The position numbers and the translations under genes were made by a program. From the NCBI GenBank assembly GCA_964036045.1, contig OZ038378.1:177940001-178004000 (forward strand): a stretch of 64,000 nucleotides of DNA, written 5' to 3'. The notes under the pieces were generated by a model. It saw only the letters and a list, made by a program, of their open reading frames with translations. It did no database searches and was not told where the DNA came from. Shown here piece by piece: positions 1 through 64,000 of the stretch. How positions within the stretch are numbered: the first letter of the stretch is position 1; the number at the start of each line of letters is the position of its first letter. This stretch comes from Eutreptiella sp. 'Long Island Sound 2002'. Taxonomy: Eukaryota > Protista > Euglenida.

Positions 1-1779
1 CGCAATTGCTGCAGTGTGGCAATGCGGCACGTCCTCAACGCCGGTAGCACATGCATGCCAACGTAAGCCGTGGCCCCTCGCCCCTCACAGCGCCAGCACC
101 GCAGGTGTAGCACAGGGTTGCGGGCGAGCTCCACAGACACACACGAGGCCCTTGGACACCCAGGCGCAGTGACGTTGTCAAGCATTGGGCCCACAGCCGA
201 TTCGGAGCCGTCCTGTAATTGAGCTCCGACAGTGAACAGGGCCGCAGCGGCTGGAGGCATGGGCCATGGCGCGGGGATTGCAATGGGCAACTGGAAGTTC
301 GGGGCGGCGGCGGCGATAGGGTAACGACATCCGTCGGGGCTGATATGTTGCCAACGGGGGCTGTAGCCGTTTGGCAGGTGGCAGGAAGTGCGGACAGTGG
401 GGGCGAGGGGGGTCTGGCCAGAAATTGCGCCTGCAGACATGCAGCAAACACTGAGTGCACAATGGGGGAGGGGGGGAAGGGGGTTCGGGAGTTGTAGAGG
501 GTTGGGGGGCGTGGCCGCGCGGTGCGCGCACGCTGCGGCACCTTTTTGATGTATCGGGGGATTTTACTGGGTGAAGAGGTCCCCTGGGGGGGGGGGGGCG
601 AAATTTCAGACCTCGGCACTTTTTTGACTTTTTCCATCTCCAGGTACGAGGTACAGGAAGTCAAATGGTTGTTTTCTACCATCACATGAGTACAGACGGT
701 TGAGATTCAACCGTGGTGTTCGGCCCTTCACCACAACCCGGGGACCATTGAGAAGGCACCAAGAGTTGACAGCAACCATCGAGAACGCACTAGGAATCAG
801 CAGCAACCATCCAAAAGCCACCGGGAATGAACATCAACCATCCAGAAGCCGTAGGAATTTGCCCAGGAATTAGCAACAACCACCCAAATACCCCAAGCAA
901 GTCACCAAGTAATCTCAACAGCCACCAAGAAGTATCAGAAACCAGGAGCCTCTAGGAACCATCCGCAAGGCTCCAGGGACACCTGCCACAGTGGTGTTGA
1001 GAGGGCCCTGGGGGGCCAAGGGGATCGTTCCAACCTTAGCACCTCGCACCTCGTACCTCGGAACTGGAAGAAGTGCCCACGGTGGTCCGATCCATCGTTT
1101 TTTCCTAGTAAAAAGGTTACCAATTTCCACCGTTCCCATTGTCCTGGCAGTCTGGATACACTGCCAAGACGATGATTTTTTTCTCTTCAATATTTTTCTT
1201 CGTTGCCTAGAGGGTTCTGGATGACCGCTATTCATTCTATGAGGGGTTTGGATGGCCCTTGTTCATTCTTAGAGGGTTCTCGGCGACCGCTGTCATTTCT
1301 TTGAGGAATTTGGATGATTGCTGTCAATTTTTTGTTGGTTCTGGATGACGTGCCACACATCTCCAAAATGTGACACCGTGACACAGTTCACCATGATGGT
1401 TGATGCAAGTGCTGACAAACAATACTATGCCATCCCTCGGAAACCCGCATGAGACATCGAAATCCACCGTCAGAGCTGACGGTTTAATGTGTACCAGGGG
1501 TGACCTGGGACAAAGACATAGCAAATCCGAGCTGAGGGACAGCAAACGTGATCATTAGGGACGCAACAACATGCAGAAATAGGTTGTGGACGGAAGGATG
1601 TAGTTGCAGGTACCCGGCGCAACCGGGGGGGGGGGGGGGGGTTGGCACAAGGTCTTGGTATTTGGTTGTTTTTTGGGGGGGTACCACAACACTGTGTCTT
1701 TGAACCTGCAATGTCGCAAAAAGCAGCGCCTGTATAAAGCAGCATACGAAACCTTGGCACGGTGCGTGCAATGCCCTTG

Positions 1780-2030
1780 TAGGGATTTGTCGAGGGTTGT
1801 AGGGAGTTGTACAGGGTTGCAGGCGGTTGTTGAGGGTTGCAGGGACTTGTAGAGGGTTTTTAGGGGGTTGTAGGGGGTTGTAGAGGGTTGTAGTTGTGCA
1901 GGTTGTCGAGGGTTGTAGGGAATTGTCGAGGGTTGTAGGGGGTGTAGAGGGTTGTAGGGAGTTGTAGAGGGTTGTAGGCAGTTGTTGAGGGTTGTAGGGA
2001 ATTGTACAGGGTTGTAGAGGGAAGTAGAGT
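1780..2030. repeat. Mosaic G-rich simple repeat (AGGGTTGTAG-type units)
   Basis: Many imperfect copies of gagggttgtaggg visible; intronic relative to the exon at 2070-2408. Confidence 0.85.
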
Positions 2031-2069
2031 GATGTAAGGCTGCAAGCACTAACCTAACTAAGGCCACAC

Positions 2070-2408
2070 CTGGAATAACGGTGAATGTAGTTGGGGTGGC
2101 CGGCGTCGTTGCAATGGGTGCGATCCCATTGTTGTCCAAATGCCCCCCGTAATAGTCCCCCACCACCAATAGCCAGGCACCAGCTACCGTTGCAGAGCTG
2201 AACGTGATCGAGCCGCTTGAGACCGACGAAGCGCACACATTCTGGGACTGGCATACAAAGAACCACGTGGGCATGCCTTCAGGTGGTGCCACGGTCGGCT
2301 TGTAGCCTATGGCGATCCAATCGCTTGTTGTGGCGCCTGCAGATTGTGTGACAGTCACAACGATATCTTCATTGTACTTGAAGGTGGTCTTGTCTAAATT
2401 GAAAGTGT
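2070..2408 (-). CDS. Internal exon encoding one Ig-like beta-sandwich (SKICH / purple-acid-phosphatase-N-like) module of a probable secreted or surface protein
   Basis: Translation TFNLDKTTFKYNEDIVVTV...SDWIAIGY..P....TWFFV...SGSITFS....G.W......LDNNG..PIA...FTV fits the DWIGIY / W.Y / GS.TF / FTV pattern of this fold from memory. Bounded by ttccctcAG and GTgtgg; 339 bp, phase 1 at both ends. Confidence 0.6.
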
Positions 2409-5400
2409 CTGAGGGAACGTAAAGGCATGCAGGGGCATGTAGGGGGGGGGGGGGGGCAGGGGAAGGGGCAGGTGGCGCCAGTAAGCCATAGTCCGCTTCA
2501 GCGGAGCCTGACGGCAAGACAGCGGGCATACGGAACCTTGGGCCCATCCTGAGAGACGAGGGCCAGCCCAGTACGCCGTGACGGCGAGAGGGCAGCTGCC
2601 AGCATGCAGGCACCATCCCCAGGCCTATGAAGAGGGGAAGGGATGCACCGGGGCCTATCTGCATCCAGCCTCAGCTGAGCACCTCCTTCCCCCCCATCTG
2701 GGGGCAACTGCAGGGGGATTGCAGGCGGATACACCGGGGGTTGTGGTACCAGATATGGATTTGGATTTGTATTTGGATTTGGTGGCTGATGCTGAGGCAT
2801 GGAGGAGGCAAGGGGGAGCACAATGGCGTCCCTGGCGACACTGCTCACTGGCTGGCTGACCATGCGTGTGGGGTTGGAAATCGCTGTCGGCGTTACCCCC
2901 TATCTCAATGCCCTGCCGCCATGTGGTCTGCCTCCCCCCTTCTGCAGCCCCTCGCAGCTGAGCACCCCCCCCCCCTCCCTTCAGGGGGCACCTGCAGGGA
3001 GGTGGCAGGCAGATACGCCTGGGCTGTGGTAACGGGTGGTGCAAAGGCAAGAGATGGGGGCAGGGGCAGGGGCAGGCCTCGAGCTCCCCCAAAAGAGGAT
3101 GCCAACCAGATACAGTTCTTATGCGGGGTCCGTGTGGTTGGTATGTTGGGTTGTGAGCTGCCGATCCACCCATGCCCCAAAGACACACTGGGAAACGGGC
3201 TGCTGGACCACTACGTATGCCTGGGTGTTGAAGTCACAGGCTTCAAGAACACAATCGGTCAATGTTCTGGTGGGGATGTCCACCCCCATCCGTGCCCCCA
3301 ACCGCCCCTTGTTGGGGCTTTGGCAAACGCCCGGCTCCAGCCTCGGCAGTGGAAAGCACGTGCAAGAGCTAGTTCTCCTACTGCTGAGGCACGAGACAGC
3401 ACCATTGGCACATTAAATCGACACTCAGGAAATATGCAGCCCTCAAACCCACGGTCTGTGTCATGACCACTTCTGTGGTCTGTACGGTATGCGGCTTAGA
3501 CACGACGCAGCTTGTGCGCCGCCCCGGAGATATATCAATGTCTAGTGAAGGCAATCTGTGCCGGTCGTGACGAGTTGTACCGTGGCTTGAAATGGCAGGA
3601 CACAAAGCAAACCAAAAACCCGGAATGAATGCAACTTGACAGTCTACGTGCAGCCGCTTGGGAATATTTGACAACAAACATGGCTCTTGATGGAGACACC
3701 AAAAAGACGTACTGAAAGAATCATGGGGCCAAACAAATACGGCCTCTTGGCGTAGCATCGACAAGCGTTTTTGGCCATGACCAGGTTGTACACCACCCCA
3801 ACCGCCCCCCCCCCCCCCCAACCCCACCCCACCAACGACCAATATGCAGGTCACATGCAATAATGGCACTGGACACCAGGTGTACTGCACGCTAGCCCAC
3901 CAGCCTTTATGGAACACCGGGGGGGTCAGGGCGGATATGTGGGATCGGTGGTGAAACACTGTTCAACAAATTTCCACCAAATCCAATGCACTTGTTGATC
4001 ACCTGGTCGCACTGATGCCCCCCCCTGAAAAAAAAAATCCTGTGCACTTCTTTGCACTGAATTCGGGTTCCGGGTCACGTCTGGTGCATCAGTAGGTATG
4101 TGCAATCTGGGGCATTGGGCCATCCTGGGTGAGCCAACAGTGGAGATACAGGGGCCCCGAACAGGGATGGGTTAGAGTTGGGGGGGGGGGGGTCCCCCCG
4201 ATAACGAAATGACGACGACGAAACTCGGGCGGCCAAGTTTGGCCAATTTTCACCATTTTGGACCCTCACAAAAAATGGATTTTTGCCCCCCCCACATACA
4301 TCTTTGTGTTCAGCACATTCCGCTGATCAATTTGATGGGCCTCATGACATTTCTTTGAAGAGTTTTCGGGATTTTGGACCACTTTCGGCCCCTTAGGAAA
4401 AATTCGGCGGCTTCGGCAAAAAAATTTACCCTTTACCACCCGAAGAGGGGCAAAGGAGTTTCGTAACCATTAATTCGTCATCTCAGGCCCCTCAGAGTCC
4501 CCCGCCCCCACCCCCGCCCCCACCTCAACCAAAATAATTCAGTCACTATTTTTTCCACACCTGGCCCCGAGTGCACAATGAAATAAAAACCTATCACTAG
4601 TTGAAATGGGGTCAATAGATGCACACGGGTGGTACACAAAGGGCTTCCACAGTGGGGCAGAGGCAGGCCACAGCAGCAGGTCTTAGGAAGATCAGGCGCA
4701 ATTTAAAGCAAGCAAACACACCTGCAGCAGCGGGCTGCCATGTTTGGTGCACAAAAATAGTCACGGCAAATATCGTCCATACTGCATTGCTCCATAAGAA
4801 CATAATTGCTGTCAAAATGGGGGTCCAGATGTCTGGCAAGGCACACCTTACAACTCTATGTCCCGCAAACAAAACACCAGACTTCCTCAGAGTCCAAGAT
4901 GGGCCATGACAAATTTCACTGAATCGCTAGACCTCAACCAGAATGTTGCATTAGATGCCTCCAAGCCTCGGGTCTGAGAGGAACTGCGAGCCCCTTGGTT
5001 TGGACACCAACCCCCCCCCCCCCCCCAAGTTTCTGACTGCCGGCCGGAGGGCCCTTGGAGCAGGGGGGCGGGGGGATGCGGTTGCCGGGATTGTCACAAA
5101 ATCCGGTCAATGCGGAAAAAATGCGGAAAATGTGGCAAAAAATGCAACAGAAAATGCGGTTCTGTTAGAATGATGTATGCCCCCCGAAACCCCTCTGTTT
5201 ATCAAGACGCATGTTCATCTGTTGACACCATCGCTCCATCAATGTGAAGACTATGGCCCTAGCTCAACATGCAAAGTGTGGTAGGGAAGTCTCACCCTTC
5301 TACTGTGATTCAGTGACATGTGGTCCCCACAATCACGGGGGCTGCTCCTAGCCAGGGTTTGACCCCAAGGGGTGCTCAAGCGTTTCAGGGGTTGTAGAGG

Positions 5401-6380
5401 GGGGGGTCCCCTTCATTGACCCAAACCTTGGGGGTTGGCGGGTCAGGCGGTCAGCCTCCGGGCTCCCCAGGGGGGGGGGGTACCCCAACATACATACCTC
5501 GAAATGATCCCCATGACGCGTTGATCATTTTGAACATACACAACTAGGGGAAAAAGTTTTCAAAAAAATTTGCCCATCAACCCAGGCTCCCATCAGCCAA
5601 GGTCTGACCCGGGGGTTGGGTCGGGGTCAAAATCCTTTTTTGCGTTTTTCATCCATTTTTCATTTCTCCACAAAATTCTGAGTATTTTGAGTATAGAAAC
5701 ATGGGGCCAAACAAACCCACAGTGCGCCCGCAGTGCAAAGTTTTTATGTCGGCAAATACTCATTTCTGTTACCCCATTTCCCTCACTTTGTTACCCACTA
5801 TACCGATAGTATGCCTGTATGCATTTTCTATAGGGATTTCAGACATAAGAGAATCAGATTGTTCTGTTGTGTTGCTGCATCCGCATGTGTTGCTTGATGT
5901 TTCCTCCCTCCATCTCCTCTGGGTGGTCTTTGATACATGTGCCCGCAGTGCAAAGTTTGTCCCTAAAACAAAATCTCCGGCTCCCACAAAACTCATTGTT
6001 CCTTACAACTAACTGGCTACAACACAATCCTTTAGTTGGAGTGCACAATGCAACTAGATTGTTTGCTCTTGAACATTACACTTAGGGACCTGCCTAGAAA
6101 ATGCGAAAAAATGCGAAAAATGCGAAAAAATGCGGACTACACCCCCCCTGCTTGGAAGGGGGGGGGGTCCCAGGAGGGGCCATTGGGGCTGTGAAGCAAC
6201 AAATACTTAGCTACCATATGACCCCTATGACATCGGCCATATGGTCATCGCTCATCGTTGTCCAAACCAGTGCTGAATGTTGCCTTGAGTTCCCCACACG
6301 GGCTATCGAACGTTCCGTAGGCTGGTTTGGGTAAAGAGTCTGTCTGCCTGTTAGCGGATCACATTCCAAAATCAATCGAG

Positions 6381-7500
6381 TCAGCTGGACCCCCCCCCCC
6401 CCCCGGGGTCCCGATTAGCACACCGTCTCTTCAGTGGTAACTCCGGCACATCGGAGTCACCGTCACTGTCACTGTCCCCACCCATGATTGATTCGTCTGT
6501 CTCTTCACTTGAACAGTGACTGCCTGAGCCCCCACTGTCAACATCCCAGACTGACACTGGCTCCTCATCGCACTCAGACATTTCTTCCAGCCCTAACTCC
6601 TGCCATGCCTCTCGCGCGGATCTGGCCTCCCTAACACTGGGCAATGCCGCCGTCGCCCCTTGCTGTGCACAGCGATCCGCCTGCTCACTGCCCTACACCC
6701 CCACATGGGGAGGCACCCATTGCACCGAGACACTGTCGCCTAACAACTGCCAGCTACACCACAGGTGTTCCCAGAGTTCTCGATGCGCCAGCAGCCCACG
6801 TGACCCCACCCACCCATGCCGTTCCCACTTCGCACACTTCCCCATCAGCCCTGCATACACAGTTTCTGAGTCAGTCACCACATGCAGAGGTACGCCCGGT
6901 GTTTGATTTTCAACAGCCGTCAGGACCCCAAACAGTTCAGCCCTGCCAATGGACTGCTTTTCTGTCGACGGTACCAGCAGCCTCTTATTGCCTCTTATTG
7001 CGTTTATCCTCAGGTCCATACCAAAGCCCAAATCCAGCATGTGCCACCCCCCCGGGTGTCAAGTTTTGACCCATTTGTGTAACAAATGTTACCCTTGGCC
7101 AATTTTTCATCAATGACCCGCTGCATATCAGGGAGCAGTGATGCCCATTTAATCCACTTTGGCAGCTTGTGCTGCCTCTCAGGGACGATTGCACCCTACG
7201 GGGTCACAGTCCCCCTGGAAAACAAAGACTGTCCATGCAAGAATTTCTGTAACTCCTGGTGGACATGCACCGCTTTGTGCCCAGAAAAAGAAGTTTCATC
7301 AGACGTTGCCCACCAGAGTAGCACTGAGGCCCACCTGGAAACAAATTCACCCGGGTCCGGGTAAACGTCCTTGAACGCTGCATCACATTTGGGGGGGGGG
7401 GGTCAGCGAGGGTCCAGGAGGGACTCCATAGGCCAGTACCTTTAGCAACTACAACCCAAGACAAAGACATGTTGTTTCGGAGCTGTGAGACAACAAGAAT
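6381..7500 (-). mobile_element. Degenerate 3' part of a non-LTR retrotransposon (or processed pseudogene) with an RNase H1-like domain
   Basis: Across a frameshift and one TAG: YTNGSK (YTDGS), AGFGLWYGPEDKRN, KQSIGRAEL, VVTDSETV, KWERHGW, HRELWEHL, WVPPHVGV*GSEQAD, matching RNase H motifs in order; followed by an acidic tail. Confidence 0.75.
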
Positions 7501-8449
7501 TCAGTGCCTACACCACCTCATGTTTACACAGCATAACTGCAGCACATGGGCACAACAACACATGGTTAGGGCCTCCCAAGCGGGTGCTACAGGTCCCTGT
7601 GGGTCCCCAGATACACCCAAAATTTGCACCGTGCACGCACCGTGGCAAGAGCGCACTCTAAATGACTCATCAAAAATCAGCGCAATTGAGGCATTTGAAA
7701 AAAAAATCATCACTTCTCTGGTGTTAATTGAAAAATTGGTCGACTGTTATCAACTCTCATCAGTGACTGATTAAGGGTCCCGGTTCATTGAACCCCCAGC
7801 CCAAGCACCCCTTCTGTTTTTTTTTCCTTCAATTAGTAAATTGCAGACCTCTTGTGCTACAGCCATCTAGTGTGCCAAAGCTCATTTCATGGAAAACACA
7901 GAACAACCCGGACTCCATTGTGGGGTGCCTGGCAAAGGGAAGACACTGTGCAGTACATCAGCCCAAATGTGCCAAGTAGTCAGGCACCAGTATGACTGAG
8001 TCCGCGCATGCCTTGGTCAGAGGTGGGGACAAATGCAATTTATTTTCATTTGACTACGTGTGAGACGTGAACAGCAGTATAAAATGACACTTGCGCCTGT
8101 GCCAAACTGTGTATCTACAGTAACGATGGTGGGTGAAGAAAACAATAATTGTACAGGCTTGGGAGAGAATGGTCAAGGGTTTGTGGAGGCAGATAAGCGC
8201 CATGACCCTTATGTTGCAGCATTAGGCGTTTTTGCTCTGGGTTAGCCTTCTGGGTTTTTTTTACTGACTCCGCAAGTTCAAAGAGTACTCAAGACTGTGC
8301 TTGGGAAAGTGGGCGACTCTGCATGGCAAAAACCCAGAGTTCACATGCGTATACCACAGGGCTCTCTAATGCGGTAGGCAAACCGCCACGCCATAAGGCA
8401 AACCTGTAATGTGTTAGAGTAAAGGGGAAAAAGGAAATGCAGGATCATG

Positions 8450-10965
8450 TGTGTGCCCGTCCCCACAGGTCCTCAAGGGCGACAATCTTTCGTCGCTTTC
8501 CAGGGGCCATGTCCGGTGGTGGGCGTTGGCCCAGGATGCCGGGCCTTGTGCGGCACTGGCGCTTAGGCAGAGGCGACTGGCGGCGCACTCAAATGCCCAC
8601 AACTGGCTCATCACCGAAAAGAGCTCGGTTATGCCACTGGTAGTGCCGGTCTGTGGAGGTTGTCCACACTGTGGCACGCCGCAGGAGGGAGTGCTGGTGC
8701 CGTGATTGCTGCGCCAGCTCATCTAGGACGTCGCAGTATGAATCCAGCAGTGAGGCACCGAGAACGGCACACTGATGTAGAAACCAAGGCTGGGCTAGAT
8801 ACTGCATTGCCGAAGCCGCCCGCTGTCCCTCCGGGTCTGAGGCAGTGGGACAAAGGCATTGGTCGAGGTATTTCACCGCCCATGACATGGTGTGGTACGA
8901 CTGCGGCCGGTCCCACGTGCGCACTGCTCTGCAATGGGATGCCTCTTGAGAGGTGCAGCCATCCCGCCGCGATGTTCTTTCACGGAGCCCTGTATACCCT
9001 ATTTGATTGCGGAGGACAGAGTCCGCGGAGTTAGGCCGTAAGGCTCGTGGGCGCAGCTTCGTGTACCATGCCGGCACCGTTGTGGACGGTGTGGGCGGCA
9101 CCTTTGGGTCGCGAGGGGGCATGGTGAGTTGGCCGCGCAGTTGGCATACGCCATATCGGGCGTGGTACTGGTGCTAGGCCACACGCTCCCTGAGGTCTAC
9201 CCGCAGTGCTCGGGGGATGTGGTCCCATAGGGACCGTGGAATGTGAAGGCAGGACACATGGTGTAGGTCCGCCGCCAACGTCCTGTTCAACCATTCACTT
9301 ACCGTATCTTGCCACAATCCCCACATGCTAAGCCACATGTTGCGAAATGCGACTTTCCAACGCATGCAATGTATGAGGCGCTTGTGGATAGTGGTACCGT
9401 GATGGAGGGGACAGAGGGGGCATTTGGGGGTAGTATGGTCCCACGGCACGCCCATACCATCCCATCGTACCTGGCCCCAAAGCCATTTAACCCAGCATGC
9501 GTCGGTCCCCGCGCATCGGCAGCCAGGATACCTACTGCACACCGTCGAAAGCGGCGACGCGCCTCCGCTAGAGGATCCATTTTCGCGCCGGAGTGGGGGT
9601 CCGCCGCATATCGCAATATCTTCGGGACGTTGGGGATCGTACTCCGGCATGGTTAGGGGCGTGGCCATCTTGGCAAGCAGGTCTACTTCCCCATTGCGCC
9701 GAATTTGTTCACGTTCCCGCGCTTTGCGGGCCTCCGTCTCAAGGCGGTGGCTGGCGATCCACTCCGCGGCGACGCGTTTGTGTTGCACTTGGTCGCACAC
9801 TTTGTGGCGGATGTCGGCGTCAGAGCATTCGTGCGTTGGTCGGCGGTGAGCACATTTTGTGATGGCGATGTTGTCGATATATTGAGTGTCGCCGTGAGAT
9901 ACGACGGCTGCGCCAATGGCTGCTCTGTACATTTGAGCCCTGTAGGAGTGCCGTGGGCCCGCCACCCGGGCGAGGATGCGAAGAGGCCCTTTTGTCACTG
10001 CGGTGCCCGCCGCCTGGTATTCCGAGCCCGCTACCTCAACTATTTGAAGGCTACCATTGGAGGAAAGGGACGTTCCGGCTAGCGCTTGGTGGTTTGAGTA
10101 GCACAGTATGCCTGCGATGCTGACAGGGTGGTATCCCACGGGCACTGTGCCGGCCGAGGGGTCTTCGTGGCACCGGTGTGGGGCAATGTAGTGGCGCGTG
10201 TGGAGGGCATCCCCCACTTGTTCGTTACGGGCTGATAGGAGGACACCGTCATCGGAGCTTTCGTTGTTGATGAGGTTGGGTCCTCCGGCTGGTCACGGCG
10301 GAAGTGCTACGTGAAGTGCGGTGCGAGCACCCAGCTGGGTGAGTATAGCCAGGTAGTTGCGGATAGGCACCGCTCGGGAGGGTAATTCTTGGCTAAGGTC
10401 GCAGCCAATGGATCCCGGACGTGAGCGTAACGTGTTTTGTACCATTGCGATGAAGCGTGCGATGTGGGCCTAGAACAGTTGGTGCAACCCCATCCCGCCC
10501 AAGCGGTGGGGGGAAGTGACATGGAGGACGTTGTACGATTTGTGAACATCAATCTTGTTGAGTTCCATGCCCTCCGCCATAAGCACGAACTGCAAGCACA
10601 TGGCATCCATGGCTTTGAACATGGAGTTGTTGGGGAGAAACAAGGTGCGGTAGTCCACCGTGGGATCAAGACGGTGTTTAGCAGCTGCACCCGCTCAAAA
10701 GCGTTCAGTGGCAGGTATTGGTATTGCGCCAGATCCGATGCAGCCATCCCCATGAAGTTATCACGTAACTTTTGTTCCCAAGTCGGATGTGCCAGAAGGT
10801 GACCGAGGTAGTGGATGATAGGGGGCTGCAGCGGCAATCACGCATCGCCCCAAGTGATGGCATCCCCGGTCGGGGACTCTCTTCGCGCCACACCCTGACA
10901 GCGGGAGGGCGGGGCCCAATGGTACACCTGTGTTTTTGAAGGGTTCATCTTGAGGCTGCTGTGGG
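8450..10965 (-). mobile_element. 5'-truncated, frameshifted non-LTR retrotransposon: RT C-terminus, RNase H-like domain, Cys/His finger
   Basis: LKMNPSKTQVYHW and IHYLGHLL (RT domain 7), VQLLNTVLIPRW, PHRLGGMGLHQL, SSNGSL..AAG..SYRAQ..DTQYIDN..WIASH..RNGEVDLLAK (RNase H), CPLCPLHHGTTIHKRLIHC. Confidence 0.8.
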
Positions 10966-12217
10966 TTAGCCTTCATTCGAGCAGGGGACTGACTCAGGGA
11001 GTTCACTGAGTACTCAAGATAGTTCTTCGAAGATTGGGTAACTCCAACATGTGATACAGTGGATCTCTGCAACACAGGGCACAACGTGTGGGTTAGCCTT
11101 CCAATGCTCTTTTCACATTCATTCGCAAACAGGCTTTATGGCAATACTAGCAATCGAACCTGGTACTTTTGCGGACTTTTGCGGACTGGAGATAGTGCTT
11201 TGCCATCGGATGGGTAGTGGCCAAATAGAAGATTGGTTCGAAGTGCACCAGCGGTCCGACTCACTACCATCCTTTGTGACACCACCTTCTGCAACGGCTC
11301 TTCAGGTAATCAAGCCCCAATTTCCCCGAGCCACGAGTTGCAGTTTCAAGCATTTTTGCTGTGGGTTAGCCTTCACACGCTCTATGCACATTCATTTGCA
11401 AACAGGTCTTTTCTTTTTGTGTTCAGATCTTGGCAAGCTGGCAAAGCCCTCTTATTAGACGGTCCTGGACAGAGTTCTCGGAAGCAGGAATCAGCGCAGA
11501 TAATTTGGCAAGCAGGTCATTATTATAGCATTACCAAGAATCAAACCCAATACATTCGATATCTGAACATAGTGCTTTACCATCGGATGGGTAGTTGCCA
11601 AACAGAAGATGCACCAAAGTGCACCGTGACGCAACTCACTACCATCCTCTGTCACACACCACCCTTTTACAATTTACCTCAAAGTAATCAAGCCCCAATT
11701 CCCTGGGAGCTTCATAGCAAGTCACGTGTTGCATTATGAGGCAACCCAACGTCCAGGGTCCAAGTCCGATGTATCATGTCAAAAATGGATTTCAGACAAT
11801 GCAACCAAATCCGTGCTCAATCCGTGTGGTTTGCCTGCAACTGCTGATCCCCCACAGGGGGCGCTGGGGTGTCAACAGGCGACTAGTGGTAAACTACGCA
11901 TTCCCCAAGTGCCTCCTGCCCACCAACTGCTGATACAATCTTTCTGAGCCACCATGAGGATCATGCTTCTACATTTGGTACTGAAACGACTTCAGTGCCA
12001 AACTAACACAGTCCCTACAAGTCTGCAAGACTGTAGCTTGACGGTGACCTTCACCCAGGCATCACACCCTCAGCAATCTCTGTGCTACATTGCCAAGCGC
12101 AGGGAAGCCATGCTCCTGCACGCCACTGCAGTGCCACTACATATTGTTCAAGGCGCCTCCTGGTGTCCTCCTGCTTACGCCAACCTTTTGATACCCGCGC
12201 TTTGTAGCTCTTACCTA

Positions 12218-12757
12218 CCCCCCCCCCCCCCTTGCAAAGTCCCAGGGTAGCGCGCGACGGTCTCCCGGGTGGGGGGGGGAGACGGTCACCAAGTGACGGT
12301 GTCCCGGGGGGGGGGGGGATTGCAAGGGTATCTCAAGGCAAACAGTGGTACCCTCCACTGACGCAAGCAAAGAGAACACGTGTGAAGCGACTTTCGCGTT
12401 GATGCGGTGCCAATGTGTTTCATCCAACACAAATGTTATTGAGGATCCAAAGGAACGGTAAAGAACTTCTGGGTACGAGAATAACACACTTTGAATTGTT
12501 GCACATGCTCGGTTTGCATGACAGGCACGGGGTGTGTTGCACTGGCCCTGCACCCTGCAGCCCCTGCTGGTACACCAGGAATTTTTAATTTTTGCTTGAT
12601 TTGTAGTACTGGGAAAGCAATGCAAGGCCATGCGTAAAGCAGATGGGCAACACAAACCAGCACAATTCATGTTAACTAGAAAAACATGGAAGTGACGGTG
12701 TCCCGGGGGGGGGGGGGACTTTGCAAGGGGGGGGGACTTTGCAAGGGGGGGGGAGGG
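12218..12757. mobile_element. 540-bp MITE with TA target-site duplication (Tc1/mariner-type)
   Basis: TIR CCC(T/C)CCCCCCCCTTGCAAAGTCCC at both ends, with TA at 12216-12217 and 12758-12759. The paralogous arm has the empty site cttaccTAcctgag (reverse complement, near 29585-29598). Confidence 0.9.
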
Positions 12758-13199
12758 TACCTGAGCACGGCGAAGAATGGGATAGGAGGGAGGAGTAGGC
12801 AACGTAAACCTGTAACAGATCCCCGAAAAGCAAAAGCACAGGTGCCCTTGAAAAGATAAATACTCATGGCAATTGGGTGCTCCGCCCGCATTGCGTCGCA
12901 CTCACAAGAATGCACAGTTGTCGTCCATAGGAATCATGGTGGCTACACAACCCATGCTGTCTTGGGGGTCCCTAAATTGGGAAAGAATCAAATGGCTGCA
13001 TGACTCGTGCAGTCTTGGGGTTCCCCAATTGAGGGGAAATCAAAGCGACAACATTGACCTGCCTTCTCTATGCAACCCTTGCCTTCTCGGGGGTCCCCAA
13101 ATCATAGTGGGAAAATAATCTTTTCCATCCCGTGCTGCATCGCACACTGTCAACTCTCAGGCACTGGAGCCAAAGCTGCTGGAATTTTCGGAAGGTTAA

Positions 13200-13683
13200 A
13201 GTTGTGAACAAACGCCGAACCAACGGCTCGCGAACTGGGGCTCAACAGAGTTCTAATCAATGCCAATTCCAAAAGTGACTCCCATCTTGCACTGGCATGG
13301 TGAACATACAACAACAGCAGGGCTCAGAGCTCTGGTCAGGGCCCAATTCTGGGTGCCACGAGAGTTGGTGCTTGCTGTGTGCGCAGCCCTCAGTGCATAC
13401 CCGGGTAAAACAAAAACTGACTGCAGAAACCGGCGGGGACCTGAAATTTGGCACCTGAACCTGTGGGTGAGGCCTTGCAGTAAAAAGGGTGGTTACTGAG
13501 ATGGTTTGTCGGTGATTTTGCGGAAGTGAATGGTGGAGTAATGGCTGGCTGATGGGCATCGGTATAAAAATGTTTCTGATCAACGGAAGAATGCGGCAGC
13601 CTTGTAGTTTGATGATTTGGGGCTTTTAGAAAAGCTCGTCAAAGGTAAAAGCCGACGGACCTTGACACCGCCAACGCAAGCAA
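13200..13683 (+). pseudogene. Degenerate PIF/Harbinger-like DDE transposase fragment (left copy)
   Basis: AYPGKTKTD..EIW and WLADGHRYK resemble the LAPGTSADVLIW and GHDGAYKG segments of the better-preserved copy at 46242-46553. Confidence 0.45.
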
Positions 13684-15364
13684 TGCCACAGAATTGGATC
13701 ATTTGCAATTTCTGGAAGACAGAGTAAATGCCTCACCTTTAGACCAGGCATTAGTGATCTGCTTCGGTGCTCAGCTTGACTTAGATCGGCGCCACCTGAA
13801 TCAGTGACGAAACAAGAGTGATGGGCACGGAGTAAATGTCACCATGGAAGCGGACGAGTGGTGTGTTCAGCCCGGGCACACGAGCGGAAAAAATCATCCT
13901 GAACCTGAAGTAGGGACAAACGGAGGTAGTGAGTGTATGTAACCAAATGTGTGAAGGCTGAGATAACAGCTGTTATTTACTTACTTACTTAGTTCCGTGA
14001 CTCTGCCTGCCAGGTGAGGGATGATGAGAGGCATGACCGGGTCATTTTGAAATTTGTGTATTATGGCGTAGAGGGTTCTGGTTGTGTGAGCAGTGTGTGG
14101 AAGGTCAGGAAGTTTAGGTGAATAGAGAATGGCGGTACACTTGTTTGCACGCTGGAGACTACCAGGAGGAGGAGCGCGAGTGAACACCAGTGGAGGAGCG
14201 AGAGGAGGAGAGGGAGGAGAGGGGGGCGTGTGTTGCAAAGGCACTTTAAAGGGACTTTATGTAGATGCAGAAATGTGTGCTATTCGGCGGAGAGTAATTC
14301 TGGGAGGTGACACATTCTTCCCAAGTGGGCCCAAGGCACGCGTTGCAGGAGGTTTCCCGCTGTCGGTGCTTGACCAGATGAACTCTCAAACTCAGGGTGA
14401 AAAAAACTCGGTGGGCAGGGCTCATGCCTGAGAAGATCGACGTCATGGACGTGACGCCTCTTCAAGTTTCATGCTCCTGCAGGGCAACGGTCAAAGAACT
14501 AAAAGGCCATGCACGAGGGAGTTCAAGGAGGACTGGCAGGCGGAAAATTCAAGCAATTGTATGCTGCTGCTTACGCAAGGTGGAGGTCATTGTACCATGG
14601 CTGAAAATGAGAGGTGGGGAGGGCGGGTTCAGCGCCAGAAGGCGCGCTACTTTGCAAGGAAGGTACCGAAAATGAGTCAACATGTGCAGGCGACCCCAAA
14701 AGGGTGGTGGAAGACCCAGTAAAAGCCGGCTGCAGGATTCAGGAGAAGAGTAGAAAGGATCGGTGAGGTGAGGGCCATGCGCCGTTAAATCGGAGAGAGG
14801 AGGTGGGGTTACCGGAGGATTAAATGTCTCCTTAGAGAGTTCTGTTGGCACATTCAGGGTTGAAGGGTCTTGGGCCTCTAGGTTCGAGGATCTCTCCATT
14901 ACCAGAAATTGCGAGCGCCCTCGCAGGCCGTAGGATAGGGAGACGGGCGCAACTTCCACACCGTTGGAAAACTGCCACAGGTTGTGGACGTAAGGTCAGT
15001 AGTCGTCTCGGGGCCCACTGTAGTCTGGGGGACCGGCGGGAGCAGCAGATGGAGGGGGAACAAAAGGGATGTCTTGCTGCTGATGGCAAGGCTCTTCGCG
15101 TGGTGTTGTAAGCGGGTGGCGGAACCAACAGCGCCGTTGGGCGTGGGATTTTCAGGCGTTCGCGTACACGCAGTCGGTGCCCACTGCAGCCAAACGAAAG
15201 CAGCTGGTCAGAATTCTTGAATCCACCGCAAGCCTGAAAATCCCTGAATCCCTGAATCCCTGAAAAGGTGGCAGTTTTCTGTTATACTTCGCTCATGTGG
15301 CCGGATCTTTTCAAAAAATTCCTTCATTCTGCTCCGCTGTTCGATCCGCACGCGACGAAAATGT

Positions 15365-18300
15365 TCATTTTTCATATTTTTCGGAAGGTTGTTGGCGTGA
15401 CAAAACATAGACCATATCCGTGGGGTAGATCACGGCATCGCGCTTGGGGTTCGTGAGCACGTGCTGCGGCGCGCGCGGGGCCCCCTTAGCGGCACTCGCC
15501 GTCTGCGTGCGCGCCCCCTGCCCAACAGCCCCCGCGTGCACCCGATGCTTCACCGCTGCGTCTCTCTCCCGCAGCAGCCCAACCGCGACAACCCCCGTGC
15601 CCCTCAACAAGTGCAGGAATAGCCCGCCGTATGTAGTGTCCTGGAGGATACCGCTGCCGGCGAAGAAATCCTCCGGCACCGACATCAGGAAGAGTTGTGA
15701 GCACATGTCCTGCGCCCGGGTGCGGAACCCCGGGGCCCCCAACAGCGCACTGGTCAGCTCCACGCCACTGCCATTCCAGTGCAGCGACAGCAGCAAGTTG
15801 TCCGGGAGCGCTTCGGGGTAGACCCGGCCAGCGACCATCGCCGGGCCGTAGCCGAGATTCGCGAGGTACGGCACCTCGGGCTCCATCCCGCCTTTGGAGT
15901 GCGGGTCTGCGAAAAAGGCATCCAGGAATCGCGAGTTCTGGAGGTGGTTGAGGCCGACGAGAGGCTGCGCGCCGGTGAAGTTGGACATGAGCCGCATCGT
16001 CAGCATCAGCACGTGCGAGTCTGCGTGCGTGTGTTTCGAAGGCGGTGAGGACATGTCCTGCGGACTGTGGCTGGACGGCAGGACCACGACGACCTTCGCG
16101 CGGTGGATGGCGGCGGGCTGGCAGCACTTGTCGAAGTCCGCAACGATGATGTACACGTCGGAGAAGAACGACAGTGGGTGGCACTGGGCATCGGTTGGGG
16201 GCACGGGGGCGACAAACACGATGGGGCAGAAGGCGGCGAGGCGCTTGTTGCGGAGGACGAGCACGAAGTCCACGGCGTTCGAGGCCCAGCCCAACACGAC
16301 CGCGTGGCCCTGCAGCCCCGGAGGGACGCAGTGCAGGAACAGCTCCTTGGAGAGCGCGCTGTGGCGCTGCTGCTTCTTCTTCGGCGCCATCCACCGCCCG
16401 CAGTGGGGCCGCAGTGCAAACGTGAAGGTCTTGGGGTTGATGTGATCCAAAAGCTGCACGACGGAGCGGTCAAACGCGTAGTCCTCGAGCGCGTACACGG
16501 AGCTCTCCGACTGCGGGCGCTGCGCGAGGCCGAGCCGGACCGCAGGCCCCTCCTGCTCTTCCCCCTCGTCCTCCTCGTCCTCCTCGTTCTCATCGTACGT
16601 CCCGTCAGAGCTCGGGCCATCGTCGGTGTCTTTTACGTCCGACTCGTGCCCGTCCGGGTCCGGGTTCTGGGGTTGGGGGTCGGGGGACGTGCCGTCCACC
16701 GCCACCTCCTCCAGCCCGACGAAGGAGCTGGCCCGCCGCAGCGCCGCCAAACGGCTCCAGGAGCGCTGGGGCAGGCCCGACGTGGAGTACTTCTTGTGCA
16801 CGTGCGCCAGCGAGTCCCGGATCTGCCGGTGGGTGTGGCCCAGCACCAGCAGCTGGTCGTCGGGCGCCACCCGGTACTCGACGTCGGGATTGACCAGCAC
16901 CGCGCCCTTGTGCGCGCGCGACCGCACCGCGATCAGTGCACAGGGGGCATCCGTGGTGGAGGTGGTGTACAGCATGTCGCACGCGTCGCGGAAGCTGCGG
17001 CCGACCATGGGGCCGGGGATCGCGAACTCGAAGACGCTGTGGGCCATGCCGTGGACGTACTCCTCCGCCCAGTCGGCCCTCACCCGGTGGGCCCGGTCGA
17101 CGCTGGTGACGAGGTTGGCGGCGATGGTGTGCAGCCCCGGGGTGTGGCACGCCGCCGCCAGCAGCTGCATCCGCAGCTCGTTGATGCAGACCACGCCCGT
17201 CGCGCCGACGTCGAACAGCACCGGCCGATTGCCCGGCGACAAGACCTGGGCGAAGATGGGCACGTGGGGGTTGTACTGGCGGATGGAGACGGTGCTGAGG
17301 ATGATCTCGGCGTCCATCGATTTGGTCTGGTCCTCCGGGATGTTCTTCGGGGCCAACACGAACACCGCCACGGCCCTGTGCACCAGCGCCCGGCGCAGAT
17401 CCTGCGCGCTCTCGGCGGAGCCCTGCAGGTACTTCACGCGCCGGGGGGCCAGGCGGCGGCCCTCGAGGTCCAGGCGGATGTCCCGGTACGGGCACGACTC
17501 CGCGAGGACGCACACCCCCGTGTCCGCGAAGCCGTGGGGCGAGTGGAAGAACTCGTGCAGGAAGGCGTAGAGGGTCCGCTGGTCGAACGTGCCCGTGACC
17601 ACGACGTGCTGCCGGCCCTCCGGCGCGTAGGCGCCCGCGTAGGGCGAGCGGCACGCGAGGTACTCCAGGACCTTGTTGATGCGCATGGGGACGACGACGA
17701 TGGCCAGGAGGATGAACAGGCACACGGTCAGCCGCCCTTCGCCGCTTTTGGGGCTGAGGTCCCCGTACCCGACGGTCGTGATGGTCGCGACCACGAAGTA
17801 CACGCCGTCGTGGAAGGTCCCGATCTCCTCCTCCTCGATGATGAGGAAGACGCCGGCGGCCACCAGCACAATGATGACCACGATGTAGATCAGCAGCGCG
17901 ATTTCCCGCTGGATGGTGCCCGACTCCGTGAGGTACAGCAGGCGGTACGCCCGCATGATGCGCAGCAGCCGGAACATCCGGACGAAGGCGAGGGAGCCGA
18001 ACTGGGCGAGGCTGGGGAAGAAGATGGTGACCAACGGCACCAGCGAGAACACGTCGACCCACGTGTACCACCGGGTGACAAAACGCAGGAGGCTGCCGCT
18101 CAGCAGCGCCACGAGAATCAGGTCGGCCACGAAAAACCCGCTCAGGACGATCTCGATCATCTCGTAGAACCACAAATCGTCGAGCTGTGGCTCCGCCGGC
18201 GTGGGTGTGGGTGTGGGTGCGCTCAAATGGACCCCCGACGCGGCACCTGCCGCGGCATCCGGAGCGTTGGCATGGAAGCTGGTCTTGCTGGCATACAGCG

Positions 18301-19096
18301 CCCGGATGCAGAGGGCCACGCCAATGACCGAGAGCAGCATCTGGAACAGATCCCACGCCAGCGCAACGTTTTCGTTCCTACACCAGTTCAGGAAGGGGCT
18401 ATGGCAGCTTCGGCGGGGGCCCTCGGCCATGGGCGCGCCGGAGGTGCGCCGCAAAATGGGGCGCTGCACGGGCGCCGAGGCCCCAGCGGTGGGCTGGCCC
18501 TCACAAAGCCCTTGGAAACCCTCAGGGGACCCCGACCGCCGCAGAAGGGCCAAGTCCTGGGTCTCCACCAGGTCCTCAAAGCGCATGCTGCGAGTCGAGA
18601 TCATGGAGGCCTGCCGCAGGAAGTCCTCGTCATCCAGGGTCCGCATTCGGGAGACCGGCTCCTGCTCGGACACCGCCCTCTGGAACTCGTCGGACAAAGA
18701 GTTGAGCTTCTGCCAAAGCGGTACAATGTCCGTCTTGTCCACCAGCTGCGTGTCCTGCTTCCCAAGGAGGCCATGCACTTCGTCGTTGATGGCGGCCAGC
18801 TTTGCGCCCAAATCCCTCGCGGCACCGCTCGGCTCTCGTCGGTAGAAACTGTTCGTGCACGGGATGTCCGTGAAACAGATGTCGTCGCAAAAGCCGACCC
18901 GGTTCTCCTCCGTAAACCCGACACGAGGCCCGGGGGGTGCCTCTGTGAAGCTGACGTGGGGGCTCCCTCCCGGCTGACTGCTTGCTTCTTGCATGCCCGC
19001 GACGGAACGAAGGTCCCCTGCAGACATGCTGGCCTTGGCCGGAGGCACGTCCTCCTCAAAGGCCAAACTTCTGCAGCTGCAAGCGCAAAATTGCAT
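15365..19096 (-). CDS. Slo/BK-family potassium channel with two RCK domains, single exon, 1243 aa
   Basis: Hydrophobic S1-S6 helices, S4 FVRMFRLLRIMRAYRLL, pore VVATITTVGYGDLSP, RCK1 (HVVVTG, YLQGSAESAQDLRRA, VVCINELRMQLLAAAC.TPGLHTIAANL) and RCK2 (GHAVVLGW, IHRAKVVVVL, AMVAGRVY). Uninterrupted GC-rich ORF. Confidence 0.95.
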   Translation of the reverse strand: MQFCACSCRSLAFEEDVPPAKASMSAGDLRSVAGMQEASSQPGGSPHVSFTEAPPGPRVGFTEENRVGFCDDICFTDIPCTNSFYRREPSGAARDLGAKLAAINDEVHGLLGKQDTQLVDKTDIVPLWQKLNSLSDEFQRAVSEQEPVSRMRTLDDEDFLRQASMISTRSMRFEDLVETQDLALLRRSGSPEGFQGLCEGQPTAGASAPVQRPILRRTSGAPMAEGPRRSCHSPFLNWCRNENVALAWDLFQMLLSVIGVALCIRALYASKTSFHANAPDAAAGAASGVHLSAPTPTPTPAEPQLDDLWFYEMIEIVLSGFFVADLILVALLSGSLLRFVTRWYTWVDVFSLVPLVTIFFPSLAQFGSLAFVRMFRLLRIMRAYRLLYLTESGTIQREIALLIYIVVIIVLVAAGVFLIIEEEEIGTFHDGVYFVVATITTVGYGDLSPKSGEGRLTVCLFILLAIVVVPMRINKVLEYLACRSPYAGAYAPEGRQHVVVTGTFDQRTLYAFLHEFFHSPHGFADTGVCVLAESCPYRDIRLDLEGRRLAPRRVKYLQGSAESAQDLRRALVHRAVAVFVLAPKNIPEDQTKSMDAEIILSTVSIRQYNPHVPIFAQVLSPGNRPVLFDVGATGVVCINELRMQLLAAACHTPGLHTIAANLVTSVDRAHRVRADWAEEYVHGMAHSVFEFAIPGPMVGRSFRDACDMLYTTSTTDAPCALIAVRSRAHKGAVLVNPDVEYRVAPDDQLLVLGHTHRQIRDSLAHVHKKYSTSGLPQRSWSRLAALRRASSFVGLEEVAVDGTSPDPQPQNPDPDGHESDVKDTDDGPSSDGTYDENEEDEEDEGEEQEGPAVRLGLAQRPQSESSVYALEDYAFDRSVVQLLDHINPKTFTFALRPHCGRWMAPKKKQQRHSALSKELFLHCVPPGLQGHAVVLGWASNAVDFVLVLRNKRLAAFCPIVFVAPVPPTDAQCHPLSFFSDVYIIVADFDKCCQPAAIHRAKVVVVLPSSHSPQDMSSPPSKHTHADSHVLMLTMRLMSNFTGAQPLVGLNHLQNSRFLDAFFADPHSKGGMEPEVPYLANLGYGPAMVAGRVYPEALPDNLLLSLHWNGSGVELTSALLGAPGFRTRAQDMCSQLFLMSVPEDFFAGSGILQDTTYGGLFLHLLRGTGVVAVGLLRERDAAVKHRVHAGAVGQGARTQTASAAKGAPRAPQHVLTNPKRDAVIYPTDMVYVLSRQQPSEKYEK

Positions 19097-20249
19097 TGGA
19101 TTCCACGTCAGGTTCGTCCACCAACTCCAACATCATGCCGACCCAGACCCCCCTGCAAGACGTTTTTGCTTGAAAAAACAAAACTCGGGCCGCGCAGTAC
19201 CGGCTCATTATTTAGGCGCCGTCTAATTGTAAGTAGAATTTTTCAATACTATTTTCAGGCATTTTCAGGTAGTTTTATGGTACTCTAGTTCGAATACTTT
19301 TTTTGGTCCAGACCAATGTTTGCTGGTGAGTCCCACTTACCAGATGGCATGCATGACAGCCCCACTACTCTAAATAGCCCTCGGAATCAGGGATTAGAGC
19401 TGCCCTGTTCTACGATTGCCCCAGGGAGCACGGTGGTAGCGGAATAAAGCATATTCGATACCGGGAAATGCAGTGCATAACTGCCACACCTGCAGACATC
19501 CTGTGGATGTGCTCTTGAAGCACAAAGGCTTTACTTTTGGTAGACACTGGCTGCAGTGATGTCATACCCTTTGGCGGGCCTGGCAATCAGTCTGTAGGGA
19601 CCAATAACCCGCCAGTAGCATGCATCCATCCAAAACATGCTTTCCTGTTGAACACCTGGCCCTCAAAATACTCAAAATATGGGGAATCCACCGTGTCCAC
19701 TGAAGTGTGCCCGGTGTATTTGGGGTGGGGAGTGGGGGGTTAGTACCGCCATTTATACCACTTTCATATGACTTAAAAGAGACCAACCACCACAGACCGT
19801 CTCGAGCACACTGCCACGTGCTCTAGCAGCATTTTGCAAGACTTCCCTGTTGTAGTTGGAGGCCCCATGGAAAGTACAGTCATTGACGCAGCCTGTGGGA
19901 CTGCACTTACTGCCTCACTTACCCCCCTTCCCCTTTGCCATCCCCACATCTGGGCACAATGGACCCCTCACACCCGCGGGAGAACAGTAGCCAAGTGATG
20001 TTGCCCCCCACCCCCCTCCCCCACCCCGCCCCAACGGACACGGTACCATCAACCTACACCAAAAACACCGATGTCTGGTCCACTGGAGTCATCGTTGGAC
20101 GAGATATGCGACCCAGCTGTGGACATGTCATCACCATTCTACCCGAGGGACCTGCTGGAAACGGTACCTTTGTTCGAATTAGAATTCTAAAATAATCGGG
20201 CATTTTAGAACGAATCGATTTTAGACTGTTTTAGAACGCTTTTTGTACA

Positions 20250-21560
20250 CAGAGTTTTTTATGTTCTCCATTTGGGAGCTGTTGGTTACCCTGACCAGGG
20301 CATCTAGTCTAAAGGACAACCATATTGGCCGCTTCCTTGCACAATGGTTCTGGTGATCCGGTGACCCGGTTGGGCTCAACACCAACTCAAGGTGGTTCTT
20401 GCCGAATCGGGCCCACACATCCATGACAAGGTAGCTGTAGCTGACAAAGCACAACATTTATTCACCCCTGCCATTGTTAAGCTGGTGTTGGACACGAGGG
20501 CCCCTCGCAAGGGCTTCCGGCACGTTTGTGAACTTGTCTCACTGCATGGCCTCACATGCTGCAACATGGTGCGGCGGGCTGTGCGGTACTCGGGGCCCCT
20601 ATGCACTCAGGACTAGTTCAACAACCGGTGGAAGGAATTGGCCGCCCCCCTATCAGCTGACGTTTGCAATCCTTGATCCGGTACCCGCATAGGTGTTCCG
20701 CCCTTCTCTGCCATGTGGACTTCAGCTTTGAACACATGTTCCCTATGTTCCATTGTTCCACACGATTGTACCTATGTTCCGATGTGCCCTATTGCAAGCA
20801 CCACTTGGACTCAAATGTCCATCACACTAGCCAACCTAGGCCACGTGGCCCGCACACGGGCAAGGGTGTGGGCAAGAGCATCATCAGTCACCCCATCCCC
20901 AAAGGCAACTCCCTAGGCCACCCCCAAGGCCGCATCCCCACTGCCTCGGCCAAACCCCCCGTCCAGGGAAGTTTCCCTCCGGGGAAGTTTCCCTGGGAGT
21001 TTGACGGTGAGGACTCCAACTAAGCCATCCCCGCAAACGAAGGCAAAGGTTGCGACCCCCATCCCAACCAAGAAGGAGAAGGAGAAGAAGAAGGGAAGAG
21101 GAATAGAAGAAGGAAGAGGAAAGGGGGAAGACAAGAAGAAGGTAGACAAGGAGTGGGTGGTGGAAAACATTTGCATCCGCCCAGACCCCTGTGGGGGGGG
21201 GGGGGGAGGCAGTGGCAGAAGAAGGGCAGCGGTGGGTGCCCACTCCCGACCAACCACTCACCGGCACATACTATGTGCATACTCGGCGATCAATGATCCA
21301 CTGACGCAAGCGCAACTCCAATTCCAACTGTTTTTTTCCTAGGTGTTGTGTTAGCTTGCCAAGCTTAGCACACTTTGCTTGTGCCCCAAGCACATGTTTG
21401 ATCTCTCTCCAATCGCGGAAAGATTTTGGCACAATCTCCAAGTCCCTAGCAGCTTGTTTGTCACCATGGCAGTCATATGCCAAGTACTCTAGTTTCTGGC
21501 GTGCTGAGCGGTGCTTGCGCAAGGGGTTTGCTAATCAATGGCTTTGGGTCGCCGCTTCGA
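20250..21560 (-). pseudogene. Degenerate pogo/Tigger-like transposase
   Basis: KLEYLAYDCHGDKQAARDLEIVPKSFRDWREIK (HTH) then ELELRLRQWIIDRR (CENP-B-like HTH). Downstream fragment SYLVMDVWARF resembles the DDE LLVMD motif. Confidence 0.55.
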
Positions 21561-23412
21561 AGGCCTTTTCTGGCACAACCACAGCATGTGTTGCCATTGT
21601 GGGGGAAGGGGGTGAATCTCATGGGGGCGAGTTGCTGCCAATGGAATATCATTAGTACCCTCAGGGTTCTCAGGGAGCACAACACGTGGCTGAAAGAAGG
21701 CATGCGGAGTGGACTGCAACTGCCCTTGGGGGGGCACCACCTCTGCCGGTTGTGCAGGTGCCTCCGTGGGACATGGGGGTGGTGAGGTGGCCTGCACAGC
21801 TGTCAAGCGTTTCATAGAAGCGCGGTCATGCACAACTTCGTTGTGGAATAGACGTAGTGCACAATGGCGCCCGGGGGAAGATTTTCAGAGGTTTGAGGAG
21901 TGCAATGGGTCGGAACAAAGGAGGTGCACATGAGCTCTAACAACGAGGTCCACCAACCACCCAAACTTTCCGGAGCCATACAGTGGTGTCACAGAAGACC
22001 GCAGCTGCATTTGTGTGTATTTGTAATTTTTGCCCTGTGCAACTTCTAAGGCGGTTCTAATTAGCACTTCTAAAAGCTTTCTAAAAGCTTTGGCGACGTG
22101 CTTTGCTGTTAGAATTAGAACAAGTTTGGAACTCCATTTTGGGAATGCATTTTGTTGACCCCAGGACATGTTTTTGGAAAAATTGCCGGGGGGACCCAGA
22201 CCCCCCCCCAAGTGGACCCCCCCCAAAAGTTACCCCAAGGACTAGCAGGCATCATAAATCGGCTTTCTGACCTTTCTGGTTAGAAGATAGAACACTGCTT
22301 TTAGAAAAAGGATACCCCTTCAAGCAGGTCCCGAGGGTAGTGGTTAGAATCACAATTTTCACCTTCTGATTTGGAGCTTGAGGAAAAACGGCCTTGGTCA
22401 GGTTTAGGCTGACCAAATGAACTTTCTAAAGCAATTCCAAGAACTTCAATCCGGGGAGATACGCTGCAAAGGTGGCTGCACACAAATCCAACTGGCCTGG
22501 TTGCAGACACCTAGGACAGGTTCCCTCACATGTCCAGCATGCAGCTTTAGCACGTTACTGATTTTTAGTGGTCAGCAAGGTGACGCCCCTTTCCCCCCCT
22601 CCCTCCGGGGGAGCATGCACCAGACATGAAGTGAAACAGACCACAGACTTCATTTCCTCATTTGTTTTGGTTTTTGGATCTGCCTGAAGCATTGGTGCGG
22701 GAGGGTGAGAGGGTATTGCTCATGCACATATAATATACAGGGGTGGATCGGGGGTTCCCGGACGGAGTATTAACACTACTGAGGCATGAGGTTGGGGTAA
22801 CGATGCTGCTGAAGTAACAGGCCAGGTTTGGAAGCAGAGCTGGGGTATGGGCCAAGATGGCACCAAGGTGTGAAGGCCGCAGCAGGCATAGGCACCTCGA
22901 AAGTTGGAGGTGCCAATGAGGAATGGCGAAGGTCATGAGGCAGGGAAAGTAGTGTGGCTCAGCGCAAGCCAGAATCGGCATTTTTCACACGGCCAAAGCT
23001 GGGCTATGGTGTTAGAAATGGACAGGGCTACGGCTCAGCAATTGCACAGGCAGGGGTCCTGACCAAGGGACAGATGCGCGGGGCAAGGATGGACATCAAG
23101 ATGGTGCGTGGTGATGCATCTGCGCAGATCGGCAAACGGAGGGAACGATCGCACCAACGGGGGTGCACTCTAGGGAGCGGAGTGCCGGCAAAGCCAGACG
23201 CCATGTGGGACCCTGGATGGATGGAACTATCCGAAAATCTGTGCAGGCCAGACATTGGGCAGGAACACCCGGATGGATGCATCCAACCCAACCCCGTGCC
23301 TCGACTCAACAGTGCACATGTGCAGGTGCCTGTGCCCTCCTCCTGCTTGCCTGTGGTGCCCAAACCATTATTGCTGCTTGGCAGGACTAAATGAGCTGCC
23401 TAAGAATCACGT

Positions 23413-25665
23413 TCAGCGTGCAGCGACGTCAACGACAACAAGAACCGCACCAGCAACAATGATTCTACTATGACAACAGCATGACAACGACAACGTCGTC
23501 CACACCACCACCACCACCACCAGCACGCATAATAGCACTCTGGCAGCGGCAACGAAGGGTCTCATTGTGCCGTCACTTGGGCTGATTGTGCTCATGGGGC
23601 TGGCCGGGTGGGTTGGACTGACTGAGCTCGTTGGACTGATTCGGTTCGTTGGGCTGATTGGGCTGATTGGGTTCATCAGCGGCGGGGCACTACGAAAAGC
23701 CAATTCTGCTCCGGCCGTCCATCACAAGCAGCCACCTTCACAGGGGGCGTTTCCCCATTCCCCTCCTCTTCACCGACACTGAGGCACAGCATCGCCTTCT
23801 TATTCACGAGGTGCTGCTTGGGGTCATATTCGAATTGCCAGAGCTCGGCGTCTTCGGAACCGGCACAGGTGCTTCGGATGCCGAGAGCTCCCTTTGTTGT
23901 GGTGGTGTACAGGCACCCATGGCTGCTGCCACTGCGGAGCACGTACCACTCAGGGACGGAGGAGTTTACAAAATACCTACAGAAATGCCAAGCCAATGTG
24001 AAGTCAAAAGCAACTCTCCAGCAGGACATCCTCACAAGTCTGTGGTGGGAGTGATGCTAACTCTACAGCAGCTCGGCAAGGCAGCATTTACACATTGGGA
24101 CCTCTATATCTACCGAGGCATTTTCGCACGCCAATTATTATGTTGTTTATCCCGGGAACACCCCTGAAAACCACCCACCTACAGAAGCACAAGCACACCC
24201 GGTGGACAAGCAAAAAGCAATTGTGGAAAAATTGCAGAAAATTGCGGCAAATGACAAAATTGCGAAAATTTTGCGAAAAACTGCGGGCCTCAACCCCCCT
24301 CCCCCCCCGTCTACAGCTGCTCGGTCTGCCCAAATGGCCAAATGCACTTGCACTGTGCGCACCCTTCGCCCAAGGAGGCCCCTGGCTTGCAATTGATGAT
24401 TGATGACTTCCGCCCCCCAGACAGGAGTCACTCTTGGGGGGGGGGGGGGGGGCATTGGAGCACAACCTTCCAAAACGGAGAGCAATGGTCGGTATGACTG
24501 AGTGAAGGTTCACACCATTCACAGCAAAGACTGGGGGGAGGGGATCACGTGATTGGCCATAAAGCGATGATCGTCGTCACCCTTGGGAATCACTCCTGGA
24601 ACTATCACAGTGCACTGTCATGAATTCATGTAATTGGACCAGGCCCCCAGGGCCCCACCTGGTCCACTGTGGTGCCTTTTCTGGAAATCTAAGACCCACC
24701 CAGAGGCACAAGGACTGCATTTCCACTGCCGGATTGGGTCAGCACGTTCGTCAGGCCTTGGCTTTGACATACCACCACTGTTCCGTGCTGTTCTTGCAGG
24801 TCTGGAGGATTGGGTGCATGTTTGCTACCGGCGCAGCAAAGCTGCGGACGCTTTGCGGTGTGGCAGGTGTTGCAGGTGTTGTGGGCATGTAAGGGTCATC
24901 CACCCATCCAGGTGTCCAGGGTGTAGCTGGCGTTGCTGGGGTCTCAGGCCAGTGCCATGCAGGAGGTCCGGCTGGTGTGGCTGGTACGGCTGGCGTGTAA
25001 GGATTACCATAGGGGTTGTTTGGTGTGGCAGCTGGAGCTGGAGCTGAAGCTGGAGCTGGAGCTGGTATGGCAGCTGCAGCAGGGAATGCTGGTACAGCAG
25101 GGATGTATGGGTTGCGTGATGCGGCGGGCGTGGCAGGCGTGGCAGGTGTCGCAGGTGTCGCAGGTGGAACGTATGGGTTTTCTGGCATTGGGCGTAGGGC
25201 CGGGGTGGCAGGCTGAGGCGCTCGTCCAGCTGGTGGAGCAGGTGGTTGGGTTGGTGTGGCAGGTGGGACGTATGGTTGTTCTGGCATTGGTCGTAGGGCA
25301 GGGGTGCCAGGCTGTGGAGCTCGTCCAGCTGGTGGAGCAGGTGGAGGAGCTCGTCCTACCGGTGTAGCAGGTGGAGGAGCTCGTCCTACCGGTGGAGCAG
25401 GTGGAGTACCTCGTCCTGCTGGTGTAGCAGGTGGAGGAGAGGGGCGTGGATTCGCAGGGGCAGCAGGTGCGGTTGGAGCAGTGGTGGTCAGGATGGTGGC
25501 AGCCACGCATTGGTTGCGGGCAAAGTTGTGGAGCTGCCTGAATTGTCGAATTGGAGGGGTCCAACAATAGATCAATGCGGCACATGAGAGGAACAGCACA
25601 AAATGCAGATGCAACATTATGAAGGCTGAAGAGAGTAGCCAGAGCTGTAGACATCCATGGACCAT
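23413..25665 (-). pseudogene. Disrupted membrane lectin gene: hydrophobic N-terminus, Pro/Ala/Thr repeat stalk, ricin-B (QxW) repeats, Ser/Pro/Thr linker, C-terminal TM helix
   Basis: ORF 24751-25665 ends ILQTCKNSTEQWWY. ORF 23676-24035 has GCL..C...ELWQF..LVNKKAMLCLSV..VKVAACDGRPEQNWLF. One extra T joins it to ORF 23413-23703 (PISPISP..VLLCVLVVVVVVW). A repeat insertion lies at about 24100-24450. Confidence 0.6.
24100..24450. repeat. Dispersed repeat with AAAAT(T)GCG motif cluster (related motifs at about 5100-5160 and 6100-6135)
   Basis: Recurrent aaaattgcg/aaaatgcg runs next to poly-C/G tracts. Confidence 0.5.
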
Positions 25666-27552
25666 GGGGTTTTCAGCGAAAATTGGTGGGGAAATGGGTG
25701 AGATGGTGGGAGAGGGTGGGAAACTGGTAGAAAATGTGGAACAATGGTGGGCAAGGAACCTTTTCCAACAAGTAGGGTGGAGAGCAATCAGTGTATGGAC
25801 GGGTTTTGAGGGTTTTGGGGAGCGTTGGGGACTGTTGGGAGTTGTGGGGGTTATCCACAGCTGTTCACTGAGTCTGAATACAAGTGTGCACTGAGCAAAT
25901 CCTGTGGAATTTGTAGGGGATTGGCCAAGTTGTGTCTAGGGCCCCTCTTTGTTTCAACTGTCTCTTGGGTTGCTCTCGTCGAATCAATCAGATCAGTAGT
26001 GGCGTGTCCTGCTCCCGTTGTTCTCAACTGTGCATGATGGGGTTTCAGCTGTGGTTGGGAGTCTGTGGGGGGGGGGGGGGGGGGGGGCGGGCACACACAT
26101 GCTCACTCCTTTGTTGGTTGCCTTTAGGGCTGTGTATGCCCGGTGCTCTGGGCCGTCTGGGGAGGCTCGGGAACCTTACGCTGAGCCCACTGTGGAGGAG
26201 TGGGCCAGGGCTCGTAACCTCCTGGTCACAGTGACATGCTGTCAAGCCATCCCACTGCGGCAGGGCACGGGGGCACCTGCGGCACCTGGCGCGACTGGGG
26301 AGGACCCACACTGCTTGACTCCCATTAGGCACAGCTGGTGCTGCCACACAGGATGATTCCCAGCATCCCACAGCCTAGGGACGCGCCTAGGGCAGTGGTC
26401 CCAGGTCGCGCCGAGCGCTTCCCTGCCCTGGGGACTTATCGTGGAAAGCTCCTGCGTTGCGGTGCTACAGCCCCGTTAGCCAAAGGGACCATGAGGGCAC
26501 AACACCCAGCTGACCCCTCCTATGAAGAGTGAGGGGGTGAGGGGGTGGGGGGGGATGATGACGGCGGGTGGGGGGGTGGGGGGGGGGGGCTCACCCAACA
26601 GTTCCGAAAATTTGATTGGCGCCAAAGGCATGGAAGAAAATCTGATTGCCTTTGGCAAGGCACCTTGGAGGGGCCCCTTTCCCCATCCCACAAGCCACAG
26701 GTTTCGAATGATCAGCCACAGTGCAAAAGAAAAATACTTTCTGTTTTCAGAAATTCTTCTGCATTCGGCAAGTCCGCCTGATAGAGAACTGCTGGTAGTG
26801 ACATACCACAACATGGGCCCACTATTTTGCCTCAATCTATACTAATGGGCTGATATAGCCTGTAAACAGCCTTTAAAGGGCACATGCACACCAACAGATG
26901 GGCCGAATTGGTGCTACAGGGCTCTCCATGGGTTTGCATGTGCTCCCAATTTGACCAAACGATGACCTGTGGCTGGCCCAAGGCTGCCCAGAGTTTGTCA
27001 GGGTCGAACGAAAACCGCAATATTTCAGCCAACCTATGTCAGCCTAACAATAGGCAAGTGCTCATGGGTGCCCCTGTAAAGGGGGGCCTACCAGGGGTAT
27101 CTAGGACCCAGGGCCCGTGGTTTGTTCACAGTCTCTTAGTGTGGACTGATGCTTAGTGGCTGCACTGGGCCAACCAAGTTTCATCTACCCCCTGCGTCCG
27201 AAAAAATGGGATCTGAGTGCAGCAATCTGGGGGGTCCCCAACAAAAGACTAAGTGTTGAATAGTTTTGGTGAACAAAAGAAGGATTTTGTAGCGGTAACG
27301 GGCAATGTTTGCCCGGCGTGCAACTTTTTGGCAAGTGTCAAAGACTTCTGTCTCCATGTTACCCTTGTAGACAAATCAACCCCAACATCATCGTTGCGAA
27401 GCACACCGCACACCACCAATATCTCAATTCCAACGCACAGACCCTGTGATATCCAATGCCCCGCCTGGCTACGTTGTTGCACTGGGTGCGCAGTTCATGG
27501 GCAATCCCGGGGGGGGCGACCCCTCGGTTCTGGACGCCAACTACCCCCCCAA

Positions 27553-27770
27553 CTAACAGTTGGCCGGAGGCCCCTTGGGGGGGGGGGGGGGGGGCATGGG
27601 AGGGGGGTCAAGGAGGGGCGAATGGGGGGGGGGGGGGTCGTCTAGAAGGGGCTTGGGGGGGGGGGCTCCGGGAGGGTTGGTTGGGGGTCCAGGTGGGGTG
27701 AATTGGGGTGGGGGGGGGGGATCCAGGTGGGGCGATTTGGGGTGGTGTTGGGGGGGGGGGGGGGGGGGCA
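27553..27770 (+). repeat. Very G-rich low-complexity tract (G-quadruplex potential)
   Basis: Multiple runs of 4-20 G. Confidence 0.8.
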
Positions 27771-28449
27771 CAGGCTCCCCTTACCTCCTGTTGCCCTCCC
27801 TCTAACCATACCATCACCATAAACCTAACCCTAACCTTTGCATCCAGCTAGTATGGCCATGCCAGCTAGGGTTAGGGTTAGGTGTAGGGATAGGAGTAGG
27901 CTGAGGGTTGGGGGTGGGCGTTAGAGTCAATGTTGGGTTTAAGGATAGTGTTAGGGTGCAAATTGGATAAAATTTGCCTCAGGGCACCTTTGGTGTTCAT
28001 GGAGCATCGGGTGCCTTGGGCGCCCATGGACGCCTGAGGGCAACACCTTTGGCAACTAACTGGTGGCCGAAGGCCCCTAGGGGGGGGGGGGGGGGGGGGG
28101 CAGGGGTAGTTGGCGTCCTAGGACCCGCGGAGTTGCCCCCCCCCGGGTGGGCAATGCTTGCATGTTTGGTAAAAACCACGAGGTAAGAAACCCTCGAACT
28201 AAGGCTGCACGCTTGCATGATTCCTTAATGGATATTTGGCCGTACATACTAGAGGATGATATCAATCGCCACCTAAGCATTGTATTCAACCCACCAATCA
28301 GCCTTGCCATGCATGCATGAGTGTTGTGTCATGAATGGACAAGTGGTCATGTAATTGCCCATTATCATAATCCAATCTCCACCTCCAAAGGACAAGAATG
28401 GTTGAAAGAGGGTGCAAAGGGGGTTTCTGCACAGCACGCGCACAGCGCG

Positions 28450-29150
28450 GGCACAGCGTGCACACGGCGCCAAATAGTAATTCAACTTTCCCGTGACCAC
28501 CCTGAAATCCACCCACCTCCGGGGAAGCACATGTGCACATTGCAAAAACAGCAAAAACCCTCATGGGACCAAAGCCAAATGTCACGCACAACCCTCCAAG
28601 ATCAAAGGCGGGCAAACAAACGTTCCACCTGTGCTTTACTATACCCATGAATATCATCATACGTCTTGCTTGCGTTGGCGGTGTGAAGGTCCGTCGGCTT
28701 TTACCTTTGACGAGCTTTTCTAAAAGCCCCAAATCATCAAACTACAAGGCTGCCGCATTCTTCCGTTGATCAGACACATGTTTATACCGATGCCCATCAG
28801 CCAGCCATTACTCCACCATTCACTTCCGCAAAATCACCGACAAACCATCTCAGTAACCACCCTTTTTACTGCAAGGCCTCACCCACAGGTTCAGGTGCCA
28901 AATTTCAGGTCCCCGCCGGTTTCTGCAGTCAGTTTTTGTTTTACCCGGGTATGCACTGAGGGCTGCGCACACAGCAAGCACCAACTCTCGTGGCACCCAG
29001 AATTGGGCCCTGACCAGAGCTCTGAGCCCTGCTGTTGTTGTATGTTCGCCATGCCAGTGCAAGATGGGAGTCACTTTTGGAATTGGCGTTGATTAGAACT
29101 CTGTTGAGCCCCAGTTCGCGAGCCGTTGGTTCGGCGTTTGTTCACAACTT
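28450..29150 (-). pseudogene. Degenerate PIF/Harbinger-like DDE transposase fragment (right, longer copy)
   Basis: YDDIHGYSKAQVERLFARL*SW parallels YNDVHGWYRARIEQLFARLW of the 46242-46553 copy; upstream WLADGHRYK. Confidence 0.55.
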
Positions 29151-31155
29151 TAACCTTCCGAAAAGTCCAGCAGCTTTGGCTCCAGTGCCTGAGAGTTGAC
29201 AGTGTGCGATGCAGCACGGGATGGAAAAGATTATTTTCCCACTATGATTTGGGGACCCCCGAGAAGGCAAGGGTTGCATAGAGAAGGCAGGTCAATGTTG
29301 TCGCTTTGATTTCCCCTCAATTGGGGAACCCCAAGACTGCACGAGTCATGCAGCCATTTGATTCTTTCCCAATTTAGGGACCCCCAAGACAGCATGGGTT
29401 GTGTAGCCACCATGATTCCTATGGACGACAACTGTGCATTCTTGTGAGTGCGACGCAATGCGGGCGGAGCACCCAATTGCCATGAGCATTTATCTTTTCA
29501 AGGGCACCCGTGCTTTTGCTTTTCGGGGATCTGTTACAGGTTTACGTTGCCTACTCCTCCCTCCTATCCCATTCTTCGCCGTGCTCAGGTAGGTAAGAGC
29601 TACAAAGCGCGGGTATCAAAAGGTTGGCGTAAGCAGGAGGACACCAGGCGGCGCCTTGAACAATATGTAGTGGCACTGCAGTGGCGTGCAGGAGCATGGC
29701 TTCCCTGCGCTTGGCAATGTAGCACAGAGATTGCTGAGGGTGTGATGCCTGGGGTGAAGGTCACCGTCAAGCTACAGTCTTGCAGACTTGTAGGGACTGT
29801 GTTAGTTTGGCACTGAAGTCATTTCAGTACCAAATGTAGAAGCATGATCCTCATGGTGGCTCAGAAAGATTGTATCAGCAGTTGGTGGGCAGGAGGCACT
29901 TGGGGAATGCGTAGTTTACCACTAGTTGCCTGTTGACACCCCAGCGCCCCCTGTGGGGGATCAGCAGTTGCAGGCAAACCACACGGATTGAGCACGGATT
30001 TGGTTGCATTGTCTGAAATCCATCTTTGACATGATACATGGGACTTGGACCCTTGACGTTGGGTTGCCTCATAATGCAACACGTGACTTGCTATGAAGCT
30101 CCCAGGGAATTGGGGCTTGATTACTTTGAGGTAAATTGTAAAAGGGTGGTGTGTGACAGCCGATGGTAGTGAGTTGCGTCACGGTGCACTTTGGTGCATC
30201 TTCTGTTTGGCAACTACCCATCCGATGGTAAAGCACTATGTTCAGATATCGAATGTATTGGGTTTGATTCTTGGTAATGCTATAATAATGACCTGCTTGC
30301 CAAATTATCTGCGCTGATTCCTGCTTCCGAAAACTCTCTCGAGCACCGTCTACTAAGAGGGCTTTGCTAGCTTGCCAAGATCTGGAAACAAAAAGAAAAG
30401 ACCTGTTTGCAAATGAATGTGCATAGAGCGTGTGAAGGCTAACCCACAGCAAAAATGCTTGAAACTGGCTCGGGGAAATTGGGGCTTGATTACCTGAAGA
30501 GCCGTTGCAGAAGGTGGATGGTAGTGAGTCGGACCGCTGGTGCACTTCGAACCAATCTTCTATTTGGTCACTACCCATCCGATGGCAAAGCACTATCTCC
30601 AGTCCGCAAAAGTACCAGGTTCGATTGCTAGTATTGCCATAAAGCCTGCTTGCGAATGAATGTGAAAAGAGCATTGGAAGGCTAACCCACACGTTGTGCC
30701 CTGTGTTGCAGAGATCCACTGTATCACATGTTGGAGTTACCCAATCTTCGAAGAACTATCTTGAGTACTCAGTGAACTCCTTGAGTCAGTCCCCTGCTCG
30801 AATGAAGGCTAACCCACAGCAGCCTCAAGATGAACCCTTCAAAAACACAGGTGTACTGTTGGGCCCCGCCCTCCCGCTGTCAGGGTGTGGCGCGAAGAGA
30901 GTCATCACTTGGGATGCCATCACTTGGGGCGATGCGTGATTGCCGCTGCAGCCCCCTATCTTCCACTACCTCGGTCACCTTCTGGCACATCTGACTTTGG
31001 AACAAAAGTTACGTGATAACTTCATGGGGATGGCTGCATCGGATCTGGCGCAATACCAATACCTGCCACTGAACGCTTTCGAGCGGGTGCAGCTGCTAAA
31101 CACCGTCTTGATCCCACGGTGGACTACCGCACCTTGTTTCTCCCCAACGACTCCA
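28666..31155 (-). repeat. Right arm of the large inverted duplication (partner 10622-13683), lacking the MITE
   Basis: Reverse-complement identity to the left arm with scattered substitutions and small indels. Confidence 0.95.
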
Positions 31156-31549
31156 AGAAAATTGAAAAATTGAAAGAAATGCAACCTCTGCAATACATGC
31201 GCAATATGTACAGTTGCCGGGTCCGTATGGCACCCCATAGAGACCTTAACGATGGGACGCCGGGTCCACAAAACACATAGTACTCAGCGTGGCCACCAAT
31301 TAGTTGGGACTCGGCCAATATAACATAGTGTCACATGGAGTCATTGGCACTAGACACAAAATCAGGCCCAAGAAAAGAGTCCTGACAGGGCCATGGCAGG
31401 ATTGTGTATAAAGTCTGATGTCTGATGTGGCATGTTGTTGCTGCGGTGTATACAACAAGATGTGTGATATGTCTGATATCGATCTGATGCTTGGAGGAAG
31501 GGGGGAGGGGGGGGTTGGCGTCCAAATGGGTGTGCAAAAAGTTGATACC

Positions 31550-33110
31550 CCCACCCCATAAGTCCCCATAGGCCCCGATAGGGCCCCATAGGTCTCCATA
31601 GGTGCCAATAGGTCCCGAAAGGTCCCCATAGGCCCCCATAGGCCCCCATAGGTGCCCATAGGCCCCCGGAGGTCCCCATGGTTCCCCATAGGTGGCCAAA
31701 TGTCCCGGTACATGCCAATGAGTCCCCGGAGGCCCCCATCGGTCCCCATAGGTGCCCATAGGTGGCAATAGGTCCCCATAGGTCCCCATAGGCCCCCATA
31801 GGTCCCCACAAGCCCCCATAGGTCCCCATAGGCCGCCATAGGTCCCCATAGGTCCCCATAGGCCCCCATAAGTCCCCATAGGCCCCCACAGGTCCCCATA
31901 GGCCCCCAGAGGCCCCCATAGGCCCCGATAGGTCCCCATAGGTCCCCACAGGCCCCTAAAGGTCCCGATAGGTCCCCATAGGCCCCCATAGGCCCCCATA
32001 GGTCCCCATAGGTCCCCATAGGCCCCCATAGGTCCCCATAGGCCCCCATAGGTCCCCATAGGCCCCCATAGGTCCCCATTGGCCCCCATAGGTCCCCATA
32101 GGTCCCCACAGGCAGCCATCGGATCCGATAGGTCCCCATAGGTCCCCATAGGCCCCCATGGGTCCCCATAGGCCCCCATAGGTCCCCACAGGCCCCCATC
32201 ACCCCCGATAGGTCCCCATAGGCCCCCATAGGTCCCCATAGGTCTCCATAGGCCCCCATAGGTCCCCATAGGCCCCCATAGGTCCCCATAGTTCCCCATA
32301 GGTCCCCATAGGCCCCCGTAGGTCCCCATAGGCCCCCATAGGCCCCCATAGGTCCCCATAGGTCCCCATAGGCCCCCATTGGCCCCGATAGGTCCCCATA
32401 GGCCCCCATAGCTCCCCATACGTCCCCATAGGCCCCCATAGGTCCCCATAGGCCCCCATAAGTTCCTAGAGGTCCCCATTGGCCCCCATAGGCCCCCATT
32501 GGCCCCGATAGGTCCCCATAGGCCCCCATAGGTCCCCATAGGCCCCCATAGGTCCCCATTGGCCCCCATAAGTCCCCATAGGTCCCCACAGGCAGCCATC
32601 GGACCCGATAGGTCCCCATAGGTCCCCATAGGTCTCCATAGGCCCCCATAGGTCCACTTAGGCCCCCATAGTTCCCCATAGGCCCCTGTAGGTCCCCATA
32701 GGCCCCCATAGGCCCCCATAGGTCCCCATTGGCCCCCATTGGCCCCAATAGGCCCCCATAGGCCCCCATAGGCCCCTGTAGGTCCCCATAGGCCCCCATA
32801 GGTCCCCATAGGTCCCCATAGGTCCCCATAGGCCCCCATAGGTCCCCATGGGCCCCCATGGGTCCCCATAGGCCCCCATAGGTCCCCACAGGCCCCCATC
32901 AGCCCCGATAGGCCCCCATAGGCCCCCATAGGTCCCCATAGGTCCCCATAGGCCCCCATAGGTCCCGATAGGCCCCCATAGGCCCCACAGGCCCCCCTTG
33001 GCCCCGATAGGTCCCCATAGGCGCCCATAGGCCCCCATAGGTCCCAATAGGCCCCCATAGGTCCCCATAGGCCCCCATAGGCCCCCATTGGTTCCCATAG
33101 GTCCATCCTA
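31550..33110. repeat. 10-bp minisatellite (GGYCCCCATA)n, array 1
   Basis: Directly visible ggtccccata/ggcccccata units. Confidence 0.98.
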
Positions 33111-33202
33111 TCGCCATCGCTCCATGTTTCTATTTTTTGTTACCTTTGTGTACTTGTTGATTTCTCAATCCATTGGTGACACATTGCTTTTTGTTCGCAC
33201 GC

Positions 33203-33244
33203 TCAGAACTGATGAGGGGCAGCTCTGCCCGAAACATGCATTGA
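33203..33244 (+). ncRNA. Minimal hammerhead ribozyme motif (intact CUGAUGA core; cleavage triplet GCA)
   Basis: CTGATGA-g-GGGCAG-ct-CTGCCC-GAAAC-AT-GCA; identical copy at 35486-35527. Confidence 0.65.
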
Positions 33245-34076
33245 TTTCACATCTGCTTCTCTTTGCACGTGGAGCCCTCTTGCATTACACCGGTTGACCT
33301 TAAGGAGATCTTCGGTCACACCAACGGCAAATTACACAGCGTTCAAAATTTCATTTTGCCGTTTTGCAGTGACACGCCGATTCATGTGCGGCGGGGCTGG
33401 ATTTTCGGCGAATGCGTCCGATATTTAAGGCTCAATTCACATGCGGCGTTCTATTCTCTTTGCCTTCGCCGCCTTCGACTCGCTTTGGTCCGCTTAGGCT
33501 ACCCCTCTTCCTGGTTCTCCCCCTTTCCGGTCACGTGGTTTTCTCGACATTCGTACATGCACCGGAAGATGCGACTGCCGAGGGAAGTGGTACACGTTTT
33601 TCGGGTACGATACCATGGGGCCGTACGGATGAATTGGGGAAACCCGGTTAAATGTCTATTGTATAGTCTACGCCGCCTCATGCCGTCGCTCCGCTTGCTT
33701 TGCATCATGCAACCGTCTATGAATTTGCGCAGGCGCTTTCATGGCGCCAAGATTCATTCCCTTCTCGCTCTTGAGCGCCGTATATTACATCATGTGGACA
33801 CACTTGAGATGCCTACACAAGAACTACTCCTCAATTTGCACTAATGCTTTCTGACCTCCTGATGGGTGTGGATGGTGGGACCAAAATTTTCGAAAATTTC
33901 AGAATGTATTTGTTTCGATATATTTTGGATGAGGAGTCACACACGAGGACGGACGCGCGCCCACAGCGCGCTCCACATCGCCAGTCGCCATCGCTCCATG
34001 TTTCTATTTTTTGTTACCTTTGTGTACTTGTTGATTTCTCAATACATTGGTGACACATTGCTTTTTGTTCGCACGT

Positions 34077-34118
34077 TCAGAACTAATGAGGGGCAGCTCT
34101 GCCCGAAACATGTATTGA
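34077..34118 (+). ncRNA. Minimal hammerhead ribozyme motif (core CUAAUGA; intact palindromic ACAUGU and GUA triplet)
   Basis: CTAATGA-g-GGGCAG-ct-CTGCCC-GAAAC-AT-GTA; identical copy at 36360-36401. Confidence 0.65.
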
Positions 34119-34235
34119 TTTCACATCTTCTTCTCTTTGCACGTGGAGCCCTCTTGCATTACACCGGTTGACCTAGAGGAGACCTTGGGTCACACCAACG
34201 GCAAATTACACAGCGTTCAAAATTTCATTTTGCCG

Positions 34236-35393
34236 ATAGGTCCCCATAGGCCCCCATAGGCCCCCATAGGTCCTGATAGGCCCCCATAGGCCCCCATAGG
34301 CCCCCGTAGGCCCCCATAGGCCCCCATAGGTCCCCATAGGCCCCCATAGATCCCCATAGGTCCCCACAGGCCCCCATAGGTCCCCATACGTCCCCACAGG
34401 CCCCCATCGGCCGCGATAGGTCTCCATAGGCCCCCATAGGCCCCCATAGGTCCCAATAGGCCCCCATACGTACCCATAGGCCACCATAGGTCCCCATAGG
34501 TTCCCATAGGTCCCCATAGGCCCTCATAGGCCCCATGGGCCCCGATAGGTCCCCATAGGCCCCCATAGGTCCCCATTGGCCCCCATAGGTCCCCATGGGT
34601 CCCCACAGGCCCCCATCGGCCGCGATAGGTCCCCATAGGCCCCCATAGGTCCCCACAGGCACCCATAGGTCCCGACAGGTCCCCATAGGTCCGCATACCC
34701 ATAGGTTCCCATAGGTCCCCATAGGCCCCCATAGGCCCCGATAGGTCCCCATAGGCCCCCATAAGTTCCTAGAGGTCCCCAAAGCCCCCCATAGGTCCCT
34801 ACAGGTCCCCATATGTCCCCATAGGTCCCCATAGGCCCCCATAGGTCCCCATAGATCCCCATAGGTCCCCATAGGTCCCCACGGGTACCCATAGGTCCCG
34901 ATTGGCCCCCATAGGTCCCCGTAGGTCCCCATAGGTCCCCATAGGTCCCTACTGGCCCCCATAGGTCCCCGTAGGTTCCCACAGGTCCCCGAAGGCCCCC
35001 ATAGGTCCCCATAGGCCCCCATAGGTCCCCATTGGCCCCGATAGGCCCCCATAGGCCCCCATAGGCCCCCGTAGGTCCCCATAGGCCCCCATAGGTCCCC
35101 ATAGGTCCCCATAGGTCCCCATAGGCCCCCATAGGTCCCCATGGGCCCCCATGGGTCCCCATAGGCCCCCATAGGTCCCCACAGGCCCCCATCAGCCCCG
35201 ATAGGCCCCCATAGGTCCCCATAGGTCCCCATAGGCCCCCATAGGTCCCGATAGGCCCCCATAGGCCCCACAGGCCCCCCTTGGCCCCGATAGGTCCCCA
35301 TAGGCGCCCATAGGCCCCCATAGGTCCCAATAGGCCCCCATAGGTCCCCATAGGCCCCCATAGGCCCCCATTGGTTCCCATAGGTCCATCCTA
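34236..35393. repeat. 10-bp minisatellite (GGYCCCCATA)n, array 2
   Basis: Directly visible. Confidence 0.98.
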
Positions 35394-36518
35394 TCGCCAT
35401 CGCTCCATGTTTCTATTTTTTGTTACCTTTGTGTACTTGTTGATTTCTCAATCCATTGGTGACACATTGCTTTTTGTTCGCACGCTCAGAACTGATGAGG
35501 GGCAGCTCTGCCCGAAACATGCATTGATTTCACATCTGCTTCTCTTTGCACGTGGAGCCCTCTTGCATTACACCGGTTGACCTTAAGGAGATCTTCGGTC
35601 ACACCAACGGCAAATTACACAGCGTTCAAAATTTCATTTTGCCGTTTTGCAGTGACACGCCGATTCATGTGCGGCGGGGCTGGATTTTCGGCGAATGCGT
35701 CCGATATTTAAGGCTCAATTCACATGCGGCGTTCTATTCTCTTTGCCTTCGCCGCCTTCGACTCGCTTTGGTCCGCTTAGGCTACCCCTCTTCCTGGTTC
35801 TCCCCCTTTCCGGTCACGTGGTTTTCTCGACATTCGTACATGCACCGGAAGATGCGACTGCCGAGGGAAGTGGTACACGTTTTTCGGGTACGATACAATG
35901 GGGCCGTACGGATGAATTGGGGAAACCCGGTTAAATGTCTATTGTATAGTCTACGCCGCCTCATGCCGTCGCTCCGCTTGCTTTGCATCATGCAACCGTC
36001 TATGAATTTGCGCAGGCGCTTTCATGGCGCCAAGATTCGTTCCCTTCTCGCTCTTGAGCGCCGTATATTACATCATGTGGACACACTTGAGATGCCTACA
36101 CAAGAACTACTCCTCAATTTGCACTAATGCTTTCTGACCTCCTGATGGGTGTGGATGGTGGGACCAAAATTTTCGAAAATTTCAGAATGTATTTGTTTCG
36201 ATATATTTTGGATGAGGAGTCACACACGAGGACGGACGCGCGCCCACAGCGCGCTCCACATCGCCAGTCGCCATCGCTCCATGTTTCTATTTTTTGTTAC
36301 CTTTGTGTACTTGTTGATTTCTCAATACATTGGTGACACATTGCTTTTTGTTCGCACGTTCAGAACTAATGAGGGGCAGCTCTGCCCGAAACATGTATTG
36401 ATTTCACATCTTCTTCTCTTTGCACGTGGAGCCCTCTTGCATTACACCGGTTGACCTAGAGGAGACCTTGGGTCACACCAACGGCAAATTACACAGCGTT
36501 CAAAATTTCATTTTGCCG
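35394..36518 (+). mobile_element. Penelope-like element fragment, copy 2 (offset 2283 bp from copy 1; ORF 35546-36127)
   Basis: Near-identical to 33111-34235; two amino-acid differences in the 193-aa ORF (RYHG/RYNG, KIHS/KIRS). Confidence 0.85.
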
Positions 36519-37592
36519 ATAGGTCCCCATAGGCCCCCATAGGCCCCCATAGGTCCTGATAGGCCCCCATAGGCCCCCATAGGCCCCCGTAGGCCCCCAT
36601 AGGCCCCCATAGGTCCCCATAGGCCCCCATAGATCCCCATAGGTCCCCACAGGCCCCCATAGGTCCCCATACGTCCCCACAGGCCCCCGTGGGCCCCGAT
36701 AGGTCTCCATAGGCCCCCATAGGCCCCCATAGGTCCCAATAGGCCCCCATACGTACCCATAGGCCACCATAGGTCCCCATAGGTTCCCATAGGTCCCCAT
36801 AGGCCCTCATAGGCCCCATGGGCCCCGATAGGTCCCCATAGGCCCCCATAGGTCCCCATTGGCCCCCATAGGTCCCCATGGGTCCCCACAGGCCCCCATC
36901 GGCCGCGATAGGTCCCCATAGGCCCCCATAGGTCCCCACAGGCACCCATAGGTCCCGACAGGTCCCCATAGGTCCGCATACCCATAGGTTCCCATAGGTC
37001 CCCATAGGCCCCCATAGGCCCCGATAGGTCCCCATAGGCCCCCATAAGTTCCTAGAGGTCCCCAAAGCCCCCCATAGGTCCCTACAGGTCCCCATATGTC
37101 CCCATAGGTCCCCATAGGCCCCCATAGGTCCCCATAGATCCCCATAGGTCCCATAGGTCCCCACAGGTACCCATAGGTCCCGATTGGCCCCCATAGGTCC
37201 CCGTAGGTCCCCATAGGTCCCCATAGGTCCCTACTGGCCCCCATAGGTCCCCGTAGGTTCCCACAGGTCCCCGAAGGCCCCCATAGGTCCCCATAGGCCC
37301 CCATAGGTCCCCATAGGTCTCCATAGGCCCCCATAGGTCCCCATAGGTTCCCATAGGTCCCCAAAGGCCCCCATAGGTCCCCATAGGTGCCCATAGGCCC
37401 CCATAGGTCCCCATAGGTTCCCAGAGGTCCCCAAAGGCCCCCATAGGTCCCCATAGGTCCCCATAGGTTCCCATAGGTCCCCATAGGCCCGCATAGGTCC
37501 CCAAAGGCCCCCATACGTTTCTAGAGGTCCCCAAAGGTCCCCATAGGTCCCCACAGGTCCCCACAGGTCCCCATAGGCCCCCATAGGTCCAT
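36519..37592. repeat. 10-bp minisatellite (GGYCCCCATA)n, array 3
   Basis: Directly visible. Confidence 0.98.
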
Positions 37593-37649
37593 AGGGCGCA
37601 TCAACGGCCCGCACAGCACGATCAGCACTTCGAAGACGGGAGAGGAACG

Positions 37650-38200
37650 ACCATTTTTTGAGCTGCCAAGGCTGGAAAACTACATAAGCAGGTTGTGCCC
37701 CAGGCCCTTGGGGAGGCCCCCTCCCCCGACACCCAAATAGGGTGAAAAACACATAAAGAGGGGCTAAACCATGCTTTATATAGGATATTTGATCATTTTG
37801 GATTGGTAGTGTATCAAAAAGATCAGTTTCGGAAATTTCCATTTTTGAGCTGCCGAGGCTGGTAAACTACATAAGCAAGTTGTGCCCTAGACCCCTTGGG
37901 AGCCCCCCCTACCCCCCACACACCCAAATAGGGTGAAAAACACATAAAGAGGGGCTAAAACATGCTTTACATAGCATATTTGATCATTTTGGATGGTAAG
38001 AATATAAAGAAAATCAGTTTTGGAAATTTCCATTTTTGAGTTGCTGAGGCTTGTAAACTACATAAGCAGGTTTTTTGTTAGCCCCTTGGGAGCCCCCCCC
38101 CCAAAAAAAACCCAAATAGGGTGAAAAACACATAAAGAGGGGCTAAAACATGCTTTACATAGCATATTTCATCCTTGAGAGTGGTCACAATATTAAAAAA
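37650..38200. repeat. About three tandem copies of a ~190-bp unit
   Basis: catttttgag(c/t)tgc...cccaaatagggtgaaaaacacataaagaggggctaaa recurs at about 190-bp spacing. Confidence 0.85.
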
Positions 38201-38299
38201 AAAAATGCAAAATTTTCCATTTTTGACCTGTAGAGGGTGGAAAACTGCTTACGCGGTTTGTGAACACACCAAATGCCATTGAACCACCTACAAACAGCA

Positions 38300-39140
38300 A
38301 TTTCGAAGCTTTTGGGGGGCCCATGGCTCGGGCTAGATACCTAGGTGGGTTAGCACATCTTTCAAAACTCACGAATTCCACGCAACTTGTGCTGCGTGAC
38401 AAGCTTCAGCGATTGTGCCCTTGCCTCCGCCGGTGTACTACATGGAACACCCGGAGGAGACTGACCTACAAACCACCCGGACCGCTTGTGGATGTACTGC
38501 TCCCGAGCATGGTCCAAATAGTGGGGCGTTGCCGAGTAGTGGTCCTCCAATGCAACCCAACCCGCCATTTTACCGAAGGCGTGGTGCCTGGGGAAATGGC
38601 AAAATCTTTGTCAAACCATGTGACAAACTGATCAAATGTGCCCTCTTCGCTTGGTAATGTTGCAGCACCGTCACCGTCCTTTGGGGCCGTCTTCCAACGT
38701 CCACCAACAACGACCCGTGTGTGAGTCACCTTACCATCGGGTTTGCTTCGGGGCAAGAGCTCCAAATCCAAGCCCTTACTCTTAGATAATCTGAGTACCA
38801 CCTCCTCACCCACATCTCCCACCTGGGCCATGGCAGCATTAATAGAAGCACAACGTGGGAAAAGATTCACAAACAACCAAGAAACGGCACACTGCATGTG
38901 TATTCCAAGGGTATCATCCGTGCCCACGGGACTCGTTGTAGCCGATTTCTTCGTGCATGCCTCGGTGCCATCCGCAGAGCTTTGCTGGTGGAGGACACTG
39001 TTGCATGCACGAAGCGAAAGAGAAAAAAATGGGCCCCCTGCCGTCTGGGGAGTTAGCAAGGAGGTACAAATGATTCTTGCTACTATGTTCGTTAGTAGTG
39101 GTGTCCTTAACGGGAAAAAAAAAGTTGTTCCAGAACCAGG
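38300..39140 (-). pseudogene. Possible degenerate DNA transposase (hAT-like) fragment
   Basis: Weak: HMQCAVSWL (cf. CAAH) and THTRVVVGGRWKT (cf. TRW) in ORF 38466-39158. Confidence 0.3.
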
Positions 39141-39145
39141 TAAGC

Positions 39146-41414
39146 ACGGTGGGTACAATCAGAGCGGGGGGGGAAATCAGAAATGGCCCACTTATGGGCA
39201 AAGTGGCTACGTCACAGCTGCCGTCTCGGGGATCCCCACCGCTGCAGAGCGGGGGGGGGGGGGGTCAAAAGTGGCCCACAAGTGGGCAAAGTGGCTACGT
39301 CATCCCTGCCGTCTCGGGGAGCCCCACTGCTTCAGAGCGGGGGGCAAAATCAGAAGTGGCCCACTTGTGGGCAAAGTGGCTACGTCACAGCTGCCGTCTC
39401 GGGGATCCCCACCGCTGCAGAGCGGGGGGGGGGGGGGGGGGATCAGAAGTGGCCCACAAGTGGGCAAAGTGGCTACATCACCCCTGCCGTCTCGGGGATC
39501 CCCACCGCTGCAACGCGGGGGGGGGAAATCAGAAGTGGCCCACTTGTGGGCAAAGTGGCTACGTCACCCCTGCCGTCTCGGGGATCCCCAGCGCTTCAGA
39601 GCGGGGGGGGAGGGGGAATCAGAAGTGGCCCACAAGTGGGCAAAGTGGCTACATCACCCCTGCCGTCTCGGGGATCCCCACCGCTGCAGAGCGGGGGGGG
39701 AAATCAGAAGTGGCCCACAAGTGGGCAAGAGGGCTACGTCACCCCTGCCGTCTCGGGGATCCCCACCGCTGCAGAGCGGGGGGGGAAATCAGAAGTGGCC
39801 CACAAGTGGGCAAGGTGGCCACGTCACCCGTGCCATCTCGGGGATCCCCAACGCTTCAGAGCGGGGGGGGGAAATCAGAAGTGGCCCACTTGTGGGCAAA
39901 GTGGCTACCTCACCCCTGCCGTCTCGGGGATCCCCACCGCTGCAGAGCGGGGGTGGGGGGGGATCAGAAGTGGCCCACAAGTGGGCAAAGTGGCTACGTC
40001 ACCGCTGCTGTCTCGGGGATCCCCACCGCTTCAGAGCGGGGGGCAAAATCAGAAGTGGCCCACAAGTGGGCAAAGTGGCTACCTCACCCCTGCCGTCTCG
40101 GGGATCCCCACCGCTGCAGAGCGGGGGTGGGGGGGGATCAGAAGTGGCCAACAAGTGGGCAAAGTGGCTACGTCACCGCTGCTGTCTCGGGGATCCCCAC
40201 CGCTTCAGAGCGGGGGGATAAAATCAGAAGTAGCCCACAAGTGGGCAAAGTGGCTATGTCACCCCCGCCGTCTCGGGGATCCCCACCGTTGCAGAGCGGG
40301 GGGGGAAATCAGAAGTGGCCCACAAGTGGGCAAAGTGGCTACGTCAGCCCTGCTGTCTCGGGGATCCCAACCGCTTCAGAGCGGGGGCCAAAATCAGAAG
40401 TGGCCCACAAGTGGAGAAAGTGGCTACGTCAACCCTGCCGTCTCGGGGATCCCCACCGCTGCACAGCGCGGGGGGAAATCAGAAATGGTCCACTTATGGG
40501 CAAAGCAGCTATGTCACCCCTGCCGTCTCGGGGATCCCCACCGCTGCAAAGCGGGGGGGGGGGGGGATCAAAAGTGGCCCACAAGTGGGCAAAGTGGCTA
40601 CGTCACCCTTGCCGTCTCGGGGATCCCCACCGCTTCAGAGCGGGGAGCAAAATCAGAAGTGGCCCACTTGTGGGCAAAGTGGCTACGTCACAGCTGCCGA
40701 CTCGGGGATCCCCACCGCTTCAGAGCGGGGGGGGGGGGGGGGATCAGAATTGGCCCACAAGTGGGCAATGTGGCTATGTCACCCCTGCCGTCTCGGGGAT
40801 CCCCACCGCTGCAGAGCGGGGGGCAAAATCAGAAGCGGCCCACAAGTGGGCAAAGTGGCTACGTCACCCCTGCCGTCTCCGGGATCCCAAGCGCTGCAGA
40901 GGAGGGGGGGGGGGGGATCAGAAGTGGCCCACAAGTGGGCAATGTGGCTACCTCACCCCTGCTATATCGGGGATCCCCACCGCTGCAGAGCGGGGGGGGA
41001 AATCAGAAGTGGCCCACAAGTGGGCAAAGTGGCTACCTCACCCGTGCCGTCTCGGGGATCCCCACCGCTGCAGAGCGGAGGGGGAAATCAGAAGTGGCCC
41101 ACAAGTGGGCAAAGTGGCTACGTCACCCCTGGCGTATCGGGGATCCCCACCGCTGCAGAGCGGGGGGCAAAGTCAGAAGAGGCCCACAAGTGGGCAAAGT
41201 GGCTACGTCACCCCTGCCGTCTCGGTGATCCCCACCGCTGCAAAGCGGGGGGGGGAAATCAGAAGTGGCCCACAAGTGGGCAAAGTGGCTACGTCACCCT
41301 TGCTGTATCGGGGATCCCCACCGCTGCAGAGCGGGGGGGGGGGGAATCACAAGTGGCCCACAAACGGGCAAAGTGGCTACGCCACCCCTGCCGTCTCGGG
41401 GATCCCCACCGCTT
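39146..41414 (+). repeat. Tandem array of ~80-83-bp palindrome-rich units, array A
   Basis: Unit AAATCAGAAGTGGCCCACAAGTGGGCAAAGTGGCTACGTCACCCCTGCCGTCTCGGGGATCCCCACCGCTGCAGAGCG(G)n. Confidence 0.97.
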
Positions 41415-41454
41415 GCGAAACTGAGTAAAAAATATTTTTTACTCAGTTTCGCAA
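41413..41454. repeat. Perfect 42-bp palindrome
   Basis: TTGCGAAACTGAGTAAAAAATATTTTTTACTCAGTTTCGCAA is its own reverse complement. Confidence 0.95.
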
Positions 41455-41780
41455 CTGAGTAGAAACCCCACTTACTGAGTAACAAATTGTTTTTTTACTC
41501 AGTTTTGAAACTGAGTAAATTTTTTTTTTTCACAAAAAAACTTTTACTCGGTTTTACCACGGACCCAACAATTTTGGGGCGTCCGGAGGGCCCATGGCAC
41601 GGGCTACATAGGCCTAGCGGCCACTACGTGGTCACAGGTGGGCACATCGCCTACATGCATGCATTTTCAGTAAAATTGGTAATTGCTTCTTTGCGGTAAG
41701 GTCGTGTAATTTTTTTATTTTTGCGGTAAACACGTGTAGGAAAAAATTGTCACGTCGTGTAATTTTTTTTTTGCGGTAAG

Positions 41781-41954
41781 TCGTGTAATTTTTTTTTGCG
41801 GTAAATGGGTGTAATAAAAAAATCGTCTAGTCGTGTAATTTTTGTTTGCGGTAAATCGTGTAAGCCGGCCTACACGACTTACCGCAAAAAAAAATTACAC
41901 GACTAGACGATTTTTTTGTTACACGCACTTACCGCAAAAAAAAAAATTACACGA
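41781..41954. repeat. Foldback inverted repeat (~82-bp arms, loop AGCCGGCC) built of ~30-bp subrepeats
   Basis: tcgtgtaatttt..gcggtaa..tcgtgta / tacacga..ttaccgc..aaaattacacga; extra direct subrepeats from about 41690. Confidence 0.9.
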
Positions 41955-44170
41955 ATTACAACATACACTCAGCTGTGGTGTGGTGTGGCCAGGGGTTGCC
42001 ATAAAAAAAAAACTCAAAGTGTCCAATACGCCCTATCTCACCAAAGGCGCTGCACTAAGAGACACGCACAACACAGTGTGGGCGCCGCGCCGGCTCCTTA
42101 AACGTCCACATCCGTTGTTCAAGGGTACAATTGCGAGAAGTGTGCGGTCACACGGGCCAGCTATGCAGGCTTGGTACCGCGCACTGAGAGACTATGGAGT
42201 CTGCAAATGGACTTCAATTCAACCACTGTCCACTAAATCATTGTCCCTTGCTTCATGGCTTTGCACACCTCTCTGTCCACATCATATTGAAACTGCACTC
42301 TGGCACTGCCGTCACTGGTAGGGCGTTGAACCTGGGGGGGGGGGGGGGGGGGCAGGGTGTACATCTTGCTGCACTATCGGTTCCAAGGCAGGGGAGGGGG
42401 CATCTACATCTTGATCAACATCACCAGCGTCACTTTCTGCATCCCCAATGACGCCATATGTCTCCCAAATCTCATCGCAATTGGGGCTGGAGTCATTGCT
42501 TTGTGAGACAGTCCACAGAGCACGCATTTCATCCGTCACCTCAGGGGTGGGGCTGTCAACTGAAACTGCAAGATCCTTGAACGCCTCAAAATGAAGGAGT
42601 GGGCAGTCATCCAACCCTGGTTTTTCCTCTCCGTCTACTTTGCGCTTTCTGGGTCGAAATGGAACGTCCCGCAATGCGTTAAACACGGCTGCGGGACACC
42701 AGTCCTCTGGAGCCTCACCGTTACACCGAACAAGCAAATTATCACTCATGAAGTGTGCGGGTTGGCCCGCATCTGCCTGAGTCATGTAACTAAACACACG
42801 CTCACATGAACAGGAGCTAGCCTGAGCGAAATCTGGCAGGCTGTCAGGGTTAACCCAATTGCCCTGTGCGAACCGCGATTGCAGATCAGCAATGAGGGCG
42901 TTGAGAAAGCATGCCCGGCTACCACGAACAGGGCTGATCGCTGGGTCAACACACAGTCGGCTCTCCCACCCGCCTTCCAAAACATGTGTGCGCAGATGTG
43001 CAAGTTGGCTGCACATCAAATTCACCAGACCACGCACGGCATCGATGGTTACACCCCGGTTAGCCTGCACAAGTTTGCTGCCTGCACACACGATGGTGAA
43101 AACATCTGCAAAGAAAGCCGCTGACACCTGGAAAAGATTGTTCGATAGGGCTGCCAGAAGTCCAGTGGCCTTCGCCTTCCGTTGTGCGTCTCCTTCAGCA
43201 GAAATGTATTCAGGTAGGTGTTTGAGGGCTGCATCCAAATTTCGTAAAACAATTGTTAGCTCCCTGCCCATTGCTTCTACCCATCGCACTCCCGTGCGTC
43301 GCTGGAAGCAATGCTTGCCCCCATGCCGGCCTAGGCCACGCATTCGTTTCGAAGAAGTGCGGTAAAAAATGCACATCAGGGAGACTGCCAAATCAAGTGC
43401 CTTGTACCACGTTCTCACTGTGGCCTTCCTGTGGGCAACACTACGCATCAGCCCATGCGCAGCATCTCGGATCCAAACAATGGGGTCAACACTGGAGGGA
43501 CGCGCGGCATTCAACCTTGCCACATAGGAGCGCATGACAATTGCTCCATCAGACACAACACCCACCAACCTGTCCAAAATCCACTGCCACGGGATATCAA
43601 GACGGCGGAAAATTTTCTGCACAGCAACATCATATGCAGCAGCAGATCTCATGCGCCTCCACATGCCGTGCAAAAGTGAAGGCCATGTTGCATGCACGCT
43701 GCACAGCGGACTCGGGTGGCACATCCCCTACTCTTGGAATCAAAGCGTCCAACGTCACAGTGGACACCTGACTGACACGACCACTGAGGAGGGGTCCGGC
43801 ATCGGCGGCCTCCGGCGTGGGGGCGTGGTAGGTCACGATAAGCACATGCATGTGAGGCAGAAAAACTACGCAACGGACACAAAAATGCGCCATGGGTCCA
43901 AGTAGCAGGTAGAACAGAGACACAGCAAGGGCGATCATTGCGGTCGGAGGAAAAGAATGCCACAAATGGCGCCCTACTCCTGTCGCTGTGCGGCGAGTGC
44001 TCTCCTGGGTGCCTCCTCCCATCGCTCTACGGCGAGTGCATTCATTTTGGTTTAGGTTTCGGCACACGCAAGTTTGGGTTTGGGCACCACTTGCTACTTC
44101 AAATTTCATATGGGGAGCCGCCCCACTAGTTACCTAAAAAGTGCATGCACGGGCGCGCAACAAAGCCAAA

Positions 44171-45228
44171 CACGGTGGGTACAATCAGAGCGGGGGGATA
44201 AAATCAGAAGTGGCCCACGAGTGGGCAAAGTGGCTACCTCACCCCTGCTATATCGGGGATCCCCACCGCTAGAGAGGGGGGGGGATAAAATCAGAAGTGG
44301 CCCACAAGTGGGCAATGTGGCTACCTCACCCCTGCCGTATCGGGGATCCCCACCGCTGCAGAGCGGGGGCATAATTTCAGAAGTGACCCACAAGTGGGCA
44401 ATGTGGCTACCTCACCCCTGCCGTATCGGGGATCCCCACTGCTTCAGAGCGGGGGGATAAAATCAGAAGTGGCCGACGAGTGGGCAAAGTGGTTACCTCA
44501 CCCCTGCCGTATCAGGGATCCCCACCGCTTCAGAGCGGGGGGATAAAATCAGAAGTGGCCCACAAGTGGGCAATGTGGCTACCTAACCCCTGCCGTATCG
44601 GGGATCCCCACCGCTTCAGAGCGGGGGGATAAAATCAGAAGTGGCCCACAAGTGGGCAATGTGGCTACCTCACCCCTGCCGCATCGGGGATCCCCACCGC
44701 TTCAGAGCGGGGGGCAAAATCAGAAGTGGCCCACTTGTGGGCAATGTGGCTACCTCACCCCTGCCGTATCGGGGATCCCCACCGCTTCAGAGCGGGGGGC
44801 AAAATCAGAAGTGGCCCACAAGTGGGCAATGTGGCTACGTCACCCCTGCCGTATCGGGGATCCCCACTGCTTCAGAGCGGGGGGCAAAGTCAGAAGTGGC
44901 CCACTTGTGGGCAAAGTGGCTACCTCACCCCTGCCGTATCGGGGATCCCCACCGCTTCAGAGCGGGGGGATAAAATCAGAAGTGGCCCACGAGTGGGCAA
45001 AGTGGCTACCTCACCCCTGCCGTATCGGGGATCCCCACCGCTTCAGAGCGGGGGGATAAAATCAGAAGTGGCCCACAAGTGGGCAATGTGGCTACCTCAC
45101 CCCTGGCGTATCGGGGATCCCCACCGCTGCAGAGCGGGGGGCAAAATCAGAAGTGGCCCACTTGTGGGCAATGTGGCTACCTCACCCCTGCCGTATCGGG
45201 GATCCCCACCGCTTCAGAGCGGGGGGCA
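44171..45228 (+). repeat. Tandem array of the ~80-bp palindrome-rich unit, array B, inside the hAT element
   Basis: Same unit and same leader CACGGTGGGTACAATCAGAGCGGGGG as array A. Confidence 0.97.
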
Positions 45229-45274
45229 AACATGAAGACACAAAAAACACCAAAAAAGCGAAGGCAAAAATATT

Positions 45275-45348
45275 GCAGGCAGCTGGGTTTGAACCCAGGA
45301 CCTCTGAAATTAGCGCCTAGTGCTACTACCAACTAAGCTATGCCAGGC
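45275..45348 (-). pseudogene. tRNA-like sequence (pseudo-tRNA or SINE head)
   Basis: Reverse complement GCCTGGCATAGCTTAGTTGGTAGTAGCACTAGGCGCTAATTTCAGAGGTCCTGGGTTCAAACCCAGCTGCCTGC has A-box and B-box and a good T-arm, but poor acceptor and anticodon stems. Confidence 0.6.
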
Positions 45349-45911
45349 TTGACACATCAGAGAATGGTTGCCTTAGTAAAAAAAAAAAAAACTCTGAGCG
45401 TCCTTATGGCAACCCCTGGGTGTGGCACACAATTGATGTGTATGCCCATGTACCCTAGGCCTTATAGAAAAACGAGAGAGGTGCTTTAGGGCTAGTCAAA
45501 CCAAGAGAGAGAATCCGATGAGGAAGAAATGCTCAAATTTGAATGAAGAAGGCATTCCTCCACATCGCGATTGCAGTCAATTGTCACAGTTGCTTGGCAC
45601 ATATTCTTGCCCCTGTTCCCACAACTTTTGACATCTACCAAACGTGCAACGCTGCATTCTATAGCAGGAGCTGTCATTCTACAGCAGGAGCTGTCACTAG
45701 ACACCATAGATACAGAGCGTCTGCCCTCTACAAATATAACAGGGTGATCCTGCAGAAATATTTTGTGTGTTCACCGATGTGAATTTTAGGATGTGTCCCA
45801 AAAAGGTTGCGGTCCCAGTCCTCTTTAATATGATTAACATTATCTTTTCAGGTTCTGAGATATCCTCATTCCCCCTCTTCGAAATCCTCGTTTTCTGAAT
45901 TGGTGCACCTT

Positions 45912-46590
45912 GGGGGAATGTTTGCCCGGCGCGCCCGGCGCGCTACTTTTCTATTAACTATCCCAACTTCAGTCCCAGATTTACCCTCTCATGGAGAAGC
46001 CCCCCAAGTAGACCACGTTACACTGCACACCTTCCCTACAAAGCACGTTGCATAATAAAGCAATATCTGTGAATTCAGCAACTCCAACTGTCATCTGTGT
46101 TGTACTTCACAAACAACATTGGTCCCACAAGTGTGGGTGTCTATACAGTCAGTACAATAGTGCTCCTTACACTCATCACAAACTGCGGCGGTGGAGCGCT
46201 TCTGGCAACACAACACACACACTTCTGCCTCATCCTCTGCCTCATCTTGCGTGCCACAACCGAGCAAACAGCTGCTCAATGCGTGCCCTATACCACCCAT
46301 GCACGTCATTGTAACATTGTTGGCGGGCTGTCAAAGTGCCATTCTTTCTTCCAATGAGAGGCACAATGACATGAATCTGGCCTTTATAAGCACCATCATG
46401 GCCCCCAACTTCAAAAACAAAGAAATCACCTCGGGTACGAGGGGGTCCATACCCATCCCAAATCAAAACATCTGCTGATGTCCCGGGGGCTAAGGGGCAA
46501 ATCCATATAATGTTGCCCAACATATCAACAGCAACAGTCCACCGGTAGGGCACGGGTCACAAAAGATGCCCGGCGCGCTAACGTTCCCCC
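45912..46590 (-). mobile_element. Non-autonomous PIF/Harbinger-like element carrying a transposase C-terminal half
   Basis: Imperfect TIRs GGGGGAAYGTTWGC; 3-bp TSD CTT (45909-45911 and 46591-46593). VAVDMLGNIIWICPLAPGTSADVLIW..GHDGAYKG..YNDVHGWYRARIEQLFARL matches DDE_Tnp_4-type motifs from memory. Confidence 0.7.
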
Positions 46591-47029
46591 CTTGTAACAA
46601 ATTATCTACTCACATCTGCAAACACACAATCCTGCAAAATGAGATAAAGTTGCTTCAGTGCACCATCGCCACCTCGTATTTCCAAGATAGTATTATTCAA
46701 GTCCGTGCTGGCGGAGCCTGCTGGCTGTGTGTGGCCCCAGATGACTCTCAGGATCAATCAGAGCTATCCAGTCACGGGATTCTTTTGCTGTGATCTCCAA
46801 ATTGGTTTCGGTAATTTTTCTGTGATTTCTGTGTCTTTCTGTGGTACCATAAGATGGAGACGCCAGTCTGGCAATGGGACGCATCTGCTTCATGCAAAGG
46901 CTCCCACACCCCTTGACCAAATTACCACACGATTCAGGCATGCCTTCAGAGCACTGGTACCACAAGCCATAATTGTATCTTCATAGTGCCCAAGTGCCCG
47001 GTTTTTTGCGTCAGTCAAAGACTGCTACA

Positions 47030-48000
47030 TACTCACAACAGCAAAGACTCCTGCATCCTTGCAACAGAGTGACAGATGTTGCTTGGCCCTTCGACTGACG
47101 ACCCTCCGGAATCATTTTGGCATGCATCACAGTACACGGCCAATGCTGAACCCCAGGGGACAGTCACAGCTCGGCGGCAAAGCTGCAGTGACAAGGGCCT
47201 GGCCACAAATGTTCTCTGTGAAGAGTTTCCGAACCGGTGTGTGACTGCGTGAATCAGATCATCGTACAGCACAGGGAACAAAGAGGGCCTTGGGGCTGCG
47301 TTGGGGGATTCTTTGGGGAATGGGTTTTGGCCCTCACCATCCGACAAGATCACGGAAGAGGGGGTGGCACGTGTAGAAATACACGTGGCCACAGGAAAGG
47401 ACCCCTGAGCTTTGATGGTGAGCCAAAACTTGTGTGCATGAGCTGCATCAGCAAAGGAAGTGCGCCCTCGCCACCATATTCCAAAGCTGCACCCATGTTC
47501 CAAACAATTGCCGTCTCTACGGAGGGCGTTGCTTACACTCAGGCCACAGAAATATCAACGTTTCTTGGGTGGAACTTGCTGGTCGTGATGGTGGACCAGT
47601 TGTGTGATACAATGGCTTGGCCATAAATCGACGATGGTCGTCAATTTCCAGAATCACTCTGGCATACGCAACTGTACTTCTGATACTGCTGATACTAAGG
47701 CTTGGAGAAAGGGGGAGGGTTGGGGGGGGCGGGGGGCGTCCAGCCAACAAAGAAAATAGGGGCCGCTGATGTTGGCACTCAAATAGGTGCCGAAATGACT
47801 CAGCTGTGGGGTGGTGGAGTTTGCACAAGGCCTGGCTTGGACAGGGGATTTGCCAAAGTGGCTGTGGATCCGTACACACAGTGCATCCAACTGGGCGAGA
47901 GCTTCGATGGTGTTCCAAAAATTGCCGAGTAAATGGACTGCGCATCGGCAAGACGATACGAATCTGTTTGACTCCTACGTCAGAGGGATCCATGCCGGGA
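47030..48000 (-). mobile_element. Degenerate non-LTR reverse transcriptase fragment
   Basis: HQRPLFSLL..AYARVIL (cf. RPISLL..YK) and VILSDGEGQNPF..PRPSLFPVLYDDL (cf. GVPQG..LSP.LF..Y.DD). Confidence 0.45.
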
Positions 48001-50652
48001 CAGAGGTAGGAGGCCCCATCTGCACGGCCAGAAACAAGCCAAACGATCCAAAAAACGAGTTGTCACCAAACTGCCAAAGACCCTCTGGTGCGGGGAAAGG
48101 AAATGAAGGGGAAGGGTGGACGGTATTGTCTATCCCAAATTACATTTCCCACGTTTATTGTAAGGAAAGGAGACATGGCAGGTGTTGCAAACAAGCACCC
48201 TGCCCAACGGTGATGCCAATCTCTCCGGTCCTGATTCTTTTTTGGTGACCCCAAACATGCAGCGGTGAATGATATCCACATCCACATGGGATTGTGGGTG
48301 CGGGGCAAAGAGGTCTTGGGGGCTTTCTGGATTACCCCAAACCCTTATCTCAATATCCGTAAATTTCATTTGACTATCATATGCACGATGCACAATGTGG
48401 CACACACCTTTATGTTGTTCAACTTCATGTTCTGGCTATCCCACCATTGTCGTCCATGGCCTTTGCGTTTTTGCGGCGCTTGCGCCGTAAATGTTGTAGA
48501 AATGTTTCATGGCCCCGTGCAGAGGGCCTCCAATGGAAAATGCACAGGGAGTGGGCATGGCGCGCACAGCACTACTGGGACACCTGTGCACAGTGCACCT
48601 CAAGCATCCAACACCAGGAATGAGTAATCCCAAGATAGTATCGCTGGTTGCAGGGTTCACACTCTCCACTGTCTCAGGTTGCCCTTACGTGCCCAAACTC
48701 GGACACCTCAAAGAGCACCATGTGTCCAACAGCAACAAAAACAAAAAATGCCCCACTGCCTGGAGTGTGCAACTGCCCTTTGAGCAGGTCAAAAAGTACT
48801 CAGTATCCAAACCTTCGCCCTGCATGCACCATGCAACGCAATACCCCCTCACTCTCAAATGTTGGCCGGATCCTCTAAAGGGCTGTGTAGGGACGGGTAA
48901 TAGTGCAGGGGTAGTGGGTGGTCAAATTCTCTAAAGGGCTGCACAGGTCAACAGGGGCACTGGTTAATAGGACTCGCAGTTCCACTTGTCTATTAACATC
49001 AACGCAGTAAGGGATGTCCTTCTGCAATACATACGCAAAGGTGGTCCAGGACACAAGCAACGCAGAGTGCGAGGGGCAACACAATCAAAACGTATAAGTC
49101 ACCTGAGAAATTCTGCAGACATGTGCTGTCCGCAGTGCAAACGCTTTCTAGCCTGTGTACAGACACTTGTGGTGGCTGCACATGTTGGCCGTAAAAAATT
49201 TGATGTGGCTGGCTAAGACTACCTGCATGAAAAGGGGGCGTGGTTGTGGTGTGGGCGGATGAAGACTCAGCAGTTGTGCCGGTTGGTACTTCGGGGTGTG
49301 CGCACTGGTCGGATTTTCAGGAGGAAATTGTCTACGTTGTTTGGCTTTAGACGGTGGTGGGAAAGTATTTTGGTACCCCAGTCATGTTACCACCAACACT
49401 ATGGTCAGAAAAACCAATGTAGCACAGGGCCATTGGGCTCAGACAAGGCCATGCTCGCACAAATGGAGTTAGGGGGTACGTGAGAGTGGGCCAGTTGTCC
49501 CTCCAAGTAACAATCCTGCCCCCGGGTTGTCCCCTCAACTGCCGGCGCCAACAGTCTTCACATCCAGTCATTACGATTTGAAGGGTACTCTGCTCCACTG
49601 TTCATAAAATGTGTGCAGGGAGAATGGGGGGGGGGGGGGGTCCAGCACCAGTCTTGGCAGTGCCCTGAGCCCCAAGCCACTGTGGCCACAGATCGCCTCA
49701 TTTCAGGAGCTCAGCAACGCTGCGGGAGATTTGGCCTGTGGAGAACTGCAACAGCAGCCATTGCCCGAAAGCCGCAAAGCTCAGGATGCCACCTCACGCA
49801 CCAGGGGCGTGGCATCAGTGGACAATGCCACCTCCTCTATGGCGTCCCCATTGCCCTCTTGTCCCCTTGTCCCTGAACTCTGTGACCTACATGGCACCCC
49901 CGGGAGTGCACACATCAGTAACGTGATGCGCTGCCCCTCGCGCTCTTAAGCCATGCACAATTAGACACAAAATGACATATCATCACTTCAGCAGGGGCCA
50001 TGGACCACGGGATTTGCTGTGTACCCTCGGCACTGACCCCGCGCAGCAGAAACGGAGGGGCACGACAATTGGGAATGTGCGAAAAGGGTTCGTTGCTGAT
50101 TGGGAATTGGGAAAATTTGTTTCATTTGGAATATTCGGAAATATTTGGAAATGGTGAAAATATACTTTTCTGCCTTGCTGGCGATTTAGGATGATTGTTG
50201 TTCATTCTTAGTGCCCTTTGGATGGTTCCTTTTCATTCCCGGTGCCTGCTGGATGCTTGATGTTGAGCCCTGGTGTCCTCTGTATGCTTGCTGTCGATTC
50301 CTGGTGCCTACTGCATGCTTGCTGCAAAGTCATTGCAACAATTGAAATGAGCAAAAAGCGTGGATGATGACGCAACCATAAACCAACCAGTCCTCAAAGA
50401 TATTCTTTTGCTTTACAAACCTTTCCTCCACGTTGTCATTGCAAAACATTGCCCCCCATACCCCCCACCCTTACAGGACACGTTGTGGAGGTTCGACGTC
50501 GATAGCACCACGTCCATTGGCACTCCTGTGGCTGATTCGAGAGCCAACATATCAGCCAGAGGCACCACAGTGCCTGGTAAAGGTCCCTCGTCCCTGCCCC
50601 CGACCACGGCACACATCCCCCTTGTTCGCCCTGGCATGCCCTGCCCCCCCCC

Positions 50653-51258
50653 CTATTGGGGATTGGAGGAGTCGCCCTCCAGCCCCGTACGGTCACACGC
50701 CGCCCGGCTGTATTCATGCTCCCGCACCGCCGCGTCCAACAGATCATGCTCCAGCTCCTCCACCTCCTTCGCCAGCTCGTCCACCGCCGCCAGCGCCCGG
50801 CCGAGCTGCTGCTTGGCCCCCGCGGCCTGGGCCTGCAGCTGCTGCTGCGTGACCATCTGTCGGCACGCCGCCTGCTGTTGCGCCACCTGCAGACGGCCCT
50901 GCAGCGCCTCCCGCACGGACGCGAACAGCCGCGCGATGTTGGGGCGCTCGCCCGGGAGGTGCTGGCGGCTGAGCAGCGGCGCGCAGCGCGGCGCCGCGGC
51001 CCCGCCCTCGCCCTGGACCAGGCGGTAGTAATCCGCGTTCTCCGCGAGCAGCGTCTGGAGCTTCTGCTTCAGGTCCGCCTCCCGGCGCTCCAGCCGCGCG
51101 TTCTGGGCGGTCGCGTGCTCCAGCAGCTGCACGACCTCCGCGTGGTCCTGCCGCAGTCGCGCGTGCTGCGCGTCCGCGCCGTGCGCCTTGCTCTGGGCCG
51201 CCTCGGCCTTGGCCAGGCAGTCCTGCAGGAGCTTCGCGTGCACGGTCCCCAGACGCAC
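50653..51258 (-). CDS. Probable last exon of the kinesin-like protein (coiled coil)
   Basis: Acceptor ccacAG|GTGCGT, phase 0; GC-rich coiled-coil sequence. The 3' end is taken at the TAG stop, but an earlier donor cannot be excluded. Confidence 0.75.
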   Translation of the reverse strand: MRLGTVHAKLLQDCLAKAEAAQSKAHGADAQHARLRQDHAEVVQLLEHATAQNARLERREADLKQKLQTLLAENADYYRLVQGEGGAAAPRCAPLLSRQHLPGERPNIARLFASVREALQGRLQVAQQQAACRQMVTQQQLQAQAAGAKQQLGRALAAVDELAKEVEELEHDLLDAAVREHEYSRAACDRTGLEGDSSNPQ

Positions 51259-52887
51259 CTGTGGCGGGGAGTCGGATCAGAGGGGCGGGGCAACGGATGC
51301 AGTAGCCTCATTGGGCAATGCCCTGTGCTGAGATAGGGACGGAAAGGCCCATGAGACGGAGGAATCCCCGTGGCCTGTGGTTCAGCGTCCCTTGTATGAG
51401 ACCTCCCCACCCGCAATACAAAGGGGGGGGGGCTTTATCACAGTCAACAGCGCTTTTTTGAAAATTTTCTTGAATTTTTTGGCAATTGTTTTTGAAATTT
51501 TCTGAAAACATTTTGCAGTTTTTGTGGAAAAGGTTTTGGAAATTTTGGGAAATTTTCCAAAAAATTTCCATACAAAACCCTATAGCCCCAAAAGTCGCAA
51601 AAGTCTTCACAAAAGAGGGGCATAAAGTCGGGGGAGGGGGTGGGGCGGGTGAAGGCTGTAAGGCAGTACGGCATTGAATGTGCTGGTTTGGTACCTCTGG
51701 GGATGTGCTTTGGTTGGAGATTCCGGGAAACGTCGACATTGTTTGTCCCGAGACGGTGCGCGGTTTGGTGCGTGAGAGTGGGACAGCGGCCCCTCTGCCC
51801 ACAAGCGCCGCTCCTGCCCCTTGGCGTGCCTCCCTTGCCAAGTGCCGGCATGCCTCACGCAAGTGAAATCTGGCGGGGGCTCTCCACCACATCTGATGTG
51901 CGGTGAGGCAAATGCGAAACAGGGCCAGAGGGTCCCGGCGCCCCTCGCGCCTGGGGTCTCCATCTCCTGACAAATGGCGGGTGCAGCACTACACCAATGG
52001 CCAGGCAGTGGCAAGGTGTCCCCAATGCGCCTGCCTGATGCGGGCGATTTGCGCCTCCAGCAGAGGCAATAGCTCCCGAGGAGTCCCGATGCGATACTTA
52101 CCCTCCCCCATCAGATCAGCAGGATACACGACTCTCCCTGCCATCCCACACTGCCACACCGCTGTGCCACAGGCGTGCTGCATCTCGAGCCAAATAGGGC
52201 GCCAGAACGATCACCAAACAGGAGTGTGCCGACCGTGTGCAGGTGAGCTAAGCAGCGCCGACCCATGGGCAAAACAACGGCTCCCGGATGCTGCCCGCTT
52301 GCCTGCTGACCTGAGCCGGGGTCTGTTGACTGCCGATAGCCTCAGCCCTGTGCATACTTACGAACCAACACGTGCTTCCCTTTGTCATGTTGTCTTGCAC
52401 CACCAGTGCCGGACTGATATTTGAGCTCAATGGAGGGCAGCACCGTTGCTGTGCGCACCGCACGCGGTCTGCAGTGTGCCCCCCCTTCCATGGGACCAAA
52501 CCATCTGGCACCCTCCAGAGGGTGCCCTGCCACTCACGGTAAGGGAGAACGCAGCTCCAGCACAGAGCAAGGGCTCCCACACTTCATTCAGAAGGGGGGA
52601 AGTGACAGGAAACAGGCAACGCACACGAATGCTGCCGTGCAACGGAGAAGGGCAGACAATGCAAACGCGTGTAGTGTTGTCGTGCTTTGTTATGGGCAAC
52701 CCTGTGTCATGTTGCCTTGCTACCCAGGGAAACGGTCGTCGTGGAGGTGTGGGGCCACGCCCGGCCCTTGGAGGATCACCCCGAGACTGACAGCTCACAA
52801 TGTCGCATCACTGGAAACGGTTGTTGTTTTGTGAGGTCACCGTGGCCCGATACGCCTGCGCCGTTGTATCACGGGATCGAGTTCCAC

Positions 52888-53310
52888 CTGCTTCTTGAGT
52901 TCAAACACCTCCGCCTGCAGGGCCGCCTGTCGCTCGCGGCTCTCCTGCAGCTGCTTCTCCACAAACCACACGCGGCGGTCCCGCAGGGCCTGCCGCTGGC
53001 GCGCCCCCACCTCCTGCGCGTACGGATTGGGGGCCACCCGCCGCCCGGTGGCCGACTGGGCCCGCCTCCGGCGCCCGGCTGGGGGCGGTGTGGGCGGTGC
53101 GTCCTCGGCCTCCACGGCGGGGGCCGGCTCCGGCGGCGGGGCGGCGTGCGAATCGTGCAGCGCGTCCGTGAGGTGCTCCTTGTCGCGCTGCAGGCCCTCG
53201 ACCTCGCGCTGCAGACGCTGGATGTGGGCCTCGTACGTCTGCAGGATCGGATGGTACGACGCATCGAGCTGCCCCTGCAGCCGCGCGAGGTCCTGGGCTT
53301 GCCGTGCGCC
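52888..53310 (-). CDS. Internal exon of the kinesin-like protein (coiled coil)
   Basis: ccttcAG|GGCGCA ... AAGCAG|GTggaa; 423 bp, phase 0-0; GARQAQDLARLQ...VFELKKQ. Confidence 0.85.
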
Positions 53311-54230
53311 CTGAAGGCATGGAAAGTGTTGTCGCACTGAGGGGCTGGAAAAGGGGGCGGGGGGGGGGGGGCGTCCATCGACTTCAGTCAGATGCAGGGC
53401 GCTCCCTAACTCAAAAGGGCGGTCATGCAGCCCTTACTATTGGAAGTGGCGGAAGAGGAGGACGCATAACTCCCCGAGGCGTCTGGATGCTTGCTGTTAG
53501 AATATGTATGAGCTCTGGGGGATGACAGCAAAGTATTGGCTACCTATGCCGAAACGTGTCGAGTACGGGAATCGAACGCCGGACCTTTAAATTGGCGCTC
53601 TTCAATGAAATGAAAAAAAAAAAAAGGGAGCGCCCCGGTCACTCCGGATGCAGTGGGGATACAGGAAGACAATCCCACCGCACCCCAAACCACTGTGAGG
53701 ACGTCCTGCTGCGCTGCATGACGGTGTGCGCGTGGGTTTGGGAGTGGGTACGGGCGTGGCGTGGCGTTTTGCCTTGAACTGTGTCCGCGCCCTATCATCC
53801 CACGTACAGTGCGCTGGCACAACGTAGAGGTAGCCGCCCCCTTCGGCGAGGCAGTGCACCGCAGGATCCCCGCTGCACACTGCCCCCTGCAGTGCAGCAG
53901 TACACTGAAGGATCCTCACAGCCCACTGCCCCTGGGGGTGCCATGAGCGGTCCCACTGCCCACTGTCCCCTGCAGTGTGGCAATGCACTGAGGAAACCCC
54001 CTTGCTGGCTGCGCCCTGCAGTGAGGCAGTGAGGCAGTGAGGCACAGACACCAGGACTTGAAATTTAGCTGAGGGTTTGGTATCAGGGCCCACCCGCCTG
54101 GCTTTTCCCGTGGTCACGGCATCCGGGCCATTGCCTTTTGGTAACAGCGCCTTCGGCACACCACACCACAGCAGAACCCACCCCACCTCACCACGCCCCA
54201 TCACACCCCACCCCACCACCACACCACACC

Positions 54231-54711
54231 ACACAACACAGCACAACACAACACAACACGACACAACACAACACAACACAACACAACACAACACAACACA
54301 ACACAACACAACACAACACAGCACAACACAACACAACACAACACAACACAACACAACACAACACAACACAACACAACACAACACAACACAACACAACACA
54401 ACACGACACAACACAGCACAGCACAGCACAGCACAGCACAGCACAGCACAGCACAGCACAGCACAGCACAGCACAGCACAGCACAGCACAGCACAGCACG
54501 ACACGACACGACACGACACGACACGACACGACACGACACGACACGACACGACACGACACGACACGACACGACACAGCACAGCACAGCACAGCACAGCACA
54601 GCACAGCACAGCACAGCACAGCACAGCACAGCACAGCACAGCACAGCACAACACAACACAACACAACACAACACAACACAGCACAACACAACACAACACA
54701 ACACAACACAA
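54231..54711. repeat. Compound pentanucleotide microsatellite CACAA/CACAG/CACGA/CACAG/CACAA in an intron
   Basis: Directly visible. Confidence 0.98.
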
Positions 54712-54755
54712 GACATAACACTCGCAATGCTCAGCATCTTTCAATTCATGTTTAC

Positions 54756-56972
54756 CTGCTCCTCCTGTAATGCACGCGCTGCCGCGAGGTCCCGCTCCAG
54801 CTCCGCGACGTACTGCAGGACGCTTTCGTTCAGGCGGCCGCTGCTGCCGGGCTTGGCAGGCGCTGCGGTGTCCTCTGGGCCACCAGCGCTCGGATTCTCG
54901 GCCTCCGGGCGGCTCTGCCGGCGGTACGAGTTGAGATGTTCCTGCTGGTCGGGGCTGAGCGCGGCGCAGCTTCGGTCCGCAATCCCAACGCGACGCGCCT
55001 CCTTCAGATCCACGAGCTGCTGGTACACGTGCCCAGGGCTGCGAGGGCTTGTCGGCGACCGGGAACGCCGCGCACCGGCGCGTGTGTGTGCGTCCGCCGC
55101 GCTGGGGGCGCCCGGGCCCGGGCTCCGGGGCCTCGGTGGGGTACGCGCTCCATGGCGGTGGGCGCGATCGCGCGCACCAGCGGCAGAGGGCGGGTCCGAG
55201 ACGGGGGCTTCAGACCCGAGTCCAACGCCGGGCTCGGCATCGGGAATACTCACATCGGCGTACAGGCCGTCCTGATGAATGTGGTGCAGCTGCTGCTCCA
55301 ACTGCTGCACGAGCAGCCTCTGTTGCTCCAGCCGCCGCGCGCGCTCCGGCGCCACAGCGCCTTGCGGGCTTTCCCTTCCGTCAGCAATTGGCGCCGGCGG
55401 CAGTCCCGCATCACCGACGCGGGGCTGCGTGTGGACCACCCCGGCAGTGGCCTTTGCAGGCACGTCGCGCACGCGCGCGCGTCTGTCGTCCCCACCGTGC
55501 ACTGCGTGGCCCTCCACGTCTAGTCCTTTGCTCCCTACACCGGGCCCGCCCCCTGACGAGCGGCTCCCGGCGGCAGCGTACCCCTGGCCCCGGCGCGGGT
55601 GCCGCGGGCGGTGCCACGCACTGCCAGCGTCCAGCACAGGGCCACCGCGGGTGGGGCCGAGGAGCGGGGCTCCCGCGGACGCCAGGGATTCGGAGCGGCC
55701 GCGGGGCGCCGTGTACCGGGTCCCGGGCCCGGAGTGCAGGCGGCGCACCGCAACGCTCTGCAGAGGGCCCGCCCCGGCCGCTGCGACGCCCCCCGCCGGG
55801 GCCGGTCGTGGGGGTGGGACCGACTCGGGCTCGGGGGAGGACGGGGGCTCCGCCTCCTTCGGGCGTGGGGACAACTCGGCAGCCCCGAGCGCTGCGTACA
55901 AATGCTGCAGCTCCGCCTGATACCGCGCGCTCGCGGGGGGGCGCCCCCCGTCGGCGTCCACCAGCATCGCCTGCGCACTGGCAAAGGCGGAGTCCGCGTC
56001 GTGCGGTCGCGCCCCCGGGCCGGGCGCGCGCGCACCGGCGCTGTCCTGCGGGTTCAGCGCCGGGTCTTGCTCTGCCAGCGTTGCCAGGGACGGGGGACCG
56101 GGGTCACTGCCGGGGTCACTCGTGGCGGGAGGGACACTGGGGACCACCGCGTCTGCGAAGGGCACGGGGGACAGGCGTAGCTGCGCGAGCGCGGCGGCCT
56201 CGTCAATGGCGTCGGAGCCCTCGTCCTCGACCACATGGATGGAGGAGGTGGGGGGCAGGAGGGACAGGGGCAGGGGGTTGTCGCCGTCCGCGGCGTCCAG
56301 GCCGCACGCCAACAGATTGCGCCGGATGTCCTGCAGCGCCTCCCGCTGGTCGTCCAGCACCTGCGTCGTGTCGCCGCTACCCGGCTCTGGCGCGAACGGG
56401 GGCTCGCCGCTCGCGCGCCCGACGCCCGACGCTGAGAGCAGACTGGAGCTCGTCAGCCGGTCCATGATCTCCTGCGCCTTGTTCGGGGTCGCGCCCACGT
56501 CGGGGGCCGTCGCGTCGGGCGGGTCGTCGCCGGTGGCACCGCCCGCCGTTGCGCGGCGCGGCCCGCACTCGCCGGCGGCCGCCGGTCGCGCACGCTTCGG
56601 TTTCTGTCGGCGGAGGGCGTCTTCGTGCACCGCGCGCTGCGCTACGAGCAGCTGCAGGAAGTGCCCCAAGTCCACGGGCTGCGTCAGCGCCGTCCATGAC
56701 TTCATGGCCTCGGGGGGGTACGTGCTGCGGACGCACGGGTGCGCGATCGCGCTGGCCTTCGCGGCGAGGCCCCGCAGGGCCTTGGCCTCGGCGCGGCAGG
56801 CGGCCTCGTTGTGCAGGAACGTGAGGACGGTGCAGCGGCCGTTGCCGCACAGCAGCGGGGCGAGGACGCGGGTCAGGGTCGTGTCGCGGGCCTGCAGAGG
56901 CATGTCCCCGCGGCCCTTGCCCTGGGCCCGGGCGGCGACCTCCGAGACCAGGCGGGTCACCGCAAGCAGCTC
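54756..56972 (-). CDS. Large internal exon of a divergent kinesin-like protein (motor C-terminus, disordered region, start of coiled coil)
   Basis: ccacAG|GAGCTG ... GAGCAG|GTaaac; 2217 bp, phase 0-0. RDTTLTRVLAPLLCGNGRCTVLTFL..EAKALRGLAAKASAI resembles kinesin RDSKLTRLLQDSLGGNSKT.MI...ETLSTLRFA.RAK.I. Upstream exons were not found in the window. Confidence 0.75.
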
Positions 56973-58049
56973 CTGTGGACACGGGATGGGGCATCGGTCC
57001 GGTCACCCTCTCCTCTGGGAAGAGGGGGGGGAGTCCCGTTCTGCACGACAGGCCGTTTGCTCATTGGCCCGTGGGGCCCTCAACATTGCGCTTGTGACAT
57101 CCGCTGGCTCGACTCAAGACTGTGCCTCCGGCCGCTCTTGCATTCCTCCGTTGAGTGGCTTGGTCAAGGGCATCACCCAGTACTTCTCCAGTGGGGCTGT
57201 GCTGCTGCTGCCCTGGACTCTCAGTTGCTGTTGTGCTTTGGATGTCGGGTGAATACGCACATCGGGGTGGAGACGCTGTACCGCTGTGCCCACCCCCTCA
57301 ATTATCTGTCAAAAATCCAGGCCGCACCGGGGAAGGGGGGGGGGGGGGACTGCAACACTCATGACAATAACTTAGTCGGCCTAGCCTCATACAAGTGCTT
57401 TTATATTTGCCCAATAAACGGAAACGACAAAGGGAAACAAAAAACACTTTACACGCCACGGGGGGGCCGTCTCCTTGCTTTTAGACGCGACCCCCCCCCC
57501 CCAGTAGAAGTGGGCCAAAGCCCCCAAGGGTGGTGGTGGGTCTGTGGGACTTTCACCCGCACTGGTATGGGCTGGAGCGTGGCTCGGACCTATCCACCCC
57601 ACTATTGACCACCGCTCAGTCGTGGGGGTAAAAACGGGCACGCGTGTTCACTTGTGGAACACCCGTGGTTTTCGACAGCTGGACGGTCGAGGGGGCATCG
57701 CTCCGCTTAATGTACGTGCTCTGGAGGTCTTAGCTTTGTCTGCGGTTGCATTCTCACGGAGTGTTGTGCCCCCCGGCAGGTGCCCAGTGTCCCTCCCTGT
57801 GCGTGGCTCGTGTTGAGTGTGGGATTGTGGGTTGAGCTGTGTACTCCCGTGCTGCGCCATCGTCCTGTCTCGGTTGTGTGAAGCCAGGGACTAGGGTGCA
57901 GTGTCGCCTCTCCCTTTCCCGGGGTGTTTCTAACACGCGCACGACACCGGCAAGTAGAGCAGCTTAACTCCCACGTTTAGCTTGGTGACATCCGCGGTCG
58001 CATGTCTGTGTAGTGAGAATGTACCATGTGACCACAGCTTTGTAAGTAG

Positions 58050-58750
58050 AAACGCCATGCACGCCACCAACTACGAACTTGAACCCGGCGACGGCGTGGG
58101 GGATTGTCCGGTGTATCTGACTAGAAACCGGTGCACCTCGGCGCCGTACCTCAAGACAAACCAGCGGTGGCAACCCCGCAGGTCTCTGGCAGCCACCGCA
58201 GTAGGCAAGTCGATGACGTAGCGTGACGCTAACTGCCGCCTAACAAAGGCCGGCCATCTAACTCGTTCCGGTAAGTGGACTCCGTGGTGGAACCAATACA
58301 ACATCTCACGTGTGCCAGGCTGTGCAATGCATTACAGAGGTACGTACACGGCCGTGTTGCTTAGAAAGTGCCAAAGGCCCAAGTGTAGGGGTGGGGGTGT
58401 CACGGACACTGCATGAGGCTGTACTTGCTAGCTCCCAGCCGTCGGGAATTTTCGAGCCGGAGATAGGGCGCAATACGCCGTGCATCCCTGTTCTGGCAAA
58501 GACCAGTCCCCTGCGTCATGTAGCTGAGGGGGGTGAGTGGTATGCGACATTCGCAGGACTGTTTTCCCAAAAGTGACCAAAACGGTGCGCACCTGTTTGG
58601 AGGTCGCTCCATGACAAATCAACGCTTTTTTTGATGCGGGCAACATCTAGCCGGATAGGGACAAAGTAACCCGGGGCACCTCCTGCACTGGGCAGGTAGA
58701 AACGGCACCGACCGTAAGCCCAAGGTAGGCACCCCCTGACTTGACGAGAC
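58050..58750 (-). mobile_element. Possible heavily degenerate second Penelope-like RT remnant
   Basis: Frameshifted pieces PLALSKQHGRVRTSV and HLPERVRWPAFVRRQLASRY..FVLRYG resemble the PLE RT C-terminus. Confidence 0.35.
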
Positions 58751-58828
58751 CTCCCCAAAAGGTGGGCAGGGACACTCCCCACTCTGGTACAATGCGACGC
58801 TGCTGAGAAGAAGTCTGTGGATGGCAGT

Positions 58829-58831
<3 letters not shown>

Positions 58832-58872
<41 letters not shown>
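58832..58872. repeat. (GA)n microsatellite
   Basis: Directly visible. Confidence 0.98.
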
Positions 58873-58875
<3 letters not shown>

Positions 58876-60669
58876 CTCCTCAATGACCACAAGAGACCAT
58901 AGGTTCCTGTCTGTGGCAAAAGGTTGGCCTTGGCTTGTGGGAGGATACCAAAGTGTCTGTGGTGTTGATGCCTTCATACATGCACCGCGCTCGCCGCTGC
59001 TGTCTGGTCTTCTCTTTTGCTACCATGACTTTTTGGTGCAGGGCTCCGCCTATGCCTTCAAGCACATGTCAATACTGGGTTCACAACGACTAAAACAACC
59101 AATGACACTCCGCACCATGCTCAGCACACCGCGCCAAATACGTCTGCAAACCTGCACCAGATCCCACCTAGGGTATTAGGCCACCAACATACCACCTCTA
59201 CTTCCCTAAATGTTCAGGGAGTTGAACTCACATCCAACTAGCTTGGCATAAATGGGACTGGCATGCCGAGGTGTAGAGTGATGATACCTGTAAGCAAGCC
59301 TACTAGAACTGCAGCTGCCAACATGCATGGCTCTCCTGCGCACTGCTAGACATCCCACCCTATGGTTGCACCTTGGCTTTCTCGATGGCCCCACCTACAT
59401 CTCTTCTTCTCATGGAGATCGCATGCGCAACAACAAGATCTAAGGGTTATCAGGCGAATGGCAGTTTTAGGTCCCCAAAATGAACATGTGTGCATGCACG
59501 TGAGCTGCCTTTGCAGTGTTCGTAAAGCCACCATGTCATTAATAGTGGCAGTGTTCACCGCCTTTTTGACAGGGAAGAAGTGTTCCATTGTTTGTCTTGC
59601 AACACAAACAAACAAGAATGCTACAACATACCATTGCACATCCACACAAAAGCATTTTGCATTGCCATGCGGCCGTTGTAGGCCACCAAAATGGTTTGTT
59701 CACCTCCACAAAATTTGCCATGTTGCTGCAGGACCAGTTTTTCGTGCTTGCAATATGCTTTGATTTCGCGTAGCGCACCGTGACAGAGGCCGATTCCCAA
59801 CCGCCCAGCAGCATGAGGATTGGGCATCAAGCTGTAGAGGCCCATAGCTGGGCTGCCCCCCTTCTCCGCAATGCGCCATTGCGTGTGCTACAACCCCGGC
59901 GCTACCACCAATTGCACCCACATTTCTTCTCGGACTGTGATTGGAAATTGTGTGTCCTGCTCTCCAGTTGAACACCCCGTTTTCTCCTTCCCTCACATAT
60001 GAATTGCATTCACCTTGTCGCCCATGGCCCAAAATCTTGTGTATCCCCCCCTCTTTGGGATGTCTCTCCTGCAAACTTGACGGCTCCATTCACCGATTTC
60101 CCACACACAAGGCCTCCCCCACTCATAGGAGGTTCGTGAGGGATATGACCGCCACCTCAAATAATGTTCCTTGCACTGCATCCCTTGGTGACAAATACCC
60201 ACTGAAATATGGAGACTTTTACAGTGCTCCTTTGTAAGCCTCCTTGGTGCCTGACTCCAATCTATTTGATGCCTTGGCCGAGTATGAGCTCCCCAACTCT
60301 CCTCTAACTTCCTCCAACATCTTCTCTAGGGTATCTGGAGGCATATGGAATCCACATTCTTTCCCCCATCTTCGTCACGTGCTGCTCACTTGGAGTGGTC
60401 GGGGTCACCTCAGCCTTGTCAGTGGCACCCAAAATCCTCACTTTGGAATGCCCAATCCCAAGTGGGTTGGTACAATCTTGCCAAGTGCCCTTATTTGTCT
60501 AGTTCATCCACGCCAAGTTCGACGTCTAGATTTGGGTCAAGTTCTAGCGACTCATCAAAGAGGTCTAGGGCTGCGGGGGTTGCAAGAGTGGAGGGTCAAT
60601 CAAACCAAGAAGGTGACGGGCGGAAGAGCTTGAGCTTTGTTGGATAAATGGCACAAGGCATTTTCTAAC

Positions 60670-62320
60670 ACCAGCAAAGGCTGCAGAATTCAGAACACTT
60701 GGACATATGGATTGCATCAAACCAGAAAAAAGAAATCCCTAGTATGCCAACGAAAAACCACAAGTGTACAATTTCAAGACACTCGGACATGTACATTGCA
60801 TCAAAATAAAAAAAAAGAATTCCTCGTGTGCCAACAAAGGCTACAGAGTGTAGAATTCAAAACACCAAGATATATGGATTGCATCAGACTAAAGAGATAA
60901 AAAAAATTCCTCATGTGCCAGCGAAGGTTGCAAGGTGTAGAATTTCGGGCCTGGGGACATATGGAATGCATCAAACTAAAGGATATCTTGGTATGCCAGC
61001 AAAGGCTGCCTAGTGTAGAAATCAAAACACCGGGACACATTGATGGCATCGACTAAAAAACATTCCTCGTATACCAAAACACGTCACACTTAAAAAAAAT
61101 CTGCTATGCTAGCAAAGGCTGCCGGATGTAGAATTCAAGGCACTGGGAGGGACCGATCGCATGATACAAAAAAAAATTCCAAGCATGCCACCAAAGGTTG
61201 CAGCTTGCATAGTTTAGGACACTAGGACATACGGAATTGCCTGGGACCAAGAAAGAGAAACAATTCTTCATGTGCCAACGAAGGTTGCAGAGCGTAGAAT
61301 TCGCGACACAAGGAGATATGGATTGCATCAAACTAAAAAGAAAAACAATTCATGGCATGCCACCAAAGGCCGTAGGGTGCAGAATTCAGGACACCGGAAC
61401 ATATGGATTGCATCATACTTAAAACAATTCTCTCTGCTAACAAAGGCTGCAGGGTGTGGAACTAAAAACACTGGGACATAGGGATCGCATGAGACTAAAA
61501 GAGAAACACAATTCCTCATGTGCCACCAAAGGCTGCACGGTGTTGTAGGGTGTGGAATTCAAGACACCGCGACATACGGATGGCATCAAACTAACAAAAA
61601 AAAGCCAATTCATGGCGTGCCACCAGAGGCTGTAGGGTGCAGAATGTGGATTGCATCAGACTTCATCAACAAATCATCCCTATGCCAACAAAAGTTGCAG
61701 GGTGTAGAATTCAAGACGCCGGGACATCATCAGACCAAAAAAGGCATTTCATGGCATGCCACCAAAGGTTGTGGGGTGCAGAATTCAAGACACTTGGACA
61801 TATGGATTGCATCACACTCAAAAAAAGAAATTCCTAGTGCGCTACCAGAGCAAACAAAGATTGTAGGGTGTAGAACTTAGGGACTTGGAATCAATCAAAC
61901 TAAAAAAAAAATACGGGTATGCCAGCAAAAGCTGCAACGTGTAGAATTCAAGACACTAGGACATATGGATTGCATCAAACCAAAAACAAAAAACAATTCC
62001 TCATATGCCAGCAAAGGTTGCAGGGTACGGAATTCAAGACATTGGGACATATGGCTCGCAATAAACTAAAAAAAGGAAAATTCCTCGTCTACCAACAAAG
62101 GCTGCAGGGTGAAGAATTCAGGACACTTGCAGGGTGAAGAATTTAGGACACTGAGACACATGGGATCTATCACACTAATAAAAAATATTCTTGGTGTACC
62201 AACAAAGGCCGAAAGGTGCATAATTCAAGAAAATGGGACACCTTGATTGCATGAGACGGGGAAAAAATCCTAGCATGCTAGCAAAGGCTGCACGGTGCAC
62301 ATTTAAAGACACTGGAACAT
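60670..62320 (+). repeat. Diverged tandem array of ~85-bp units (roughly 18-20 copies)
   Basis: Consensus approximately TGCCARCAAAGGCTGCAGGGTGTAGAATTCAAGACACTAGGACATATGGATTGCATCAAACTAAAAAAAAATTCCTCA. Confidence 0.9.
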
Positions 62321-64000
62321 ATGGAATGCATGGTGAGGAGGACTCTCCAAGTGCCATAAAGATGGGCCCGGCACAAGAGAAGAGGGGAAGAATGTCGAAC
62401 ACTTTTGGCGGCTCTAGTGTGCCAAAAAAACCTTCAAACGGGTCCCAACTCACAATGGCTTGGGGCAATGCAATGCATGGAGCAATTGTGACTCACACAC
62501 ACTCCACTTCGGTTGACAATTGAAACTATTGGTCGCATTGGAGCCCCCAAAACTGTACAACTATCTGCCCCCCTCCATACAGTGTAACGATGGGCCCGGC
62601 GCAACATAGTGTGCCAAAACAGCTTCAAAATTTGACTTGAGCATATTGTCCAGAACTCACAATTGCTTGGGGCACTCAAACATTTTGAAGACTCACAATC
62701 ATCCTTCATACACTGCCTTTTTTCATCCTTCGTTGATTGCTTCCTCCTTCGCACCTTTTTCTTCTTTGTACGCCTTGCTCTCCGCCTCTTCTCCTTCTCC
62801 TTATACCTCCTATTTTGAGCCTCATCCTTCAACAATGTCCTTCCATTCTTATCCAATTCCATAATCACCCGCCAAATGTCAAATGCAAGTGATCCCGAAC
62901 GTAGGTCTGTGGATCCCGGCCTCGTCTAGGGACTCCGTCAAGCCCACCATCTTTCTCACCCACTTGGGAGCAGCGGACCTCTTCCTTCATGCCCTCAAGT
63001 TTGATGAGCACAAGGCAAACACGTACTCAAATAGGAACATTTCCAGCAATACTCGCGTACAATCATCCTCTTGCCGCATGTTCCCATCTCTACTCCCAGC
63101 CTCCTTTGCATTTGGCATTGTCACTCCGACTCCACCTTTCGTAGAATCACCTGTTGTTCTACTTGCTTCTGGATGCCCATGTCCTCTTGATCTAAACCAT
63201 CCTCCACCTTATTGGACGCGGTGGTCAACCCCATTGCCTAGGTCCTCACATGTCCAAGTTGTGATGCCATCTTCCTCCGGTGCAAACAACTTTTGCAAAT
63301 GTGCAGCCAGAAACTGCTCCAGCCTCTTCGCCCATATGTCTTCTTTTCCTTTTTTTTCAAGGCCTCCTTTTACAAACATCATTTCAAGAGGATTCAGCAG
63401 GGCACCCAAATACATTTCATATGCTCCCAGAAGGTCCCATAACTGTCATCCGCCAATGACGGCACCGCGTTCTACACATTCATCTACATGTGGATCACCA
63501 TGCTTGGAACTTCGTTCATCCTGGTCCACTATGCATCCGCCAATTCTCATATCCGATCTCCTCCCATGTGCTTTGCCCACACCTCTCCATGCTTGTGGGC
63601 AAATTGTTCAAGAACCTCAAAGCCATGGGCTGGTATGCCGTCCATCACAAATGAAAACACATTGAATCGATAGAAACAAAATGCCACAAATTCAGAACTG
63701 TCTATTAGAATCTATTAGAATGCACTGGACTTTATCATGGACAGTGGACTTTATAATGGACAGTGACAGGCAAGTTCAGGTCAGGTCAAAAACTTTTGTA
63801 TGTTCGCAAACATTAGTTTATTCACAAACTACAGTTTGGTAGTCCGGTGCCCCACACCCACCCACCCACCCTTTCCAACGCTCGTGCCATGGTGAGCAAA
63901 AGACCAGAATCCCCCAAAGCTGCCGCCTGACCCTTCAGCTGCCCCTTGTGAATGAGGGGCTGCATGGGCTGAGCGGATGAAGGGTGCAGGGCGTATTAGG

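Follow-up and report, generated by a model that had tools for sequence, protein, structure and literature searches.

A paired-hammerhead unit in a satellite array as a probable remnant of a truncated Penelope-like element

Within a 10-bp satellite in the window, by which we mean the whole 64,000-nucleotide stretch of Eutreptiella sp. DNA analyzed here, lies a unit that appears from its sequence to be an ordinary transposon remnant of a known kind and not a new self-cleaving RNA replicon. It most probably derives from one old, decayed, 5′-truncated insertion of a Penelope-like element (PLE) into the satellite, in partial-tandem form, that was later duplicated locally. The locus provides a worked example of how a PLE insertion yields a "hammerhead - spacer - hammerhead" arrangement whose breakpoints vary from case to case. 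A structure of this kind can pass for a retrozyme, and screens that look for retrozymes by paired hammerheads should therefore require recurrent junctions.

Layout of the locus and composition of the unit

Two 1131-bp blocks of non-satellite sequence lie between the satellite arrays, the first at 33105-34235 and the second as listed in Table 1. A single pair of 251-nt direct repeats, X and X′, lies in each block; the two are 96% identical (9 of 251 sites differ) and their starts are 874 nt apart. In the second block they occupy 35394-35644 and 36268-36518. Comparison of the repeats reproduced exactly the geometry given in a preliminary description of this DNA, namely 251-bp direct repeats 874 bp apart in both units. 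The locus holds 1.29 units of the 874-bp period. Long ORFs on the minus strand of the upstream satellite are translation artefacts of the repeat.

Of the 1131 positions of the two units, 2 are mismatched. When the sequence is compared with itself at an offset of 2283 bp, identity is ∼100% from ∼32900 to 34880, a span that also takes in satellite on both sides, ∼200 bp upstream and 650 bp downstream. Because flanking satellite lies inside this identity, the two units represent one insertion that was later copied and are not independent of each other; the second unit is the product of a 2283-bp tandem duplication within the satellite.

Table 1. Coordinates of the features at the locus (first unit unless stated otherwise; positions are those of the window)
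Feature	Position	Strand	Basis
10-bp satellite (CCCCATAGGT/ATAGGTCCCC)n, upstream host array	31554..33104	+	TRF
X: 5′-truncated pLTR copy, pLTR positions 103-353, canonical 3′ end ...TTTTGCC(G)	33111..33361	+	
X minimal hammerhead motif	33209..33240	+	Published criteria (PMC4209133)
Y coding part: last 160 codons and stop of the RT ORF; thumb/C-terminal region	33362..33844	+	ORFs, homology, structural model
Spacer, 38 bp, from RT stop to pLTR	33845-33882		
Complete 3′ pseudo-LTR, 353 bp; X′ (33985-34235) is its last 251 bp	33883..34235	+	
X′ minimal hammerhead motif	34083..34114	+	Published criteria
10-bp satellite separating the two units	34236..35387	+	TRF
Whole unit, second copy, 2 nt differences	35388..36518	+	Self-comparison
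10-bp satellite, downstream array	36519..37590	+	TRF

When the unit was used as a query against the whole 2.28-Gb assembly that holds the window, many related copies were returned. Unit positions 255-1130 (Y and X′) align to the 3′ ends of elements of ∼3.5 kb, and the stretch 779-1130 matches these elements at either end, in both pseudo-LTRs (pLTRs). Since the latter stretch matches both element ends, as seen in the layout of the element L031, X is a pLTR tail: it is the final 251 bp of a 353-bp pLTR, and Y together with X′ is the final 874 bp of a two-ORF element of ∼3.5 kb. Identity to the nearest of the other copies is only 93%, and the source copy is therefore absent from the assembly.

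The preliminary description had proposed that the unit was built from the 3′ end of a PLE, as a hammerhead-bearing pLTR and the C-terminal tail of a reverse transcriptase (RT), and this is borne out. It had also assigned a stop-free frame of 193 codons to the RT C-terminus. The frame exists (33263-33844), and an RT origin holds for its last 160-161 codons only (33356/33362-33841), the first ∼32 codons being chance read-through into non-coding pLTR sequence. By tblastn, window positions 33356-33838 correspond to residues 553-713 of an intact 714-aa ORF2 (L037) at 75% identity. This coding part of Y is without the catalytic motifs of the RT.

The parent element family

A full-length parent, which the preliminary description had suggested looking for, is represented genome-wide by copies with both pLTRs and ORFs. 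In L031, on contig 4, a 350-bp direct repeat is found at 2436-2785 and again at 5998-6347, with three plus-strand ORFs within 2807-5959; intact relatives have two ORFs. ORFs flanked by 350-bp direct pLTRs are also seen in L032, L033 and L034, an inverted pLTR or pLTR fragment abuts the upstream (5′) pLTR of L031 and L033, and L036 is a full tandem. In PLEs, pLTRs result from a partial element copy that stands upstream of another copy, and an inverted truncated copy often adjoins the upstream pLTR (PMC8557442). Both characteristics of PLE pseudo-LTRs, partial tandems and the adjoining inverted truncated copy, occur in the parent family together with a hammerhead motif in the pLTR, and its architecture fits the PLE descriptions in PMC8557442 and PMC11167929.

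The last ORF of L031 (489 aa) yielded 1846 homologues at E ≤ 0.001, and RVT_1 matched 5 of the 16 aligned homologues. The homologue profile matches solved reverse transcriptases around the catalytic motifs. A Foldseek search with an AlphaFold model of the RT (pLDDT 82) returned telomerase RTs as 7 of the 10 best matches, at a TM of only ∼0.43 and with other RTs close behind the TERTs. Distant homologues, profile and fold search confirmed that this ORF is a reverse transcriptase, and the model may point to a telomerase-like (PLE/TERT) lineage. Pfam, applied to the ORFs of the window and to those of the parent, assigned no family, not even to the RT itself. The genome contains at least 2794 candidate matches to the parent RT, and several lineages have intact copies composed of a coiled-coil/SR-rich ORF1 of ∼347 aa and an ORF2 of 714-720 aa.

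Pfam at E ≤ 0.1-1, in a search that had no PLE-EN positive control, revealed no GIY-YIG endonuclease in any of the family's ORFs, and the stop codon of ORF2 lies 38 nt upstream of the pLTR. For these two reasons the family looks endonuclease-less, which would set it apart from canonical EN+ PLEs. In a genome-wide search with PF01541, the matches inspected were small GIY-YIG proteins of the SLX1/URI-like type with no RT nearby. One minus-strand frame that resembled GIY-YIG by eye was rejected, as Pfam was blank there and the parent ORF is on the plus strand. The parent may represent an undescribed, abundant, endonuclease-less two-ORF PLE lineage that has spread interstitially in a large genome. 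The better lead from this locus is its parent superfamily, with RT matches in the thousands, copies in which both ORFs are intact, covarying hammerheads and, so far as seen, no endonuclease.

Hammerhead motifs in the family and at the locus

The family motif, taken from 23 pLTR copies, reads CUGAUGA - G - GGGCA-loop-UGCCC - GAAA - C AUG U - A / UU. Most family copies have the conserved core (C3-A9 and G12-A14), and they carry the A15.1-U16.1 pair and an NUH site with the cleavage triplet GUA or GUC. The hammerhead layout is also kept in seven other lineages within this RT superfamily, one of which (L035) comes from another organism, and in all eight it can be written as CUGAYGA - extra nucleotide - helix II - GAAA - palindrome - H. 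The helix II sequences of the eight lineages are entirely different, yet they are fully paired over 5-8 bp. The segment from 15.1 to 16.1 is palindromic (ACAUGU, AUGCAU, ACCAUGGU and others), and the starts of helix I co-vary (UUC/GAA, UCCA/UGGA, CUCU/AGAG, CCC/GGG and CAC/GUG). The first two pairs of helix I are formed in cis in 8 of 8 lineages (2.0 of 2), as compared with a mean of 1.15 of 2 in a trans control in which partners were exchanged between lineages.

A search with hammerhead models, as proposed in the preliminary description, returned nothing: the Rfam models gave no match in the whole window at the gathering score, nor, at E ≤ 10, in the region 33000-36600 or on an undamaged family copy. 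Because Rfam is silent even on the undamaged copy, the curated models do not cover this minimal form. The motif was recognised by the published criteria for minimal hammerheads (PMC4209133) and by covariation across element families. Minimal hammerheads of PLEs are characterized by an unpaired nucleotide between A9 and G10.1, a G10.1-C11.1 pair, a loopless palindromic helix III and a short helix I; they were proposed to work as dimers and cleave poorly in vitro (PMC4209133). Since its traits equal those described by Cervera and de la Pena (2014) and are accompanied by compensatory changes, we regard the pLTR hammerhead as a genuine Penelope-type minimal hammerhead at the level of the family. 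It is expected to work as a dimer.

At the locus itself, all four repeats contain hammerhead core strings on the plus strand (at 33209, 34083, 35492 and 36366), in agreement with the motif reported for the repeats in the preliminary description, and the motif is pLTR-derived. The motif in X comprises CUGAUGA (33209-33215), an extra G (33216), helix II (33217-33230) and GAAA (33231-33234). The conserved core (33209-33215 and 33231-33233) is complete in X and not in X′, where it reads CUAAUGA owing to a G5>A change at 34085. The A15.1-U16.1 pair and a cleavable NUH site are, conversely, present in X′ and not in X. Position 16.1 of X (33239) is C in place of U, the triplet is GCA instead of GUA, and the predicted site between 33240 and 33241 would be disabled; in X′, helix III (ACAUGU) and the GUA site (between 34114 and 34115) are intact. 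Both U16.1>C in X and G5>A in X′ are private changes absent from all other copies of the family.

Two cuts that free an 874-nt RNA are unlikely on this evidence: both would be needed for its release, and each copy has one lesion. At most one composite canonical site is predicted to be left, formed by the core of X and the site of X′. The minimum-energy structures computed with ViennaRNA for monomer and dimer are not the hammerhead fold, and the strands of helix II pair between molecules; this outcome carries no information on the motif. Two of the nine differences between X and X′ fall on the ∼14 critical positions out of 251, where ∼0.5 would be expected; the idea that the lesions are complementary was rejected, as these numbers are compatible with neutral decay. 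At this locus the hammerhead is best described as a relic.

Origin of the unit

The joint between X and Y was analyzed with a 120-nt probe centred on 33361/33362, and all 32 candidates that it returned genome-wide were scored. Only the window copies span the joint (2 of the 32); no X-Y junction was found elsewhere in the 2.28-Gb genome, where the other matches to the probe halt at the joint on either side. The preliminary description had proposed a check for this junction at independent loci, and none was found, both spanning copies belonging to the local duplication. Parts of the unit are matched by short contigs of three runs of unrecorded kind, which carry two species labels; at 33359/33360 these contigs continue into parental ORF or 5′-UTR sequence, and in the run labelled organism B some are identical to part of Y. 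The joint is bridged by none of the contig pieces listed. Among runs recorded as RNA none was found to contain the stretch, and a fourth run, presumed to be RNA, gave no match; these data are uninformative on expression. At the joint itself, the pLTR end (...TTTTGCC) and the ORF (...ATACCG followed by TTTTGCAG) share a CC(G) microhomology, and X and X′ terminate at the same nucleotide of the pLTR.

A locus on contig 12 (L010) shows the same architecture as the window unit with different breakpoints: pLTR positions 70-349 are directly followed by the ORF tail from unit position 468 and then by a pLTR, giving a period of 659. The order "pLTR tail - truncated 3′ end - pLTR" is thus found more than once, each time with other truncation points, which marks it as a recurrent by-product of insertion; a defined mini-element would not give this pattern. 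Variable truncation points are the outcome that would be expected of template jumping, in which the enzyme leaves a truncated template and resumes on another RNA at its 3′ end.

We infer the following order of events. Reverse transcription would begin at the canonical 3′ end of the pLTR and copy the first 874 nt, consisting of the 353-bp pLTR, the 38-bp spacer and the last 160 codons of the RT ORF with its stop. At a microhomology of 2-3 nt the enzyme would then change templates, restarting at the 3′ end of the second one, and add a further 251 nt of pLTR before the cDNA is joined to the target, giving X - Y - X′. The unit would subsequently decay, accumulating the 9 differences in 251 sites between X and X′, among them a lesion in either hammerhead. 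The 2283-bp block with the unit in it would have been duplicated much later, by unequal exchange within the satellite.

An internal deletion of a full-length copy would leave an identical sequence. It would require that a pLTR-ORF1-ORF2-pLTR copy with a 5′-truncated upstream pLTR lost ∼2.7 kb by a microhomology-mediated event between the end of the 5′ pLTR and ORF2, and the CC(G) at the joint and the existence of full-length copies with both pLTRs speak for it. However, the left breakpoint falls exactly on the last nucleotides of the pLTR, where X′ meets the target, and the independent locus on contig 12 joins the exact pLTR end to another position of the ORF. Random deletions would not repeatedly start at the pLTR terminus, as jumps to the 3′ end of an RNA template would, and as both loci break there we consider a deletion, including the microhomology-mediated loss, rather unlikely. 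That the second unit, or the entire 2283-bp duplication, is a mis-assembly of the satellite region is scarcely credible: although the surroundings are satellite and the copies are near-identical, the copies differ at the two sites in the unit and at more sites in their satellite parts, and parts of the unit are reproduced without mismatch by short contigs of independent runs. Such an artefact would in any case bear on copy number only and leave the nature of the unit unaffected.

The remaining alternatives view the 874-nt segment as an entity of its own. The preliminary description had suggested a permuted, non-autonomous 874-nt mini-element, possibly intermediate between PLEs and retrozymes, and in its strongest form this would be a hammerhead-bounded proto-retrozyme that is transcribed, cleaves itself to monomers or circles and is mobilised by the PLE RT. 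Its period of 874 bp lies inside the range of 51-972 bp of vertebrate non-LTR retrozyme consensus sequences, and animal retrozymes have been proposed to originate from PLE pLTRs (10.64898/2026.07.22.740005). The G that follows X′, as it follows X at the X-Y joint, would also fit a multimeric template, but this is a match of 1 nt shared with another copy. Against it stand the single locus with its 1.29 units, the damage in both repeats, at the cleavage site in X (GCA) and in the core in X′ (G5>A), and the occurrence of the architecture elsewhere with other breakpoints. Neither an amplified monomer family at independent loci or in arrays nor a functional hammerhead at both monomer boundaries was found, one lesion being present at each. 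We therefore find the mini-element unsupported, given a joint at one locus, other breakpoints on contig 12 and private lesions, and hold a proto-retrozyme to be highly improbable. It is very unlikely, too, that the unit is a newborn non-autonomous PLE derivative. Such a derivative could have been copied from a multimeric or circular RNA of the 874-nt unit joined X to Y, in which case the next Y would begin with the G that follows X′; if true, it would show a PLE 3′ end just beginning to turn into a retrozyme.

Comparison with known systems

Compared with canonical Penelope, Poseidon and Neptune elements, the parent differs in having a coiled-coil/SR-rich ORF1, an RT in ORF2 and no detectable GIY-YIG, and is nearer to EN-minus PLEs. 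It shares with the EN-deficient PLEs (Athena, Coprina and the Neptune-like MjPLE01) the apparent absence of an endonuclease domain, a coiled-coil ORF in upstream position and a hammerhead close to the 3′ end. In contrast to these elements, its 3′ end has no reverse-complement telomeric repeats, and its copies are interstitial and spread over many contigs.

The hammerhead motifs resemble the PLE minimal hammerheads of Cervera and de la Pena (2014) in their CUGAUGA and GAAA boxes, the unpaired nucleotide between A9 and G10.1, the G10.1-C11.1 pair, a helix II of ≥5 bp, the loopless palindromic ACAUGU that matches the dimer design, and a helix I of 2-4 bp; they differ from them by one private lesion in each window copy. 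That animal retrozymes arose from PLE pLTRs has already been argued (PMC7229834; 10.64898/2026.07.22.740005). Animal non-LTR retrozymes (Cervera and de la Pena 2020; Li, Clavereau and Pollet 2026) are similar to the unit in being head-to-tail repeats that have type I hammerheads at their boundaries and stem from PLE pLTR sequence. They form amplified families of non-coding monomers, usually of 170-400 nt and often in arrays, with linear and circular RNA, whereas the window unit is a single locus of 1.29 units with an RT coding remnant and damaged ribozymes. From partial-tandem PLEs the unit differs in that both of its members are extreme 5′ truncations (251 and 874 nt), and it has in common with them a putatively telomerase-like RT, pLTRs and one minimal hammerhead per pLTR (PMC4209133; PMC8557442; PMC11167929).

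The parent superfamily and a second partial tandem

The genome search returned at least 2794 candidate RT matches, revealing a large superfamily of PLE-like elements whose copies are carried by many contigs at interstitial positions. Several lineages include intact two-ORF copies, in which a coiled-coil/SR-rich ORF1 is followed by an RT ORF2 of 714-720 aa. No GIY-YIG endonuclease was detected in the superfamily copies, which may represent an endonuclease-less PLE lineage. A second partial tandem of the family of the window's unit (L010) has a period of 659 bp, and its breakpoints differ from those of the unit.

A 226-nt contig of run X4, whose species label (B) differs from that of the source, is identical to window 33404-33629, a part of the unit's middle segment Y, and other copies in the source genome diverge from Y by 7-10%; the unit's locus, or its source lineage, may be common to a close relative.

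Features of the window and its assembly (G000, contigs C4, C7, C8, C12 and C18)
Feature	Location	Strand	Description
85/86-bp repeat	window 39160-41413		G-run-containing, 26 copies
85/86-bp repeat	window 44185-45226		G-run-containing, 12 copies
191-bp repeat	window 37655-38202		2.9 copies, immediately past the 10-bp satellite
(CACAA)n	window 54217-54715		tandem array near the unit
Long open frames	window 31331-33106, 34225-35400 and others	minus	GPMGAYGGLWGPMG... repeats; longest 591 aa
SLX1/URI-type GIY-YIG frame (L052, L055)	C8:24506567-24506788 and at least 8 other places		identical scores
PLE-like copy L037	C7:69253500-69261500		ORF1 1858-2901, ORF2 2952-5096
PLE-like copy L036	C18:27795000-27802500		head-to-tail tandem, period ~3598 bp
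PLE-like copy L038			further example
L010	C12:63482303-63485961 (about 63483803-63484740)	minus	pLTR tail - truncated ORF tail - pLTR
L039	C4:41166500-41174000	both	paired hammerhead motifs

Open frames outside the PLE-like elements

The long frames overlying the satellite were rejected as genes, being artefacts of its translation. Elsewhere in the assembly, a multi-copy open frame of ~190-215 aa encodes a GIY-YIG domain of the SLX1/URI type (~50 bits to Pfam PF01541). This frame is not related to the PLE RT, no RT was found near the copies inspected, and it may be part of another mobile element.

Paired hammerheads in another lineage

Locus L039 belongs to a lineage other than that of the window's unit. 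On its plus strand, hammerhead motifs form pairs 586 bp apart that flank the ORFs (1164/1750 and 4667/5253), and two further motifs on the minus strand are spaced by 349 bp. Sub-repeats that bear hammerheads lie in tandem within these pLTR regions, an arrangement nearer to a true retrozyme-like dimer than is the window's unit.
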